Below the pieces are notes generated by a model. The model was not told where the DNA came from and did not search any database. It saw only the letters and a list, made by a program, of their open reading frames with translations. DNA of 60,843 nucleotides, the filler included, from Candidatus Woesearchaeota archaeon CG1_02_57_44 (GTDB lineage Archaea > Nanobdellota > Nanobdellia > Woesearchaeales > CG1-02-57-44): the NCBI GenBank assembly GCA_001871415.1. It is 6 parts of 6 records of this genome, joined end to end, with 100 filler letters (N's around TTAATTAATTAA, not from the genome) between each part and the next. Parts side by side here need not be neighbours in the genome. Positions count along the whole stretch, not along the records: positions 39,081 to 44,444 come from MNWW01000021.1; 5 more parts are not named here. One strand, given 5' to 3'. The translations under genes were made by a program, and so were the position numbers. This document shows positions 1-60,843 of the stretch, piece by piece (positions within the stretch are counted from its first letter, which is position 1; the number at the start of each line of letters is the position of its first letter).

Positions 1-38
1 CTGATTACCTTATACCCTAACCCCGGAACCGTATCACC

Positions 39-905
39 ATGGAATCTGACAGCATCTACATCCTGCGCGAAGCAAAGCGCAGGTTCCGCAAGCCCGCGCT
101 CCTCTGGAGCATGGGCAAGGACAGCACGACGCTGCTCTGGCTATGCCGTAAGGCATTCTTCGGCAGCGTGCCCATGCCTGTGCTACACCTGGACACAGGA
201 TTCAAATTCCCCGAGATGTACGCGTTCCGTGACAAGCTGGCTGCTGCGTGGGACCTGGACCTCTTTGTCATCCGCGACAGCGCGACCACAGCAAGGCCTG
301 AGCAGGGGCGCTTCGCATGCTGCATGGCACGCAAGACAGACGCGCTCAAGATGGCCATCAAGGAGCACGGATTCGATGCGCTCATCGTGGGCATCCGCAG
401 GGATGAGCACGGGATACGCAACAAAGAGCGCTACTTCTCTCCTCGGCGCGACGGCAAGTGGGCGGTGTCGGGAGATGTGGCCATCAAGATGCGGGATCCT
501 GATCCACGCAGCGCTGGCGTCGATGCAGCCCATGTCTCTGGCGACGCGCCCGTGACATCGGAGCAGGACGCGGAGCTCGCGGGCTGGCACCTTTTCGCCA
601 CGGACTTCACCGGCGCCGACCATGTGCGCATCCACCCGCTGTTGCACTGGACGGAGCTGGACGTGTGGCGCTATGTGCGCGACGAGGGAATCCCTGTCGC
701 GCCGCTGTACTTCGCGGTCGGAGGGAAGCGCTACCGCAGCCTCGGCTGCATGCCCTGCACGCATCCGGTCGCATCGACGGCAAGCACGGTGGATGAGATC
801 ATCACCGAGCTGGAGCGCACGCGGACCGCGGAGCGCGACGGGAGGTCCCAGGACAAGGAAGAGGCGCACATGATGGAGCGGCTGCGCAGTCTGGGCTACC
901 TCTGA
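39..905 (+). CDS. cysD: Sulfate adenylyltransferase subunit 2 (PAPS-reductase family)
   Basis: LLWSMGKDS PP-loop, LHLDTGFKFPEMYAFRD, GIRRDE, HVRIHPLLHWTELDVW and YRSLGCMPCT motifs. Confidence 0.9.
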   Translation: MESDSIYILREAKRRFRKPALLWSMGKDSTTLLWLCRKAFFGSVPMPVLHLDTGFKFPEMYAFRDKLAAAWDLDLFVIRDSATTARPEQGRFACCMARKTDALKMAIKEHGFDALIVGIRRDEHGIRNKERYFSPRRDGKWAVSGDVAIKMRDPDPRSAGVDAAHVSGDAPVTSEQDAELAGWHLFATDFTGADHVRIHPLLHWTELDVWRYVRDEGIPVAPLYFAVGGKRYRSLGCMPCTHPVASTASTVDEIITELERTRTAERDGRSQDKEEAHMMERLRSLGYL

Positions 906-1070
906 CACCTGCGGGGAGGTTGCGAAGTCCGCGGACGGCGCGCAGGCAGATACCGCAGGGACATATGATGGGGCGGTGACCAGATGGGGCGGTGGCGGCT
1001 GCTCGCCGGGCGCGCCTGGTCAACGACACAATTACGACACAGGACACAATTCCGACAAGGTCATAGGAAG

Positions 1071-1970
1071 ATGAACATGCTGATACTCGCACTCGACGCA
1101 TTGGACCATGAGCGCACGGTCCGCTACGGCTGCGGCAACCTGCTGCAGACGCATCATGGCACGACGGACCTCTCTGGCTACACCGAGCCACGCACCATGG
1201 TGCTCTGGAGCTCGTTCCTCGCGCAACAGAACGTGGAAGCAGAGGTGATGTCAGGGACGCTCTGGGATTTCTCTTTGCCCCTTCAGCGCACGTTCCTCGC
1301 TGACTGGCCGCGGCATCTGGTCTTCGACCTTCCGGGGTATTCGTACGCCGCTGAGCTGCACGCGCGCGAGCGCGCATTGCTCAAGCAATACTTCTCCGAG
1401 CGGGTCGGCGGGCGGGGCGCGACCTCTGGTGGCAGTGCCGGGCAGGCGCCGCTCAGCGAGGATGCCTACTGCGCTGCCATGCTGGAACATCACGTGCAGC
1501 AAGAGCGGGCGTTGTTCCTTGAACTCCCGCGTCTGCTGGGTCGCCGCGTGAGCACGCAGGCAGGGCCAGCGGCAGCCACGTCTCCTGATACACCTGCCAG
1601 CACCGCTCCTGATGACGCGCTGATCGTCGCCTACTTCTCCCTCGCTGACACGGTCGGGCATGTGTGCTTTGGCGATGAGAGACGTATGCGCTCGGTGTAT
1701 GCCATGCTCGACGAGCTGGCCGGCAGGATCATGGCCCTGATGCCCGGTCCGACGCTGATATGCTCGGACCATGGCATGCGGGCGCTGGGCCGCTACGGCG
1801 ACCACAGCAGGGAAGGATTCTGGTCCACGAACACGGCGTCGCTCGGCAGGCCACGCATCGAAGAGCTCTATCAGGCATTCGGGCGTAGCGCGCTCGTCAC
1901 AGCCGCCGCGGGATTTCCGGAGCGGATTGACGCCGCTGCGATCGGCAGGACGCCAGGTGATCACGGATGA
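1071..1970 (+). CDS. Alkaline-phosphatase-superfamily (nucleotide pyrophosphatase/sulfatase-like) protein
   Basis: ILALDAL first metal Asp, EPRTMVLWSSFL nucleophile region, ADTVGH, CSDHG, GDH; ATG at 1071 preferred over the 984 start. Confidence 0.75.
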   Translation: MNMLILALDALDHERTVRYGCGNLLQTHHGTTDLSGYTEPRTMVLWSSFLAQQNVEAEVMSGTLWDFSLPLQRTFLADWPRHLVFDLPGYSYAAELHARERALLKQYFSERVGGRGATSGGSAGQAPLSEDAYCAAMLEHHVQQERALFLELPRLLGRRVSTQAGPAAATSPDTPASTAPDDALIVAYFSLADTVGHVCFGDERRMRSVYAMLDELAGRIMALMPGPTLICSDHGMRALGRYGDHSREGFWSTNTASLGRPRIEELYQAFGRSALVTAAAGFPERIDAAAIGRTPGDHG

Positions 1971-2848
1971 AGACACTCGTCATCGGCATCGACGCCCTCG
2001 ATGGCAGGCTGGTCGACCGCTGGCGGCTTGCGTACCTTCGTCTGCAGGAGCGCGGTCCAGTCACGGTCCCTATCAACAAGGAGCGCAAAGAGCCCCTCAG
2101 CCCGGAGGTATGGGCGACGTTCCTCGCGGGCAAGCATGTGGCCCTAGAATTCATGTTCCAGAGCGATATCCCTTTCGCCACGCATCTGCATCGGCTCGGC
2201 CACGCAGTGGGCAAAGTCATCCGCCCGCGCACCGGCCTTTTCCTGGCCGCAGGGCGCGCCGCAGGGATACGCATGCGCTTCCCCCTGCTCAAGGAGCGCA
2301 CCTTCCTTGATGACTGCAGCTCCGCATGGGTCAACAACCCTTTCCGTGATTTCACCCAGCGGCATCCTCACCATTTCTCCCGCGTGCAGAAATGTGTGGA
2401 GGGACACATACCGTACCCCGTGTTCCTCTCCTCCCTGCAGGAAGACTTCAGCAAGGACCGGCGGGACATCCTCGCGGCCGTCCGCTCGACGGATGCGGAC
2501 CTGCTCTTCTGCTACCTCCCTTATCTCGATCACCTCCAGCATGTCTTCTTCAAGGACGAGCAACTCCTGCGGCAAGGCTACGGGGAGATGGACCAGTTCG
2601 TGCGTGACTGCATGGCCGCGGCGGACGCGCGACTGATACTGGTCATCGCCGACCACGGCATGCAGGACGGCCATCACACCAGCACCGGCTACTACGCGTC
2701 GAGCCGAGCCCTCGATATAGCGAAGCCGGGCATCCAGGTCGACATCAGGGACTTCTACGACGTCATCCTCGCGTCACTGGACCTGCCGACCCGGGTGGAG
2801 AACAAGACCATAGCGGAACGGCTCAGCGCACTCGGGTATTTCACGTGA
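1967..2848 (+). CDS. Alkaline-phosphatase-superfamily protein (second paralog)
   Basis: VIGIDAL, EPLSPEVWATFL, LDHLQH, IADHG, GHH; C-terminal ERLSALGY; ATGA overlap with the previous gene. Confidence 0.75.
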   Translation: MKTLVIGIDALDGRLVDRWRLAYLRLQERGPVTVPINKERKEPLSPEVWATFLAGKHVALEFMFQSDIPFATHLHRLGHAVGKVIRPRTGLFLAAGRAAGIRMRFPLLKERTFLDDCSSAWVNNPFRDFTQRHPHHFSRVQKCVEGHIPYPVFLSSLQEDFSKDRRDILAAVRSTDADLLFCYLPYLDHLQHVFFKDEQLLRQGYGEMDQFVRDCMAAADARLILVIADHGMQDGHHTSTGYYASSRALDIAKPGIQVDIRDFYDVILASLDLPTRVENKTIAERLSALGYFT

Positions 2849-4251
2849 TTGCATCCCTGACCCCATCATCACGCTCTTCCTATGCATACTCTTCTGGAGT
2901 GGACATCATGCGCACATCACCACCAGCATCCCGACGTGGATCCGTGCCTGAGGGCGCCCTGCCGCCGACAGGAGCGAAGCGCTCACAGGTGGTCACGCGG
3001 ACGGTCCGGCAGGCAGGCATGAAATCGCCCCAACAAGGTCGCGCACACGGCAACGCCAGGGCGAGCCCGGAGCGCGTCCTGCTCGGCATCACACTGCTCT
3101 TCATCTTCATACCCCTGGCCGTGGAGGTGCAGCATATCCTGGTGGTCTTCTTCATGCCTCCCCTGCTCTTGCTGTTCACCTACTGGATGCTCACGGCGCC
3201 TCCTTTACGGCTCGGCCGATGGGATGTCTTGCTGTTGCTTCTCGGCTTCTGGGCGCTCTTTGCCGGATACCTCGTGCCTTCGGCGACACCCGCTAAGGCA
3301 TATCCCTTCGCGGCGGCCCTCCTGCTCGGGGTCTACGCGCGCCATCGATATGGCAAGGCATTCGACATGGATTTCCTGATCAGATTCTTCCAGGCGGTCA
3401 TCCTCCTGCAGCTGGTGGTCGCGCTCGCGCAGGGCATCACCCACTCATCCATCGGGTACATCCCTGACAGCATCGGATCGACTACCAACCAGATCACCGA
3501 CTACCCCGGCGCGCTCTACCGGGTCGTGGGCACGGTCGGCTACTGGAACACCCTGTCCGGTCTTCTGCTGCTGCTCCTGCCGTTCCTGTACCCGGGCATC
3601 GACGATCGACGCGTCGGCCTGCGCGTCCTGCTCGGTGTCTGCAGCTGCCTGCTGATCGCCTACAATGTGTCGCGCTTCGCGCTGCTCCTCATCCCTGTGT
3701 ACCTGTCCATGGCCTGGCCTGGCATGATCAGACGGCGCAGGCTGCCGATGCTCGCGGGCGCGCTCCTGCTGCTCATCGTGTCATTCATCTTGCTGGCGCT
3801 CCTGCTGCCGACATTCCTGCCCCTCGTCGAGCAGCGCTGGGATGCGGCCCGCGTGGACCTCGGCTATCGTCTCCAGCAATGGAGGAGCGCGGCATCGGTC
3901 ATCGCCGAGCATCCACTCCTGGGCATCGGCTTTGGCACGAGCAGGGTCGAATACGCGGTCTCCTACGAGTCCTACTTCTGGGTCGACCGACCACACAACC
4001 TCCTGCTCCTGCTCGCCAGCGAATCAGGCCTGCCGGCGCTGCTGCTCTTCTGCGCGGCGATCGTCATCGCGCTGCGCAGACCCGCTGTCGACCGCGCGTC
4101 GCGCACCCTGCGCATCAGCATCATCCTCGTCCTGATGCTCTCCCTCATCTACCTCTTTCCTGTGGAATTCGTCATCTGGCCTCTCTTCATCTTCCTGCTT
4201 GGGACCTACATGGGTGTCACTGATGGAACAATCGCTCACGACGCTACGTAA
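2845..4251 (+). CDS. O-antigen ligase/polymerase (Wzy_C)-like membrane protein
   Basis: About 11 hydrophobic segments; RVVGTVGYWN, SR, HPLLGIG, PHN..L..ESGL motifs; true start may be later (2908 or 3019). Confidence 0.75.
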   Translation: MIASLTPSSRSSYAYSSGVDIMRTSPPASRRGSVPEGALPPTGAKRSQVVTRTVRQAGMKSPQQGRAHGNARASPERVLLGITLLFIFIPLAVEVQHILVVFFMPPLLLLFTYWMLTAPPLRLGRWDVLLLLLGFWALFAGYLVPSATPAKAYPFAAALLLGVYARHRYGKAFDMDFLIRFFQAVILLQLVVALAQGITHSSIGYIPDSIGSTTNQITDYPGALYRVVGTVGYWNTLSGLLLLLLPFLYPGIDDRRVGLRVLLGVCSCLLIAYNVSRFALLLIPVYLSMAWPGMIRRRRLPMLAGALLLLIVSFILLALLLPTFLPLVEQRWDAARVDLGYRLQQWRSAASVIAEHPLLGIGFGTSRVEYAVSYESYFWVDRPHNLLLLLASESGLPALLLFCAAIVIALRRPAVDRASRTLRISIILVLMLSLIYLFPVEFVIWPLFIFLLGTYMGVTDGTIAHDAT

Positions 4252-5521
4252 GGGCACGCTCGCCGGCCTGCTGGGGCTCGGCCTGCTGCAAGCACTCTCC
4301 TTCGTAGCCCTGCTGCTCAAGGCGCGGCTGCTGACGCAGGCACAGTTCGGCACACTCGCGCTGGCCACGTCCCTGGTGCTCTTCTTCTCGGTCCTGGCGT
4401 CAGGGCTCTCTAGCACCCTGCTCCGGTACGGCTCGGTGCACGGGGCCCCGGCGGTCGTGGGCCTGTATCGCCGCAGCGTCGTCGGCCTCGCGGGTCTCGC
4501 AGGGCTGCTCGCGCTGTCCGCGCCATTCGTGTCTTCGTTGTACCATCTGCCTGAGATGACATCGCTCCTGCGGATACTCTCGCTCGGAGGGTTCTGCTCT
4601 GGCATCCTGCTCCTGCATAGCGGTCTGCTGCGCAGCAGGATGCAGGTCGTGTCGGACTACACTATCCAGGCGCTCCAGCAGACCGTCTTCCTGCTGCTCC
4701 TGCTCGCGCTCCCGCTCTTCGGGGATCGGCTGCAGGCATTCGCCTGGTTCTACAGCGTCTCGATGCTGCTCGGGGCAGTGCTGTCCACCTTCATCCTGCG
4801 TAGGGTACTGTCTGGCTTGGGCGTCCTTGACGACTCTTCTGCTCCAAAACCCTCTGGCATGTATGGCTTCGCCGCCACGCAGTCGCTCACCCAGCTTCTG
4901 GGGCGCTTCCAGGGGGATTTCATCCTCTTCGTGCTGGCCATGAGCCTCGCGCCGTCGCAGCTGGCACTGTATCGCGTGGCCCTCGTCGTCGGCCTTCTGC
5001 CGGGGCTGTTCCTGCAGGCGCTCAACAACATCTTCGCGCCGCTCGCAGGGCAGCTTGTCGCCAGCAGGGACCTATCGACCCTGCGCTCACTGCACGCGAA
5101 GGCGAGTGCCGTGCTCTTCTGCTGCTGGGCATCGCTCTTCGTCTGTTTCCTGCTGTGGGGCAGGCAGCTGCTCGGCATCTTCGGCGATGATTATCGCATC
5201 GCCTATCTCCCCCTGCTCATCATCGCCGCCTCCGAGGCAGTGGATCTCGGCGTGGGACCCTCAGGATACGTGGTGCTCATGATGGGGCGAGCGTCCCTGC
5301 TGCTGCTGAACACGGTCGTGCTTCTCGCGCTGCTTATCTGGCTCACCCTCGCGCTCGCGCCTACGCTCGGCGTGCTCGGGGGCGCCATCGCCTACGCCGT
5401 CAGCAATGTCCTCACGAATCTCCTGCGCCTCGCGGAGGCGCTCTGGCTGTACCGGCACCCCCCGCAGGAGCATATCGTGCCTGCGTCGCTTGCGTCGCCT
5501 GAGTCGCGCCCAGGGGTGTGA
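4223..5521 (+). CDS. Wzx-like oligosaccharide flippase (MOP superfamily)
   Basis: Many TM helices; ARLLTQAQFG start, LALYRVA, LLGIFGDDY, GVLGGAIA patterns typical of polysaccharide exporters. Confidence 0.8.
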   Translation: MEQSLTTLRKGTLAGLLGLGLLQALSFVALLLKARLLTQAQFGTLALATSLVLFFSVLASGLSSTLLRYGSVHGAPAVVGLYRRSVVGLAGLAGLLALSAPFVSSLYHLPEMTSLLRILSLGGFCSGILLLHSGLLRSRMQVVSDYTIQALQQTVFLLLLLALPLFGDRLQAFAWFYSVSMLLGAVLSTFILRRVLSGLGVLDDSSAPKPSGMYGFAATQSLTQLLGRFQGDFILFVLAMSLAPSQLALYRVALVVGLLPGLFLQALNNIFAPLAGQLVASRDLSTLRSLHAKASAVLFCCWASLFVCFLLWGRQLLGIFGDDYRIAYLPLLIIAASEAVDLGVGPSGYVVLMMGRASLLLLNTVVLLALLIWLTLALAPTLGVLGGAIAYAVSNVLTNLLRLAEALWLYRHPPQEHIVPASLASPESRPGV

Positions 5522-5720
5522 CCATGCCCGCGTCCCATCCATCTCATCCGGCATCGAGGCCCCTGCGAGGGTCAGCTCATACACAATACACTATACACTA
5601 TGTGTCCAACATGTCCCACATACTCCCTGTGCACCACGCACCCCCTGTGTTTCCTATTCCCCCCGTGGCTCACCTACTTTATATGTCCCCCCTGTACTTC
5701 ACCTGCCCGGAGATGCTGCC

Positions 5721-7520
5721 ATGATCGCGAGAGACACACAGCGGACATCAGCGGCCTTGATCAGCGTCGTCATCGCGTGCAGGGACGCTGAAGCCAGCAT
5801 CGAGGCGAACGTGGCGAGCATCCTCGCGGCGGCGTCCCGCGTTCGGCATCGTCAGGTCGAGGTCATCTACGTCGACGACCATTCTACGGACCGCACCGTC
5901 GCGCTGCTTAGCCACCATCCGGTGCGCGTCATCCACTCGCCAGGGCGCGGGGTCTCCGCCGCCCGGCAGGAAGGTGTGCGTCGCGCGTGCGGCAGCATCA
6001 TCGCGTTCACGGACAGCGACACGGTCGTCAGTTCTGGCTGGCTGGAGGCGTTGGTGAAGCCCTTCGTCAATCCGCATATCGTGGGCGCGGCGGGCATCAC
6101 CCGCATCCTTCCGGGCACGAGTCTCGCCAGCAGGGTGCGCTCGACCGAGCGCGATCTGCGCAACGAGAGGATCCTTTCGTCGCCGATGCCCTGGCAGGGC
6201 TGGGCCCACGGCACCAACGCGGCGTACCGCGCCGAAGCGTTGCGCGCTGCCGGCGGATTCTCCCCTGCATGGTATCACGCCGAAGACCATGAGGTGGGTC
6301 TCCTGCTGTCCGAAGGCAAAGGCCGCATCGCGCTTGCCCGCCACGCGCTCGTCACGCACCAGCCAGAGGAAGGACTCCTGCGGCTGCTCGCCAACCGCTT
6401 GCGCAACGCACGCGCGTCGGCCAGGGTGTACGCGGGCGATGCCTCGCGCGTCGGACGCGACCACTACTTCTCGTCCACCAGACTGCAGGCGGCGCTGCTG
6501 CTGTCGGTGCTGCTCTGCATCCTGCTGGCGGCCTGCGGGCAGACTGCGCAATGGTCATGGCTCCTCCTGTGCATCGCGGGGGTGCTGCTTCTCGCCTACG
6601 CGCTCTCTTATCGTCAGCTGCTGCGTCGCATCCCTGCACGCCCGTGCCAACTGCCCGCTGCGCTGGGCATCTGCGCGCTCAAGGACACCGCCATCGTGCT
6701 CGGCACATTCACAGGCCTTTTACTGTGGCTGCTGTCGTATCCTGCCTGCAAACGTACGCTGGATGCGCTCTCCTCGGCGCTGCTGCTCCTGCTGCTCTCT
6801 CCTCTCCTGTTGTTCATCAGCATAGCTGTCATCGTCGATAGCGGCTGGCCTGTCCTCTACATGCAGGAACGCTTGGGCCTGCGGGGAAAGATATTCCGCA
6901 TCCATAAGTTTCGCACCATGCCGCCTGGCTCAGAGCCTGACGGTCCTGTCTGGAGGACAGAGCGGGATGCGCGCTTCACGCGCATGGGCGCATGGCTTGA
7001 GCGCGGGAACCTCAACGAGCTTCCCCAGCTCTGGAACATCCTGAAAGGGGACATGAGCTTCGTCGGTCCCCGGCCGGAGCGTGCGCACTTCCACACCCTG
7101 TTCCTCGCGAGGTATGCGCGATGGGGTGAGCGGCTCCAGATGCGTCCCGGCCTCACCGGCCTCGCGCAGGTCAATGGATTCGTCGGCGACACGAGCATCA
7201 GCGGGCGCCTGAGCCATGACCTGGCTTACGTGACGCGGCGCTCGCTCCTGCTGGACGCGCGGATCATCATCGCCACAATCGCGCGCTTCTTTGGCATCAG
7301 CGTCCCGGAGTCGATCACACGATTGCGCGTGCCTGATCGGGGATTGCCTTCGCATGGAGCGTCTGCGCGTGGACCGGCGAGAGCAGGTCGGCAGCGCGAT
7401 GCGCCCCGCGCCCGCCCGCGTCACGCGCAGGGGAGCGAGCACACGACCGACCCTGGGGTCAAGATATTGAGGAGGAGTCCACGCAGGAACGCCAAGCGAG
7501 GTCGGGGGCGCGCACCATGA
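5721..7520 (+). CDS. GT2 glycosyltransferase fused to a bacterial-type monotopic phosphoglycosyl transferase (Bac_transf) domain
   Basis: N-terminal ISVVIA, YVDDHSTD, FTDSD, AED; C-terminal KRTLD, KFRTM, NELPQLWNILKGDMSFVGPRPE, PGLTGLAQV. Confidence 0.85.
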   Translation: MIARDTQRTSAALISVVIACRDAEASIEANVASILAAASRVRHRQVEVIYVDDHSTDRTVALLSHHPVRVIHSPGRGVSAARQEGVRRACGSIIAFTDSDTVVSSGWLEALVKPFVNPHIVGAAGITRILPGTSLASRVRSTERDLRNERILSSPMPWQGWAHGTNAAYRAEALRAAGGFSPAWYHAEDHEVGLLLSEGKGRIALARHALVTHQPEEGLLRLLANRLRNARASARVYAGDASRVGRDHYFSSTRLQAALLLSVLLCILLAACGQTAQWSWLLLCIAGVLLLAYALSYRQLLRRIPARPCQLPAALGICALKDTAIVLGTFTGLLLWLLSYPACKRTLDALSSALLLLLLSPLLLFISIAVIVDSGWPVLYMQERLGLRGKIFRIHKFRTMPPGSEPDGPVWRTERDARFTRMGAWLERGNLNELPQLWNILKGDMSFVGPRPERAHFHTLFLARYARWGERLQMRPGLTGLAQVNGFVGDTSISGRLSHDLAYVTRRSLLLDARIIIATIARFFGISVPESITRLRVPDRGLPSHGASARGPARAGRQRDAPRARPRHAQGSEHTTDPGVKILRRSPRRNAKRGRGRAP

Positions 7521-9664
7521 GAGTATTGCTGGTCGACCAGGCGATACTTCCCTATCATGTCCCGGTGCTGGAAGCGCTGCGTGAGCGCCATGACGTGCGA
7601 GCGATCATCGGCAGCAGCCATACCTCTTCCTGGGACTGGAAAACCCCTCGACGAGATTGGATACAGTTCATCAACGGCATCGTCGCGCGGTGCACGCATG
7701 ACTATTTCTTCAGCTTCCCCTCTCCGATGATCGGCGGATTCTGGAAACGCTTTGACGCCATCGCTCCAGAGGCCGTCATGGTGAAGGCTTACTCCACGCC
7801 GATCGCGGTATCGGCCATCCTGTACGCGAAGCGCAATAACCTTCCCTTGCTCATCTGGTGGGGTTCGCATGAGCGCAGCAGCACGGCGCGATATCCACCG
7901 ATCACCGTCATTCGCAAGATGCTCCTTCGTCGCGCGGACGCGTTCCTCACCTATGGCTCGCTGGCGAGCGAGTATCTGGTGCGTCTCGGGATATCTCCCG
8001 AACGCATCGTGACATCGGGGAATGTCCCGGACCTTTCTGCGCTAGGCAGGGTGGATGTCTCTCGACAATCACCACGGCGACGGACGAGGTTCCTGTACGT
8101 CGGGCAGTACATACCTCGCAAAGGCATCTCCTTAATGCTCGCAGCGTTCTCACGTCTTCCCAGGGATCGCGCGGAACTCACTTTGATAGGCAAGGGGCCT
8201 TTGGAGCACGCAATCAAGCACGCCGCTGCGCAGGGGTCCGGGCCTCCTTTGCGTCTTCATGGCCCCTCGTCCAGTATCCAGGAGCTTTCCCTATCATATG
8301 CATCGGCGGACGTCATCGTTCTGCCCAGCAAAAGAGAGGTCTATGGCATGGCCGTCGCTGAAGGGCTTGCCGCAGGATGCTACTGCCTCGCGTCGTATCA
8401 GGCAGGCGTGACCCGGGATCTTATCCTGCGCGCGCCGCTTGACGTAGGCATGGCGCACGAGACCGATGACGTGGCAGGGCTTGAGCGCAATATGCGCCAG
8501 GCCATGCAGCTGCGTGAATCCGGGCGCATCAGGCACAAGGCGATCGCCGCGTGGGGAAGGAAGCGTACTGCCAAAGGCATGGCAGCGGATATGGAACGCG
8601 CGCTGAATATCGCGGTACGCATGCATGGTCGGGATACTGACGCGGCTGTTGATGCTGACGCGGCTGTTGATGCTGACGCGTCTGCCAGGGTGAAGACTGC
8701 TGCGTCCTGTGCTCGAGCGTCGGAGGGCCTCACGGCGGCAGTGGCTCCGCAGGCGCCGCGCGCCAGCGTCACGGTCTGCATCTCGACATATCGGCGTGTC
8801 AAGCTGCTCCTGCGGCAGCTGGACGCGATTGACGCCCAGCGCGGCCTTGAGCGTTGCAAGGTCGTCGTCGTCGTCGTGGACAACAGCGGCGATGGCATCA
8901 TCGCGCCGCTGCTGGCAAAGCGCAAAGGCAGGTTCCCTGTCCGTGTGTTCTTTGCTCCTGGACCGAATGTCGCGATCGCGCGCAACAAGTCTGTCGCCGA
9001 GTCGACCGGAGACTTCATCGCCTTCACGGATGATGACACGGTCGTCTCGAAGGATTGGCTCGCGACATTGCTCATGGTGCAAGATGAATACCGCGCTACG
9101 GCAGTGCAGGGATTCACTCGTACACTTCTCCCCCGCAATAGTCGGCTATCGCGCTATCCGCCTGTCGCATATATCCATACTATCATAGGGGCCACTGGTT
9201 CGCACACCATCGAGCTATGCACGGCCAACTGCCTGGTGAGGAGAGACGCGCTTGCGGGTCTCGACGGGCCGTTCAATCCCGCCTACGGCAGGATGGGTGG
9301 CGAGGATGCAGAGATGGCGCTGCGACTGCATCTGCTGGGCGCGCGCATGATATGTGCTGTTATGGCAGATGCTGACGAACCTTTGAGGGAGGAGCGCGCA
9401 TCGTTGTATCGATACATCAACCGTGCCTACAATTGCAATCAGGGGCTCAGTCACATGCGTATGGAGCAAGGAGTCATGTCACGATGGCAAGTGATGTTGA
9501 AGGCGAGTGTGGTCCTGGCAGGATGCATCGTACTGCTTCCTTTCTCCTTGCTCTTCGGCATCACTGGATTGCAAGCAGTCGTCCGTCGTGGAGCGGGGCA
9601 GGTCGGTCATCTCTCCGCGCTGATGGGCAGAAGGGATCCAAGGTTCCTGGAAGGTGGTCGCTGA
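7517..9664 (+). CDS. GT4 + GT2 two-domain glycosyltransferase
   Basis: GT4: YVGQYIPRKG, LPSKREVYGMAVAEG; GT2: VCISTYRR, VVDN, ARN, FTDDD, GGED; Ala/Asp linker between domains. Confidence 0.85.
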   Translation: MRVLLVDQAILPYHVPVLEALRERHDVRAIIGSSHTSSWDWKTPRRDWIQFINGIVARCTHDYFFSFPSPMIGGFWKRFDAIAPEAVMVKAYSTPIAVSAILYAKRNNLPLLIWWGSHERSSTARYPPITVIRKMLLRRADAFLTYGSLASEYLVRLGISPERIVTSGNVPDLSALGRVDVSRQSPRRRTRFLYVGQYIPRKGISLMLAAFSRLPRDRAELTLIGKGPLEHAIKHAAAQGSGPPLRLHGPSSSIQELSLSYASADVIVLPSKREVYGMAVAEGLAAGCYCLASYQAGVTRDLILRAPLDVGMAHETDDVAGLERNMRQAMQLRESGRIRHKAIAAWGRKRTAKGMAADMERALNIAVRMHGRDTDAAVDADAAVDADASARVKTAASCARASEGLTAAVAPQAPRASVTVCISTYRRVKLLLRQLDAIDAQRGLERCKVVVVVVDNSGDGIIAPLLAKRKGRFPVRVFFAPGPNVAIARNKSVAESTGDFIAFTDDDTVVSKDWLATLLMVQDEYRATAVQGFTRTLLPRNSRLSRYPPVAYIHTIIGATGSHTIELCTANCLVRRDALAGLDGPFNPAYGRMGGEDAEMALRLHLLGARMICAVMADADEPLREERASLYRYINRAYNCNQGLSHMRMEQGVMSRWQVMLKASVVLAGCIVLLPFSLLFGITGLQAVVRRGAGQVGHLSALMGRRDPRFLEGGR
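8637..8680 (+). repeat. 18-bp tandem repeat (about 2.4 copies) encoding a DAAVDA linker
   Basis: CTGACGCGGCTGTTGATG twice plus a partial copy, in frame between the GT4 and GT2 domains. Confidence 0.85.
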
Positions 9665-11706
9665 TGTCGATTCCCTCCTCGGAGCCTGACGTCGTCGTGT
9701 CCGAAGCGCATGCGCGATGGCGGTCACGTCTTTCGCGCGCAGGATACGGTGTCTGTGTCCTGCTGGTCCTAGCTCTGCTCGCAGGATTCCTCCACTGGTC
9801 GCGACCCTGGGTATGGGTGCTCGCGTGCTGCTGGTCATTGCTTGGCCTTGTCTGGTTTGATGCGGTATTTGTCTCGACGCTGTTCTTATTGCCTCTGCTG
9901 CCGCGCAACCCAGCCATCGGCACGGCAAACTATGCGCTGGGTGAAGTGTTGGTCCTCTGCCTCGCGCTGGCATGGTTGTCGTCGACGATATGGAGGCAAC
10001 GTGGTGGTCCTGCTGGCAGGGGCGCTTCTGAGGGGAATATCGCCATGCCTGGCCTATTGCGCATGCTGCTGGTGTTCTTCGCGTTATCTGTGCTTGCTAC
10101 GCTTCCTGCCTTAGTGACATTTCCTCCAGGCTATGCCATGGTCAAGCAGGGGCCCTTTGGCATCGGCAGTTTCTTGTACCCCCTCAAAGAGCTGGTCAAC
10201 ACCTTCGAGGGCATCCTGCTAGCGCTGCTGTTGTGGACGTGGATGCGACCGACGGATGGCCGGAGACAGGAGTCTCGTCGCAAGCGAGCACTGTTCGCGT
10301 TGTTTTGCGCCTTCACCGTGATGGCGGCCTGGGGTCTGTTGCAAGGTCTGCGGCTGCTTCCTGTCAACGCCGCTTTCGCCGGAAGAGCTCTGGGGCCCTT
10401 CAACCACCCAAATATCCTCGCAGGCGCGCTCATCTTGCTCTTGCCGCTCACCCTGCTGCTTCAGACGCGCGTCCAGCGCGTATCGTTGCTGTCCCTTGGG
10501 CTGGCGGCGCTCTTCTCCACAGCTTCGCGAGGAGCTGGTGTGGCATTGTTCCTCGCGATGCTCCTGTACAGGCGGCGGCTGGGCATAAGCGTCAAGCATC
10601 TGGCATTGCTCTTGCTGTTCTCTGTGCTGCTGCTCGGCGCGCGCGCGAACATGGTGCATGACCTGGAGCTACGCATGGGCATCTACCGCGCGGCACTCGT
10701 CGCTATACCGGCACATCCGTCGGGTGTGGGGGCAGGGACGCTCTATCTTCGACACCTGTTGCCCGAGACGATACTTCATGCGCACAATATCGTCCTGCAA
10801 TATGCTCTTGAGCGGGGATGGCTCGCCGCGCTGGCGTTCCTGTTGGCCGTGTTGCTGGTGTATCGTACAGATAAGAGCAGGCCTGACAAGACCGGCGCCT
10901 GCATCATGACTGGGGTGAGCGCGCTGTTTCTCTATGGCCTGTGGGACTACTTGTTCTTTTCGCAACGGTTGTATCTGCTTTTCATCGCGATGCTGATTGT
11001 GGCATACATCCGGATGGCGAATCCTGCAAGACCATCAGCCAGAGATGATGAGCAGCGCGTGTCAGCACAACACGTTCAGGTCCTGATACCGGCGTATAAT
11101 GAGGAGCAATGTATCGGAGCGACGGTGCGAGCGTGGCAGGCGGTCGGTGATGTCATCGTCGCTGACAGCGGCAGCAGCGACGGGACAGCGGCGGTGGCAC
11201 GGGATGCTGGCGCGCGGGTGGTTGCCTGCGGGCGTGGTAAAGGCAGGGCTGTCAGGAAGCTGCTGCAAGAGGCAGGAGCGGTGAACATCCTAGTGGACGC
11301 CGACGGGGCGTTTTCTCCTGAGGACGGCGAGATGATGCTCGCGCAGCTCAGAGGTGGTGCTGCTGATATGGTCATCGGCAGACGTGAGGATCGCGACGCG
11401 CACAACAGCGATAACGTGGTCGTGCGTCGCCTCGGCGCGAAGTGGTATCAGTGTCTGTATCATTGGCGCACAGGCAGGGATGATGATTTCCTCTGCGGGC
11501 TGCGGGCGTTCAACCACAAGGTGGCGGCTCTGCCGTTGGTGAGCACTGGCTTTGGCATCGATACCGAGATGGCCCTGTTCGCGCATGAGGCGGGTTTGCG
11601 CGTGCTGTCGCAACCCGTGACGCTGCGGGCGCGCTCGGCAGGCGAGCAGAAATCGAATGTCTGGAACGTCGGTCCTGTGGCTTTATGGCATCTCCTGTTC
11701 AGTTGA
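9664..11706 (+). CDS. O-antigen-ligase-like membrane domain fused to a DPM1-like GT2
   Basis: RALGPFNHPN, TASRG, HAHNIVLQYALERG, followed by VLIPAYNEE, DSGSSDGT, GKG, VDADG, GFGIDTEM. Confidence 0.8.
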   Translation: MSIPSSEPDVVVSEAHARWRSRLSRAGYGVCVLLVLALLAGFLHWSRPWVWVLACCWSLLGLVWFDAVFVSTLFLLPLLPRNPAIGTANYALGEVLVLCLALAWLSSTIWRQRGGPAGRGASEGNIAMPGLLRMLLVFFALSVLATLPALVTFPPGYAMVKQGPFGIGSFLYPLKELVNTFEGILLALLLWTWMRPTDGRRQESRRKRALFALFCAFTVMAAWGLLQGLRLLPVNAAFAGRALGPFNHPNILAGALILLLPLTLLLQTRVQRVSLLSLGLAALFSTASRGAGVALFLAMLLYRRRLGISVKHLALLLLFSVLLLGARANMVHDLELRMGIYRAALVAIPAHPSGVGAGTLYLRHLLPETILHAHNIVLQYALERGWLAALAFLLAVLLVYRTDKSRPDKTGACIMTGVSALFLYGLWDYLFFSQRLYLLFIAMLIVAYIRMANPARPSARDDEQRVSAQHVQVLIPAYNEEQCIGATVRAWQAVGDVIVADSGSSDGTAAVARDAGARVVACGRGKGRAVRKLLQEAGAVNILVDADGAFSPEDGEMMLAQLRGGAADMVIGRREDRDAHNSDNVVVRRLGAKWYQCLYHWRTGRDDDFLCGLRAFNHKVAALPLVSTGFGIDTEMALFAHEAGLRVLSQPVTLRARSAGEQKSNVWNVGPVALWHLLFS

Positions 11707-11751
11707 GTCATGTACTGTCCAGATGGTTCTTGCGCTTCTCATGACGGGCTT

Positions 11752-12444
11752 CTATTGCGTGCTTTGCCGGGTGCTTCTCAGAAGGAAGCGAGCGTGACGC
11801 AGTCCGTCCCGCAACGGATGCAGCTTTGATCGGGTGGCGCGTCTTCGGTACTGTATCGGGACCTCGATGATGCGCGTGTCGCATGCTGCGGCCTTTGCCA
11901 GCAGCTCGATGGCGAATTCCATGCCGGTCTCCTTCAGGTGCAGCTTGCTGAGCAAGTCCGCCTTGATGACGCGCAGGCCGCAGTGGGTGTCGGACAAGGG
12001 CGTGGCTAGGGACGCTCGATATTTGCGGTTGAACCATGCGGTGAAGAATCGATTGCCGACACGGCGGGTCAGGCCCATGGCTCCTGGCTGCATGCGGCCG
12101 TGAAAGCGCGAGCCCAGCACCAGATCCGCGTGGTAATCGGTTCTGGCCTTGAGCATGTGGGGAATATCTTCCGGGTCATATGTTCCGTCGGCGTCCATCA
12201 TGACGATGACGCGACCCTTCGCGTGCGGCAGCGCTTGCAGATACGCTGCGCCATAGCCACGCAGGCAGTGGCTGATGACTTTTGCGCCACACGAGCGGGC
12301 GATGCTTGCCGAATGGTCTTTGCTTGAGTCCGAGACGATTATCTCGTGGCTCATCCCCTTCAGGGCGCTGCGGATGCCTTTGATGCACGCGCCGATGGTC
12401 GTCTGCTCATCGCGGCAGGGAAGGATGATGGTGACTGCGGGCAT
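11752..12444 (-). CDS. DPM1-like GT2 (dolichol-phosphate glycosyltransferase)
   Basis: IILPCRDE, GYG, MDADGTY, LVLGSR, DTHCGLR, GMEFAIE, EVPIQY, SKL..LRDG. Confidence 0.9.
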   Translation of the reverse strand: MPAVTIILPCRDEQTTIGACIKGIRSALKGMSHEIIVSDSSKDHSASIARSCGAKVISHCLRGYGAAYLQALPHAKGRVIVMMDADGTYDPEDIPHMLKARTDYHADLVLGSRFHGRMQPGAMGLTRRVGNRFFTAWFNRKYRASLATPLSDTHCGLRVIKADLLSKLHLKETGMEFAIELLAKAAACDTRIIEVPIQYRRRATRSKLHPLRDGLRHARFLLRSTRQSTQ

Positions 12445-12606
12445 GAGTGATGATGGGATGGGTGGGTTTAAGAAATTTGTTGCTGGTTCTCGGATTATGC
12501 GCAGGTATGCATGCGCTCTTGAGCGCAGTTGGCCCTCGCTGTGGTCTTTCAGAAATGGTGTACGTAGTACGGAATTGGAGCGGATTCGAGAAATGATAGA
12601 TTAAAA

Positions 12607-12680
12607 TGGGGCGGACGGAATTTGAATCCGTGACACCACGGTCTTCAGCCGTGTGCTCTCCCAGGCTGAGCTACCGCCCC
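12607..12680 (-). tRNA. tRNA-Phe(GAA)
   Basis: Reverse complement GGGGCGGTAGCTCAGCCTGGGAGAGCACACGGCTGAAGACCGTGGTGTCACGGATTCAAATTCCGTCCGCCCCA folds as a cloverleaf with anticodon GAA. Confidence 0.95.
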
Positions 12681-12699
12681 GGGAAAAACAGGCCGTAAC

Positions 12700-13065
12700 C
12701 TAAAAGACGTCTTCCTCAGACTCTTCGTCCAGGGCAGCGTCTGGCTCTGGCGCGGATGCGGCAGACCCATCGTCATCACCTTCGAGTACTTCTAGCTTGC
12801 CGAACCTGCCTGTGGACAGCTGAGCCTTTCCCTGCCACTCGCCTACCCAACCATTGGTTATCTTGATTCTCTGACCTACCTTGATCTGATCGACCTGGTC
12901 GTTCCAGAGCGTCAGCGCAATCTCGCCAGTGTCGTCCTTAAGGGTGCCATTCGCCAGGCGCAGCTCGCGGCCGTACTTGTTTATGGTCTTGGGTTCTGTG
13001 ACTTCGGTCACGGTCGCGATAAGCTCTACTTTTCCAGTATTCGGTTTGAGGTCCTTGATTGCCAT
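12700..13065 (-). CDS. Single-OB-fold ssDNA-binding protein (SSB/RPA-like) with acidic tail
   Basis: MAIKDLKP, LKDDTGEIALTLWN, GQRIKITNGWV, LSTGRFG; tail EESEEDVF. Confidence 0.9.
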   Translation of the reverse strand: MAIKDLKPNTGKVELIATVTEVTEPKTINKYGRELRLANGTLKDDTGEIALTLWNDQVDQIKVGQRIKITNGWVGEWQGKAQLSTGRFGKLEVLEGDDDGSAASAPEPDAALDEESEEDVF

Positions 13066-13225
13066 GGGCTGGCGGACTCGGGCAGCATATATAATATTAT
13101 CGGTGGTTTTTTCGCAGGTTTTGCAGTATCCGTCGCATTGGGTCTTACCAGGGCGTTTCGCCGTTTCTCGTGGTCTCTGCTCTTCGTTGGCAAAGCTTAT
13201 AAGGCCTACCGCAGTATCCCGGGCC

Positions 13226-15220
13226 ATGGCACAGGAAAACGCGGGCAAGGGCGCAAGTGATAGCACTGTGGGCGCTGTTGAGGGAAGCAAGGCAGAGCGC
13301 ATCGATGATGGCATGGTCGGCAAGGGCTCTGGCATCTCCGGCGGCCTTCGCAGGACCCATACGTGCGGTGATCTGCGTAATACTGACGACGGTTCCGCTG
13401 TTGTCCTGAATGGCTGGGTTCACACGCGCCGTGACCATGGTGGTGTCATCTTCATCGACCTTCGCGACCGCTATGGGTTCACACAGGTCGTGTTCAATCC
13501 TGGCACAGACTTCTTTTCCCAAGCAGAGAAGCTTCGGCGCGAGGATGTCATCGCGGTCCAGGGGCTTGTCAGGCCGCGCCCGGATGGCATGATAAATCCT
13601 CACCTCACGACCGGTGAGATTGAAGTGCTCGCAGAAGCGCTCGTCATCCTGAACAAGGCGGAAGTCCCTCCGCTGGAAGTCGACGACCGCGTGGACGCTT
13701 CGGAGGACATGCGCCTGCAATACCGATATCTCGACCTGCGCAGGCCAAAGGTGGCAGGCGCCCTGCAGCTTCGCCACAGGATTGTGTCGTCTGTCCGGGA
13801 TTTTTTCAATCAGGGAGGGTTCCTTGACATCGAGACCCCCATACTCTGTCGCAGCACGCCTGAAGGCGCACGCGACTACCTGGTCCCTTCGAGGGTGCAT
13901 CCTGGCAAGTTCTACGCGTTGCCACAGAGCCCGCAGCTCTACAAGCAGAGTCTTATGATATCAGGGCTTGACCGCTACTATCAGATAGCCAAGTGCTTTC
14001 GCGACGAGGACCTTCGCGCTGACCGTCAGCCTGAATTCACCCAGATCGACGTCGAGATGAGCTTTGTGGATTCCGATGATGTCCTTTCGGTCATGGAACA
14101 CCTGATGGCCAAGCTCTGGAAGGAGGTCCTTGGTGTGGATCTGCACCTGCCGTTCCCACGGTACACGTTCCAGGATGTCATGGAGACCTATGGCACAGAC
14201 AAGCCAGATTTGCGTTATGGCCTGAAACTGGTCGATGTCACCTCGCTGGTCAAGAGCTGCTCCTTTCAGGTATTCTCCAGCAACGATGTCCGGATGCTGC
14301 GGGTTCCTGGTGGCGGGAAGTTCTCGCGCAATGACGTCGATGGTCTTATCGCCTTCGCCCAGCAGCAGGGTGCAAAGGGTCTTGCCTGGATGAAATCCGA
14401 GAATGGCACGCTCACCGGCAGCATCACCAAGTATTTCTCTCCTGAAGAGCTGATCGCGCTACGCGCGGCGGCGCCCGCGGATGATGGGCAGGGATCTGTT
14501 GCGCAGGGATATGCGTCACCAGGGGGCGCGTCGGATGCCGGGGTCAGCGCAGGTGTCAAGGATGGCGACCTTCTGCTCTTCATGGCGGGACCTGACAGCA
14601 GAAAGAATTGCACCTACCTGGGCAAGGTCAGGCAGCGCGTGGCCGAGATGCTGGGACTGATTCCCGTCGTCACTAATGAAAAGGAAACCTCATGGAATTT
14701 CTCCTGGACAACTGATTTTCCGCTCTTTGAGTATAGCGAGGAAGAGAATCGGTATATGGCTATGCACCATCCGTTCACGAGCCCGATGCTCGAGGATATG
14801 CACTTGCTCGACGAGCAGCCGGGCAAGGTGCGCAGCAAAGCATACGATCTCATCCTCAATGGCAATGAGCTCGGTGGCGGCAGCATCAGGATCCACGAGC
14901 GAGCGGTGCAGCAGCGCATGTTCCGGGCGCTGGGCATAAGCGACGCGCAGGCGCAGGAGAAATTCGGTTTCCTGCTCGAGGCATTGACCTATGGCGCACC
15001 TCCACACGGAGGCATCGCGTTTGGATTGGATAGACTTTGCACGCTCATGGGTGGCTACACCAGCATACGGGATGTCATCGCGTTTCCCAAGACAAAGACT
15101 GCTGAGTCATTGATGGACGGCTCGCCCGGCGCTGTTGATGACGCGCAGCTCAAGGAGCTGCATATCGGGCTGTCTGCTGAGGCGAAGGCGGCGAAGGCCG
15201 CGATGCAGGCGAAGAAGTGA
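13226..15220 (+). CDS. aspS: Bacterial-type aspartyl-tRNA synthetase, probably non-discriminating (Asp/Asn)
   Basis: RTHTCG, RRDHGGVIF, ALPQSPQ, FRDEDLRADRQPEFTQID, GAD-type insertion, HHPFT, GGGSIRIH, APPHGGIAFGLDR. Confidence 0.95.
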   Translation: MAQENAGKGASDSTVGAVEGSKAERIDDGMVGKGSGISGGLRRTHTCGDLRNTDDGSAVVLNGWVHTRRDHGGVIFIDLRDRYGFTQVVFNPGTDFFSQAEKLRREDVIAVQGLVRPRPDGMINPHLTTGEIEVLAEALVILNKAEVPPLEVDDRVDASEDMRLQYRYLDLRRPKVAGALQLRHRIVSSVRDFFNQGGFLDIETPILCRSTPEGARDYLVPSRVHPGKFYALPQSPQLYKQSLMISGLDRYYQIAKCFRDEDLRADRQPEFTQIDVEMSFVDSDDVLSVMEHLMAKLWKEVLGVDLHLPFPRYTFQDVMETYGTDKPDLRYGLKLVDVTSLVKSCSFQVFSSNDVRMLRVPGGGKFSRNDVDGLIAFAQQQGAKGLAWMKSENGTLTGSITKYFSPEELIALRAAAPADDGQGSVAQGYASPGGASDAGVSAGVKDGDLLLFMAGPDSRKNCTYLGKVRQRVAEMLGLIPVVTNEKETSWNFSWTTDFPLFEYSEEENRYMAMHHPFTSPMLEDMHLLDEQPGKVRSKAYDLILNGNELGGGSIRIHERAVQQRMFRALGISDAQAQEKFGFLLEALTYGAPPHGGIAFGLDRLCTLMGGYTSIRDVIAFPKTKTAESLMDGSPGAVDDAQLKELHIGLSAEAKAAKAAMQAKK

Positions 15221-15334
15221 GCACGAGATGAGCGCGGCTAAGTGAGTATGACGCGGGCGCGAAGCGATCGCGCGTCCTTTCTGCGTCCTTTCTTCTTGCA
15301 TATCTTCACTCTTCTTCGTCAGTACCTGCAGCTT

Positions 15335-15360
15335 CCATGAACCGCAGCCATGAACCGCAG
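15335..15360. repeat. 13-bp direct duplication in intergenic DNA
   Basis: CCATGAACCGCAG twice, just upstream of a TATA-like box. Confidence 0.8.
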
Positions 15361-15361
15361 C

Positions 15362-15373
15362 AAACCTTATAAG
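15362..15373 (+). promoter_or_regulatory. Putative archaeal BRE/TATA promoter
   Basis: AAACCTTATAAG about 25 bp upstream of the ATG at 15396 (leaderless-type spacing). Confidence 0.55.
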
Positions 15374-15395
15374 GCAGCGGTGTCAAAATAACCTT

Positions 15396-15653
15396 ATGGA
15401 GATAGTGTATCACACTCTGGGAGGCATCGGCCTTCTGCTCATCACTATAGGCATCATCACCCACAAGCGGCTCACGCAGGATGTCCTGTACCTGGTAGGT
15501 GGCATCCTCCTGGAGATCTACAGCCTGTACATCCGCGATAACATCTTCATCATCCTGCAGCTCGTCTTCATCCTCGCGGCGCTCGTCGACCTGGTGGTGC
15601 GCCACCCGGCCAGGGCAAAAGGCAGGGCGACACAGAAGCGCCAGAGAGGATGA
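15396..15653 (+). CDS. Small 3-TM membrane protein
   Basis: Three hydrophobic helices; TATA box upstream. Confidence 0.7.
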   Translation: MEIVYHTLGGIGLLLITIGIITHKRLTQDVLYLVGGILLEIYSLYIRDNIFIILQLVFILAALVDLVVRHPARAKGRATQKRQRG

Positions 15654-15712
15654 TTCGCTGGTTATCTCTCTTCGGCAAGATAATATCATAATAATCCGGT
15701 AAGAACAAAGAG

Positions 15713-16366
15713 GTGCATGACATGTTACACAAGAACAAGGAATACTTCTCCAGTCCGACCAAGACCTCAATCGAGGTCAAGAAAGAGATCACCGAGGGAT
15801 TCAAGATACTCAACAGCATCGACAGGCCACTCGTCACCATCTTCGGCAGTCACATCACGCCAAAATCGCATGCAGACTACAAGCATGCGTATCGCCTGGG
15901 AAAGACCCTGGCAAAGAAGGGCTATGCGGTCGCCACCGGCGGCGGCCCGGGCATCATGGAAGCGGCCAACCGCGGCGCATTTGACGCAGGCGCCCCTAGC
16001 GTCGGACTGCGGGCGGCATTGCTCAAGCAGGAAGTCGTCGACGGCAACTGCCACACGCACGACATGGGATTCGTGTTCATGTTCGTGCGACGCTTCATGC
16101 TCAGCATCAAGAGCGAGGCGCTCATCTTCTATCCGGGCGGTTATGGCACGCTCAACGAGCTCTTCGAGTTCACGGTGCTGATACAGACCGGCATGACCGA
16201 CAAGGTCCCGCTCATCCTCGTGAACAAGGATTTCTGGAAGGGTATGCAGAGTTGGCTCACCAAGGGCAAGAACACGTTCTATCATGACGCCAAGAAGGAC
16301 TTCGGGCTGCTGTCGAGCGCTGATACGGTGCAGGACGTGATGCGGCTGCTACCCGCCATCGAGTAG
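15713..16366 (+). CDS. LOG-family (TIGR00730-like) nucleotide phosphoribohydrolase
   Basis: VTIFGS, TGGGPGIMEAANRGA, FVRR, PGGYGTLNELFE. Confidence 0.9.
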   Translation: MHDMLHKNKEYFSSPTKTSIEVKKEITEGFKILNSIDRPLVTIFGSHITPKSHADYKHAYRLGKTLAKKGYAVATGGGPGIMEAANRGAFDAGAPSVGLRAALLKQEVVDGNCHTHDMGFVFMFVRRFMLSIKSEALIFYPGGYGTLNELFEFTVLIQTGMTDKVPLILVNKDFWKGMQSWLTKGKNTFYHDAKKDFGLLSSADTVQDVMRLLPAIE

Positions 16367-16445
16367 CGCAACAGTGCCATAAACGCTTTTGCGGACGTAC
16401 GCGCCGCCAAAAAACATATAAGCCGCAAGGCAGTCCAGCACTACC

Positions 16446-16730
16446 GTGGACGTCACGACTGATACTATCAGGCATATCGCCAAACTGGCAAGGCTTTCGC
16501 TGACAGAGGCAGAGGTCGAAGCGTTCGTCCCACAGTTCCAGGAGATCCTGGGTCTTTTCGCCGAGCTGGACGCGGTCGATGTCTCTGAAGCAGCTCCTAG
16601 CTTCCACGCGCTGCAGCTTGGCGAGGCGCTCGCTGATGATGCTCCTGAAGCTTGCCTTTCACAGGAGCAGGCGCTCTCGCTCACGCCTCACAGGCAGGAT
16701 GGCTATTTCAAAGGCCCGAAGGTGGTCTGA
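16446..16730 (+). CDS. gatC: Asp/Glu-tRNA amidotransferase subunit C
   Basis: IRHIAKLARLSL, GYFKGPKV; directly upstream of gatA. Confidence 0.9.
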   Translation: MDVTTDTIRHIAKLARLSLTEAEVEAFVPQFQEILGLFAELDAVDVSEAAPSFHALQLGEALADDAPEACLSQEQALSLTPHRQDGYFKGPKVV

Positions 16731-18322
16731 TGGTCCGCGCCGGTCCTGATAAGGAGGGTTCTTCGGAAGCGCCTGTGCAAAGAGGGGCGTTGCCTGTCGC
16801 CGCTTTTGTCGCGCAGGTGAATGCCTGCGCTGTCGATGTCGTCGCCCACACCGAGCAGGCGCTCACAGAGCTTGCGGCCCTTGATGAACAGCACCATTTC
16901 TTCACGGTCATGACTCCAGAGCTCGCGCGAGCGCAGGCCCAAGCAGTCACAGCGAAGATCGCGCAGGGCTGGAAAGGCAGGCTCGCTGGCGTTCCGCTGT
17001 CGGTCAAGGACTGTCTCTGTGTCGAGGGCGTGCTTTCGCAGGCAGGAAGCAAGGCGCTGGAAGGATACGCGCCAGTGTTTTCGGCCACAGCTGTCCAGCG
17101 CTGCATCGACGAAGGCGCTATCATCGTCGGCAAGACATCGCAGGATGAGTTCGGCTTTGGCAGCTTCTCCACTAACGTCGGTATCGGTTTTGCTGTTCCC
17201 ACGAATCCGCATGATCCGTCGCGCGCGTGCGGCGGCAGCAGCGGCGGCAGCGCTGGTGTGACGGCGCTTACCAGACTGCCGCACCTCTCCATCGCGGAGA
17301 GCACAGGCGGCAGCATCGCTAGTCCTGCGAGCTTCTGCGGCGTCGCAGGGTTGTGCCCGACCTACGGGCAGGTCTCGCGCTACGGTCTTCTGGATTACGC
17401 GAATTCACTGGATAAGATAGGCAGCATGGGCAAGAGCGTCGATGACGCGGCATTGCTGCTGTCGGTCATGGCAGGGCATGATACGAAGGACAGCACGTCG
17501 CTGCCTGACGCGGGGTTCGACTACTCTGCTATCGCGTCGACGCGCGCTGCCGATGGATTGTCCCCTGTGGAAGGATTGCGCATCGGAGTGCTCGCTGATT
17601 TCTTCGGAGAAGGAGTGCTGCCAGAAGTGCGAGAGCACGTGCAGCGCGCGGCGCAGCAGCTTGCTGACGCCGGAGCGCGCCTGAAAAGTGTTTCACTTCC
17701 ACTCACGGCAAAGCAGGGCGTCGGCGCCTACTACATGACCGCGGTCACAGAAGCGTCAACGAATCTCGCCAAATACTGCGGCATCCGCTATGGCCATGCC
17801 CCTGCGCTCTCTGTGGACGAGGATTTCAACGCGTCCTTCACCCGGGCGCGCAGCGAGTCCTTCGGCACGGAAGCCAAGCGGCGCATCATGCTGGGAACAT
17901 TCGCTCGCATGGCGGGCTACCGCGACGCCTACTACATACGCGCCGCGAAAGTGCGTACGCTCATCCTGCGCGAGTATGAAGAGGCATTCAGCAAGGTCGA
18001 TGTGCTGCTCTGCCCCACCATGCCGGTGCTGCCTCCTCGCTTTGATGAGATAGCCAAGCTCACACCCTTGCAGAATTATCTCATGGACATCATGACGGTC
18101 GGGCCGAATCTCGCAGGGCTGCCGCACTTGTCTGTGCCTTGCGGGTGGGTCGCTGCGGACGCGGGCAGGGGCTCTGCTGTAGGCGGCGCTGGTGGGAGCG
18201 ATACGGTGTTCCTGCCTGTCGGCTGTATGCTCATATCGCCGCACAAGCGAGAAGACGTGCTTGTGCAGGCAGGGCGCATTATCCGCCCCGCGCCAGCGCT
18301 GGCCAAGGGTGATGAATCATGA
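16730..18322 (+). CDS. gatA: Asp/Glu-tRNA amidotransferase subunit A
   Basis: Amidase signature VKD, GKT..DEF, GGSSGGSA, STGGSI; KRRIMLG; start overlaps the gatC stop. Confidence 0.95.
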   Translation: MVRAGPDKEGSSEAPVQRGALPVAAFVAQVNACAVDVVAHTEQALTELAALDEQHHFFTVMTPELARAQAQAVTAKIAQGWKGRLAGVPLSVKDCLCVEGVLSQAGSKALEGYAPVFSATAVQRCIDEGAIIVGKTSQDEFGFGSFSTNVGIGFAVPTNPHDPSRACGGSSGGSAGVTALTRLPHLSIAESTGGSIASPASFCGVAGLCPTYGQVSRYGLLDYANSLDKIGSMGKSVDDAALLLSVMAGHDTKDSTSLPDAGFDYSAIASTRAADGLSPVEGLRIGVLADFFGEGVLPEVREHVQRAAQQLADAGARLKSVSLPLTAKQGVGAYYMTAVTEASTNLAKYCGIRYGHAPALSVDEDFNASFTRARSESFGTEAKRRIMLGTFARMAGYRDAYYIRAAKVRTLILREYEEAFSKVDVLLCPTMPVLPPRFDEIAKLTPLQNYLMDIMTVGPNLAGLPHLSVPCGWVAADAGRGSAVGGAGGSDTVFLPVGCMLISPHKREDVLVQAGRIIRPAPALAKGDES

Positions 18323-19830
18323 GCGCGCAATCGCATTCTCCGGGCGATCACGGCGGCCACGGTGGCTCCAGCGTCTCTGGCGGCTCCGACGGTCCCCCTG
18401 GCAAACCTGCATTCACGACGCCCATTGTCATAGGGCTCGAGATACACGCTGAGCTCAAGACCAAGACCAAGCTGTTCTGCCGCTGCCCGACCGGGAGCGC
18501 GACAGCTGACGGCAAGGGCGCTGTCGATGGGTCGGAATCGCCCAACACACGCACCTGCCCTATCTGCCTTGGCATGCCTGGCAGCAAGCCCGTGCTCAAC
18601 AAGCTGGCGCTGCAGCATGGCCTGTTGCTCTCGCTCGCGTGCAACTGCGAGATAGCGCCAACGCTCGTGTTCTCGCGCAAATCCTACTTCTATCCTGACC
18701 TCGCCAAGAACTATCAGATAACCCAGTACGAGCTTCCCCTGGGCAGCGACGGAAAAGTGGTGGTGGGCGGCAAGCCCGTCGGCATCACGCGCGTGCACCT
18801 GGAGGAGGATCCCGCCTCGCTGGTGCACCCCTCCGGTGTCGGTGGCTCGCGCTTCGTGCTCATCGACTACAACCGCAGCGGCAATCCGCTGGCGGAGATT
18901 GTGAGCGCACCGGATATGGCGTCGCCGGCAGAGGCGCGCGATTTTTTGAACTGGTTGCTCACGACGCTGGATTACCTGGGTATCTTCGCGAAGGACGCTA
19001 TCATCAAGGCGGACGCGAATGTGAGCATCAAGGAGAGCGGGTATACCCGTGTCGAGATAAAGAATATCACAGGATTCAAGGAGATAGAGCGCGCCCTTGC
19101 CTATGAGGCCGAGCGGCAGCGCAAGGATGTCGATGGCGTGGTGCAGGAGACGCGCTCATGGGACGCGCTGGCCGGCGTGACGCGCAGCATGCGCACCAAG
19201 GAGACTGAGCAGGACTATGGATACATCATCGACACGGACCTTGTGCCCATCGCCATCACCACCGAGATGATACAGCAGGCGCGAGAGCTGCTGCCTGAGC
19301 TTGCGGACGCGAAAGAGCAGCGCTACCTCGCCCTGGGCGTAGGCGAGACTGACGCACGCGTTATCAGCCAGGACAAGGAGCTTGCCCGTGTGTTCGAGCT
19401 GGCGGCGGCCAAGGTCGAGCCTGTGCTGGTCGGCAAGTGGGTGCGACGGGAGTTGGCTCGCGTCGCTAACTATAACTCCCTTTGTGTCGGAGACATCGAC
19501 ACCACGCAATTCATCGCGTTGCTTGAACTCCTGTCGGAGCGCAAGGTCACTGAGACCACGGCGCAAAGGCTGCTTGAAGAGCTCGGCGCCGGCAGCTTTG
19601 ATGTGCGCGGTCGCGTGGCGGCTGACGGGCTCGGCGTGGTCGCTGACGCTGGGGCGCTTGAGGGGATGTGCAAGGAGGCCATCGCAGAAGCGCCGCAGGC
19701 TGTCTCGGAGTATCGCGCGGGGGAAGAGAAGGCGCTCAACTTCATCATCGGCATCGTGATGCGCAAGAGCAAGGGCAAGGCCGAGCCGAAACTGGTGAAA
19801 GAGCATTTGCACGCACTGCTTTCTGCATGA
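18319..19830 (+). CDS. gatB: Asp/Glu-tRNA amidotransferase subunit B
   Basis: IGLEIHAEL, RKSYFYPDL.KNYQITQY, HLEED, DYNRSG.PL.EIV, RVEIKN, C-terminal Yqey-like domain. Confidence 0.95.
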   Translation: MSAQSHSPGDHGGHGGSSVSGGSDGPPGKPAFTTPIVIGLEIHAELKTKTKLFCRCPTGSATADGKGAVDGSESPNTRTCPICLGMPGSKPVLNKLALQHGLLLSLACNCEIAPTLVFSRKSYFYPDLAKNYQITQYELPLGSDGKVVVGGKPVGITRVHLEEDPASLVHPSGVGGSRFVLIDYNRSGNPLAEIVSAPDMASPAEARDFLNWLLTTLDYLGIFAKDAIIKADANVSIKESGYTRVEIKNITGFKEIERALAYEAERQRKDVDGVVQETRSWDALAGVTRSMRTKETEQDYGYIIDTDLVPIAITTEMIQQARELLPELADAKEQRYLALGVGETDARVISQDKELARVFELAAAKVEPVLVGKWVRRELARVANYNSLCVGDIDTTQFIALLELLSERKVTETTAQRLLEELGAGSFDVRGRVAADGLGVVADAGALEGMCKEAIAEAPQAVSEYRAGEEKALNFIIGIVMRKSKGKAEPKLVKEHLHALLSA

Positions 19831-19937
19831 GCATTCAGTGGTCTACTATGGTTGTCCACTATTATGATGGAGCGGTTTTCTATTATGATAGCGCGCTCTG
19901 CTTTGGAACTTTTCTGTTCTGAGCAATCTTGTATTTT

Positions 19938-20534
19938 CTACTTGTTGCCGAAATAGAAGATCTTATCCACCGCAACGTCTTCAGGCGTGAATCCATCGCG
20001 ACTGCGAATATCCTTCTTATCCTGAGCAGGCTGGACTGGTTGCTGTGGCGCGGGTTGCGACGCGTGTTGGGGTGCAGGGGGAGTCTGCTGCACTGGCGGC
20101 TGATAGGTGGGTTGAGCGGGCGCGTATTGCGGCGCGGGTTGCTGGTGGGGCTGCGCGATTGCCTGGGCCGCCTTATGGCGCTCCAGCTCCTCTTTCATGA
20201 AGATGTGATGGTATTCTATGGTCTGCTGAAGCTTTTCAAGCCTCGCGCCTATCTGCGCGTGCTCTCCTGAATCTGATGGCTGGCTCTGCTTAGCGTCCTT
20301 GACGTTTTGCAGCTCGATTCGCGCTGCTGCGAGGTCATTCGCCAGACTCGCGACGCGCTTGTCCAGGTTCGCGATGGCCTTGAGAATCTGATCCAGGGGC
20401 TGGTCCTGCTTTTCTTCAGGAATGTCCATCATTGTGCGGGCGCGTTTCTCCGCGTCAGCGCGGCTTCCGGCAGCGCCTGAGCGCATCAGGTCTCCGACCA
20501 GCGCCTCGAATTTCTGCAATGTCTCGTAATCCAT
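19938..20534 (-). CDS. Hypothetical protein with coiled coil, Pro/Gln linker and conserved-looking C-terminus
   Basis: Clean ORF with TATA-like sequence upstream; ends FTPEDVAVDKIFYFGNK. Confidence 0.7.
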   Translation of the reverse strand: MDYETLQKFEALVGDLMRSGAAGSRADAEKRARTMMDIPEEKQDQPLDQILKAIANLDKRVASLANDLAAARIELQNVKDAKQSQPSDSGEHAQIGARLEKLQQTIEYHHIFMKEELERHKAAQAIAQPHQQPAPQYAPAQPTYQPPVQQTPPAPQHASQPAPQQPVQPAQDKKDIRSRDGFTPEDVAVDKIFYFGNK

Positions 20535-20687
20535 GCGTTGCCTGAACACGATGGATTATAAAAGTGTTGTGGATGGTGCTTTTATTGGCGTTCAAATTCG
20601 GTTAGTGTGGTAGTCCCTGCGTGGTTGTGCCATGTGTGGTCACGCGGCCGCCTGTTTTTCATTGCATATTCATTGCATATGTTTGCT

Positions 20688-22016
20688 CTATGGCTGTTCC
20701 AGCAGCTGCCTGGCGGCGGCGTTCATCCTTGCCTCAAAGTCACTGACCGTCTCGCCCTCATTGCGGCTGACCGCGAGCGCGTCCATCAACGCGAGTATCT
20801 GCTTCGTATCCCAATCCAGGCCTGCCCTGCGTCCCTGTTCCAGATGTTCCTTGATGACGGCCTGCTCCACGTCGGGTACTCCTGGCGCGATGCTCATCTG
20901 CTCTTCGTCGTCCTGCTGCATGCCGCTGGTGTTGCGCATGACGAAGTGCGCGCCATCGGCGTAGCATTCCTGCATGATGTCATTGAGTGCTATGTCTGCG
21001 ATGGAGCCGGACTGGAGCTTTCCGCGCAGGCGGATGGTCACGATGGTGCGGATGAGCTCTGTGTGAAGCTGATTTTGGATTGCGCTGTGGGCCTCTGCGG
21101 GTGTCATGTTGGTCACGTCGACCTTGACATTGTGGACATTATAGACGCTGATGGGATGCCACGTCACTTCCTGGTGTGTACCGTCCCAGGTGACGACGTT
21201 GACGCCGCCAATCACGTCCTCGAGCTCTGAGAAATTATTCGGGAACGTGGGTCCTGGGTAGGCTATGGTGGCGTGAGCGCCATGGGATGGCAGCTTCTCT
21301 GTCTTCACGATATGCACGTGGCCGCCGGCGTAGTAGTGGAAGGCGCGGGGGAGGAGCGAGACAGGCGCTGCCGGCAGGTGCTGCTCGTCCCTGCTCTTGA
21401 GCTCCTCGAGCGCAGTGTGGAAGGCGAAGACCTTGTAGCCTTGCAGGGATTCCAGCGGCTCGCGGTCAAGGTCTTCGTAGTAGCGCTTATCGAGCATGCC
21501 GCGTCTGCCCAGGATGCCTGTCAGCCACGCGCCGCTCTTGTCCTGGATTGGCTTTAGTCGGAGCTTTCCGTCGATGATTGTTCCCTTGGTGAGGTTCGTC
21601 AGGAGGCCTGCTTCTTCGAGCACGTGCAGGATGCTCTTGCCTGTGGGCGAATAATCATGGCTGCCTGCTATGGCGTAGACGCGGATGTCTGATTCGCGGA
21701 GTTTGCGCAGTTCAGTTGTCGCGTCTTTCAGTGCGTCCAATGGCGGCAGCGAGGTATTGAAGAGATCGCCCGCGATGATGATGAAATCCGGCGCCTGCTG
21801 GCGGCAGAATGTCATGGCTTTCTGGAACGCTTCCATGTTGGCCTTGCGCATCCTTGGATCGCGCCAGCCGCCCACATGGCAGTCGGCGAGGTGGCAGAAG
21901 CGGATGGGGGCGGAAGGGGTCTTTCTGACGATGGGGCCTGGCGTGGCGGAGGATGCAGCCAGGTCTGATGGTGTTCCTTTCGCGTCTTGCTTGGTTGCAT
22001 CACTCGCTTCCTGCAT
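20688..22016 (-). CDS. mre11: Mre11/SbcD-family DNA repair nuclease
   Basis: HLADCH.G, AGDLF, IAGSHD, FH, YYAGGHVH, YPG metallophosphoesterase motifs. Confidence 0.85.
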   Translation of the reverse strand: MQEASDATKQDAKGTPSDLAASSATPGPIVRKTPSAPIRFCHLADCHVGGWRDPRMRKANMEAFQKAMTFCRQQAPDFIIIAGDLFNTSLPPLDALKDATTELRKLRESDIRVYAIAGSHDYSPTGKSILHVLEEAGLLTNLTKGTIIDGKLRLKPIQDKSGAWLTGILGRRGMLDKRYYEDLDREPLESLQGYKVFAFHTALEELKSRDEQHLPAAPVSLLPRAFHYYAGGHVHIVKTEKLPSHGAHATIAYPGPTFPNNFSELEDVIGGVNVVTWDGTHQEVTWHPISVYNVHNVKVDVTNMTPAEAHSAIQNQLHTELIRTIVTIRLRGKLQSGSIADIALNDIMQECYADGAHFVMRNTSGMQQDDEEQMSIAPGVPDVEQAVIKEHLEQGRRAGLDWDTKQILALMDALAVSRNEGETVSDFEARMNAAARQLLEQP

Positions 22017-22143
22017 AATGCGGGGAAAGACGGACGAGTATTAAAGTGTGGTGACCTGGCCTGATGGGTTGCGCCTCTTTTTGTACGCATTGGCGATTCC
22101 CTCTCCAGCAATTTTTATAAATGCGCCGCACTCCCGGCAGCGG

Positions 22144-22959
22144 ATGGCTGTGAAATCGTCTGGGAAGCCGACGCGTAAGGGTCCTGGCGGCGCTTCTCGC
22201 AAGGCGTCAGGTACGGCATCCAGGCGCTCTGCCGGCGGTCCGCGCATCGTCATCGTCATGCCAGGATACAACTGCGAAAAGACTGTCGAAGGCGTGTTCT
22301 CTCGCATCCCCGCCGGGGTCATGAAGCAGCTGCACGCAATTGTTGTCGTCAATGACGGCAGCAAAGATGCGACGGCCAAGGTCCTGAAGACGCTAGCCAA
22401 GAAGTATGCCAAGATCAAAATCCTAATGCATCCGGTCAATAAGGGCTATGGCGCCGCGCAGAAGACTGGCTTTTCAGAAGCAGTGCGCATGAACGCGGAT
22501 GTCGCTGTCCTGCTGCACTCTGACGGTCAATATCCGCCGGAGATGCTCTCTGATATGATCACTCCCATGACAACGGGCAGGGCTGACGTTGTGCTGGGCT
22601 CACGTATCAAGGGCGGGCAGGCGATAGCCGGCGGCATGCCTCGCTACAAATACTTCGGCAATCGCGCCCTGACCATCCTTGAGAACCTCTGCTATGGCAT
22701 GCGCGTGTCTGAGTATCATAGCGGCTACATGGGCTACAGCAAGAAAGCGCTCTCTGAGATATCTTTCCTGAAGCTGTCAGATACCTTCCACTTCGATGGC
22801 GAGATGCTGCTCATGAGCGGCAAGCGCGGGCTGCGCATCGAAGAGGTGCCTATCGTCGCACGCTACGCGGACGAGAAGAGCCACCTGCGACCAATCAAGT
22901 ACGGTATGGACGTGCTGCGCATCATCATGCGCAACTTCATGGGGAAGTATGATTTCTGA
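22144..22959 (+). CDS. DPM1-like GT2 glycosyltransferase
   Basis: VMPGYN, VNDGSKD, NKGYGAAQKTG, LHSDGQYPP, GGMPRYKYFGN, EYHSGY; TTTTTATAAA upstream. Confidence 0.9.
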   Translation: MAVKSSGKPTRKGPGGASRKASGTASRRSAGGPRIVIVMPGYNCEKTVEGVFSRIPAGVMKQLHAIVVVNDGSKDATAKVLKTLAKKYAKIKILMHPVNKGYGAAQKTGFSEAVRMNADVAVLLHSDGQYPPEMLSDMITPMTTGRADVVLGSRIKGGQAIAGGMPRYKYFGNRALTILENLCYGMRVSEYHSGYMGYSKKALSEISFLKLSDTFHFDGEMLLMSGKRGLRIEEVPIVARYADEKSHLRPIKYGMDVLRIIMRNFMGKYDF

Positions 22960-23149
22960 CTGAGGGGTGTGGGGGTGTAAGGGGTGCTCGTTATGGCCCG
23001 GCTTATCATTGCCTGCTTTCCTGCATTTCTTGTTTTCCTGCATTTTTTGCTTTCCTCTATTGCCTGCTGTCTGGTATAGCTTACTCTTTCTGATATTTTA
23101 ATCACTATGCAGAGATAAACTTATAAACGTGTCAGGGATTGCTGGCCGC

Positions 23150-24364
23150 ATGGACCCTCGTCGCATGAGTCGAAGGGAGCTGCTGGCCGCATTAGGGGCT
23201 GTTGCAGGATTCAGTCTGCTGCCCGGCGACAGCAGGCAGCGGCCCAAGGGCAATGCTGGTGCTGCTGGCGATGCCGGGACTGCCGGTCCTGCTGACCTTG
23301 CGTCAGGATCCGCTGACATGGCATCGCCCGGATACGGGCGCGCTCAGCTGACGCGCGAGCAGGCGCCCTACTTTCTCACTGAGCGGCCTTCGCTGGATGG
23401 CGTCCCTGATCCAGATCTCTCTTTTCTTGAGCGCTTCGCCAAGTATGGATATTCGCGCATGGACGCATTGACGTCGGGGATGGAGACGTTCATGGATGAC
23501 AGCGTTCCTGTCACGGCGTTCATCCCGGATGAGCTTCCCCGGTACCTTGATGATGTTGCCATGGATGCCACCTTTCGGCGCTTTCCAGGGGCTGACATCA
23601 TTGTTCCCTCGCAGACCAGAAGCAGGATGCGCGTCGTCACTGACACAGACTTCGGCGCCGCGTATTCGCGATACTGCGCGTGGGCTATTGCCTTCCTGCT
23701 CAATCAGGAAGGCATGGACCATATCGCCTGGCCAGCGGTCAACTGGGGCATCGGGCCTTCAGGCGAGAGCGCTGCTGGCGTCGGGGGCATCCCCGGGCAT
23801 GTCGGGCAATTCTATGGCATAGAATACGCAGTTGGGATGGATGTCACGCGCGCTGACCAGACACGGGTGCAGGCACAGACCATTGTCATCGACCCTGCCA
23901 GTGGCGGGCATTACTACGGCGGCATCCCTTGCGTCGAAGGAAGCGCAGTGACCTATGATTTTTCCCATGCGTATATTTTCGCAGGCACCACAGCGCGTCC
24001 TGAGGTCGCTCTGGGCGCACCTTTCAGCGAAGCATTGCCGTTTGCCCTGTGCAAGGCATATGAGCGTTTCTATGAGCAGCGCGGACTCGCGCCGAGACAG
24101 ATGGTGGAAAGCCAGCAGGAGCTAGGTCTCTATGCTGAAGCGCTGGAGGAATCCATCAGCGCGGTCATGGTAGATCGTGTCGCGTCCCGGTTCGGGCTCA
24201 GCGTTGATATCGAAGCGAACATCACGCGCATGGGCGCGATGGGGCAGTATCGGCTGCTGCCGATGTTCCACGACCATGTGCTCAAGGACGGCCTTGCCAA
24301 GACCCTGCGCTGGGTTCGTGATGATCCTTCTTCCTATTTCGCGCACGCTGCAAAACCTTTATAA
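23150..24364 (+). CDS. Hypothetical exported protein with twin-arginine-like signal
   Basis: MSRRELLAALGAVAG N-terminus; AAACTTATAAAC TATA upstream. Confidence 0.65.
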   Translation: MDPRRMSRRELLAALGAVAGFSLLPGDSRQRPKGNAGAAGDAGTAGPADLASGSADMASPGYGRAQLTREQAPYFLTERPSLDGVPDPDLSFLERFAKYGYSRMDALTSGMETFMDDSVPVTAFIPDELPRYLDDVAMDATFRRFPGADIIVPSQTRSRMRVVTDTDFGAAYSRYCAWAIAFLLNQEGMDHIAWPAVNWGIGPSGESAAGVGGIPGHVGQFYGIEYAVGMDVTRADQTRVQAQTIVIDPASGGHYYGGIPCVEGSAVTYDFSHAYIFAGTTARPEVALGAPFSEALPFALCKAYERFYEQRGLAPRQMVESQQELGLYAEALEESISAVMVDRVASRFGLSVDIEANITRMGAMGQYRLLPMFHDHVLKDGLAKTLRWVRDDPSSYFAHAAKPL

Positions 24365-24389
24365 TGCGCGGGGCTTGCCGCAGGGGCAC

Positions 24390-26639
24390 ATGGTTGTTGA
24401 GGGGGGCTTGGAAGGGACGTCTGATGCAGGAGCTGCCGATAGTGCCGCTGCTGCGCAAGCGAACGCAGGTTCAGTCACTGCGAGCGCTGCTGCGGGTCCA
24501 GTCACTGCGAGCGCCGCTTCAGCCAAGACGCACCCTGTTTTTGCTGCGCGCACAAACGCATCCCAGCACTCTGCTGAGCGCGCATCGGACGCACATCCCT
24601 CACCCGGGGATTCTCATCGCTCAGGGAGCACGCTTTTACCCATCGCGAAGATAGCGCTGCTGGTGCTCATGGCTGTGTGGTTGTTCTCTGCCACGCACAA
24701 GGATCTATCGGACATCAAGAGCTATGACTTTCGCTGGTACGAGTGCGTCAGGTATCTGGAAGCAGGAGAGCTCTACATGGGCCACATCGGCTGCGAGCAG
24801 GGGCCCTTCATCTACTGGTGGGGGCACTGGCACAAGACGCTGTACGGCGACCCTGCACAGCAGCGCTTCCACCGGGGCATGCTCGCATCCAACATCGTGG
24901 TCAATATCCTTCTGCTGGGCATGATCCTGTATGCGATGCGCAGGAAGACCGGCTATCGCGACTACTTCCTGCCCATCGCGTTGTATCTCACGCTTATCTT
25001 CAGCTTCGGCATAGGCACCATCGCGCACCTGCTCGCAGCGTTCCTGTTCTTCGCCGGCTACTTCGCCTGGACATTCGGCAGGCTGCGCGGCAAGAACGCG
25101 ATGGATGGCGGAGCTGCGGGCGCGCTGTTAGGGTTGCTCGGCGGCATCCTCATGGCGCTCTCGTTTTTGGCAAAGTCGACGGCGCTTGTTCTCTTCGCGC
25201 TCGTGTGGCTGCATGATGCTTTCGCATCCGGTGCGCTGCGGGTGCGCGAGGGCACGCTTGGCGTGTCGCGCAGGCGGATAGTGCCTCTGGCGTGGCTGGC
25301 CATCGGATTCTTCAGTGTCATCCTGCTGACCTGGGTGCGCTACCCGCATATGTTCGTCTACAGCTTATTCCTGCACTTCTCGCTCACCACGGCGCGCAGC
25401 TTCGGCAGCACGGTCGTGGTGGCCTTATTCTCTTTGCAGGTGCGAAACTACTTCGTGCACGCGCTGGTGCTCGGATGCCTCTACCTCTGGTGGAAGACAA
25501 GGAAGCTGCCCTACCTGATATCTTCACTGGCGCTGGGGGCCACCGTGTTCTCGCTGCTCAAGAACGGCATCTGGGTCGCGGGCTACCTGAAGGCGTACAT
25601 CTACACGGTGGCGGTCTATTGCTTCACGGTGTGGGCGCTTATCGCCGCTGTCTCTGACGGGCCACGATACATCAAGCATTTCAAGCGGCTGTATCCCGCG
25701 TTCCTCATCGCGCTGCTCATCTGGCCCGGCTACGTCGATACGCCATGGCAGAGCTGGATAGACAACACAGTCTTTCACGACAACGCGCGGCAGCAGCGCA
25801 TCGTTGCGCTGCAGCGTCTCATCGATGATGCGGGGATGCAGGCCGCGCCCTCGCAGGACAAGGTGCTCTTTGAGTACCTGAGCGCCAAGGAGCTGGACGC
25901 TCGGTACAAGGGACAGCGGGTGCCGTGGCGTACTGACGCTGATGGCAGGGCAGCTGTAGGGGCAGTGGACGTTCCCAGCCATGACCTCATCGGCGAGGGC
26001 GCGTTCTATGACCCTACCGCGGCAGAGCCGCTGCGACGCATGCTCGGCCCGCTCGTCGATGAGTGGGAGCGCAATCATCCGGTGGACTTGTCGGCCGTGG
26101 GCGTGGACTGGGTCGCTGATGGCATCGCCAAAAAATCGTATGGATTAATCATTGTAGGTCCTCCGGTGTGGACGGTCATGACCGAGATACTGCAGAAGCG
26201 ACCCGAGGTGTTCGGTGGCTATTGCCAAGTGCTCGTGCCTGACGTCACCTACTTCGGCAGGGCAGGCCAGCACTTCCGCCAGTATGTGTTCGCCAATGAG
26301 AGCGACTGTCCGCTCATGGCGCAAGGGCTTGCGCAGTATTACCAACAACACTACGCTGAGGTATGCGACGCTGACCAGTGGGTGGCCAACAACATCGTCG
26401 GCGGAGTGCTGGCACAGGACGGCATACAGGTGCCGCAGTGCAGCTCCGGAGCCGACCTTCTCACCGATCCCTCAGAGAGCAGCGCGCTCATGGGACAGGC
26501 ATGGCATGTCGGCGCTGTTGACTGGGGAAAAGAAGGCAGGTATCTTCTCGGATTGGTGGCTATCTTCGCTGTCTTCTGGCTATGGCCACAAACTGGAAAG
26601 CGAAAAGACCCTGATGCAGACGGGGAAGAAGCGCGCTGA
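24390..26639 (+). CDS. Multi-pass membrane protein, probable GT-C fold glycosyltransferase
   Basis: TM1 followed by a YD..WY loop, EQGP, LAK motif, about 11 TMs, extracellular C-terminal domain and terminal TM. Confidence 0.6.
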   Translation: MVVEGGLEGTSDAGAADSAAAAQANAGSVTASAAAGPVTASAASAKTHPVFAARTNASQHSAERASDAHPSPGDSHRSGSTLLPIAKIALLVLMAVWLFSATHKDLSDIKSYDFRWYECVRYLEAGELYMGHIGCEQGPFIYWWGHWHKTLYGDPAQQRFHRGMLASNIVVNILLLGMILYAMRRKTGYRDYFLPIALYLTLIFSFGIGTIAHLLAAFLFFAGYFAWTFGRLRGKNAMDGGAAGALLGLLGGILMALSFLAKSTALVLFALVWLHDAFASGALRVREGTLGVSRRRIVPLAWLAIGFFSVILLTWVRYPHMFVYSLFLHFSLTTARSFGSTVVVALFSLQVRNYFVHALVLGCLYLWWKTRKLPYLISSLALGATVFSLLKNGIWVAGYLKAYIYTVAVYCFTVWALIAAVSDGPRYIKHFKRLYPAFLIALLIWPGYVDTPWQSWIDNTVFHDNARQQRIVALQRLIDDAGMQAAPSQDKVLFEYLSAKELDARYKGQRVPWRTDADGRAAVGAVDVPSHDLIGEGAFYDPTAAEPLRRMLGPLVDEWERNHPVDLSAVGVDWVADGIAKKSYGLIIVGPPVWTVMTEILQKRPEVFGGYCQVLVPDVTYFGRAGQHFRQYVFANESDCPLMAQGLAQYYQQHYAEVCDADQWVANNIVGGVLAQDGIQVPQCSSGADLLTDPSESSALMGQAWHVGAVDWGKEGRYLLGLVAIFAVFWLWPQTGKRKDPDADGEEAR

Positions 26640-27246
26640 GCTGGTAGATGGGGTAGAAGATATGGCCGTCCCTGAATGAGGGGTGCATGACCGGCAGCGG
26701 CGCGGGCGTTGGGGTGACGGATTCTATGACGAGGTCGGCGTCACGCAGGAGACGCAGGAACGTCTTTTTCGTGAACCAGCGCATGTGCGTCCTGTCCATG
26801 ATGCCTTTATCAGCATACTCCCACCTGCCCAAGAGCAGGTTCAGGCGTATCCAGAGGTGGGCGGTGTTCGGGACGCTGATGATGATGCTGCCTTGGGGTT
26901 TCAGGGCCTTTATGGCGCGGCGCAGGACCTGCTCAGGATTGCGCAGGTGCTCGAGCACGTCAGCGATGATGATGGCATCGTAGGAGCCAGTGAATGTATG
27001 TGTCTCTATATTGGCGTGGATGGCTTTTTTCAGGCAGTGCTTCGCTTTTGCCGCGGCTTTGGCATGGCCTTCGATTCCTGTCACCATACAGCCCTTGTCT
27101 CGCTGCAGAATCGCGCCTAACGCACCATCCCAGCAGCCGATGTCCAGGACATGGGATGACGGTGGGATGCTGCGCAGGATGACGCTGTGGCTGCTGTACG
27201 GGTCTGGCTTGATCGCATAGTCTGCGCTGGCTGATTGAGCGGGCAT
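26560..27246 (-). CDS. Class I SAM-dependent methyltransferase
   Basis: VLDIGCWDG, GIE, DAIIIADVLEHLRNP, ISVPN, GIMDRTHMRWFT. Confidence 0.9.
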   Translation of the reverse strand: MPAQSASADYAIKPDPYSSHSVILRSIPPSSHVLDIGCWDGALGAILQRDKGCMVTGIEGHAKAAAKAKHCLKKAIHANIETHTFTGSYDAIIIADVLEHLRNPEQVLRRAIKALKPQGSIIISVPNTAHLWIRLNLLLGRWEYADKGIMDRTHMRWFTKKTFLRLLRDADLVIESVTPTPAPLPVMHPSFRDGHIFYPIYQLSALLPRLHQGLFAFQFVAIARRQRR

Positions 27247-27300
27247 GGGTGTGGGGATGCGGGAGTGGAATAAAAGGGTTGCTGCCAGCATGATGGGGGG

Positions 27301-27639
27301 CTACTCTCGAGCAAGGAGCAGGTGCTTAATCAGCGTGATATCGGTTCTCATGTGGCGCAGCTCTCCGTTGATGCCGCTGATGTCCTGCTCTGTCCTCACC
27401 AGCCGGCGGTTCATGGGATGCAGATAGAAGTGCCACGCCCCGAACAGCACGATGCCCGTGCCGACGGCCCACTCAAACTCCAGAGGCACACCGAACGCGC
27501 TGAACAGCGGGTCCTTGGTGAGCATGCCCACAATCAGGAATGACGACGCGGCCAGGAGCAGAGGCATGGGCTCGCGCTTGAGGAAGTAGAGCAGCCGGGG
27601 GATGGCTATCAATGCCCAGAATATGGTGAGCAAGAGCAT
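27301..27639 (-). CDS. Small membrane protein with C-terminal coiled segment
   Basis: Three hydrophobic segments followed by a heptad-like tail. Confidence 0.6.
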   Translation of the reverse strand: MLLLTIFWALIAIPRLLYFLKREPMPLLLAASSFLIVGMLTKDPLFSAFGVPLEFEWAVGTGIVLFGAWHFYLHPMNRRLVRTEQDISGINGELRHMRTDITLIKHLLLARE

Positions 27640-27823
27640 GGTAGTGATGGATTGATAGTGGTATGTTACTGTTGCGCGAAGGACAGTAGATAGGAAAGTG
27701 CAAAAGTGGGAACTGAACGGAAAATAGCATCATTAGAAGGCTTAAACTCTTCATTTTCAAGATATGGTAGTGCGAGAGTCTTCTGTTTTCTCCTGTAATG
27801 TTGAATCATCCCATAAACTCTCC

Positions 27824-28028
27824 TCATTTTTTGATTATCATCCCTCCACAGTTTCTTTCTTTGCCTTTCTGGTTCTGGATTACTTTATTTTCATAAGAAT
27901 CTTTAATTTCTCTAGTTGAAGCCAATCTTGATTGTTTAATTAACTCATAAGTTTGAGTATTTGTGCTTATACCAATAAGTATTCTTATTACCCTTCTCAT
28001 TTGTTATAAATGTTACATCTTCGCTCAT
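27824..28028 (-). pseudogene. Deleted/frameshifted 5' remnant of a PLD-domain SNF2-type helicase-like gene
   Basis: ATG at 28028 reads MSEDVTFITNEKGN; another frame reads IRILIGISTNTQTYELIKQS...STREIKDSY; both resemble separated N-terminal segments of that family (recognition from memory). Confidence 0.5.
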
Positions 28029-28030
28029 TT

Positions 28031-29482
28031 TCACACCACCAGTAAAAATACCCATAAAGGTATCTTTACAATATTATCTTCTAAATCAAACTCGTCTTTA
28101 GTAATTATAATCCCAAAAGGAGAATCTTTTTCTTTAATAAATCCATTAATGGCCTCAATACTTTCCCTCGGGACTTTACTCCTATATTTTGATTCAATAG
28201 GGATAAGCTTTCTTTTAATTGGAAGAACAAAATCAATTTCCTTGCTATTTTTCCAATAAAATATTTCTGGCTCAGGTCCAGGTTCTATATTAAATTTTAA
28301 TCTTATTAAATGATCAAAAATAATGCTTTCAGCAACAATCCCCAATTCAGTAAAATCTTTTGATAAAGTATCATCTAAATAATCAACAACAGCATTTCTT
28401 ATGCCTGCATCAAGAACATAAATCTTATCCTGTTTCCTTATTCTTGCTTTTCTGCTTTGGGAATAAAATTCAGAGCTTTTAATTAAATAGGCCTTGGTCA
28501 AATATTTAAGATAATCTTTTAGGGTCGGTCTTTGTATATCAAGCACTTTTGCAGTTTTATTAATGTTAAAGTTAGTTCCTGAACTCTTAGCCAGTAATTT
28601 AAATAAATCTTCCAGAACCTTAGGATTTCTGATTTTAAAATATCTTACTATATCTTTAAAGAAAATTAATTTAATTTTATCTCTGATACTTTCACTTATT
28701 CTATTATAGTCATTAATATCTAAAAATTCGGGGTAACCTCCCATTATCAAATATCTGTTTAATTCTATTTCTATTTTATTTCTGTTAGGAGTCATAGATC
28801 CAATTAGCTCTTTTAAGGTCTGATGAAATATTTTAACATCTTTCTCTTGAACAGCCTTAACCAAAGACTCTTTTAGGTTCGTTTTAATTCCAGTATAATC
28901 ATCACTTACTATAGCTCTATATCTCAAAACTTCTGAAAACTTCAAAGGCATCATAACAGAAGTTTTTATTCTACCAAGTAAAGATTCTTCTGTTCCTTTA
29001 TTAATCCATATTGAAGAAGAACCAGATATAATAAACTTTAAATTATACCCTAGATCATACCAGTTCTTGAGTATTTTCTCCCAATGGGGCAATTCTTGTA
29101 TTTCATCTAAGAATAAATAACAAGACTCTTTTAAACTGTCTAAAGGGCTTTTAAGTATATATGTAGAATAAACTTCTAAAACATCTTTTAACTCAGCCCC
29201 TCCAGTATTGAGCTCAACTTCATCAGTAGAGAGATATAATATTCTTTTAGGGGCTATTTTGGAGTCTAGTAGCTCCTGAATTAGTTGGTGTATAAGTATA
29301 GTCTTCCCAACTCTTCTAGGACCTATAATAGAAACTATCTCTCTCCTTTCTAATTCTCGTTTAATTATATAATAGTCTCCCCTCTTAAAAGAACTTGTTT
29401 TTGATTGAGGAATTGGTTTGTCTCCCCACCAAGGATTATATTTATTCAAGACCCTTAACACTTCAGTTTCTGGAATTTCCAT
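28031..29482 (-). CDS. AAA+ ATPase (AAA_14 + DUF4143 architecture)
   Basis: NPWW, GPRRVGKT Walker A, FLDEIQ Walker B, ISGSS, GGYPE, KIYVLDAG, FYWK..EIDF..PIESK nuclease-like tail. Confidence 0.9.
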   Translation of the reverse strand: MEIPETEVLRVLNKYNPWWGDKPIPQSKTSSFKRGDYYIIKRELERREIVSIIGPRRVGKTILIHQLIQELLDSKIAPKRILYLSTDEVELNTGGAELKDVLEVYSTYILKSPLDSLKESCYLFLDEIQELPHWEKILKNWYDLGYNLKFIISGSSSIWINKGTEESLLGRIKTSVMMPLKFSEVLRYRAIVSDDYTGIKTNLKESLVKAVQEKDVKIFHQTLKELIGSMTPNRNKIEIELNRYLIMGGYPEFLDINDYNRISESIRDKIKLIFFKDIVRYFKIRNPKVLEDLFKLLAKSSGTNFNINKTAKVLDIQRPTLKDYLKYLTKAYLIKSSEFYSQSRKARIRKQDKIYVLDAGIRNAVVDYLDDTLSKDFTELGIVAESIIFDHLIRLKFNIEPGPEPEIFYWKNSKEIDFVLPIKRKLIPIESKYRSKVPRESIEAINGFIKEKDSPFGIIITKDEFDLEDNIVKIPLWVFLLVV

Positions 29483-30242
29483 GATGTATATTGTACTATT
29501 CAACGTTTTATAAACTTTTGTATTATATGTTATACAGGTTAAATGTATTTTATACTATACAAAGATTTATATATAAGTGTATATTATATTATACATAAAT
29601 AGACAGAGTATCAAAAACGATTCTCCGCAAAGATCCTCTCTCCTGATAATAGAGTCCGTTATGAACCCTACAATAGAAGAAATAAGAAGAGAACTTAATA
29701 AGACTTTTGAGTCTGTAGTGAGAAATGGGTTAAAACATCTTCTATACTTAAGAAATTAAACTTAGGCTTAGTAGAACAAATACCCTATTTTCAGTATGTT
29801 TATACAATCTTTGGGTTTTAGTTAATATTTGTGTGTCTCTTACTTTGTATGGCAGATTGTCAGAAAAGCCAATTATTACTTCTAAACTGTTTGCAGTTGT
29901 TCTTTACAAAGTCGCTTTTGAAGATCCTCCAACGTGATGGTTAATTCTATTAGTTATAGAATTGTTCTAGTTGGAACTCTCTCGTTTTCTAGTTATTTCT
30001 CTTACATTGTAACTTAAGTTTTGAACTTCTCTAAAATTCTCTTGAAACCCAGTGAGAACTAAGGATAAAATATTATAAATAGAGCTGTCCTACCTACTAA
30101 ATTAGTTTACTTTCCTATCTACTGAAGGATTCCGGAAGATCTGCGGGTATGTTGAGGGTATCAGGAGTAACTCTTGCGGTGGTGAAGGGTTCTGGCGTCT
30201 GTTGCCACCCGTGGTGGTATGTTTATGCTGGTTGACTCCTAT

Positions 30243-30405
30243 GGCTCTGTCCTGAATCTCATTTGACTATGCCAGCAGCGGGCTTCGGCGGCGTTTTCAC
30301 CAGTGACGGATTGACATCCCCGAAGGGGGCATCCCCCTGTCAATGCGCAACATGCAACACATCAGCCTTTGCAATTGCTGCTGGCTGGACTCTTAGGACA
30401 GAGCC
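30243..30405. mobile_element. 163-bp MITE of an IS5-family element
   Basis: TIRs GGCTCTGTCCT / AGGACAGAGCC; inner IR GCCAGCAGC/GCTGCTGGC; last 18 bp identical to the IS end at 44945-44962; flanks GACTCCTAT/GTCTTCTAT match at 7 of 9. Confidence 0.75.
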
Positions 30406-30420
30406 GTCTTCTATATTTGC

Positions 30421-30663
30421 TCACTGCTCATCCTTATGATACAGCATTAGGAACGTGATGATGTCTTTTTCATAGTGATACGCGAGACGATATGGTCCTA
30501 TCTTGAGTTCCCTTGTGTCTTTGCGGCCATAACGCATGGGCTTTCCCGACAATGGATCACTGATGGCTTTTTCCACCTGCTGCTTTACTTGTTGCTTCAG
30601 ACGCTTATCGCGTATCTTCCTGACGGCCTTCAGGAACCCAGGATGGTGCTCTATGCTCAACAT
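30421..30663 (-). CDS. RelE/ParE-family toxin
   Basis: 80 aa, basic; F.K..RK, DP.SGKPMRY..KDTRELKIGPYRLAY, LYHKDEQ. Confidence 0.85.
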   Translation of the reverse strand: MLSIEHHPGFLKAVRKIRDKRLKQQVKQQVEKAISDPLSGKPMRYGRKDTRELKIGPYRLAYHYEKDIITFLMLYHKDEQ

Positions 30664-30747
30664 GCGCGCAATTCCTCAAGGAAATCATCCTTCGTCGCTG
30701 TCTTGAATTTTCCTTTGTCGTGCTCCTGCCATGCCTGCTCCACCTGC
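30657..30747 (-). CDS. 3' end of the cognate antitoxin (truncated by contig end)
   Basis: ...QVEQAWQEHDKGKFKTATKDDFLEELRAC* overlaps the toxin start. Confidence 0.7.
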
Positions 30748-30847
30748 NNNNNNNNNNNNNNNNNNNNNNNNNNNNNNNNNNNNNNNNNNNNTTAATTAAT
30801 TAANNNNNNNNNNNNNNNNNNNNNNNNNNNNNNNNNNNNNNNNNNNN
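30748..30847. other. Assembly spacer (N-run with TTAATTAATTAA); same at 38981-39080, 44445-44544, 50023-50122, 55434-55533
   Basis: Identical 100-nt construct five times; linker has stops in all six frames. Confidence 0.98.
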
Positions 30848-30848
30848 A

Positions 30849-32240
30849 ATGCCTGACATAGACTTTGGTGATGCGAAAAGCACGGTCGCGGTGGTCACCT
30901 TATGGTCTGATAGGACCAAGCTCATGCCAAAGCTGCAGGGCAAGTACCATATCATCGGCAATCTCTACAGCAGCAATGGCATCAACTACATGCTGCAGAC
31001 CCTGCTTGCGTTCCCAAGCATCCGATACCTGATTGTCTGGGGCTTCTCCCTCACCAAGTCCGATGCTGACCTGGTCACGCTTTGGACTGAGGGTGTGGAG
31101 AAGGGCAAGATTCCGGGCACGAAGATTAGCATCCTGCTGGACCCTGAGCGCGTCGACCTGGTGCGAAAGAATGTGCGCATCGTGGACCTGCGCGGCAGGC
31201 CATCGACAGAGATAGCCAAGGCAATTGACGCGCTGCCAGCGATGGAGTCATGGGGAGAGCCCCTGCACGTGTCGCTGATGCCAGAATCCGTGGTCGAGAC
31301 CATCCCCAGCCCCTTGTCAGGCCATCACATCTATGAGGAGTCGGTCTTCGGCGCGTGGGTGAAATCGCTCAATTACATCATGAAGTTCGGCAATATGAAA
31401 GAGTCAGAGTATGGCATCCGGCAGAAGGAATACAACAATCTGATGGTCACTATCGGCAAGAACTATGATTTCATCGAGTATGGCTTCAAGGAGCAGTTCA
31501 CTGCCGATGAGCTGCAGGAGTATGCTGATTCCCTGATGTCGGCAGACAAGCAGCCCGGCCTCTCCTATACCTACGGCGAGCGGCTCATGGACTATCGTGG
31601 CAATGATCAGATAGCGTATATCATCAGCAAGCTTGGCGCATCGCCCAACAGTCGAAGGGCAGTCGCAGTGCTCTGGGACCCGCTCATCGATCAGGAGCAG
31701 CCGCACGGTCCGTGCCTGAATTTCATCTCCTTTAACATCCACAACGACGAGCTCTTCGCCTCCATCGTGTTCCGCAGCCATGACCTGTTCAAGGCATGGC
31801 CCAAGAACGTGCTGGGTCTCATGCGATTGCAGCGGCATGTGGTGGACCGCATCAACGAGCGGCATGGTATGCGTCTGAAGCCGGGCAGGTTCACGGTTAT
31901 CAGTATCTCCGCGCACATCTATGAGCAGGACTTCGCGGATGCCAAGGCAGTGGTTGATCAGCATCTCTCCATCATCCAGCGCCTGAATGTGGACCCGAAA
32001 GGATTGTTCGTGGTCGATATAGAGACCGGCACTATCCGTGTCGAGTATCGCAGCAATGCCGGCGAATTATTGCAGGTCTTCGAGGGCAAGAACGGCGAGG
32101 ACCTCTATCAGCAGATAGCCAACAATGACATCTTCTCCTTCTTCGTGCACTCTGCCTACCTTGGCTATCAGATAAGCAAGGCAGAGTCCTGCCTCAATGA
32201 CGGCAGGCCCTACGTGCAGGACGCGGCGCCTGATAGCTGA
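30849..32240 (+). CDS. thyA: Thymidylate synthase (ThyA fold) with MtrA-like N-terminal and DUF4346-like C-terminal domains
   Basis: YTYGERL, DQI, SRRAVAVLWDP, GPCL, FRSHD, WPKN, SAHIYE; N-terminal VVTLW..IGNLYS..GINY...PSIRYL; C-terminal DPKG.F...HSAYLGYQ.SKAE...YVQD; begins at the contig edge so may be 5'-truncated. Confidence 0.8.
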   Translation: MPDIDFGDAKSTVAVVTLWSDRTKLMPKLQGKYHIIGNLYSSNGINYMLQTLLAFPSIRYLIVWGFSLTKSDADLVTLWTEGVEKGKIPGTKISILLDPERVDLVRKNVRIVDLRGRPSTEIAKAIDALPAMESWGEPLHVSLMPESVVETIPSPLSGHHIYEESVFGAWVKSLNYIMKFGNMKESEYGIRQKEYNNLMVTIGKNYDFIEYGFKEQFTADELQEYADSLMSADKQPGLSYTYGERLMDYRGNDQIAYIISKLGASPNSRRAVAVLWDPLIDQEQPHGPCLNFISFNIHNDELFASIVFRSHDLFKAWPKNVLGLMRLQRHVVDRINERHGMRLKPGRFTVISISAHIYEQDFADAKAVVDQHLSIIQRLNVDPKGLFVVDIETGTIRVEYRSNAGELLQVFEGKNGEDLYQQIANNDIFSFFVHSAYLGYQISKAESCLNDGRPYVQDAAPDS

Positions 32241-32305
32241 CGCTTGATGGAAGCGTCATGATAAAGCACCTTGCGCGCGCACTGACCGGTAAGTCGCGCT
32301 TCAGC

Positions 32306-33265
32306 TCATGCGGCTTTGGCGCGGTGCGTGAGCTGCATCTCGGTCTCAAACAGGCTCAGGATGTGGGTCTGCATATCGCGCTCATCATGGCGCGCCTTGC
32401 TCACTTCCGCGACAACTGTTTTCATATGCTCTGCAGGGAACCCTTCCTTCTCCAGCTGGGCAAGGATCTGCTCGTCACGCCTGACCTCATCATGGATGAG
32501 GTATGCCTCAACGACCACAGCGTCGAATTCAGCGTGCCAGATCTCCTTGGAGCTGCGAAGGATGAGCTCTGCTTCCTGGCGCAGTTCCTCCACCAGTCTT
32601 CGCAACTCTTGCAGGGTCTGATCGGAGATCGGGTGAAGGCCGCTTTCCACATGTTTGATGACCTTCTCTATCTTATGGCTGAGTCTTGATATGACGCGCA
32701 TATTCTTGCCGATGTTGTACTCTGCGCCCGCCAAATCCCGCACTGTCTGCAGCTCTCCCATGTTGACCCCCTCACTGAGGTGGGCTACTCCTTGCTTGGA
32801 CAGGCTGTCCTTGACGTCAATGTATGCCTTTGCCGCGAAGTCGCGCAGTGTCGCCATGGCCTGGTTGGTCGTGGCGTGCGCCTGGCGCACGAGCGTTACT
32901 GCTTCCTTTGCTTGCCGGGAATTGGCAGGCTCTGCGCGGGCAGTATCTTGTTCCAATGCCGCGAGCTTGACCGAGAGCGTGTTGATGTGTCCCTCGATGT
33001 TATGCATCTCGCGCGCGCCGTCCTGCATCACGATGTTCATGTCATGCTCCAGTCGCTTGAGCCGTTCGTGCCTGCGATGGATGGCCCGCGTGGTCTCCTG
33101 CACATTGCCGTCATTGATCGCCTGCTTGATGGCCTCGTTGTCATGCAGCAGCACGTCGGTCATGGAATCAACATGCATGACCCGTCGGCGGTCACGGACA
33201 GCAAGGCTCCTGCTCAGGAAGTCCGGGGTCCATAAGCGAAACCTGTTTGCGATATATCCCATCAT
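32306..33265 (-). CDS. All-helical coiled-coil protein
   Basis: Heptad-rich E/R/L sequence; co-oriented with the upstream giant ORF. Confidence 0.7.
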   Translation of the reverse strand: MMGYIANRFRLWTPDFLSRSLAVRDRRRVMHVDSMTDVLLHDNEAIKQAINDGNVQETTRAIHRRHERLKRLEHDMNIVMQDGAREMHNIEGHINTLSVKLAALEQDTARAEPANSRQAKEAVTLVRQAHATTNQAMATLRDFAAKAYIDVKDSLSKQGVAHLSEGVNMGELQTVRDLAGAEYNIGKNMRVISRLSHKIEKVIKHVESGLHPISDQTLQELRRLVEELRQEAELILRSSKEIWHAEFDAVVVEAYLIHDEVRRDEQILAQLEKEGFPAEHMKTVVAEVSKARHDERDMQTHILSLFETEMQLTHRAKAA

Positions 33266-33308
33266 GCATCACCTGTTGTATTGATTGTTTCCTGTATCAG
33301 TGTGAGTG

Positions 33309-36300
33309 TCATCTTCTGCCGCGCCGTCTGCCGCCGCCTTGACCTCTGTTAGGTTGGCTGCCTCCTGAGCGGCGGATATTTTCAACTGCTTGGACTCTTC
33401 GGTCCCTTTGCCTCTCCATGAGATAGTCTGGGCTAGCAGCGCCACTGACGCCAAGCTGCTCACGCATCTGTCTGTCCCACTGGTCGAGCGTTTCAAGCTC
33501 CTGCCCCAGCGCTTCTAGCTGCGCCTCCAGTTCCTGCACGAAGGTGGCGACCTTCTCGATAGCGACGCACGCCTGCTCTGCTACCTGCTTGACATTGCCG
33601 CGATGCTTGGGGTGCACCATCTGTGTATCAGTGAGCTGTAATGTGTCTTCCAGGTGTTCTATATGGCCTTCAAGCTCTGCGATGCGTGTGAGTATCTGGC
33701 GGAGACGATCATTGCGCTGTTCAATCATGGTTATGCGCTGCTCGGCCAATACCAGGTGAGCTTCGTCTGCTTGGTTCGCGATATCTTGGTAGTGCCCAAG
33801 GGAATCCTGCAATGCATCTAAGTTAGTCTCGATGTGCTGACGCATCTCACTGAAGAATCCCACGAGTTGGTGAAGGTTCCTGAAGACCTGCTCATGCGTA
33901 CGGATGAGATTGCGCAGTGCAGCTCTCTCTTTGCCAGCGAATTCCGCAGCCTCAAAGGTGCCATGCTTGTCAAGATGCTCCTGGAACTGTCGTGCGCCAT
34001 CGGCGAGCTTTGCTACCTCCACCTGCACCGAGGCAATCAGCCGCTTCTCCTCCCTGATGATTTGTGTCTCTTTGTCAAAGTCAAGACCGGTGGCATCGAC
34101 ATCAGCGTCGATGCGTCGTCGTGTATCATACTCGTCGTCAGCGAACGCATCAAGCACCTGGATTGGCACGCTGGTCCTACCGATGAGCTCGTTGTGATGA
34201 TAGATATATATCTCCACATGGTCGCCGTTCCATTGATTTGTTCTTCCCCAAGTGGCCATTTCCTTCGTGAGGGTCATCTGGAATGAACTTCCTACCACAG
34301 GTGAGGGCATTGATTCAAAAAATATGGGCTGTGTCGGTTGTCGTTGATCATTGACCATCGCGGCTGCCATATACGCAAGGCTTCCCGCTGGAGCGTCAGG
34401 CTTCATCGTGAACTCCGCGGACTCACCTACTATTATCTGTGAAGGGCCCTCGATAACAATCGGTTCCTGAGTGGCTTGCCTAGATGGAATCTCCACATCC
34501 AGGTGTCCGAGCGCATACATTGTCCCCTTGCCTGCGACGAAGAAGAACAATGTCACCCGCGGTTCATCTCCAACATCAGGGATGGTGATGCTCAGGTCGC
34601 ATGCGTCATTGGAAGGTCCTTCGCCTGCGACAGCGACCTTGGGTTCGAGGTCTATCCCCGGTAGCTGTCCCTTCGGCTTCCAGACGCATATCAACTGATC
34701 AGGATAGATTATACCTCCGGGCCATGAAGCCTTGACCCTGATGGTGGCCTCAGCGTTGTTACGCTCAGCAGGCTCAATTTGAGTGAATTTCAGACTCCGG
34801 GGGAATATCCTGATTTGCACGGGCTTGAGTACCTCTGCACCGATAGTCACCTTGAGCAGAACCTCCCCCGCAAGCACAGGTGTATCTTCATCATAAAATC
34901 CGACCCATTTATCCCCCATAAATTCAATCCTTAATAGACGATCGACGCCCTGAACCTCTACAGTAGCGGTCGGCGGATGCTCAGTGTCAAACGGTTCCGC
35001 ACTGAACGCGAATGCGGGAGTTCCTCTGCTGTTCTCTGTATAATTGAAATCCGAGTAACTAATGCTGTACTTTGTACTGTAGTGTGCATCCTCTCCGGAG
35101 CCGCCTCCATCTCCACCAGATCCAGCTCCTCCGCTGCCAGAATCGCCACCTCCTGTTTGTCCATCGCCACCTTCGCCGCCAGTGTCATCGCCCCAGTCCC
35201 ATGGAACGTCGATTGCGCGGATGGTTTTCCAATTTTGTATTTCCCGGCGCTGGAACCGAAGGTTGCCCTGTGTTTGTTGCCTGGCTACAGCTAAATCCAC
35301 ATTTTGCCATTCATTGTACCGTCCCATATCTAACGTGACGACATAGACTCTGGTTCCAGTGCCTTCCGATTGTGGATAATGGGTGAGTGGATAATTATAA
35401 CGGCATCCCTCGAAATCGATGGAGAATCGCCAACCCTCAGGAAATGTGCCGTTGAATTTTAGCTCAACCTCTATTTGACCATCTACCCTACCTGGTGGAT
35501 CCAGGCAAGTGAACTCTGTGATGGTGAAGGCCTGTCCATCTTCATCCTCGATGAGCGGAATCCGGATAGGACGAGATACGAGCGCATCGCCCACTGCTGG
35601 ATGATACGTCACTTGCAGCTGCATCCTGCTGACAAGTTCGTGTGAGAGCCCCTCAATGCCGTCTGTATCAAAAGTGAAGTAGCAGGTGCCATGAGTTGCA
35701 TCGATTCTATTGGTTGTGATCTCTCTCACTTCATCATCCCACATGATGGTCGCTTGGATCTGTTCAGCAGATGTTGGGTCCTCAACGCCATCGGGGATAG
35801 TCGCGCCGCAGACAATGCTCAGCGTGGTTCCCTCAATACGCGCTCCTTGTCCGTCCGCGAACGTGAGGGTTAGCTCGCCTCCGGCAGGGCGTGGCTTCAC
35901 CGTGATGGTTGGATTGCCACCGTCAATGGAGATCTCACCACTGCTATTGATGATCTGCAACGTATGCTCTCCCACCTGCTCATCCTCTGTTGCACGGATG
36001 AGGATAGTGCCTGTTGTCGCTCCGTCGGGCCAGTCAATATCTCCCATGAGGCTTGTACCCTCGAGTTGCCAAGACAATCTCTCACCATCTGCTTTGCTTC
36101 CTCTGGATGCTTCGACAGTGATGGTGCGCGCAGCACCGCCGACGACAATGTCTTCATCAGGCACGCTGACCTTGAGCACAAGCGCTCCAGACTCGACCGT
36201 AATGGTCTCATCACCGGTGATATCCACTGGTTGGCTCGCGACAGTAACGCTGATGTCGTGTGTCCCCTCAGTCAGTCCAGATACCGTGACAATTACGTCA

Positions 36301-37793
36301 TCAGAGTCGTCGATGTCGCTTTCTCCCTGCTTACCATCGATTTCGACCGTGGTCTTGCTCCCCGACAGTGCTTCGTGAGCTCTTGTGGGCAGCGTGATGG
36401 TGATGGTGGCATCCTGCCCTTCGGTGATGGAGGGCGCGCTGACCTGTACCTGGACAGGGGGAATATCCACCGGTTGCTGCACTAGAGAGTATCCATCCTC
36501 TTCCAATCGCAATAATGCATTCATTAAAAGCGGCAGGATGTTTCTGGTCCTGAATGTCCATGCTTGCCTGGTTTCGATCTCCGGTCGAGGGTCCTGCAAT
36601 ACCAGCGAGTAAACATCGCCATCATTGTCCTCTAGCGACACAAGCAGATGGTCAGGATTAATGCCAATGAGCCGTTCTGTCGTGAATGTCAGCTGGACTA
36701 TCTGTCCATCACCTGCCAGTCGTTCGACATTGATGGCATCTAAACTCAGCCGCAATTGCAAGTCCCTGCAATCCTGGCTGGCGCTCCTGCCACGCTCGAC
36801 TTCCTCAGTCACGGTCACCCGCAGACGGCGGCCGTCCCATCCGTCATTAACAGCAGTCTGCATGGCATCAGAAGGTATGAGCAGCGCCTCGCCGGGATTC
36901 AGGATGAGCTCATTTCCGTAAAGCCCCATAGCGCCTTGGTCGATTTGAGCAAGCGTTCCATGTTCGTTGCCATCTTCATTGATGGCGACGATGGTGCAGG
37001 AGAGATCATCTGCCCGGAGAGGATCGCCTGTCCACTGGATATTGACTGTTTTTTCTCCCGGTTCGAGCAGCTCATCAGCATCCACGATATGGATGCTCAT
37101 AGTCCCTCTCGGGCTGAGTACTTCGATGCTGGTGATTCCTGTGGAATCTACTTGCACGGGCTGATTGCGCTCCAACACTTCTAGGCGATGGCTTCCGACG
37201 AATTCAGGGCCGAATGGGCCGATGGTTATCGCAAACTCGTCTACGTCAGTGGGCCAGGTGAATGGCTGCTCAAATACTTGAGTGCGCAGGTCGCGGATGT
37301 CCCTGTCTATCAGCACTCTGTTTTGGATCTCACCACGTACATGCCTGATCGGATGATACCGGAACCGTATACAATAGTCTGTATCATATCTCTCTCCTAT
37401 AGATGACACTTTCAAGGTAATGGACCCGTCGATGACAGTGGTGTTCCCTGCATCAGCTTGGATGCGCACGCGGAAGGCATCATGCCCGTGCGGGTCAAAG
37501 CCATGCCAATGCCATTTTAATCTGCCGTCCGCAGGGTCGATAAGCTCTCTGCCGATGAACACATACTCGCGCCCATTGCTGAACGCCCCTGGATCAAGGT
37601 CGATATCGTGGCCCTCAGTGATCAACTGACTGCCATCATGTCCTGGAAGTACGCGACCTCCTAGACTATCAGCCGCTGCTCTGGGATCCCTTCGTTCAAG
37701 CCCACGGGCTGGCTCATCGCCGCTGGTGAGATGCTTCCTTGCTCTCTCTACCGCAGGCGCGAGCACAATAGCATAGTGGAACTGATCAGTCAT
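33309..37793 (-). CDS. 1494-aa multidomain protein: beta-rich Ig-like repeats, Gly linker, C-terminal coiled coil
   Basis: Long uninterrupted ORF; T/V/I-rich beta strands; GGEGGDGQTGGGDSGSGG linker; heptad C-terminus ending GGGRRRGRR. Confidence 0.75.
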   Translation of the reverse strand: MTDQFHYAIVLAPAVERARKHLTSGDEPARGLERRDPRAAADSLGGRVLPGHDGSQLITEGHDIDLDPGAFSNGREYVFIGRELIDPADGRLKWHWHGFDPHGHDAFRVRIQADAGNTTVIDGSITLKVSSIGERYDTDYCIRFRYHPIRHVRGEIQNRVLIDRDIRDLRTQVFEQPFTWPTDVDEFAITIGPFGPEFVGSHRLEVLERNQPVQVDSTGITSIEVLSPRGTMSIHIVDADELLEPGEKTVNIQWTGDPLRADDLSCTIVAINEDGNEHGTLAQIDQGAMGLYGNELILNPGEALLIPSDAMQTAVNDGWDGRRLRVTVTEEVERGRSASQDCRDLQLRLSLDAINVERLAGDGQIVQLTFTTERLIGINPDHLLVSLEDNDGDVYSLVLQDPRPEIETRQAWTFRTRNILPLLMNALLRLEEDGYSLVQQPVDIPPVQVQVSAPSITEGQDATITITLPTRAHEALSGSKTTVEIDGKQGESDIDDSDDVIVTVSGLTEGTHDISVTVASQPVDITGDETITVESGALVLKVSVPDEDIVVGGAARTITVEASRGSKADGERLSWQLEGTSLMGDIDWPDGATTGTILIRATEDEQVGEHTLQIINSSGEISIDGGNPTITVKPRPAGGELTLTFADGQGARIEGTTLSIVCGATIPDGVEDPTSAEQIQATIMWDDEVREITTNRIDATHGTCYFTFDTDGIEGLSHELVSRMQLQVTYHPAVGDALVSRPIRIPLIEDEDGQAFTITEFTCLDPPGRVDGQIEVELKFNGTFPEGWRFSIDFEGCRYNYPLTHYPQSEGTGTRVYVVTLDMGRYNEWQNVDLAVARQQTQGNLRFQRREIQNWKTIRAIDVPWDWGDDTGGEGGDGQTGGGDSGSGGAGSGGDGGGSGEDAHYSTKYSISYSDFNYTENSRGTPAFAFSAEPFDTEHPPTATVEVQGVDRLLRIEFMGDKWVGFYDEDTPVLAGEVLLKVTIGAEVLKPVQIRIFPRSLKFTQIEPAERNNAEATIRVKASWPGGIIYPDQLICVWKPKGQLPGIDLEPKVAVAGEGPSNDACDLSITIPDVGDEPRVTLFFFVAGKGTMYALGHLDVEIPSRQATQEPIVIEGPSQIIVGESAEFTMKPDAPAGSLAYMAAAMVNDQRQPTQPIFFESMPSPVVGSSFQMTLTKEMATWGRTNQWNGDHVEIYIYHHNELIGRTSVPIQVLDAFADDEYDTRRRIDADVDATGLDFDKETQIIREEKRLIASVQVEVAKLADGARQFQEHLDKHGTFEAAEFAGKERAALRNLIRTHEQVFRNLHQLVGFFSEMRQHIETNLDALQDSLGHYQDIANQADEAHLVLAEQRITMIEQRNDRLRQILTRIAELEGHIEHLEDTLQLTDTQMVHPKHRGNVKQVAEQACVAIEKVATFVQELEAQLEALGQELETLDQWDRQMREQLGVSGAASPDYLMERQRDRRVQAVENIRRSGGSQPNRGQGGGRRRGRR

Positions 37794-38980
37794 ATGTGGA
37801 TTCTCACCCCACGTCCTGATCCTGTAGTACTGACCGTTGGTCTCCTATTGCGCGGTGGATGCCTGGAGATCCAGTTGATATCGACATCCTGATTGGCCGT
37901 CCTGGGTCCGAGGGTTGTCCTGACCTCCACCTGGAATTCAGCGCGCTCCCAGCCAGCAGCGATGCCTAGCGACGATACGGGAATGGTCAGGGTCCTTCTC
38001 TCTGCTGAAGTACCCGATAAGGTCGTTCGGGTTTCATGCCACCTATTCGGGACCGGTAATCTGACTCCCAGCCGCATCTTGCTGGGTTTTGTTCTGATAA
38101 TGGCTTGCAGATGGCTTGGGTCATACCCCAGCCCATCCTCAAGGATAGTCGCGATGGTGATATCCCCTGGCGTAGCTGCGTTTATCGCCATGGGATCAGG
38201 CACCTCGATGCTGAAGGTGCCTGCGTCAGCACCGTTGATATCCACCCGTGTGCTGTCAGTCTGCCAGTTGGGGTTGCCGTCTGTAGCCACGCCGCAGGTG
38301 ATGGTCACGTGGTTCCAGATGTGAAGGATGCCCAGTTCCTGTGTCGTGACATCGACTTCGCAATAGGTCGGTGTTGCGCCAGCATTCACTGACTTCCTGA
38401 GCGTGTTGCCGTTCCTGGCGCTAATCTCGACCTGGTCTCCAGTAATGACGCAACGCTCTGCGCGTATGCGCATGGTAAGCGTGGTCGCGGTCCCAGGGGT
38501 GACCGCGATGCGGGGTGGTCCGCTGACGTGAATCTTCGCGTTGCTGTTGCTCGTGCCTGCGGGCAGGAACTCGATGATTCTGCTGCCTGATCGTGTATCA
38601 GGTGTCCTGACCGTTATCCTCATGCGTCCATCGGTGACATGCAGGTCGGCTTCTGCGTTCATCGTGAAGTCCATGGTTCGCGTTGGAGATCCTGACACAT
38701 CGACAGAAAAGGTGCCCAGCAATGGGCGTCGGCCCCAGCGAGGAAAATGCTCTGCCTCGATGGTATAGGTGCCTGATGGCAGAAGGCTGGTACTGCCGTC
38801 GGGTTCGACATGAAGGTGTACTGGTGTCGTGCCTGTGGAATCCATTGGTATCTGGTCGGCCGCGGTCACCGTGATGCCATGGTCCCCTACATCATCCCAA
38901 TTAAGGGTTATCTTCTTCGTGGCGGTCTCGGTGCGCTTGGCAGAGTCGGTCTGCACGCTGACCGTGATGGTGGTCTTTCT
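37790..38980 (-). CDS. Beta-rich Ig-like protein, 5'-truncated by contig end
   Basis: T/V/I-rich strands; stop overlaps the next ATG (ATGA coupling). Confidence 0.65.
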   Translation of the reverse strand, partial: RKTTITVSVQTDSAKRTETATKKITLNWDDVGDHGITVTAADQIPMDSTGTTPVHLHVEPDGSTSLLPSGTYTIEAEHFPRWGRRPLLGTFSVDVSGSPTRTMDFTMNAEADLHVTDGRMRITVRTPDTRSGSRIIEFLPAGTSNSNAKIHVSGPPRIAVTPGTATTLTMRIRAERCVITGDQVEISARNGNTLRKSVNAGATPTYCEVDVTTQELGILHIWNHVTITCGVATDGNPNWQTDSTRVDINGADAGTFSIEVPDPMAINAATPGDITIATILEDGLGYDPSHLQAIIRTKPSKMRLGVRLPVPNRWHETRTTLSGTSAERRTLTIPVSSLGIAAGWERAEFQVEVRTTLGPRTANQDVDINWISRHPPRNRRPTVSTTGSGRGVRIHI

Positions 38981-39080
38981 NNNNNNNNNNNNNNNNNNNN
39001 NNNNNNNNNNNNNNNNNNNNNNNNTTAATTAATTAANNNNNNNNNNNNNNNNNNNNNNNNNNNNNNNNNNNNNNNNNNNN

Positions 39081-39278
39081 CGAGCGAAGCGAGCGCTGTC
39101 CTTGTTCTGGATCGACCATCTTGTTAAGAGGGTCGTTCGGGGTCCCCGGCAGCCGCCCCATTTTTTCCTCGTTCTTGCACATTCTTGCGGACCGGCCAGC
39201 CGAGCGAAGCGAGCGCTGTCCTTGTTCTGGATCGACCATCTTGTTAAGAGGGTCGTTCGGGGTCCCCGGCAGCCGCCC
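39081..39278. repeat. Direct repeat: 78-bp identical units at 120-bp period
   Basis: 39081-39158 equals 39201-39278; first copy is cut by the contig edge. Confidence 0.9.
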
Positions 39279-39285
39279 AACCAAC

Positions 39286-39319
39286 GGATACCCCTGCCTT
39301 CAGGCCGAGGAGGAGGTCA
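39286..39319 (+). mobile_element. IS200/IS605-like right-end hairpin remnant
   Basis: GGATACCCCTGCCTTCAGGCCGAGGAGGAGGTCA resembles the CCCC-GCCTTCAGGC-GGGG-AGGAGGTCA ends of tnpB elements. Confidence 0.5.
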
Positions 39320-39460
39320 TTGGAAAAATTCTGCCAAATTTAGATACTCTATTACTATGCTATTGCTTTTCCGCACGGCAATGCAATATCATCTGATAAA
39401 AAAATCAAAAATTATAAACTAATTAAAAAACTTATAAAATTAACAAAATCGTGACTAAAA

Positions 39461-40306
39461 ATGACTAACTCAAACATGGCACTTGTAGTATTCCAAAGCA
39501 AAAAAATACGTAGAACTTGGTTCAAGGATGAGTGGTATTATTCTTTGGTTGATATAGTGCAAGCTCTGACAGATAGTGTTAATTCTACTGATTATCTTAA
39601 AAAGCTTAGAAAAAGAGATTCTGAGCTTGGGAGCTACCTAGGGACAAATTGTCCCCATGTAGAAATGCTTACTGAAACTGGCAAGATGAGAAAGACTCTT
39701 GCAGGAAACACTCAGGACGCTTTCAGGCTTATCCAGTCCATTCCGAGTAAGAATGCTGAGCCATTTAAGAGGTGGCTTGCAAGGGTTGGAAAAGAGCGAA
39801 TTGACGAAATTGAGAATCCTGAGCTTGCTCAAGAACGGATGAAGGAGATTTATTCTGCAAAAGGCTATCCTAAAGACTGGATTGATAAGCGATTACGGGG
39901 TATTGCCATACGGCAAAACTTGACAGATGAATGGAAAGAAAGAGGCATTGAAGAGAAAAGAGACTTTGCAATCCTTACAGCAGAGATTTCCAAAGCGACA
40001 TTCGGGATGACGCCTTCAGAATACAAAAAGTTCAAGAATCTGCCAAAACAGTCAAAAGCAAACCTGAGAGATCACATGGACGACTTGGAGCTAATTTTCA
40101 CGATGCTTGGCGAACGAATAACTACCGAACTTTCTCAACAAGAAAAACCAGAAACTTTTGATAAAAGCAAAGATATTGCCAAAAGAGGCGGAAAAGTAGC
40201 AGGTAACGCAAGAATTGACGCTGAAAAAGAACTCGCCAGACCAGTCAGTACAAAGCACAACTATCTTTCTGCTACTGATAAAAAGAAGCTTAAAGAACTT
40301 AAATAG
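39461..40306 (+). CDS. Bro-N domain (antirepressor-like) protein, AT-rich
   Basis: FQSKKIRRTW..EWYYSLVDIV, RLIQSIPSKNAEPFKRWLA, KGY...WI, LTDEW, NLRDHM..LELIFTMLGE. Confidence 0.85.
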   Translation: MTNSNMALVVFQSKKIRRTWFKDEWYYSLVDIVQALTDSVNSTDYLKKLRKRDSELGSYLGTNCPHVEMLTETGKMRKTLAGNTQDAFRLIQSIPSKNAEPFKRWLARVGKERIDEIENPELAQERMKEIYSAKGYPKDWIDKRLRGIAIRQNLTDEWKERGIEEKRDFAILTAEISKATFGMTPSEYKKFKNLPKQSKANLRDHMDDLELIFTMLGERITTELSQQEKPETFDKSKDIAKRGGKVAGNARIDAEKELARPVSTKHNYLSATDKKKLKELK

Positions 40307-40384
40307 TAAAATTTTCGGTTTTAACAGCCTTATCTGAACATCCTTATATTAACATCTACAGGTTGAACGGAACACAGCATCCGC

Positions 40385-40397
40385 AAGATTTATAAAC
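40385..40397 (+). promoter_or_regulatory. Putative BRE/TATA promoter of the ribosomal-protein operon
   Basis: AAGATTTATAAAC upstream of rps13. Confidence 0.6.
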
Positions 40398-40511
40398 GAA
40401 CCCTGTTTTGCGGGGAAGTAAGCCCGAGTCGAAAGGCGTTCCCAGGGCGGACAATTCTGGGAATGTTCTTCGCGGATTCTGGTGACGTCAAAAACAATTA
40501 CGGCAAGAACC

Positions 40512-40958
40512 ATGGCAGAATACAGGCACCTCGTACGCATTGCCAACACAGACCTCAAAGGCGAGCGCATCATCGGTATCGCTCTCACCGGCATCAAGGG
40601 CGTCGGTCCCAGATTCGCCAAGGCGGTCTGCATCGCGGCAGGTATCGAGACTGGCAAGAAGACTGGCGAGCTCACTGACACGGAAGTCAAGCAGCTCGAG
40701 AAAGTGATTCTCAACGCGGACATGAACCTTCCCAAGTGGATGTTCAACCGCAGGAAAGACCCGGAAGATGGCCTGGATAAGCACCTCATCACCAACCAAC
40801 TCGTGTTCGCCAAGGATACTGACCTGCGCGACATGAAGAAGCTCAAGAACTATCGCGGTATGCGTCACGCATTCGGCCTGCCATCACGAGGGCAGCGCAC
40901 CCGCTCTAATTTCAGGAAGAACAAGGGCAAGTCCCTTGGTGTGAAGAGGAAGGCATAA
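40512..40958 (+). CDS. rps13: 30S ribosomal protein uS13
   Basis: RHLVRIANTDL, LTGIKGVG, PKWMFNRRKD, YRGMRH..GLPSRGQRTRSN. Confidence 0.97.
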   Translation: MAEYRHLVRIANTDLKGERIIGIALTGIKGVGPRFAKAVCIAAGIETGKKTGELTDTEVKQLEKVILNADMNLPKWMFNRRKDPEDGLDKHLITNQLVFAKDTDLRDMKKLKNYRGMRHAFGLPSRGQRTRSNFRKNKGKSLGVKRKA

Positions 40959-40959
40959 C

Positions 40960-41691
40960 ATGGGAGATCCACGAAGACTCAGGAAGGCATACGCTCGTCC
41001 GGCGCGGCCCTGGCACTCAGGACGCATTGAGGAAGAGAAAGCGTTGCTTCGTGAATACGGCCTGAAAAACAAACAGGAAATCTATAAGGCTGAGACCACA
41101 ATCAGGAATATCCAGCGTCAGGCAAAGCGCCTTGTCGCAGGTACAGGGCCACAGATTGAGCGCGAGACCCGGCAATTGCTGGACAGACTCACCCGCTACG
41201 GCATGCTCAAGCCAGGCCAGGACCTCGAAGATGTCCTGAACCTGACCAGCAAGAATCTCATGGAGCGCAGGCTGCAGACCATATTATTCCGGCAGCACAA
41301 GACGACCACCATGAAGCAGGCGCGTCAGGCCATCACGCATGGTCATGTGCAGGTCGCAGGTAAGAAGGTCTCTGTCCCCAGCTATATGGTTCCTGTCATC
41401 GAAGAATCCCAGCTTTCTGTCATCGGACTGACTGTGGCGGTCCCTGTCGAGGTCAAGGCGGTTCCTCCAAAGCAAGCCGCAAAGGAGGAGTCTGAGAAGG
41501 ATGCGTCTGCTGGCACTGAGGCAAAAGCTTCTGAGCCCGAGGAGAAGGTCGATCCAAAGAACGATACCAGATCCGCTAGCAAGGACTCTGGCAAGGACGC
41601 GAAGCCTGCCAATAAAGAGTCTCCTAAGAAGGAAGACGCACCTAAGAAGGACGCGTCAGTCAAGATAGAGGAGGCGAAGTCCGATGAGTGA
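40960..41691 (+). CDS. rps4: 30S ribosomal protein uS4 with long charged C-terminal tail
   Basis: [36 protein letters not shown]. Confidence 0.97.
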
Positions 41692-42079
41692 GAAGGAACG
41701 CTGGGGCGTCTGCCATATCTACGCTTCCTATAACAATACCATCATCCATATCACAGACCTTACTGGCTCAGAGACCATCGCGCGCGCCACTGGCGGCATG
41801 ATGGTCAAGAGCGATAGGATGGAGTCAAGCCCCACCGCGGCCATGGCAGCTGCCAAGCGCGCTGCAGAAGAGGCCAAGGACAAGGGCCTGACAGGCATCC
41901 ACGTCAGGATCAAGGCGCCGGGAGGTCATAATGGACCTAACAACCCCGGACCAGGCGCGCAAGCCGCTGTCAGGGCGCTCTCACGCATGGGCCTTCGCAT
42001 AGGCATCATCGAAGACGTGACTCCCATGCCGCATGACGGTTGCCGAAAGAAAGGCGGTCGGCGCGGCAGGCGCGTCTAA
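41684..42079 (+). CDS. rps11: 30S ribosomal protein uS11
   Basis: [46 protein letters not shown]. Confidence 0.98.
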
Positions 42080-42094
42080 CGCACGAGGCGAAGA

Positions 42095-42865
42095 ATGGAC
42101 ATCAAGCCAATCAGCAAGGGAAGCAGCACCATGTTCCTCATCACAGGGACTGATCCGGCCTATGTCAACGCGCTGCGGCGCACCATCATCGACGAAGTGC
42201 CGACGCTCGCCATCGAGGATGTCGAGTTCAAGAAGAACAGCAGCGCGCTCTACGATGAGGTCATCGCGCATCGCCTTGGTCTGATTCCCCTGAAGACGGA
42301 TCTAGCCTACCAGGTCCCTGCCACTGAGGAAGAGAAGGAGTCACTCAAGTGCTCTGTCAAGCTCTCGCTGACGACGAAGGCAGCGGGCATTGTGACAGCG
42401 GACAAGCTCAAGAGCGCCGATCCGAACGTGGTCCCTGTGCATGAGCAGATGCCCATCGTCAAGCTTTTGCCAGGACAGCAGCTGCAGTTTGACGCGCTCG
42501 CGGTCATGGGTCGCGGCAAGGAGCACGCCAAGTGGAGTCCAGCGCATGTTTCCTATCAGGGTGTCCCAAAGCTGAGCATCAACAACAGCAAGATATCTGA
42601 CGCTGATGATTTTGTCAAGAACAGCCCCGCGCCGATATTCGATGCCAAGGGCGGCAAGGTCAGTGTCAATGAGGACGCGCTGCTTTCGCATGCGCAAGCG
42701 GCAGAGGCGCTCTCCGACTACAGTGAGGCGATCACGGTCAGCAGGTCTGACAAGGATTTCCTGTTCACGGTCGAGCCATTCGGCCAGCTCAGCGCCAAGG
42801 ATATCATGACAACGGCGCTTGACATCCTCACCCAGAAAATGGAGGCATTCAGTAATGCCCTCTGA
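42095..42865 (+). CDS. rpoD: DNA-directed RNA polymerase subunit D (Rpo3)
   Basis: NALRRTII.EVPTLAIE, NSSALYDE.IAHRLGLIPL, GRGKEHAKWSP. Confidence 0.95.
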   Translation: MDIKPISKGSSTMFLITGTDPAYVNALRRTIIDEVPTLAIEDVEFKKNSSALYDEVIAHRLGLIPLKTDLAYQVPATEEEKESLKCSVKLSLTTKAAGIVTADKLKSADPNVVPVHEQMPIVKLLPGQQLQFDALAVMGRGKEHAKWSPAHVSYQGVPKLSINNSKISDADDFVKNSPAPIFDAKGGKVSVNEDALLSHAQAAEALSDYSEAITVSRSDKDFLFTVEPFGQLSAKDIMTTALDILTQKMEAFSNAL

Positions 42866-42866
42866 T

Positions 42867-42950
42867 GCGGGGGTGGCAGAGTGGTCAAATGCGCTAGGTT
42901 GAGGGCCTAGTCCCTTAGTGGGTGCGAGGGTTCAAACCCCTTCCCCCGCA
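42867..42950 (+). tRNA. tRNA-Leu(GAG)
   Basis: GCGGGGG acceptor stem, CTAGG-TTGAGGG-CCTAG anticodon arm, long variable arm, GGTTCAAACC T-loop. Confidence 0.95.
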
Positions 42951-42983
42951 TAACAATCATCCATAAACAAGACGGAAAACACC

Positions 42984-43322
42984 ATGAGTACAACAGAACT
43001 AGTGCAGGAGCTTAAGAAGGCAGGGTCTGTCAATGACAGCGCCTTCTGGAAGCGCATCGCAAAGGACTTGGAGCGATCAGTCAGGTCCAGGCGTGTCGTC
43101 AATCTCAGCAGACTCAGCAGGAATACCAATCCCCATGATATTGTCATCGTGCCTGGCAAGGTGCTTGCCGCTGGCGCGTTGGCACACTCACTCACGGTCG
43201 CTGCTTACAGTTTCAGTACTGAGGCGCGAAAGCAGATTGAGCAGCAGAAGGGCAAGGCCTTGACCATCGCCGAGCTGCTCGCCCAGAACCCTAAGGGCGG
43301 CAATGTCAAGATAATCGGGTGA
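42984..43322 (+). CDS. rpl18e: 50S ribosomal protein eL18
   Basis: FWKRIA..L, VNLSRL, IVPGKVL, VAAYSFS, NPKG. Confidence 0.95.
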   Translation: MSTTELVQELKKAGSVNDSAFWKRIAKDLERSVRSRRVVNLSRLSRNTNPHDIVIVPGKVLAAGALAHSLTVAAYSFSTEARKQIEQQKGKALTIAELLAQNPKGGNVKIIG

Positions 43323-43329
43323 TTCTCCT

Positions 43330-43755
43330 ATGATACCACAAAACGCAAAAGTCGTGGACGCTGACGGGCAGGTGCTCGGCAGGTTCTGCACCAAGATAGC
43401 CAAGGCGGCGCTGCTGGGCGAGACCATCGCCATCATCAACGCTGAGAAGGTAGTCATCACGGGCAGCCGCGCGCAGAGCAAGGCGCGCTATGTCGAAGAG
43501 GTCGCCAAAGGCGATACCTTCAAGGGACCGTTCTTTCCGACCAGGCCTGATCTCGTGCTCAAGCGCACTATCCGTGGCATGCTCCCGTACAAGCAGGAGC
43601 GCGGCCGCAAGGCACTGGCGAGAGTCCGCTGCTATCTCGGTGATATGGGCGCGACGGTCGACGCGGACCTGATGAAGCGTGTGTCCTGCAAGAAGCCGGA
43701 CATCCGCAGCGTCTCTCTCGGTACGATATGCAAGGAAATGGGGTGGAACGGATGA
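43330..43755 (+). CDS. rpl13: 50S ribosomal protein uL13
   Basis: DADGQVLGR, INAEKVVITG, GPFFP.RPD..LKRTIRGMLP. Confidence 0.95.
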   Translation: MIPQNAKVVDADGQVLGRFCTKIAKAALLGETIAIINAEKVVITGSRAQSKARYVEEVAKGDTFKGPFFPTRPDLVLKRTIRGMLPYKQERGRKALARVRCYLGDMGATVDADLMKRVSCKKPDIRSVSLGTICKEMGWNG

Positions 43756-44135
43756 GTTCAGGAAAGCGCAAGAACGCCCATGCTCACGCGAGCATCGTCA
43801 AGGGCAAAGGCCGTGTCCGCGTCAATTCCTTCTCCATCGACCAGGTGCAGCCGACCATGGCGCGCCTGAAGATCATGGAACCCATCCTGCTCGCTGGCGA
43901 TGTCGCTAAAGGTCTTGATATCTCTATCCGCACCGAAGGCGGGGGCGTCATCGGCCAGGCAGAGGCGGCTCGCTTGGCCATCGGCAAGGCACTCGTCGAG
44001 CATGACGAGTCCCTGCGCGAGGTCTTCCGGGCATACGACAGGCACCTGCTTGTCGCTGATGTCAGGCAGCGCGAGCCACGCAAGCCCAACACGCATGGCA
44101 AGGCGCGCTCCAAGACGCAGAAGAGCTACAGGTAG
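43752..44135 (+). CDS. rps9: 30S ribosomal protein uS9
   Basis: SGKRK.A.A, GGGVIGQAEA, YDRHLLVAD.R, ARSKTQKSYR. Confidence 0.97.
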   Translation: MSSGKRKNAHAHASIVKGKGRVRVNSFSIDQVQPTMARLKIMEPILLAGDVAKGLDISIRTEGGGVIGQAEAARLAIGKALVEHDESLREVFRAYDRHLLVADVRQREPRKPNTHGKARSKTQKSYR

Positions 44136-44228
44136 CTGGCTCATTCAAGTCTGGGTCATTTTCTCTTCTCCTTCCTTTTCTATCCTATGCTTATTCTCGT
44201 CTATTGATTCTTTCCTCTTTCTTCATCC

Positions 44229-44366
44229 TTATTGCAAAGCACGGGGTTGAATACCCCGTCCTTCAGGACGTGCTTTGCAATTCAAAAATCCGCCTGCAAT
44301 GACGAGGCGCGGTAATACCGCGGCCTTCAGGCCGCGGTTAGCGCCGAGTGGTGGATTTTTGTTATT
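44229..44366 (+). repeat. Dispersed double-palindrome element, copy 1
   Basis: Matches 49779-49916 (reverse) and 60659-60794 with one substitution. Confidence 0.95.
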
Positions 44367-44544
44367 GGGCCCTTTCTTGTCAATCCGTCTTGGCGCGATG
44401 ACTGTCTTGGTTCACTGCGCCACGACAGGGCATGTTCACAAGTGNNNNNNNNNNNNNNNNNNNNNNNNNNNNNNNNNNNNNNNNNNNNTTAATTAATTAA
44501 NNNNNNNNNNNNNNNNNNNNNNNNNNNNNNNNNNNNNNNNNNNN

Positions 44545-44962
44545 ACCCCTGCGGCCCGTAAGGGCTGCAGGGAGGTGGACAAAGACCTGCTCAACCTTCC
44601 ATTCAGGCGGGCTTCGAGCATATTGCGCACGTTCGGGCTTCGCTGCCCAAGCAAGAGCGCACTGCATCATACAACGACAAAAGTGGCCAAGCTCCTCTGG
44701 GACATGCTCCTGGCAGCGACTAGGCCGAGGAACATCCGCAAGACCACCAAAAAAGGACACTACCGCAAGATAGCCCTCAAGGCCTTTCGCACCCGCACCT
44801 ACCACCGACGCGAACTAGCAAAAGCTCTCATCAGCGCCATAAAAAGAACCCTTGGCGGCAGCATACGCTGCCGCCGGGCGCGGACCATCCGCGCCGAGAT
44901 CATCAGGAAGTGCATCGTCTACAACGCATTCCTTATGCTCTACCGACTCTTAGGACAGAGCC
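44545..44962 (+). mobile_element. IS5-family element remnant with internally deleted transposase and intact right end
   Basis: ORF 44575-45000 joins an N-terminal-like segment (FGLRCPSKSALH) to the C-terminal YHRR...SAIKR.LG..IRCR...EI..K.IVYN motif; ends TTAGGACAGAGCC. Confidence 0.7.
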
Positions 44963-45278
44963 TCAGCAATCACAACCTGGTTATCAAACCAAAGCACTAG
45001 AAGATGTCACTCATTTGGATTACCCTTCACAGGAAGATAATCCGTAGTACACATCCATCGCCAGATCCGCAACGCTTCCGGAAATATCTTGCGCACATTT
45101 ACTAAGGACTGCTGCGCAATTGGCACTCATGCCAGGAGCCGCGGTTTCATTGCCTGTATTCGAAGACTATTCAGTCGATCTTCGGTTGCGTCAATTCAGA
45201 AAAATTGGCTTAAAGCAGCTCGAATTCATCGACTTTGCATCACCTAAAGGCCAAGTCCTGCTCAGCAGGTATAGAAAA

Positions 45279-47168
45279 TCACTTCATCCTTGATCTGACA
45301 TATCGCTCGACGTCCTTATCCACAAAATAGACATAGCAACCTTTCAATCCTCTGGACATCAACACGCGGTAAATATTCTTCACATACTCGTCAAATCGGC
45401 CTTTGCTCCGTTTCAGCATGGGATCAGCGGTTGCGTTCCTATCGCCGACAAGGCAATCATTCGCAGCGTCATATTTCAGGTCAGGCCCGACAATGACACC
45501 AACATAATCAAATTCAAATCCTTGCGCAGTGTAGATGCACCCTACTTGCTTGATACCTTCCGGTTTGTATGCCCACTCATACCAACGCACATAGCCCTTC
45601 GGAGGCGTCACCTTGCTATGCGTCTCCCAGGGCATGGCAAAATCTCCAATGCTGACATCTTTTACTAACGCACCATCAGCATCAAGCTTCTTGGACCATT
45701 TCCAGCAGAAACCCGCTGTCAAGCGAGCGTTCATGTCAGGCAAGGCATCTTTCTCAACAATAAGGCGATACAACTGTTCTGGTGAGTCAACAATCCTAAA
45801 CTCAAATGCATCTTTAGCCACATCATACATTATATTCTCAGGAGCATGACCAAGAATAGACTCAAGCCATGCGAGGTAATTATCAGAACCTGCACAGCGA
45901 AATTGGGACACTAGTTCGACCTCTCTGATCTCCCGTCGGTATTTCTTTGCGGCCAGTTTGATTAGTTCCACACTCCCGACATCCAGGAATCGAGTAGCCT
46001 GAAGATCGTCTATAAAGAAGACGGAAGTCTTGGCACATCGTATCAATTGATCTACCTGTGGCATATCCGTCCTATCCTGCGGCTTAGTGAATTGCATATT
46101 TGAGGAATTACCGATGCGATGCGCCTCATCCACAATCAACACATCCAGCTCTTCCTGCCCCATCCTTGATGGCACGAACTGATTAAGATTGCTGAAGAGC
46201 ACATTGGCATCCTTCCTGCGCACTTTGTATTTTATTGCCTCCAGAAGCGATTTGGATTTTGATGAAAAAAATACGCTCCTACCTTTCGCTGCGACATGGG
46301 CAAGGATATGCAATGCAATGACCGTTTTGCCGGTTCCGGGCCCACCTTTGACAATGATAACACTGGTCTCGTTATTCCTCTCAGCACTATGAATTTTTCC
46401 CAATATCTCATTACGTGCGAAAATCTGATCATTGAGCAATGACATATCACTTTGGTTGTCAATGATCTTTCCAGCGCTTTCCAGGAGTTTCTTGGATGGC
46501 TTAACCGGGGATTGCATGAATTTATTGAAGATATCCAGTCCTTTGCCTTCTGACAGTAGTTCTTTCAATCGTTCTGCAAGACGAAGGACATCATCATGCG
46601 TATAGAGGGGGAATCGTGTAAGTATCGGCTCGTATATTGGATCAAAGAGCCCCTCGCCGATGTTGCTACGGTAGTTATGACAATAAGCGCAGCCAATAAG
46701 GCCGATGTCTTTTGCTTCAAAGACTTCAACAAATCCAACCAGATAATTATGATAACCCTGAACCTGTTGCGACGGATGGGCTTCCTTTCGCATCCCCCCT
46801 CCGACATAGGTCTCAACAAAATTACCTTCGATATCAAGGGGCTCGACCTTTTCCCATTGCTTCATCTCGATATGAACAATGACCCCATGTTTCTTCGCAT
46901 TCGTACCAAAGAGCATGCAATCAATTCTTTTTTGTGTATACGGAACCTGATACTCAAATGCGACATGGACATCAGATAGTTCAGCAGATTCCAGCAGGTT
47001 CTTTATCTTATCTCCAGTCGCCACCCAGGAATTATATTCTGAATGCCCAGGAGTCCATCCGAGAGATCCGGAAAAATTATCACGCACTATATCAGCAAAT
47101 CTATTGAGCCTTACATCCTGAAAGAACTGTTCCTGGGGCGCGTCATAGATCATTTCGCGCACAATCAT
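45279..47168 (-). CDS. DUF2075 (Schlafen-group-3-like) nuclease-helicase
   Basis: N-terminal FEY...RID...IEMKQW PD-(D/E)xK-like motif, HPSQQ, GGPGTGKT, VDEAHR, SQFRC.GS, GCIYTAQGFEFDYVGV, NIYRVLMSRG.KG. Confidence 0.9.
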   Translation of the reverse strand: MIVREMIYDAPQEQFFQDVRLNRFADIVRDNFSGSLGWTPGHSEYNSWVATGDKIKNLLESAELSDVHVAFEYQVPYTQKRIDCMLFGTNAKKHGVIVHIEMKQWEKVEPLDIEGNFVETYVGGGMRKEAHPSQQVQGYHNYLVGFVEVFEAKDIGLIGCAYCHNYRSNIGEGLFDPIYEPILTRFPLYTHDDVLRLAERLKELLSEGKGLDIFNKFMQSPVKPSKKLLESAGKIIDNQSDMSLLNDQIFARNEILGKIHSAERNNETSVIIVKGGPGTGKTVIALHILAHVAAKGRSVFFSSKSKSLLEAIKYKVRRKDANVLFSNLNQFVPSRMGQEELDVLIVDEAHRIGNSSNMQFTKPQDRTDMPQVDQLIRCAKTSVFFIDDLQATRFLDVGSVELIKLAAKKYRREIREVELVSQFRCAGSDNYLAWLESILGHAPENIMYDVAKDAFEFRIVDSPEQLYRLIVEKDALPDMNARLTAGFCWKWSKKLDADGALVKDVSIGDFAMPWETHSKVTPPKGYVRWYEWAYKPEGIKQVGCIYTAQGFEFDYVGVIVGPDLKYDAANDCLVGDRNATADPMLKRSKGRFDEYVKNIYRVLMSRGLKGCYVYFVDKDVERYVRSRMK

Positions 47169-47533
47169 CGTTCTTCCTCCGAATATTTCCTATTCGACCC
47201 CTTTGCTAGGCTTATTGGATACTTTTGTGCATTGATCTCGATCTTGCGTTTAAGTTGCTTGGAAAGGTCTATATCGTACATCTGCGCCATGCGCAGCAGG
47301 AAGAACAGCACATCCGACATCTCCTCGGTGATGGCGTCGCGCTTCGCGGCGTCAGTGAACATCGCGTCCACCTCCGCAGGAGACCTGAAGCGGAACTGAT
47401 CCAGCAGCTCGGACCCTTCGGTCACCACACCGATAGCGAGGTCCTTGGCATTGTGGTACTGGTCCCAGTCGCGCTCCTCGCAGAAGGCCCTGACCAGCCC
47501 CTTAAGAGCATCAACTGTCGCATCCGAGTCCAT
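47165..47533 (-). CDS. MazG-like nucleotide pyrophosphohydrolase (dCTPase-like)
   Basis: F..ERDWDQYHNAKDLA, E..ELL..F, EEMSDV, KI..NAQKYP. Confidence 0.9.
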   Translation of the reverse strand: MDSDATVDALKGLVRAFCEERDWDQYHNAKDLAIGVVTEGSELLDQFRFRSPAEVDAMFTDAAKRDAITEEMSDVLFFLLRMAQMYDIDLSKQLKRKIEINAQKYPISLAKGSNRKYSEEER

Positions 47534-47637
47534 GACAGCTGTGCAGGAGCGGCAATTAAAAGGTTTTCTGCTATAAGCGCAATATCTACGGATATGAAGG
47601 CGCCCAGCATATTAGGCAGCATCTGTTCGACCCCCGC

Positions 47638-48111
47638 ATGCGCATCGAGGTTGATGTCAGCGGAGAAGACATCCTCAGCGTCCATTACTCCATCTGCGTC
47701 GCTGATGAGACTGGAGCCATACGAGGATACAAGATGAGCCAAGACACTGCCGCGACGCTCAGCAGAAGACATAGCCAAGAATGTTATCGCTACAGGAATA
47801 CCCTCAAGGGCACTGCGAACCTGAGAGTCAGACTTTACGTCATTATCGCGGCAAAGCTCATCAACAACCTGAAGCACGGTCCAATACACCTTGCCTTATG
47901 CAACGACTTTGACGGAAGACAATCAGATATCAGATCATCGCTACCAGACCTGCTCATAGAAAGCACCATACAGTCCATCAATTTCACTCAACTGAAAAAA
48001 GACTCACTAGCCCATCAGTATGCCTACCTCATGAGGAAAGACCGCCAGGACCATCTTCAATTCTATCTGCCGCTTTCCCTGGACGAAATCGAAAAACACC
48101 TGAAAAAATAG
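47638..48111 (+). CDS. Hypothetical protein, possibly RNase H-like fold
   Basis: IEVDVSG first-strand Asp, CNDFDG, SLAHQYAY; divergent from the MazG-like gene. Confidence 0.6.
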   Translation: MRIEVDVSGEDILSVHYSICVADETGAIRGYKMSQDTAATLSRRHSQECYRYRNTLKGTANLRVRLYVIIAAKLINNLKHGPIHLALCNDFDGRQSDIRSSLPDLLIESTIQSINFTQLKKDSLAHQYAYLMRKDRQDHLQFYLPLSLDEIEKHLKK

Positions 48112-48412
48112 GATTGCACCAAAGGACACGACGCAGCGTGCCGCAGCCCCAGTTTGCCCCCACGGACTGGCTACCGTGCGAACGCCCTGGCAGTTGGTAC
48201 AAGAAGATAAACAAAGTCGGACAATATATATGTTTCTACGCATGACCGATAGATCTCCGAATCAGCCGGATAAACATTCATTACTCCATAGCTAATGCGT
48301 TTGAGACAAGCCGCATCACCGCCCCCAACCAGGCGCACGCCACCCAATAGTTCACCACCACATAAGAATAACAAACCATGTATTTTTATATGAGCAGACT
48401 ATTCCAAGACGC

Positions 48413-49075
48413 ATGAGCGTCATAGACAGGCCAATAGCATCCAAGGCAATGCCCGCGTCTACCACACCCGCATATCCTGAGCCCGCGCTGCTCACCAGCA
48501 TCGTTAAGCAGGACCTGCAGGCGCGCCAGTACACCATAGCGACCATGCCGACAGCGTATGGCCATCATACCGTCACTCGCCCCTGCTTTGTGGCCACGAA
48601 CGCGCTGCTCGCGCACTGCGGCATCACCGACAAGAACAACAGGCACTGGCAGGTGCACCCCGAGCTGCTCGTGTTCGCGCCCGGGGAGATGTGCGCGCAT
48701 GTGCTCGATCTGTATTCGTTCAGGACCTGCGCCAGCTACCTTGACAATCAACCCGTGCAGGGCATCCTGGCCATGGCAGGCCATAACATGACTGACGACT
48801 ACTGCGCCATGATGCTCGACAGGGGCCATACCATCGGGCTCGCCGCCTCCGAGCAGTTCCGTAAAGGCATCACGCCTGACCTGCGCGGACTGCTCATCTA
48901 TCCGGGCACGTGCGAAGGCGCTGTCGCATGCGCTTTCCCCGGGGACGGGCGAACGACCTATCAGCGGCAGGGCATGACCTATACCGGCGATATGGCAGCA
49001 ATCACCGGGCACAGCAATGTCGAAACTATCGCAGCCATGCTCGCTGACGCGTGGCTGCAGGCGTGGGATACGTGA
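48413..49075 (+). CDS. Hypothetical protein
   Basis: 220-aa ORF with TTTTTATA upstream. Confidence 0.6.
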   Translation: MSVIDRPIASKAMPASTTPAYPEPALLTSIVKQDLQARQYTIATMPTAYGHHTVTRPCFVATNALLAHCGITDKNNRHWQVHPELLVFAPGEMCAHVLDLYSFRTCASYLDNQPVQGILAMAGHNMTDDYCAMMLDRGHTIGLAASEQFRKGITPDLRGLLIYPGTCEGAVACAFPGDGRTTYQRQGMTYTGDMAAITGHSNVETIAAMLADAWLQAWDT

Positions 49076-49253
49076 CTACGTATCAGAAGCGCGCAGTCAC
49101 CTTTGCCCCACATCTGCCGCTCTGCAGTGATTCGCAAATGTTGCGGAAAATACCCCTGAACATTTGTTAAACAGTACCGGCTCACCCTGCCGCACGATGG
49201 ATACCGCACAGACAGAAAACTATAAATACTATAGCAACTATATTGACCACAGC

Positions 49254-49454
49254 ATGACCACCATCCAGCTCAGCACGGACGCGAAGGCACTGCTCGGCTC
49301 CTTTGGCACCAAAGACGATACATATGAGGATATCGTCCGGCGCGTCTGCGCCATGGCGGCAAAAGAGCAGCTGCGTCAATTCCTCATGGGCTCAGAGAAC
49401 ACCATCACGCTGGAAGAAGCCAGGCACAGGCACGATGCAACATGGTCGTCATAG
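49254..49454 (+). CDS. Small RHH-type antitoxin
   Basis: MTTIQLS...K..L.SFG.K.DTYEDIVRR; overlaps the downstream toxin; TATA upstream. Confidence 0.7.
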   Translation: MTTIQLSTDAKALLGSFGTKDDTYEDIVRRVCAMAAKEQLRQFLMGSENTITLEEARHRHDATWSS

Positions 49455-49783
49455 AGATTACCGAGAGCCTGTTTGAGGATATAGAAAGGACATTCAAGAA
49501 GGGCGCCACTGAAGTCTTTGATCTCATCGGCACGCTCGCAACCAGCCCAAAGAAAGGCAAACTGCTCGGCAGCGTCGGTGGCATTGTCATCAAGGAGCTC
49601 AAATACCGCAGCTATCGATTCTATTTCATCGCTGATGGATACAAGCTCAAGCTCCTTCGCGCAGAAGACCTGACTGAGCTTCTGCTACGATTCGTGCGCA
49701 TGTCTGATAAAAAGCATCAGCAACAGGTCATTGATGAGATAAAAGCAGTGCTGGTCAACATGGGCGCCCAGGGGTTCAAATAA
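49442..49783 (+). CDS. RelE-like toxin
   Basis: L..SPKKGK.LG, IKELKY.SYRFYFI. Confidence 0.65.
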   Translation: MVVIEITESLFEDIERTFKKGATEVFDLIGTLATSPKKGKLLGSVGGIVIKELKYRSYRFYFIADGYKLKLLRAEDLTELLLRFVRMSDKKHQQQVIDEIKAVLVNMGAQGFK

Positions 49784-49916
49784 CAAAAATCCGCCACTCG
49801 GCGCTAACCGCGGCCTGAAGGCCGCGGTATTACCGCGCCTCGTCATTGCAGGCGGATTTTTGAATTGCAAAGCACGTCCTGAAGGACGGGGTATTCAACC
49901 CCGTGCTTTGCAATAA
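49779..49916 (-). repeat. Dispersed double-palindrome element, copy 2 (inverted)
   Basis: Reverse complement of 44229-44366; its end overlaps the toxin TAA stop. Confidence 0.95.
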
Positions 49917-50177
49917 CACTACAGCTTCCCTATCGCCTCAAGCAGACGACGGTGTCCTTCGACAAGGCGCTGAAATTCCGCTTGCGTCTCTGGTGACAGG
50001 ACCATCGCGCCCTTACCTCTCGNNNNNNNNNNNNNNNNNNNNNNNNNNNNNNNNNNNNNNNNNNNNTTAATTAATTAANNNNNNNNNNNNNNNNNNNNNN
50101 NNNNNNNNNNNNNNNNNNNNNNTCCTGCGCCATCCGACCGCAACAAACATATACCAAAACCAAACTTGGCCACGATA

Positions 50178-51029
50178 ATGGAAACAACTCACGACATCAA
50201 GGAACTTGAAGAGATAGCGCGGCAGCTTCGCGTGCAGACCCTCAAGGTCATCCACCACGCCGGCTCAGGTCATCCGGGCGGCAGCCTGAGCGCGACGGAC
50301 ATGATCAGCGCGCTCTACTTCTCACGCCTCAAGCACAACCCTGATGAACCGCACTGGCCGGGAAGGGACCGGTTCGTGCTGAGCAAAGGGCACTGCTGCC
50401 CTATCCTGTATTGCGCGCTCGCGCGGCAGGGCTACTTCGCGGAGGAAGAGCTCTGGAAGCTGCGCAAGCTTGGCGCGCTCCTGCAGGGCCATCCGCATCC
50501 AAAGATACCCGGCATCGAGACCGCGGCCGGCAGCCTCGGGCAGGGATGCAATGTCGCGCTGGGCATGGCGCTCGCTGTGAAGATAGACGCCAAACAAGAA
50601 GGGATGGACAAAGACCACACACCGAAAGTCTACTGCATGGTCGGCGACGGAGAAAGCCAGGAAGGTTCGCTCTGGGAAGCTATCATGGCAGCAAAGCAAT
50701 TCCACGCCGACAACTTCGTGCTCATCATCGACAACAATCAGGTGCAGCAGACCGGCAAGGTCACGGAGATAATGGACATCGGCCCATTGGCAGACAAGCT
50801 CAAAGCATTCGGCTGGGAATACGCGGAGATAGACGGCAATGACATGGCGCAGGTCATGAACGCGCTCACCGCGGCAGACAATCAGACAGGACCGTTCTGC
50901 ATCATCTCCCACACGCTCAAGGGCAAGGGGGTCAGTTTCATGGAACTCAACAAGGAATTCCACGGCAGGTCGCCGACGGATGAAGAACTTCAAAAAGCTC
51001 TCGTCGAGCTGGGCGAGGTGAGCGCATAA
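50178..51029 (+). CDS. Transketolase N-terminal (TPP-binding) subunit
   Basis: SGHPGGSLS, RDRFVLSKGH, LQGHP, GSLGQG, GDGESQEG, KGKGVSFME. Confidence 0.95.
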   Translation: METTHDIKELEEIARQLRVQTLKVIHHAGSGHPGGSLSATDMISALYFSRLKHNPDEPHWPGRDRFVLSKGHCCPILYCALARQGYFAEEELWKLRKLGALLQGHPHPKIPGIETAAGSLGQGCNVALGMALAVKIDAKQEGMDKDHTPKVYCMVGDGESQEGSLWEAIMAAKQFHADNFVLIIDNNQVQQTGKVTEIMDIGPLADKLKAFGWEYAEIDGNDMAQVMNALTAADNQTGPFCIISHTLKGKGVSFMELNKEFHGRSPTDEELQKALVELGEVSA

Positions 51030-51973
51030 TGTCAAAAGCCACCAGCAAGGCGACACGCGACGGATTCGGCAAGGCGCTGGTCGCGCTCGGCGCCGAGAAC
51101 AAGGACATCGTCGTCCTCGACGCGGACCTGTGCAACAGCACGCGCAGCGAATGGTTCGAGCAGGCGTATCCTGAACGGTTCCTCAACGTGGGCATCGCGG
51201 AGCAGAACATGGTCGGCATCGCCGCCGGCATGGCCCTGTCCGGCAAGACCGCCTTCGCGTGCAGCTTCGCGGGCTTCCTCGTCAATCGCGCGCACGACCA
51301 TATCAGGATATCTGTCTGCTACAACAACGCCGACGTCAAGCTCGTCGGCACGCACGCGGGCATCCAGATAGGAGAGGATGGGCCCACGAACCAGAGCATC
51401 ACGGACATCGCCAGCATGCGCTCGCTTCCGCATATGGTAGTCGTTCAGCCCTGCGACGTGGTCGAGGCGGCAAAAGCGGTCAAGGCAGTAGCGGCGCACA
51501 AGGGCCCCTGCTATCTGCGGCTGACGCGCAACTCGGTCGAGACAACGACCGACGATGCCACGCCCTTTGAGCTGGGCAAAGGCGTCGTGCTGCGGAAAGC
51601 CAAGGCAGGGGCAGACGGCACGATCGTCACCTTCATGGCATCAGGAGCCACGGTCCCTGAAGCGCTGCACGCCGCTGAGCAGCTCGGTGAGCACGTGGGC
51701 GTCGTCAACATCCACACTATCAAGCCCATCGACGAGGCGCTCATCAAGCTGTGCGCCTCGCATGGACCCATCGTCACTATCGAGGACCATAGCATCTACG
51801 GTGGCCTGGGCTCAGCGGTCGCCGAAGTCGCGGCCAGCATAGGCGGCATCGTGCATCGCATCGGCATCACCGGCTTCGCACAGAGCGGCACGGGCGCCGA
51901 GCTATACGACGCCTATGGCCTGTCGGCGCAGCGCATTGCGGAGCAGGCAAGGAAGCTGATTAAGAAGCAATAA
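51029..51973 (+). CDS. Transketolase C-terminal subunit
   Basis: LDADL, GIAEQNM, GEDGPTNQ, IKPID, EDHS..GGLGS. Confidence 0.95.
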   Translation: MSKATSKATRDGFGKALVALGAENKDIVVLDADLCNSTRSEWFEQAYPERFLNVGIAEQNMVGIAAGMALSGKTAFACSFAGFLVNRAHDHIRISVCYNNADVKLVGTHAGIQIGEDGPTNQSITDIASMRSLPHMVVVQPCDVVEAAKAVKAVAAHKGPCYLRLTRNSVETTTDDATPFELGKGVVLRKAKAGADGTIVTFMASGATVPEALHAAEQLGEHVGVVNIHTIKPIDEALIKLCASHGPIVTIEDHSIYGGLGSAVAEVAASIGGIVHRIGITGFAQSGTGAELYDAYGLSAQRIAEQARKLIKKQ

Positions 51974-52006
51974 TCGTATCAGGACAACCCATCAACGTGC
52001 GTAACC

Positions 52007-52630
52007 ATGGACACCGCGACCCACGATAAGACGCAGGCGCTCATCACGCAGAGCAGCGAGGCCATCAAGAGCGTGGCTTCGCTCGAAGAGGAGCTGCTCA
52101 TCGCGGCCGAGGCCATGAAGGACTGCCTGGCGTCAGGAGGCAAGATTCTCGCCTGCGGCAACGGCGGCTCAGCCAGCCAATGCCAGCACTTCGCGGCAGA
52201 GCTTATCGGCAGGTTCGAGAAAGAGAGAGCGGGATTGGGCGCTATCGCGCTCACCAGCGACGGAGCCACATTGACCGCCTGGTCGAATGATTATGATTTC
52301 TCCACGGTGTTCTCACGACAGGTAGAGGCGCTGGGACGGCCCGGAGATGTGCTGCTGGCATTATCCACCAGCGGCAACAGCACGAACGTGCTCGCCGCGG
52401 TCGACGCCGCCAAGACACAGGGGATGCTCACCATAGGCCTGTGCGGGCCCTCCGGCAAGGGCAAGCTGGAAGGAGCGTGCGAAGTCGCCCTGTGCGTGCC
52501 CGCCGATGCGACACCGCGCATCCAGGAAGCGCACCTGCTCATCATCCACCTGCTGTGCGGCCTTGTCGAGGACGGCATCATGGGCGCAGCGGACGACGGT
52601 AGAACCAAAACCGATCGACCGGAGGCATAG
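52007..52630 (+). CDS. gmhA: Sedoheptulose-7-phosphate isomerase
   Basis: CGNGGSA...QHFAAEL.GRF, NDY, FSRQVEA, STSGNS, RIQEAH. Confidence 0.95.
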   Translation: MDTATHDKTQALITQSSEAIKSVASLEEELLIAAEAMKDCLASGGKILACGNGGSASQCQHFAAELIGRFEKERAGLGAIALTSDGATLTAWSNDYDFSTVFSRQVEALGRPGDVLLALSTSGNSTNVLAAVDAAKTQGMLTIGLCGPSGKGKLEGACEVALCVPADATPRIQEAHLLIIHLLCGLVEDGIMGAADDGRTKTDRPEA

Positions 52631-52633
52631 CAG

Positions 52634-54043
52634 ATGTCCGTCACCAAGTTCTCCAATCAGAAGATCCTGGTCATCGGCGATATCATGCTAGATAGATATA
52701 TCATGGGGAACATCACAAGAATCTCCCCTGAAGCGCCCGTACCTATCGTGCATGTGCAGGAAGAGAAGGCGTACCCGGGCGGCGCGGCCAATGTCGCGCA
52801 CAACATCGTCACCATGGGCGGCATGGCGCTGCTCATCGGCGTATGCGGCGCTGATCCTGCCGGCAAGCAGCTTGAGCACGCGCTTGACACCGCAGGCATA
52901 CAGGCAGCGCTCATCCATGATGGCTCCACGGTGCAGAAGGTGCGCGTGGTCTCGCATCAGCATCACATCGTCCGGCTCGACTATGAGGACAAGCGCACCC
53001 TGTCCGACGACGCGCAGGCACGGCTCCTCAGCGCCATCGAGCAGCACCTCCCTGACTGCAGCGGCATCATCATCTCCGACTATGCGAAAGGATGCATCAC
53101 TACGCAGGTCATGGACGCGCTTCGCCAGCACGCCGCAGGAAAACCTATCATCATCGACCCAAAGCCCGCCAACAAGGCGCTGTATGCTGGAGCGACGCTC
53201 ATCACGCCCAATGCGGCCGAAGCGGCGAGCATGAGCGGATGCGCCGATATATCCGACGCTGGCCGGGAGCTGGTCGCATCGCTCGGCTCAAGCGTCATCA
53301 TCACCCGCGGCCCCGAGGGTATGAGCATCTTCGAGAAGGGCAAGCGCAGCAAGCAGGTCGATATCCCGACGCAGGCCAAGGCCATCTACGATGTCTCTGG
53401 CGCCGGCGACGCTGTCGTGGCTGCGCTCGCGCTGTGCGTGGCCTCGGCGATGGACCTTCGCGAATCGGCCATCGTGGCCAACCACGCGGGCGGCATCAAG
53501 GTCGGCAAGCCAGGGACCGCGCCCGTCTACCAGCAGGAGCTCGTCGCCGTCATGGAGAAAGAGAACAACAAGGTCAAGACGCTGGAGGCGGTGGCCAAGA
53601 TCACCGAGCGCCTGCGCCAAGAGGGACGACGAGTCGTCACCACGAACGGCTGCTTTGATATCATCCATCCCGGACACATCCACCTGCTCTCGCAGGCACG
53701 CGCCATGGGCGACGTCCTGGTGCTGTTGCTGAATTCCGATGATTCGGTCAGACAGCTCAAGGGCCTTGACCGTCCGATACTCACCGAACGTGAGCGCGCC
53801 GAGGTCTTGTCGGCGCTGACGAGCGTGGATTACATCGTGTTCTTCAATGAACAAGACCCGCGCAAGCCATTGGCGTCCATCAAGCCGCACATCCACGTCA
53901 AAGGAGGCAACTTCGCTGTCGGAGACATAGTGGAACGCGAGATTGTCGAGCGCAACGGCGGCGAGATACGACTGCTCCCGCAGGACGAGGAACTGGACAC
54001 AGAATCGCTCATCCGTCGCGTTGTCAAGAACCATGGCGGATAG
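52634..54043 (+). CDS. hldE: Bifunctional heptose-7-P kinase / heptose-1-P nucleotidyltransferase
   Basis: GDIMLD.Y..G...RISPEAPVP, SDYAKG, DPK, TPN, DVSGAGD; then TNGCFDIIHPGH, LNSDDSV..LKG..RP. Confidence 0.95.
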   Translation: MSVTKFSNQKILVIGDIMLDRYIMGNITRISPEAPVPIVHVQEEKAYPGGAANVAHNIVTMGGMALLIGVCGADPAGKQLEHALDTAGIQAALIHDGSTVQKVRVVSHQHHIVRLDYEDKRTLSDDAQARLLSAIEQHLPDCSGIIISDYAKGCITTQVMDALRQHAAGKPIIIDPKPANKALYAGATLITPNAAEAASMSGCADISDAGRELVASLGSSVIITRGPEGMSIFEKGKRSKQVDIPTQAKAIYDVSGAGDAVVAALALCVASAMDLRESAIVANHAGGIKVGKPGTAPVYQQELVAVMEKENNKVKTLEAVAKITERLRQEGRRVVTTNGCFDIIHPGHIHLLSQARAMGDVLVLLLNSDDSVRQLKGLDRPILTERERAEVLSALTSVDYIVFFNEQDPRKPLASIKPHIHVKGGNFAVGDIVEREIVERNGGEIRLLPQDEELDTESLIRRVVKNHGG

Positions 54044-54074
54044 GCACTACCATCGATATCCCACGGGCGAACGC

Positions 54075-55196
54075 ATGGACACGAACAAACCAGGAAGCAA
54101 GGATGCTGAAGATGTGGACCAGAACAACGCTCCTGTCAACGGCATGCTCGAGCAGATAACCCGCGAGCAGGCGGCGCAGGCAGCGGCACTCGCCCGCCAG
54201 CACGGGCTGGTCGTGGGGTTCACCTCCGGGGTGTTCGATATCCTCCATCGCGGGCATGTGCATTTCCTCTATGACTGCAAGCAGCACTGCGACCTGCTGC
54301 TCGTCGGCGTTAATACCGACAGCAGCGTACGCCGCATCAAAGGCGCGAGCCGGCCTGTGCAGGATGAGCGCTCCCGGTCACTCGTGGTCGCCGCGCTCAA
54401 GCCCGTGGACGGCGTGTTTCTGTTTTCCGAAGAGAACAACAACGAGAACATCACGCAGCTTCGCCCTGACGTATACCTGAAAGCAGGCGACTATGCTGAG
54501 GCGCAGCTGAGCTCCGCGCCGCTTGTTGCCTCGTATGGCGGTAAGACCATCATCATCCCGCATCGCGACAACCTGAGCACGACGGCGCTACTGGAACGAG
54601 CAGCGTTGCTGGGAAGAAGCGCGACGCTGACCATGAAGGCCGGAGCGAAAGATGCGCGGAATAACGCTCTCTTCATCGACCGCGACGGCACGCTCATCGA
54701 GAGCATCGATCACCTGCACGAGCCCGAGAAGGTCACGATCAGAGACGGGGCCAAAGAGGCATTGCTCTCCCTGCAGAAAGACTATCGGCTGGTACTGGTC
54801 ACAAACCAGATGGGCATCGGCATCGGACACTTCACGGTAGAGGAGTATTATTCCGTCACCCGCCAGATGCTGCGCCTGCTCGACGGCGTCATATTCGACA
54901 AGCTCTATTTCTGCCCTCACTCGCTCAAGGAGGATTGCGATTGCAGAAAGCCAAAGCCAGGCATGCTGCTTCGGGCGGCCGATGAACTCGGCATCGACCT
55001 TGCGTCGTCGTGGATGATAGGGGATTCCACAGCGGACATCTCCGCCGGCAAGGCAGCTGGATGCAGGACCATCGGACTGGGAATAGACGGTGGCGACGCC
55101 ATTGCCGCATCGTGGAAGGATGTCGCTTCTCTCATCGCTTCTGTAGGATCCCCGCAGGGTCAGCAGAAGGACACAACACACCATGACACGCATTGA
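54075..55196 (+). CDS. gmhB: HldC-like nucleotidyltransferase fused to GmhB heptose-1,7-bisphosphate phosphatase
   Basis: FTSGVFDILHRGH, GVNTDSSV..KG..RP, LSTTALLER; then FIDRDGT, VTNQ.G, CPH...CDCRKPKPGM, MIGD; alternative start at 54033. Confidence 0.9.
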   Translation: MDTNKPGSKDAEDVDQNNAPVNGMLEQITREQAAQAAALARQHGLVVGFTSGVFDILHRGHVHFLYDCKQHCDLLLVGVNTDSSVRRIKGASRPVQDERSRSLVVAALKPVDGVFLFSEENNNENITQLRPDVYLKAGDYAEAQLSSAPLVASYGGKTIIIPHRDNLSTTALLERAALLGRSATLTMKAGAKDARNNALFIDRDGTLIESIDHLHEPEKVTIRDGAKEALLSLQKDYRLVLVTNQMGIGIGHFTVEEYYSVTRQMLRLLDGVIFDKLYFCPHSLKEDCDCRKPKPGMLLRAADELGIDLASSWMIGDSTADISAGKAAGCRTIGLGIDGGDAIAASWKDVASLIASVGSPQGQQKDTTHHDTH

Positions 55197-55217
55197 GCCA
55201 GCCGTGGGGGAGGGCGC

Positions 55218-55433
55218 ATGAGCGCGCCGGCCACCTCCTGGCTCACCGGGATGCGCCATGGCATAGACCCTGACCTCTCCCGGATACGGGCAATCGTCGC
55301 TGCACTAGGGCATCCTGAACTAGCCTATCCGACCGCGCATGTGGGCGGAACGAACGGCAAGGGCTCGACGTGCGCGATGCTCGCCGCCGCGCTTCGCGCT
55401 GACGGGCGCAAGGTCGGGCTGATGACCTCGCCG
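55218..55433 (+). CDS. folC: Folylpolyglutamate synthase, 3'-truncated by contig end
   Basis: LGHPE, HVGGTNGKGST, KVGL.TSP. Confidence 0.85.
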
Positions 55434-55869
55434 NNNNNNNNNNNNNNNNNNNNNNNNNNNNNNNNNNNNNNNNNNNNTTAATTAATTAANNNNNNNNNNN
55501 NNNNNNNNNNNNNNNNNNNNNNNNNNNNNNNNNATACTGCTGTTGAACCTCTGCCCGGTGAGCTTGAGGCAGCATTGGCCAGCAATGGTGATGGGGGTCC
55601 CTGGCACACACTGGATGTGATAGCGAAGGCAGCACAGACAGTAGTTGGCAAAGAATCGTATGACCTGACTGCCGGGACTGGGCAATATGCCCGGTAAGGG
55701 GTTGCTACTACATCTCCTCTTGCGTTCCTGGTTCTTCTCCTTGTGGACCTCAGTAGTGGTTCTGCTCTACCCGTAGATTAGACTATGGCCTGTCAGGGAC
55801 ACCCTGCACTGGAAATTATCCGGCAGATCAGGCGCAAACCAGATTAATCCTGCATGATTCCTGTCCTTG

Positions 55870-57018
55870 ATGAGCAGACCTTCTGGTGTCTGGGATGTGC
55901 TTGAGCCGATCGCAACAGACGCGGGCATAGCGCTACCGGCGAACAGGGACTTTGCTGTTAGTGACATCATCCAAGACCTTGAAGGCCGTGGCAGGGTGAA
56001 GCGGTTTGCCTATGATCCTGCGTTGACACGGCCGCAGCGCTATGAAGCATTGGTGATGGCGGTGCAATATCTTTCCCGCAACGCCGCGCTGATCATCGAC
56101 GCTGATGATCTGCTTCCTGATGCCGCTGACAGGCAGACTGGCGCAGACCCTGAGCATCTGTTTGGATTTCGCGACAGCAGGACACCCGGCCAGTATCAGC
56201 ACGCAGGTCCCATGATCTCGCTGAACAATCCCTTCAACCGCCATCGTAATCCGAGGGGCACTGTGACAGAACTGATGGGACAGGCGATTGTTGGCAATCT
56301 TGAGCAGCTGCTCACCCGAGAAGTCATCGGGTATTGCTGGAAGCGCGCCAATAATCAGGAGCTATTGACGGTCAGGCCCACGGACCTGATGATGGGTCTT
56401 GGGCTCATCGGGCAGCCGCCTCCTGATGCGGTCACACCACAATTCCCCAAAGGGCCTGGTGGTGCGCTGCTATGGAACGTGCCAAGCCTGAGTGGTTCAG
56501 CACCTGCCTCCAGCGCGCACCTTCGCCATGACATTGAGTTCAATCTCTATCCAAGCAGGACTCCTGCTGACTGGGTGTCCTTGACGAGCACGCATAACTG
56601 CCGCAAGATGGAGTACAAGGCCAGCCGGCGCGTCTATGTCGCTGGGCAATCGCATACCTGGGGCAGAGGGTCTGAGACAGAGACGCCCTGCTGCTTCCAT
56701 ACCATCGCTGCCTACTATGGCGCGATGCGGTATCACGCTGACCATGGATCCCCATTGAAGGCCAACCCCTTCCTCATCCTGTCTGACAATGTGCAGCGCT
56801 TCTATCGCAATCTTGATCGGGTGCTGTACACCACGACACCGTGTCCCGGTCGTGCTGAACGAAGGACGCTGCGGCAAGTGGAGAAGGATATGCTGACCAT
56901 GGCGCGCATCGGTCTTGACGCACGATGGTCTCTGACCCACGGGCAGGATTTGCTGCCACGACTGTTCTATGCAGAGACTGATGCCCTCCCCCTGCGGCCT
57001 GCGCTGTCGACTCGATGA
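55870..57018 (+). CDS. Hypothetical protein with possible SWIM-like Zn finger
   Basis: THNC-x(n)-CCFHTIA spacing resembles the SWIM CxC..CxH motif. Confidence 0.55.
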   Translation: MSRPSGVWDVLEPIATDAGIALPANRDFAVSDIIQDLEGRGRVKRFAYDPALTRPQRYEALVMAVQYLSRNAALIIDADDLLPDAADRQTGADPEHLFGFRDSRTPGQYQHAGPMISLNNPFNRHRNPRGTVTELMGQAIVGNLEQLLTREVIGYCWKRANNQELLTVRPTDLMMGLGLIGQPPPDAVTPQFPKGPGGALLWNVPSLSGSAPASSAHLRHDIEFNLYPSRTPADWVSLTSTHNCRKMEYKASRRVYVAGQSHTWGRGSETETPCCFHTIAAYYGAMRYHADHGSPLKANPFLILSDNVQRFYRNLDRVLYTTTPCPGRAERRTLRQVEKDMLTMARIGLDARWSLTHGQDLLPRLFYAETDALPLRPALSTR

Positions 57019-57137
57019 TGTCACGGCCTTGGCGCTCGCAGGTCTTGTCTCTGTCTGTTCCGGTCTGCTGGCGCCTCTGATGCCGTACGGCAAATCACCG
57101 AGGGACAACCTTATTAAGGAGCAGGACTGAAAACCTA

Positions 57138-58622
57138 GTGGTGATATCATTGGCCAGCATTCCTGCACATCCATCGCGCATCGCATCCAGTTCTGTCTTG
57201 CCTGTTGCTTTTCTCTGCCTCCTGCTATTGGCTGCCTGCTCCAAGGCACCCACCGTGGGCACGGGTCCGGTTGTCGAGCAACCGGATGGTGTCGTTGGTA
57301 CAGAGCTGCCTTACGCCACTGTCCCCAGTGGCACAGGCGCGACGCGCCTCGGTGATGATGCAAGCGGTGATGCTGCGGGCGATGATACTTCTGTTGATAC
57401 GACCTCCACCGCAGCATCTGGATCAATGGCGCGTCCCACGGTGACTGTCCTGGTCGGCGCGCATAACCTGCCTATTGACAAGAGTGGCGTTGTGCTCACG
57501 GCAACGCTTTCGTTGGGTGACACCAGCGCTGAAAAGACGTTTGACCTTGCGGGTCTCGCGCGCTCAGCAGAGCTGTTGCCTTTGATGAGCACTGAGGCGG
57601 ATGATGACTCGGTGCTCACGGTGCGGCTCTCGTATGGCAGCGTTTTTCAGTCCGGCGCTGAACAGCGCACTGTTGTTTCGCAGGACGCACTGTCTGTGCC
57701 CCTTCACCTTCAGCAATATCAGTCAACTGGCAATGATGCTTCCTCTCCTGCGCTCAATTACACTATTGTCCTGGATTTTGATGTGGGTGGGTCTCTGCAT
57801 CGCTATAGCAATGCCTACAGCGTCGGTCCCAGCGTCACGGCAACATTGCTCGCCGATACGGGCGGCAAGTACATCACGGGCACCAGGAGCCTTCCTGGGC
57901 AAGGACTTCATACAGACCTGCTCAGCCTTGCTGCGCCTGATATATCCGCGTCAGCTGCCCCGAGCGCGGCAGCGGCAAACCAATCAACAATTGACGCTGC
58001 AAGCGGCGCAAACAACAGCTTCAACACGAGCGTGGTGAATGGTAGTGCTATTAACACGAGCGCGGAATCCTTGCCTCCCGTCCAGAACACCACTGCTGAT
58101 CAGGGTGAGCAGCAGACGGTCACGGTCAAGAGCACGATGGAGCCAGTGGATCTCTTCAGATTCTCAGGGCTGAGCAGCTTTGCTTACACGGTCAGCACCA
58201 TGGGTGTCGCGGACAGCGATGCGCTCGCAACGACCACTGTTTATAGTGATACTTACAATAGCAAAGACGCATGGCATCTTATCACTGAAGTCGTGTCTGA
58301 GACCTCGACGAGCAAGACCGACATGCACGTGCGAAAGGACAATCTGAAATGCCTCAGGTCATCGACTACGGTCACGGCATATGGCCAGACGGTTTCAGCG
58401 GGCAGCAGTTGCCCGGAATATGGGCCATACAGCGGCAGGTCTGAATCATTGACAGCAGAGGTCTCGGAGATGGTGAATGTCCCCTATGGGTCATACTCCG
58501 CTGTCCGGTATCGCGGTGACAGTTCCGTGTACTGGAAGAGCGCGGATGTCCCCCTGCCGGTCAAGTACCTTGTCACGACCGGCATGAGCATCAGCACCTT
58601 CGAGCTGAAGGCCAAGAGCTGA
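57138..58622 (+). CDS. Putative lipoprotein/surface protein (DUF4382-like segment, Ser/Thr linkers)
   Basis: Hydrophobic signal ending LLLLAAC lipobox; IVLDFDVGGSL; many N-x-S/T sequons in the linker. Confidence 0.65.
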   Translation: MVISLASIPAHPSRIASSSVLPVAFLCLLLLAACSKAPTVGTGPVVEQPDGVVGTELPYATVPSGTGATRLGDDASGDAAGDDTSVDTTSTAASGSMARPTVTVLVGAHNLPIDKSGVVLTATLSLGDTSAEKTFDLAGLARSAELLPLMSTEADDDSVLTVRLSYGSVFQSGAEQRTVVSQDALSVPLHLQQYQSTGNDASSPALNYTIVLDFDVGGSLHRYSNAYSVGPSVTATLLADTGGKYITGTRSLPGQGLHTDLLSLAAPDISASAAPSAAAANQSTIDAASGANNSFNTSVVNGSAINTSAESLPPVQNTTADQGEQQTVTVKSTMEPVDLFRFSGLSSFAYTVSTMGVADSDALATTTVYSDTYNSKDAWHLITEVVSETSTSKTDMHVRKDNLKCLRSSTTVTAYGQTVSAGSSCPEYGPYSGRSESLTAEVSEMVNVPYGSYSAVRYRGDSSVYWKSADVPLPVKYLVTTGMSISTFELKAKS

Positions 58623-59374
58623 TGCTGATGGATGCGCAGGTGAATGAAGTCTCAGACAGGGACGCAGGATCTCTGGCAGAGCCTGGGTCTGACGAAGGGA
58701 CATTAGTGTTCTTTGTGTCTGGCAATACGCATAAGGCAGCCGAGCTTTCAGCTGCATTGCGCATGCGCGTGGAGCTGCTGCCCCCTCCGGTCGAGGTGCA
58801 AGGTACGCTCGCTGACATCGCGACTGCAAAGGTTCTCTATGGTGCGGCCTTGCTTGGCTTGCACGTCAAGAATGACAACGTGGCAGGTGGCGCTGGCACA
58901 GGCCCTCATGGGAAGGCATCTGCCATGCTTGCATCATCGTCCGGGAACATGACCCTGAGTCCTGCTGAAGAGCGCATCATCGTCGCTGACGACACGGCGC
59001 TCTGCCTTGACGCGCTGGGTGGCATGCCTGGTCCTTATATCCGGCATTTTCTCGCGGCTATGGGCAATGATGGATTACAGCGCGTGGCGGCTGTGCTTGG
59101 GGATACTGGCGCTGAAGGCGTCACCTGTATCGCAGCAAGGATGCCAGACGGCGCCATTGAGGTATTTGAGGGGCGCGCACGGGGCAGTCTGGTTCCACCG
59201 CGCCCTGCGCAGGACCGTAGGGAAGGCAAATCTGCCATGGGATGGGATCCAATCTTTCTGCCTGACGGGCAGGAGCGCACGTTCTCTGAGATGAGTGTTG
59301 GGGAGAAGAATCAGCTCAGCCCCAGAGGCAAGGCTGTCGCTAAGCTCATTGCATGGCTTGATGCGCTGATCTGA
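58622..59374 (+). CDS. rdgB: Ham1/ITPase non-canonical purine NTP pyrophosphatase
   Basis: SGNTHK..E, EVQG, DDTAL..DALGGMPGPYIR, GWDPIF, TFSEM...EKN..SPRGKA. Confidence 0.9.
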   Translation: MLMDAQVNEVSDRDAGSLAEPGSDEGTLVFFVSGNTHKAAELSAALRMRVELLPPPVEVQGTLADIATAKVLYGAALLGLHVKNDNVAGGAGTGPHGKASAMLASSSGNMTLSPAEERIIVADDTALCLDALGGMPGPYIRHFLAAMGNDGLQRVAAVLGDTGAEGVTCIAARMPDGAIEVFEGRARGSLVPPRPAQDRREGKSAMGWDPIFLPDGQERTFSEMSVGEKNQLSPRGKAVAKLIAWLDALI

Positions 59375-59481
59375 CCCCCTGTATTTTGAGATGGAGGTGA
59401 ACGGTGCAGCTGCGCTCTTTATAGTCCGATTCGCATGTTTCTGGCCGTAATTATTAAAAAGAGCACGGGAATTGTCTGGCC

Positions 59482-60645
59482 ATGGTCAATATCGTCCTGG
59501 TCGGCAAAGGAACAATCGGTACGGGGTTATTGCTCCGGGCACATGAGCTGGCTGAACAAGGTCATTTCTTCTCTGGAGTGGCCGACACGAGCGGGCTTGC
59601 GTTTCCGCTCCATGAAGGCGGGCCATATACGCCTGATGAGGCGATGCAGCTCGCTGATCAGAAACCTCTGTATCCACTAGCTATGGCACTAGGTCACACT
59701 GGGGTCGTTGTGGGGCCTAGATCCCTTGACGCTGTCGCGACGCATCTACTGCAACCCACTTCTTTTGATCATGTACTTGTGGATACTACGCCCAGTGCTG
59801 ATATGATCGCGGTGCAGACCCAGGCAATCGCCAATGGGCGCTATGTCGTCTCTGTGAACAAGAAACCATACGCCAATGGGGATGCGCGCCACTCTGTCGA
59901 TTATCTGCTCAGCAATGCCCTTGACGGGCGCGTGCAGCTGCGCGGAACTGTCGGTGCCAATATCGGCGCTCCAGAGACGCTCATGCAGGCGCTCAGAGAG
60001 CATCCTGATGATAGGTTCGTCATCCAAGGGTGCCTGTCCGGCACGCTCGGCTATGTGTGCAACCAGCTGCAGCAGGGCAAAGTTTTCAGCGAGGCCGTGG
60101 AATCTGCCGTCGCTCTCGGCTACACAGAACCCAGGCCTTTTGATGATTTCAGCGGCCTTGATGTGGCACGCAAGGCGACCATCCTCGGCCGGCTGTGCGC
60201 GCGGCACTGGGGACGGCCCATCAGCGTCGTGCAGGTGCAGCATGATAGTTTCCTTGACGCGGCCGTCCACGGCACGGATTATAATGCCCGCGTCCTTGAA
60301 GACCTGGACGGCCCTGCGTTCGCTGGAGCCTCAAGAGGACTTGATGGATATTTCGCTGATTTCATGGCAGCACTTCCTGAGGGACACGTGCCTCGGTACA
60401 TCGCGCGCGTCAGCGCAAGCAGGGATGCTGGTGTGCATGTCTCGGTAGGTCTTGTGGCTGTCACTGCAGAGCGATGCCTGGGAAAACTGGACGGCTCTGA
60501 TAATCTGGTCACCATCACCGCGGGTTCGCATGAGTATGCCGCAGGGCCGGGTCCGGGCGCGGGCGTGAAACCCACGACTGATGCCATCATCTATGGCATT
60601 GACGCGCTCGCGGCCAAGCCAGGGTTGCTTGCGTCGCGCTTCTAG
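59482..60645 (+). CDS. hom: Homoserine dehydrogenase
   Basis: VGKGTIG, VDTT, VNKKP, TVGA, GCLSGTLGY, GYTEP.P.DD.SGLDVARKA.IL, GPGAG..PT. Confidence 0.85.
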   Translation: MVNIVLVGKGTIGTGLLLRAHELAEQGHFFSGVADTSGLAFPLHEGGPYTPDEAMQLADQKPLYPLAMALGHTGVVVGPRSLDAVATHLLQPTSFDHVLVDTTPSADMIAVQTQAIANGRYVVSVNKKPYANGDARHSVDYLLSNALDGRVQLRGTVGANIGAPETLMQALREHPDDRFVIQGCLSGTLGYVCNQLQQGKVFSEAVESAVALGYTEPRPFDDFSGLDVARKATILGRLCARHWGRPISVVQVQHDSFLDAAVHGTDYNARVLEDLDGPAFAGASRGLDGYFADFMAALPEGHVPRYIARVSASRDAGVHVSVGLVAVTAERCLGKLDGSDNLVTITAGSHEYAAGPGPGAGVKPTTDAIIYGIDALAAKPGLLASRF

Positions 60646-60658
60646 CATCTTTTTTATC

Positions 60659-60794
60659 ATTGCAAAGCACGGGGTTGAATACCCCGTCCTTCAGGACGTG
60701 CTTTGCAATTCAAAAATCCGCCTGCAATGACGAGGCGCGGTAATACCGCGGCCTTCAGGCCGCGGTTAGCGCCGAGTGGCGGATTTTTGTTATT
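60659..60794 (+). repeat. Dispersed double-palindrome element, copy 3
   Basis: Identical to the copy 2 core; starts 14 bp after the hom stop. Confidence 0.95.
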
Positions 60795-60843
60795 CATTCC
60801 TCGTCCTTGCATTGCCTCCTTTCTTCCTCCTGCTCCGAAAAGC

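Follow-up and report, generated by a model that had tools for sequence, protein, structure and literature searches.

The ISH3 family of insertion sequences (ISs) is described as having ends that begin with CRGT, a target site duplication of 4–5 bp, a transposase with the motif Y-(2)-R-(3)-E-(3)-(R) and a length of 1,225–1,500 bp (De Palmenaer et al., 2008, PMC2266710). Passenger genes are known from an IS231 subgroup, from transporter ISs and from mobile insertion cassettes, and the IS231 group comprises IS4-family elements of Bacillus with duplications of 10–12 bp (PMC2266710; PMC3129680). In archaea, a study from 2019 detected no cargo-bearing composite transposons (PMC6563490), and the aloposons, cargo transposons of Heimdallarchaeia, were reported later (cited in PMC11529989), so that archaeal cargo transposons as such have a precedent. 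With regard to target choice, TRE5-A of Dictyostelium inserts approximately 44–54 bp upstream of tRNA genes, and also of 5S genes, with an orientation bias, and its ORF1 protein interacts with TBP, Brf1 and Bdp1 (PMC5911963). With regard to cargo, DPANN archaea are reported to have little restriction-modification (RM) and CRISPR but many PDC candidates, among which PDC-S01 is an abundant defence candidate, with no validation stated in the available text of the source (PMC12988326). Our literature search, which ran outside ISfinder and most subscription papers, found no description of the transposon family reported here or of its targeting; the family is not mentioned in the available text of PMC13343696, the supplements of which may list such elements.

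The locus lies in a window of 60,843 nucleotides (the whole stretch of DNA that was analysed) from Candidatus Woesearchaeota archaeon CG1_02_57_44, in which six contigs are joined by N spacers; the element is wholly inside one of them, C29. As the original prediction held, an AT-rich island is bounded by perfect 16-bp terminal inverted repeats (TIRs), the arms of which are 100% complementary, and is flanked by AAGGA on both sides. The element thus delimited spans positions 27684–30124 (2,441 bp; Table 1) and has a GC content of 0.30, against 0.60 in the rest of C29. As an estimate of chance, 409 perfect inverted-repeat pairs (at least 13 bp, within 10 kb) were collected from the genome; 14 reach 16 bp and two have a flanking direct repeat of at least 4 bp, and the element alone has both. 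Its sole intact cargo gene encodes the predicted AAA_14-DUF4143 ATPase (E 3e-31 and 7e-33 for the two domains), and the helicase-like remnant also proved real, consisting of two 5′ pieces of a PLD-SNF2 gene that are 92–94% identical to locus L114. The left 183 bp of the element, 90% identical to L177, represent the 3′ portion of a zinc-ribbon ORF, which reads through the TIR and has its stop in the flank. The AT-rich region between the cargo and the transposase remnants would act as a promoter region.

Table 1. Features of the element and of its left host flank, with positions counted along the window
Feature	Position	Strand	Remarks
112-aa host ORF	27301..27639	-	ATG 44 nt beyond the left TIR, as far out as tRNA starts in relatives
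Host flank at the BRE-TATA position of relatives	27662..27676	-	weak match, score -0.1 bits
3′ remnant of zinc-ribbon accessory ORF	27666..27866	-	about 204 aa, at the left end, in relatives
Left target site duplication	27679..27683	.	AAGGA
Left TIR	27684..27699	+	16 bp; the same end usually faces a promoter in relatives
Collapsed 5′ end of PLD-SNF2 helicase gene	27866..28028	-	two pieces, about 122 bp missing between them; each joint with short shared sequence
Intact AAA_14-DUF4143 ATPase	28031..29482	-	483 aa; sole intact cargo gene; match to PADLOC candidate PDC-S01
AT-rich divergent intergenic region between cargo and transposase	29483..29660	.	imperfect 53-nt direct repeat, 29484-29536 and 29543-29595
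5′ remnant of ISH3-like transposase	29661..29783	+	residues ~1-41; 1-bp frameshift at 29715/29716
3′ remnant of transposase	29784..29937	+	residues ~470-520 and stop
Right TIR	30109..30124	-	16 bp
Right target site duplication	30125..30129	.	AAGGA

Since the interior and the surroundings differ so strongly in GC content and the window was itself built from six contigs with N spacers, an assembly chimera or a mis-binned low-GC fragment had to be weighed; the original prediction, too, had named a chimeric join at the boundaries as a finding that would overturn it. Such a join is not what the sequencing runs contain. Besides run X1, which is possibly the source of the assembly, the left joint is bridged by a contig of run X3 and the right joint by a contig of run X2, and the internal deletion joint is bridged in X1, X2 and X3. 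Furthermore, the element is confined to C29, its duplication is exact, a 165-bp repeat of C29 recurs in six other contigs of the genome, and in a JGI metagenome locus (L085) the same host flank adjoins a stretch that is 100% identical to the first 1,340 bp of the element. The contigs that bridge the joints largely refute the chimera, the probability of which we regard as negligible. The empty site that the original prediction proposed to look for was not encountered: no joint that skips the element, leaving a single AAGGA, occurs in the contigs of four runs, which, as contigs drop rare variants, is no proof of fixation. An undeleted or larger form at the same AAGGA site was likewise not found in the runs or loci examined.

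The island had been predicted to contain no transposase ORF. No intact one is present, but remnants occupy positions 29661–29934: residues 1–27 and 13–40 on either side of a 1-bp frameshift, followed by residues 470–520 (94% identical). One metagenome relative (L118/L119) carries the same ATPase and is collinear with the window at 94.8% over 1,685 bp (window 28031–29715), a stretch that includes the ATPase, the promoter region and the start of the transposase; it then contains an additional 1,285 bp, which is the middle of a 520-aa transposase. In the window this stretch, including the DDE core, is absent at the joint 29783/29784. The transposase ends that flank the deletion and the collinearity with L118 show that the element is a collapsed transposon, and the proposal that IS ends had captured foreign DNA is thus displaced by a deletion form of a transposase-bearing element. 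Three deletions removed most of the zinc-ribbon ORF, the helicase and the transposase while one ATPase was kept; two of the three joints that they left have short shared sequence. At its right end the element is approximately 15% different from every relative fetched, so the direct parent is not among them. Taken together, the element is very probably an inactive copy, shortened by internal deletions, of an ISH3-like DDE transposon that carries cargo and has its home in a sister order of DPANN archaea with low GC content.

ISH3-like ends had been proposed from the sequence of the TIR, which begins with CAGT and so agrees with CRGT, and the transposase of the relatives bears this out. The L118 transposase matches the NCBIfam ISH3 profile (E 7e-41) and also DDE_Tnp_1, and the intact protein has the residues D268/D346/E444 together with Y437-x2-R440-x3-E444-x3-R448; the DDE triad and the ISH3 motif are invariant in 17 of 17 aligned intact relatives and are deleted from the window copy. 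Duplications of 4–5 bp are also seen, with AAGGA in the window and, among the relatives, exactly 5 bp in seven, 4 bp in one and none exact in three; one of the eight exact 5-bp duplications (ATAGT) starts with A and ends with T, a point on which the wording of PMC2266710 allows other readings. The archaeal host, the CRGT ends, the 5-bp duplication, the complete motif in intact relatives and the best NCBIfam match are shared with ISH3. In contrast, the 520-aa transposase has about 180 extra N-terminal residues, and the one protein tested, that of L118, scores 140.4 bits against NCBIfam NF033541, under the family cut-off of 225. The sizes also differ from the 1,225–1,500 bp of ISH3 elements, which contain a transposase only: the window copy measures 2,441 bp and transposase-bearing relatives measure 3.5–13.1 kb with cargo. 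A further difference is that their position is fixed upstream of promoters, a property unmentioned for ISH3 in the available text of PMC2266710. Because the size and profile tests fail, the element is not filed as a canonical ISH3 member. In a predicted model of the transposase (mean pLDDT 72.6), piggyBac and Tn5 are the best structural matches, and cut-and-paste chemistry of the Tn5/IS4 type is probable. Around two haloarchaeal relatives of 500 aa, a search out to 600 bp gave no TIR pair of at least 11 bp.

The original prediction had suggested that a search with the TIR would reveal copies with other cargo, and such family copies were indeed found among the JGI matches listed. An exact TIR scan of the JGI metagenomes returned at least 122 stretches, full flanks were fetched for 80, and many of the matches listed continue with sequence like the left or right end of the element in different flanks. 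Both ends with an exact 5-bp duplication were recovered in L242 (7,718 bp), L245 (3,969 bp), L247 (7,226 bp), L249 (7,573 bp), L082+L083 (13,140 bp), L140 (1,811 bp) and L097 (370 bp); L246 has a 4-bp duplication, and L118/L119, L239 (4 of 5) and L254 have both ends but no exact 5-bp duplication. The general layout is a left TIR, often a zinc-ribbon ORF, variable cargo that mostly points leftward, a divergently oriented 520-aa transposase, a right TIR and a 5-bp duplication. In the first five of these elements, a transposase and unrelated passenger genes lie inside one TIR pair, as is characteristic of transporter ISs. L140, which carries a different AAA_14 ATPase, and L097 are transposase-less, without a transposase match even at E 1. 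The identical 16-mer also occurs in six further loci (L106, L111, L112, L130, L115 and L160), the interior of which is different and which lack a TATA where one would be expected, and a TIR scan of viral contigs gave 44 single matches, none similar to the element at E 1e-4.

The cargo was surveyed with 66 proteins, picked from 182 ORFs and each compared with PADLOC and Pfam. Matches include type I, II and III RM, KwaA/KwaB, ABC-3C, SduA, HEPN with nucleotidyltransferase, Fic, PDC-S01 and PDC-S37; many cargo ORFs have no match, and some are non-defence genes (a glycosyltransferase, a MinD-like ATPase and RadC). As ISH3-like elements with passenger genes, these transposons resemble the passenger-gene-bearing IS231 subgroup, the transporter ISs and the mobile insertion cassettes, but they differ from the Bacillus group in their DPANN hosts, 5-bp duplication and defence-rich cargo (compare PMC2266710; PMC3129680). 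They are like aloposons in being archaeal and cargo-carrying, a likeness by description only and in another lineage. The ATPase of the window copy matches the PADLOC PDC-S01 profile PDLC04787 (E 1.3e-68, 230 bits, residues 32–481) and shares with PDC-S01 an ATPase fused to a PD-(D/E)XK-type domain (PMC12988326). It may be a single-gene antiviral factor. It differs from the L118 ATPase by 56 synonymous and 15 non-synonymous codon differences. The 12 other loci with ATPases of 62–75% identity have a TIR in one case only (11 of L187–L198, excluding L189; the one is L190), so transposon carriage is not a constant feature of this ATPase clade.

A donor lineage of much lower GC content had been anticipated, and the distribution of the family agrees with this. 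The left-end pattern is present in 23 of 240 genomes of the sister order (that of genome G509) and in none of 400 other genomes from the order of the host, with a reversed-pattern control giving 0 in both sets. Transposase matches of up to 92% occur in 26 of 400 class-wide genomes, all those listed being outside the host's order; within that order, 9 of 400 genomes have matches, which are partial only and reach at most 76%. When the host's order was searched for the TIR, in 60 genomes first and in 400 afterwards, the single other exact match (G009) was rejected as chance, being the end of an ordinary ORF. The presence of the left-end signature in the sister order, set against its absence from the 400 genomes, indicates that the copy crossed orders; gene movement between archaeal lineages, as first proposed, thus holds at the family level. 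Judged by distribution and GC only, the donor would be a low-GC sister order of DPANN archaea, and the labels of the named ATPase relatives, mostly Nanoarchaeota, Woesearchaeota or Pacearchaeota, suggest that this order may be Pacearchaeales, the host belonging to Woesearchaeales. The predicted recency of the event is in keeping with the ATPase GC3 of 0.23, the perfect ends and the nearly undecayed remnant.

The order of events within the host can be read in two ways. The element would have come from the sister order in a larger form with its own transposase, entered the site 44 nt before the host ORF by itself and then collapsed in place; this sequence of autonomous arrival, self-insertion and collapse is, in our estimation, modestly favoured. 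The 3′ transposase remnant differs from six relatives by 9–17 synonymous and 1–6 non-synonymous changes, and this predominance of synonymous changes implies that the transposase was functional until recently, which argues against movement in trans of an already transposase-less element. In its present form the element has intact IS ends, a passenger gene and no functional transposase, as a mobile insertion cassette does. Alternatively, as the original prediction held and with a probability clearly below even, it had this form before it came to the site, and a helper transposase, active in the donor community or for a short time in the host, mobilized it in trans. Its TIRs and duplication are perfect despite three internal deletions, transposase-less members with exact duplications exist (L140 and L097), and the family left end also occurs in run X2 with other flanks, all of which would suit such mobilization. 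On the other hand, the autonomous partner that the original prediction hoped to find in the genome did not emerge: this genome, 82% complete, contains no second TIR copy and no intact transposase, and a search of it with the PF01609 profile gave no match. Moreover, no second site for the 2,441-bp deleted form was seen among the loci fetched, and L140 and L097 are likewise at one site each.

The relatives also reveal where the family inserts, a point that the original prediction had missed. Among the matches listed, 25 of 31 distinct left ends have a TATA-like motif that starts at nucleotides 13–18 outward from the end, compared with a mean of 2.0 and a maximum of 9 in 2,000 shuffles and with 0–5 in each neighbouring window; the motif stands at the same place in 3 of 63 other exact 16-mer matches and in 5 of 24 right ends. 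The 31 left ends were picked by inner sequence and the 13–18 window was chosen after viewing them; the count leaves out the window site, four elements from a more distant clade, L094 (the end type of which is unclear), tandem inner ends and four duplicate sites. The rule, now fixed, was then applied to 29 loci from the sister order, of which 8 belonged to the known set, 2 offered too short a flank and 19 were new; 14 of these 19 held-out sites have the motif (shuffle mean 1.5, maximum 7). It is absent from 6 of the 31 and 5 of the 19 left ends. A tRNA start, as located by ARAGORN, lies 40–50 nt out in 15 of the 31, an SRP RNA at 41 nt in L140 and a 5S rRNA at 42 nt in L097 and L242, and the targets include protein genes (L158 and L246); the left end thus usually lies 13–18 nt upstream of a TATA-like box and 42–48 nt from the point where a gene for a tRNA, 5S rRNA, SRP RNA or protein begins. 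What anchors the insertion seems to be the core promoter and not the tRNA. In addition, TIR, 5 bp and second TIR stand back to back in five loci (L083, L096, L121, L144 and L256). In one case the history is visible: genome G737 (L313) has the arrangement promoter-AAAAC-element B, and L082/L083 have the same promoter flank (78/78 nt) but two copies of AAAAC, with the 13.1-kb element A in front of B, which shows that a 5-bp site already used can receive a later element, so that cargo is stacked behind one promoter.

Three explanations for this spacing were considered. The visible insertions are only those that have survived and been assembled, in sets made up of metagenome and MAG contigs, and random insertions might therefore persist only just upstream of promoters in gene-dense genomes. 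Such survival bias predicts a spread of intergenic positions, whereas the observed peak is 6 nt wide, with 0–5 of about 30 per neighbouring window, and it fails to give either the left-end bias (25/31 versus 5/24) or the re-use of exactly the same 5 bp; we consider it improbable. The flank is sharply conserved at nucleotides 11–12 and 15–22, as would be expected if the transposase read the BRE-TATA DNA directly, by sequence or bend, with no tether to a host protein. In addition, L245, the 383-aa transposase of which lacks the N-terminal extension, and the zinc-ribbon-less L119 and L140 keep the motif or the spacing, so that an extra domain is not needed. Direct readout is a credible reading that we rate somewhat under even. 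It has difficulty with the far over-representation of stable-RNA genes in the targets (15 of 31 tRNA genes by ARAGORN, in addition to 5S and SRP RNA). Protein-gene promoters should far outnumber stable-RNA promoters. An excess of stable-RNA targets despite the more numerous protein promoters fits promoter occupancy better than sequence alone, and the fixed spacing may arise from docking of the transpososome on the TBP-TFB complex at the BRE-TATA, a mechanism to which we assign nearly an even chance. A complex prediction of the TFB core, TBP and the transposase scored 0.00 with controls not folded, and speaks neither for nor against binding. The zinc-ribbon ORF was also considered as a targeting TFB mimic and rejected; an Atlas search returned a Nanobdellota cluster only, and elements without the ORF keep the spacing.

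The site of the window copy itself is a poorer example. The score of its flank places it in the top 2.8% of random host positions, below 30 of the 31 family sites, and no tRNA is near it; an Rfam search of the window returned two distant tRNAs only. No relative was found to confirm the 112-aa ORF as a gene, and the rebuilt pre-insertion site gives that ORF no upstream extension with a start codon. The site may thus be a weak on-target site or an off-target one; the lack of a nearby tRNA, the weak BRE-TATA score and the unconfirmed ORF are what make off-target insertion possible. At the family level, the narrow insertion window upstream of tRNA and 5S genes and the orientation bias are reminiscent of TRE5-A, to which the site in the window is a weak fit; TRE5-A is a eukaryotic non-LTR retroelement of unrelated chemistry, and the likeness concerns target geometry only, with no homology claimed. 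Tentatively, and with a little less assurance than an even chance would warrant, these observations can be combined into one model, in which a DDE transposase family lands on the TBP-TFB pre-initiation complex approximately 10 bp upstream of the TATA of strong promoters and, in parallel to TRE5-A, stacks defence islands behind DPANN tRNA promoters, while the copy in the window would have crossed orders, landed at a weak promoter and shrunk until a single defence gene was left.

Taken alone, the locus is what remains of a transposon after decay, an object of a familiar type, and the family matters more. It provides a concrete vehicle by which compact defence genes spread among DPANN archaea, and the copy in the window documents a jump between orders. 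Repeated insertion into the same 5 bp is one way in which defence islands can grow beside tRNA genes without an integrase. Insertion at a fixed distance before promoters is known mainly from eukaryotic retrotransposons, and an insertion that is fixed to the nucleotide with respect to an archaeal core promoter makes this family a testable case of target choice through eukaryote-like transcription machinery in a prokaryote.

The stretch consists of six contigs of the host genome (C29, C31, C32, C34, C38 and C42, end to end), which were joined artificially by N spacers (see the table below), so gene neighborhoods that span these spacers are not real. On C29, the right terminal inverted repeat (TIR) of the ISH3-like element lies 117 bp from a MITE-like repeat with nine hits in the genome, seven of which are near full length, and several of the hits are flanked by 8-9-bp direct repeats. 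This repeat and the ISH3-like element are unrelated. A hairpin-rich repeat has about 44 overlapping matches genome-wide, frequently at the ends of contigs, and contig C6 ends in a 303-bp stretch resembling that of the toxin gene at the end of C29. The TIR of the studied element, with up to two mismatches allowed, was absent from the low-GC stretches found on four other contigs (C19, C25, C26 and C51).

Coordinates of features in the window, in other contigs of the host genome (C) and in fetched loci (L)
Feature	Location	Strand	Remarks
MITE-like repeat	window 30242-30406		165 bp; 11-12-bp terminal inverted repeats
ParE/RelE-type toxin gene	window 30421-30663	-	E 7e-9; at contig end
MtrA-like domain, thymidylate synthase domain and DUF4346 fusion	window 30849-32240	+	
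Hairpin-rich repeat	window 44229-44366, 49779-49916, 60659-60794		~136 bp
N spacers	window 30748-30847, 38981-39080, 44445-44544, 50023-50122, 55434-55533		
Further low-GC stretches, host genome G000	C19:19400-21000, C25:3000-4200, C26:8800-9400, C51:1-800		GC 0.36-0.39
Zinc-ribbon ORF	L238:14179-14790, L239:5608-6219, L082:79-690, L145:4001-4612		204 aa

The 16-mer of the family also occurs with two other conserved interiors, at six loci with six different flanks (L106, L111, L112 and L130 for one; L115 and L160 for the other), every one of which is near a contig end. None of these six has the TATA at nucleotides 13-18, where most family sites carry a TATA-like box outward of the left end. 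These loci probably represent a multicopy insertion sequence that shares the TIR and lacks the promoter bias. Clusters of TIR-like 16-mers were also observed in short contigs (8 in L074:572-2416 and 15 in L136:397-1500).

In relatives of the element, no stop codon ends the 204-aa zinc-ribbon ORF inside the element, and its reading frame crosses the left TIR into the target; thus, its C-terminal residues are set by the insertion site. In a more distant clade of transposases (30-32% identity), the transposase-side end lies 8 nt past the 3′ end of a tRNA (L250:18668, L251:1275 and L252:18584). Two different tRNA-adjacent rules may exist among related transposases.

The cargo (9308-16453) of the 10.5-kb family member at locus L246 includes an MG2-domain protein of 2,382 aa and a MinD/ParA-like ATPase, which indicates that the cargo of the family extends beyond defense. 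Furthermore, full-length transposase relatives of 500 aa (22-26% identity) are present in haloarchaea (plasmids L285 and L286), where 223 plasmid records match; thus, the long form of the transposase is not limited to DPANN archaea.

Follow-up and report, generated by a model that had tools for sequence, protein, structure and literature searches.

A gene-less 133-bp repeat of probable IS200/IS605 type in a Woesearchaeota-type archaeon

Copies, boundaries and neighbours of the repeat

The window, that is, the whole stretch of DNA analysed (60,843 nucleotides, filler included, from assembly GCA_001871415.1 of Candidatus Woesearchaeota archaeon CG1_02_57_44), contains three copies of a repeat on three different contigs, two of them past genes for ribosomal protein uS9 and a homoserine-dehydrogenase-like protein (Table 1). 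The assembly comprises 1.53 Mb in 77 contigs, the shortest of 5.3 kb, with 57% GC and a rated completeness of 82%, and encodes archaeal ribosomal and RNA polymerase genes. A preliminary description of the window had placed the copies at 44229-44366 (+), 49779-49916 (-) and 60659-60794 (+). These places were confirmed, but the ranges had added the left target word and one right-hand base to a mobile unit of 133 bp. Within the element, the three copies differ only by a C>T change at element position 120 of copy 1, which yields a G-T pair, so that pairing is kept, as had been proposed. Terminal inverted repeats are absent from all three copies, again as described; palindromes lie near both termini, an arrangement that fits a PATE and not a classical MITE, and the length is too short for transposase coding, as is usual for PATEs.

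Among the flanks in the assembly, 27 are distinct on the left and 29 on the right. The left word is TTAT in 24 cases, TCAT in 2 and CTAT in 1, and the right word is TTAT in 27 and TCAT in 2. The base after the right word varies, being T in 22 and C in 7 and thus a pyrimidine in 29/29 (background 57%, p = 9e-8), whereas the base after the left word is constant across flanks. The left TTAT therefore lies outside the element, directly before its start, and the right TTAT within it. For the same reason a 5-nt TTATT boundary was ruled out: the ends had been said to sit at TTATT (TCATT once), of which the last base belongs to the target, while the TCAT word to the left of copy 3 was borne out. A true 4-bp target duplication was also ruled out, as the left and right words are unlike in copy 3 and on contig C4 and a single word is found at empty sites; the apparent duplication of TTAT is the element's own end.

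BLAST of the assembly found the repeat on dozens of contigs, mostly near contig ends, and 33 full-length matches fell into 10 haplotypes, with five copies internal to contigs. The copy number was put at about 28-30. In sequencing run X1, which may be the source sample of the assembly, an 84-nt contig made up of the core of the repeat had a depth of 542 against 31-35 for flanking contigs, a ratio of about 16-18, in line with the high copy number that had been proposed from the window.

By crude ORF calls the copies are intergenic, often in T-rich gene ends. The earlier observation that each copy lies just 3' of a gene did not prove general. Of the 24 flanks that could be scored on the left, 16 have a neighbour that ends toward the element; on the right, 13 of 25 have a convergent one. 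For copy 2, the TAA stop of a convergent ORF (49442-49783) falls within the end word. Read on the opposite strand, the target word includes TAA, and in several cases a copy coincides exactly with the stop codon of a convergent ORF (window 49781-49783; contigs C15 and C74).

Table 1. Positions of the repeat, its parts and other features (window coordinates unless a contig is named)
Feature	Position	Strand	Remarks
PATE copy 1	44233..44365	+	133 bp; C>T at 44352; 97 nt past ribosomal protein uS9 gene
Left target TTAT of copy 1	44229-44232		
PATE copy 2	49780..49912	-	133 bp; right flank unique; left flank 49913-50022 common to 10 contig ends
PATE copy 3	60661..60793	+	133 bp; commonest haplotype; 15 nt past homoserine-dehydrogenase-like gene
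Left target of copy 3	60657-60660		Variant TCAT
Left domain, copy 3	60659..60709	+	12-bp outer stem, 60659-60670 with 60698-60709; covers predicted cut site
Left guide AATA, copy 3	60678..60681	+	17 nt inside left boundary; followed by CCCCGTCC-TTCA-GGAC hairpin; guide role suggested by covariation and IS608 rule
Right domain, copy 3	60711..60789	+	12-bp outer stem, 60711-60722 with 60778-60789, plus middle stem
Right guide AATA, copy 3	60742-60745	+	
Right subterminal hairpin, copy 3	60746-60765	+	
Right end word TTAT, copy 3	60790..60793	+	Inside element; same as target word
Empty target TTAT, followed by T	27885..27888	+	Filled in metagenome contig L163 (left junction)
Orphan right end of autonomous IS200-type family	39287..39320	+	GATA guide, hairpin, TCAT end; 34/36 nt match L162 right end
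MITE with terminal inverted repeats	30261-30405; contigs C40, C49, C53, C74, C76, C25		
Repeat of ~120-130 bp, further copies	C22:20610-20760; C44:50191-50342; C4:25813-25859		
Copies of the 133-bp repeat with short palindromic inserts	C4:3164-3345; C53:81264-81453; L069, L071, L072, L089, L092, L095, L102, L103		

Predicted fold and the guide rule at the ends

The repeat folds far better than chance, as RNA or as DNA and on either strand (z = -8 to -9; 0/200 shuffles equal). Both 12-bp stems and the left-half hairpins of the bipartite structure first proposed appear in the predicted fold. The hairpin GCGGT-AAT-ACCGC does not; it is mutually exclusive with a 9-bp hairpin around GGCC-TTCA-GGCC, which is predicted and covarying. 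At both of the element's ends, an AATA guide lies 5' of a CCTTCAGG hairpin and is accompanied by a TTAT boundary. The predicted cut site is hidden within the left outer stem, and the right end word is kept at a distance from its guide; to be cut, the fully folded form would therefore have to open.

When 13 right domains were aligned, 90.5% of cells paired and 17 of 27 pairs had changed on both sides; this covariation exceeded all 500 shuffles and all slid controls, a contrast inflated by kinship and by the structure having been drawn from the same sequences. Counted from the left cut site, as placed by the word that the guide predicts, the longest perfect stem measured 5-14 bp in 17 gene-less elements (median 11) against 3-5 bp in 19 autonomous ones. 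Locus L164 is a plain deletion derivative, with neither equal ends nor outer stems. Among the gene-less forms, long outer stems have been selected for.

Many copies contain short palindromic inserts of about 20-60 nt, between the halves or within the right stem, which resemble the small repeats that target PATEs in Haloquadratum. Loci L075 and L096 are forms of about 60 nt that retain the termini alone, a single hairpin flanked by two TTAT words, as would be expected from deletion between two similar hairpins.

In IS608, four bases 5' of each hairpin foot act as a guide that determines the cut sites (PMC3201880). The pairs described include A+16:T-3 and A+17:T-4, and the guide/word combinations are AAAG/TTAC and GAAT/TCAA (PMC3201880, PMC5934647). 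A pair at the fourth base is our own reading of these two combinations; with the guide pairs read so, AATA predicts TTAT. The +1 pocket of IS608 TnpA disfavours purines (PMC5934647), which the pyrimidine after the target in 29/29 flanks matches. Like IS608 (ISHp608) and ISDra2, the repeat has a four-base guide 5' of each hairpin, a predicted cut 3' of a tetranucleotide, a pyrimidine at +1 and an apparent strand bias; the distance from left cut to hairpin foot is 19 nt in IS608 and 21 here (PMC3201880, PMC5934647, PMC5027513). Unlike the repeat, IS608 encodes TnpA and has different end words (TTAC and TCAA, against TTAT twice here), and its right cut lies 10 nt from the hairpin, compared with about 28 nt here, beyond the outer stem (PMC3201880, PMC5934647).

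Sister families change guide and boundary together, as the IS608 rule predicts. A diverged family in the same assembly (family B) has CATA/TGAT at both ends in 3/3 full copies. Among 12 left ends that share their first 16 bases, 11 obey the rule (AATT/TTAA 8, AATA/TTAT 2, CATA/TGAT 1) and one does not (TATA/TGAT). Exceptions to the rule were seen as TATA/TGAT in L093 and L067, GATA/TTAT in L025 and L092, AATA/TCAT in L065 and L144, and AATG/TTAT in L107, as well as in the relative genome G392, where left ends TGAA, TGAC and TGCT occur with CATA, and in 3 of 27 left flanks of the present repeat (family A). At right ends 21 of 26 rows fit, a weak test since the search pattern limited the possible end words; of the five that did not, two are not IS ends, two were mis-anchored and one is a real mismatch.

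The same word stands at both ends in 16 of 18 two-domain gene-less families read by eye (13 TTAT, 3 TGAT), the exceptions, L077 and L162, having end words unlike at the fourth base, compared with only 2 of 22 complete tnpA-bearing elements (L025 and L031); the families are related, and these counts are hence not of independent events. In the open-access literature searched, work on Woesearchaeota and DPANN included, neither the repeat family nor equal end words nor the outer stems were found described, a point to which Table S9 of PMC3119063 may be relevant.

Relatives, a candidate helper and polymorphic sites

No tnpA, RAYT or TnpB was found in the 82% complete assembly with the Y1_Tnp, NF033573, RAYT and TnpB models or by tblastn with five TnpA relatives, so the transposase sought for in the preliminary description was missing there; a tnpA-only IS was found instead beside the repeat on a metagenome contig. 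Direct DNA search for the repeat gave a match in 1 of 40 relatives. The end motif was present in 26 of 401 genomes of the order, the source assembly included, and a reversed control pattern in 0; a TnpA query matched 48 of the 401. Close TnpA relatives came from Nanoarchaeota, Nanoarchaeia or Woesearchaeota records, plus two from Methanosarcinales. Complete tnpA-only elements have the same left-end type together with a GATA/TCAT right end, and in L060, L061, L094, L162 and L163 a GGG-guide-CCCC-hairpin left end and a hairpin right end occur as in the repeat, ends shared with an IS being another property of PATEs. The transposases of elements with shared ends pass the IS200/IS605 model NF033573 and fail the REP-transposase model (36-47 bits, cut-off 80).

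A pattern scan of metagenome contigs returned four loci. In one of these, L163, the repeat, with two substitutions, is followed directly by a complete tnpA-only IS200-type element, whose TnpA of 137 aa passes NF033573 with 98 bits (cut-off 55); a relative 53% identical to it matches ISDra2 TnpA structures (E = 1.7e-9). The same tandem arrangement is seen in L162, where a CATA-guided PATE adjoins a CATA/TGAT IS. The 280-nt left flank of L163 is 100% identical to window 27605-27884, and L163 is assigned to the same organism as the assembly. Judged from its sequence and position, the tnpA-only element adjoining the repeat is the likely helper. The right flank of L163 is absent from the assembly; L163 may be chimeric across the repeat, or may come from a strain with a different island, and the two private substitutions of its repeat argue mildly against a chimeric join. 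Remnants of such elements persist in the assembly, namely the orphan right end in the window (Table 1) and, on contig C44, a decayed left end of the helper-type IS (83% over 81 nt).

A conserved Y1-like gene of about 200 aa, possibly encoding a domesticated HUH protein, occurs in many genomes of the order (L037-L045, L048, L052). It has a conserved upstream leader, and no hairpin ends are present in the flanks shown.

Recent activity, as had been surmised, is supported by two sites that carry the element in one sample and are unoccupied in the assembly, where one TTAT stands; each was seen at one junction only and in contigs, not reads. The first is the empty target at the end of the L163 left flank (window 27885-27888). 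At the second, on contig C10 near 4981-4984, a loose end in run X5 (a 699-nt contig, depth 7.9) runs from a flank that in C10 lies behind a single TTAT into the right end of the repeat; a 28.6-kb contig of X1 and a 2,244-nt contig of X4 cross this site uninterrupted, and none of the pieces listed for run X6 covers it. Insertion at these two sites, each seen at one junction, is precise, 3' of a short target word and without target duplication, as in PATEs. For the three copies on contig C61, no empty allele was found in four runs.

A low-GC island occupies window 27889-30260 (27-32% GC versus 57%) and holds a 480-aa ATPase-like ORF (28034-29482, minus strand). It starts at the empty TTAT target and ends at a MITE with terminal inverted repeats; L163 differs to the right of the site.

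All six multi-copy contigs carry co-oriented copies. Of 39 contigs, 33 have more G than C on the strand of the element (p = 1.4e-5), one of the 39, C10, being a chance motif match; after correction for gene strand the figure is 27 of 38 (p = 0.014), and in both counts the contigs are not independent. IS200/IS605 insertion favours the lagging-strand template (PMC5027513), and the orientation with respect to GC skew is as would be expected for such insertion.

Identity of the repeat, alternatives and other repeats

The repeat is most probably a 133-bp gene-less IS200/IS605-type element (PATE) that is polymorphic within its population and whose copying, as single-stranded DNA, is likely the work of a Y1 (HUH) transposase from a separate tnpA-only IS; we place the probability of this reading at about 0.92. 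The preliminary description had suggested an archaeal, PATE-like substrate of an HUH enzyme, and from its options the evidence selects an IS200/IS605-derived PATE. It had also called the element possibly undescribed, which holds only in part: the PATE class was defined in 2011 from Haloquadratum walsbyi, with HqIRS46 as an example (PMC3119063), and the repeat thus belongs to a known class of selfish DNA, whereas the family itself, its equal landing word at both ends and its extra conserved stems were absent from the literature searched. IS200/IS605 is the commonest archaeal IS family (PMC13343696), and a PATE-like element has been noted in Halanaerobium (PMC7290912). Phage and plasmid collections gave no match to the repeat.

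As described for the H. walsbyi PATEs (PMC3119063), the repeat has near-terminal palindromes and no terminal inverted repeats, makes no target duplication and is too short to code; ends in common with IS200/IS605 elements, homogeneous high-copy families, strain-specific insertions, terminal-only core deletions (here L075 and L096) and small inserts (here C4 and C53) are likewise shared. It differs in host, here a Nanoarchaeota/Woesearchaeota-type archaeon from groundwater, and in parent, which is a tnpA-only element here and an IS1341/TnpB element there (PMC3119063). For an equal guide and word at both ends and a long outer stem in each half, no description was found in PMC3119063, whose Table S9 concerns PATE ends.

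By analogy with IS608 biochemistry, the following cycle is proposed. At a replication fork the top strand would fold, a TnpA dimer would bind the two CCTTCAGG hairpins, and each AATA guide would pair with a TTAT. The strand would then exit as a 133-nt circle, with the donor resealed, and the circle would enter 3' of a further TTAT(T/C). As the last bases of the element are its own target word, a fresh landing site is left by every insertion; the PATE-IS tandems in L162 and L163 would be explained in this way. In vitro, cleavage of IS608 is faster when double-stranded DNA adjoins the ends (PMC5027513); on that basis our best guess is that the outer stems supply double-stranded DNA beside the ends, and that they may shield the circle from nucleases and single-strand-binding protein and raise mobilisation in trans. 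That the left cut site is buried by a stem tells against a straightforward form of this guess.

More tentatively, and with more doubt than confidence, the gene-less forms could be an evolved class of hyperparasites across a DPANN order and not deletion leftovers, in which the right guide has come to match the left one (AATA/TTAT in some families, CATA/TGAT in others) and self-enclosing stems yield a closed, nuclease-resistant 133-nt circle that a borrowed TnpA handles better than its own ends. Were this so, every insertion would create a fresh target, and left ends could be combined at will with co-oriented right ends; the element would be a natural, minimal and reprogrammable single-strand insertion cassette, and would offer a general design rule for non-autonomous HUH elements.

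The PATE reading itself reveals no new chemistry. It provides an element that is live, an enzyme of the same organism as candidate helper, and guide swaps that occur naturally (AATA/TTAT, CATA/TGAT, AATT/TTAA and GATA/TCAT), and hence a test set for mobilisation in trans of gene-less IS200/IS605 elements in DPANN archaea and for the question of whether extra DNA structure helps. It also indicates that small-genome archaea can host about 30 active copies, which break assemblies, most matches being at contig ends.

One alternative competes with the PATE reading only on the reason for the stems: the element would have spread as a PATE, but its outer stems would be kept at the RNA level, as closed transcript domains, serving as terminators or 3'-end protectors, that would render insertions harmless or useful to the host. 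The intergenic position of the copies in T-rich gene ends is in keeping with this, as are the folding of both strands as RNA, the G-U-type single changes in stems and the share of C>T among the substitutions between assembly copies (6 of 13). Deamination of single-stranded DNA, however, would be expected to give a C>T bias as well. Moreover, orientation is not fixed with respect to neighbouring genes, it follows GC skew, and the stems begin and end at DNA cut sites. We consider this account of the stems unlikely.

It is very improbable that the right domain is an omega-RNA guide scaffold carried on a PATE and used in trans by TnpB or IscB, although omega-RNAs can be encoded by PATEs (bioRxiv 10.1101/2023.03.14.532601), the right domain, which ends at the boundary, shows strong covariation, and a weak match to sot0042 was obtained (E = 0.098; 14.6 bits, cut-off 88). 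Rfam search gave no family at the gathering cut-off, HEARO/omega-RNA included, so that no catalogued RNA was matched there; no TnpB domain was found in the assembly, and autonomous elements with the same ends have tnpA only. The absence of an Rfam family at cut-off, with boundaries that obey a DNA guide rule, also speaks against the mobile ncRNA that had been offered as an option. The PATE-like ISGst1-5 elements of Geobacillus stearothermophilus are similar in being gene-less and moved in trans, in the covariation of TAM/TEM with DNA guides and in tolerating flexible right-end spacing (bioRxiv 10.1101/2023.03.14.532601). They differ, according to the same preprint, in being tied to TnpB/IscB and omega-RNAs and in a TAM and TEM that differ at two positions; no link to TnpB was found here.

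On the REP option of the preliminary description, the repeat would be of REP/REPIN type and a domesticated RAYT enzyme would move it. A high copy number, an extragenic position, hairpins with a 5' tetranucleotide and HUH chemistry are in common with REP, BIME and REPIN repeats and their TnpA-REP (RAYT) enzymes, and related transposases do score weakly on the REP model. Those scores lie under the cut-off of that model, whereas the IS200/IS605 model is passed, no RAYT was found in the assembly, and the two hairpins are directly oriented and match the left and right ends of an ordinary tnpA-only IS; we therefore judge it highly improbable.

Some joins are assembler errors, since one 108-bp left flank is joined to 10 contig ends, that of copy 2 included, and three right flanks are each paired with two different left flanks; the left join of copy 2 is probably an artefact, and three partial copies of 87-88 nt (C26, C64, C71) are read as fold-back artefacts of assembly. 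Together with the many matches at contig ends, these joins might suggest one locus pasted onto many contigs, as the preliminary description had allowed for, but the distinct flanks, haplotypes, internal copies and core depth refute this for the family and leave it likely only for some joins, the left side of copy 2 among them.

Two further repeats were encountered. One, unrelated to the 133-bp repeat and about 160 bp long, bears the terminal inverted repeats GGCTCTGTCC...GGACAGAGCC, was found in at least 8 places and is a classical MITE. Another, of about 120-130 bp, is doubled at a contig start (window 39081-39278), and its other copies directly follow tRNA-like 3' ends, a short part of the end being duplicated at some of them.
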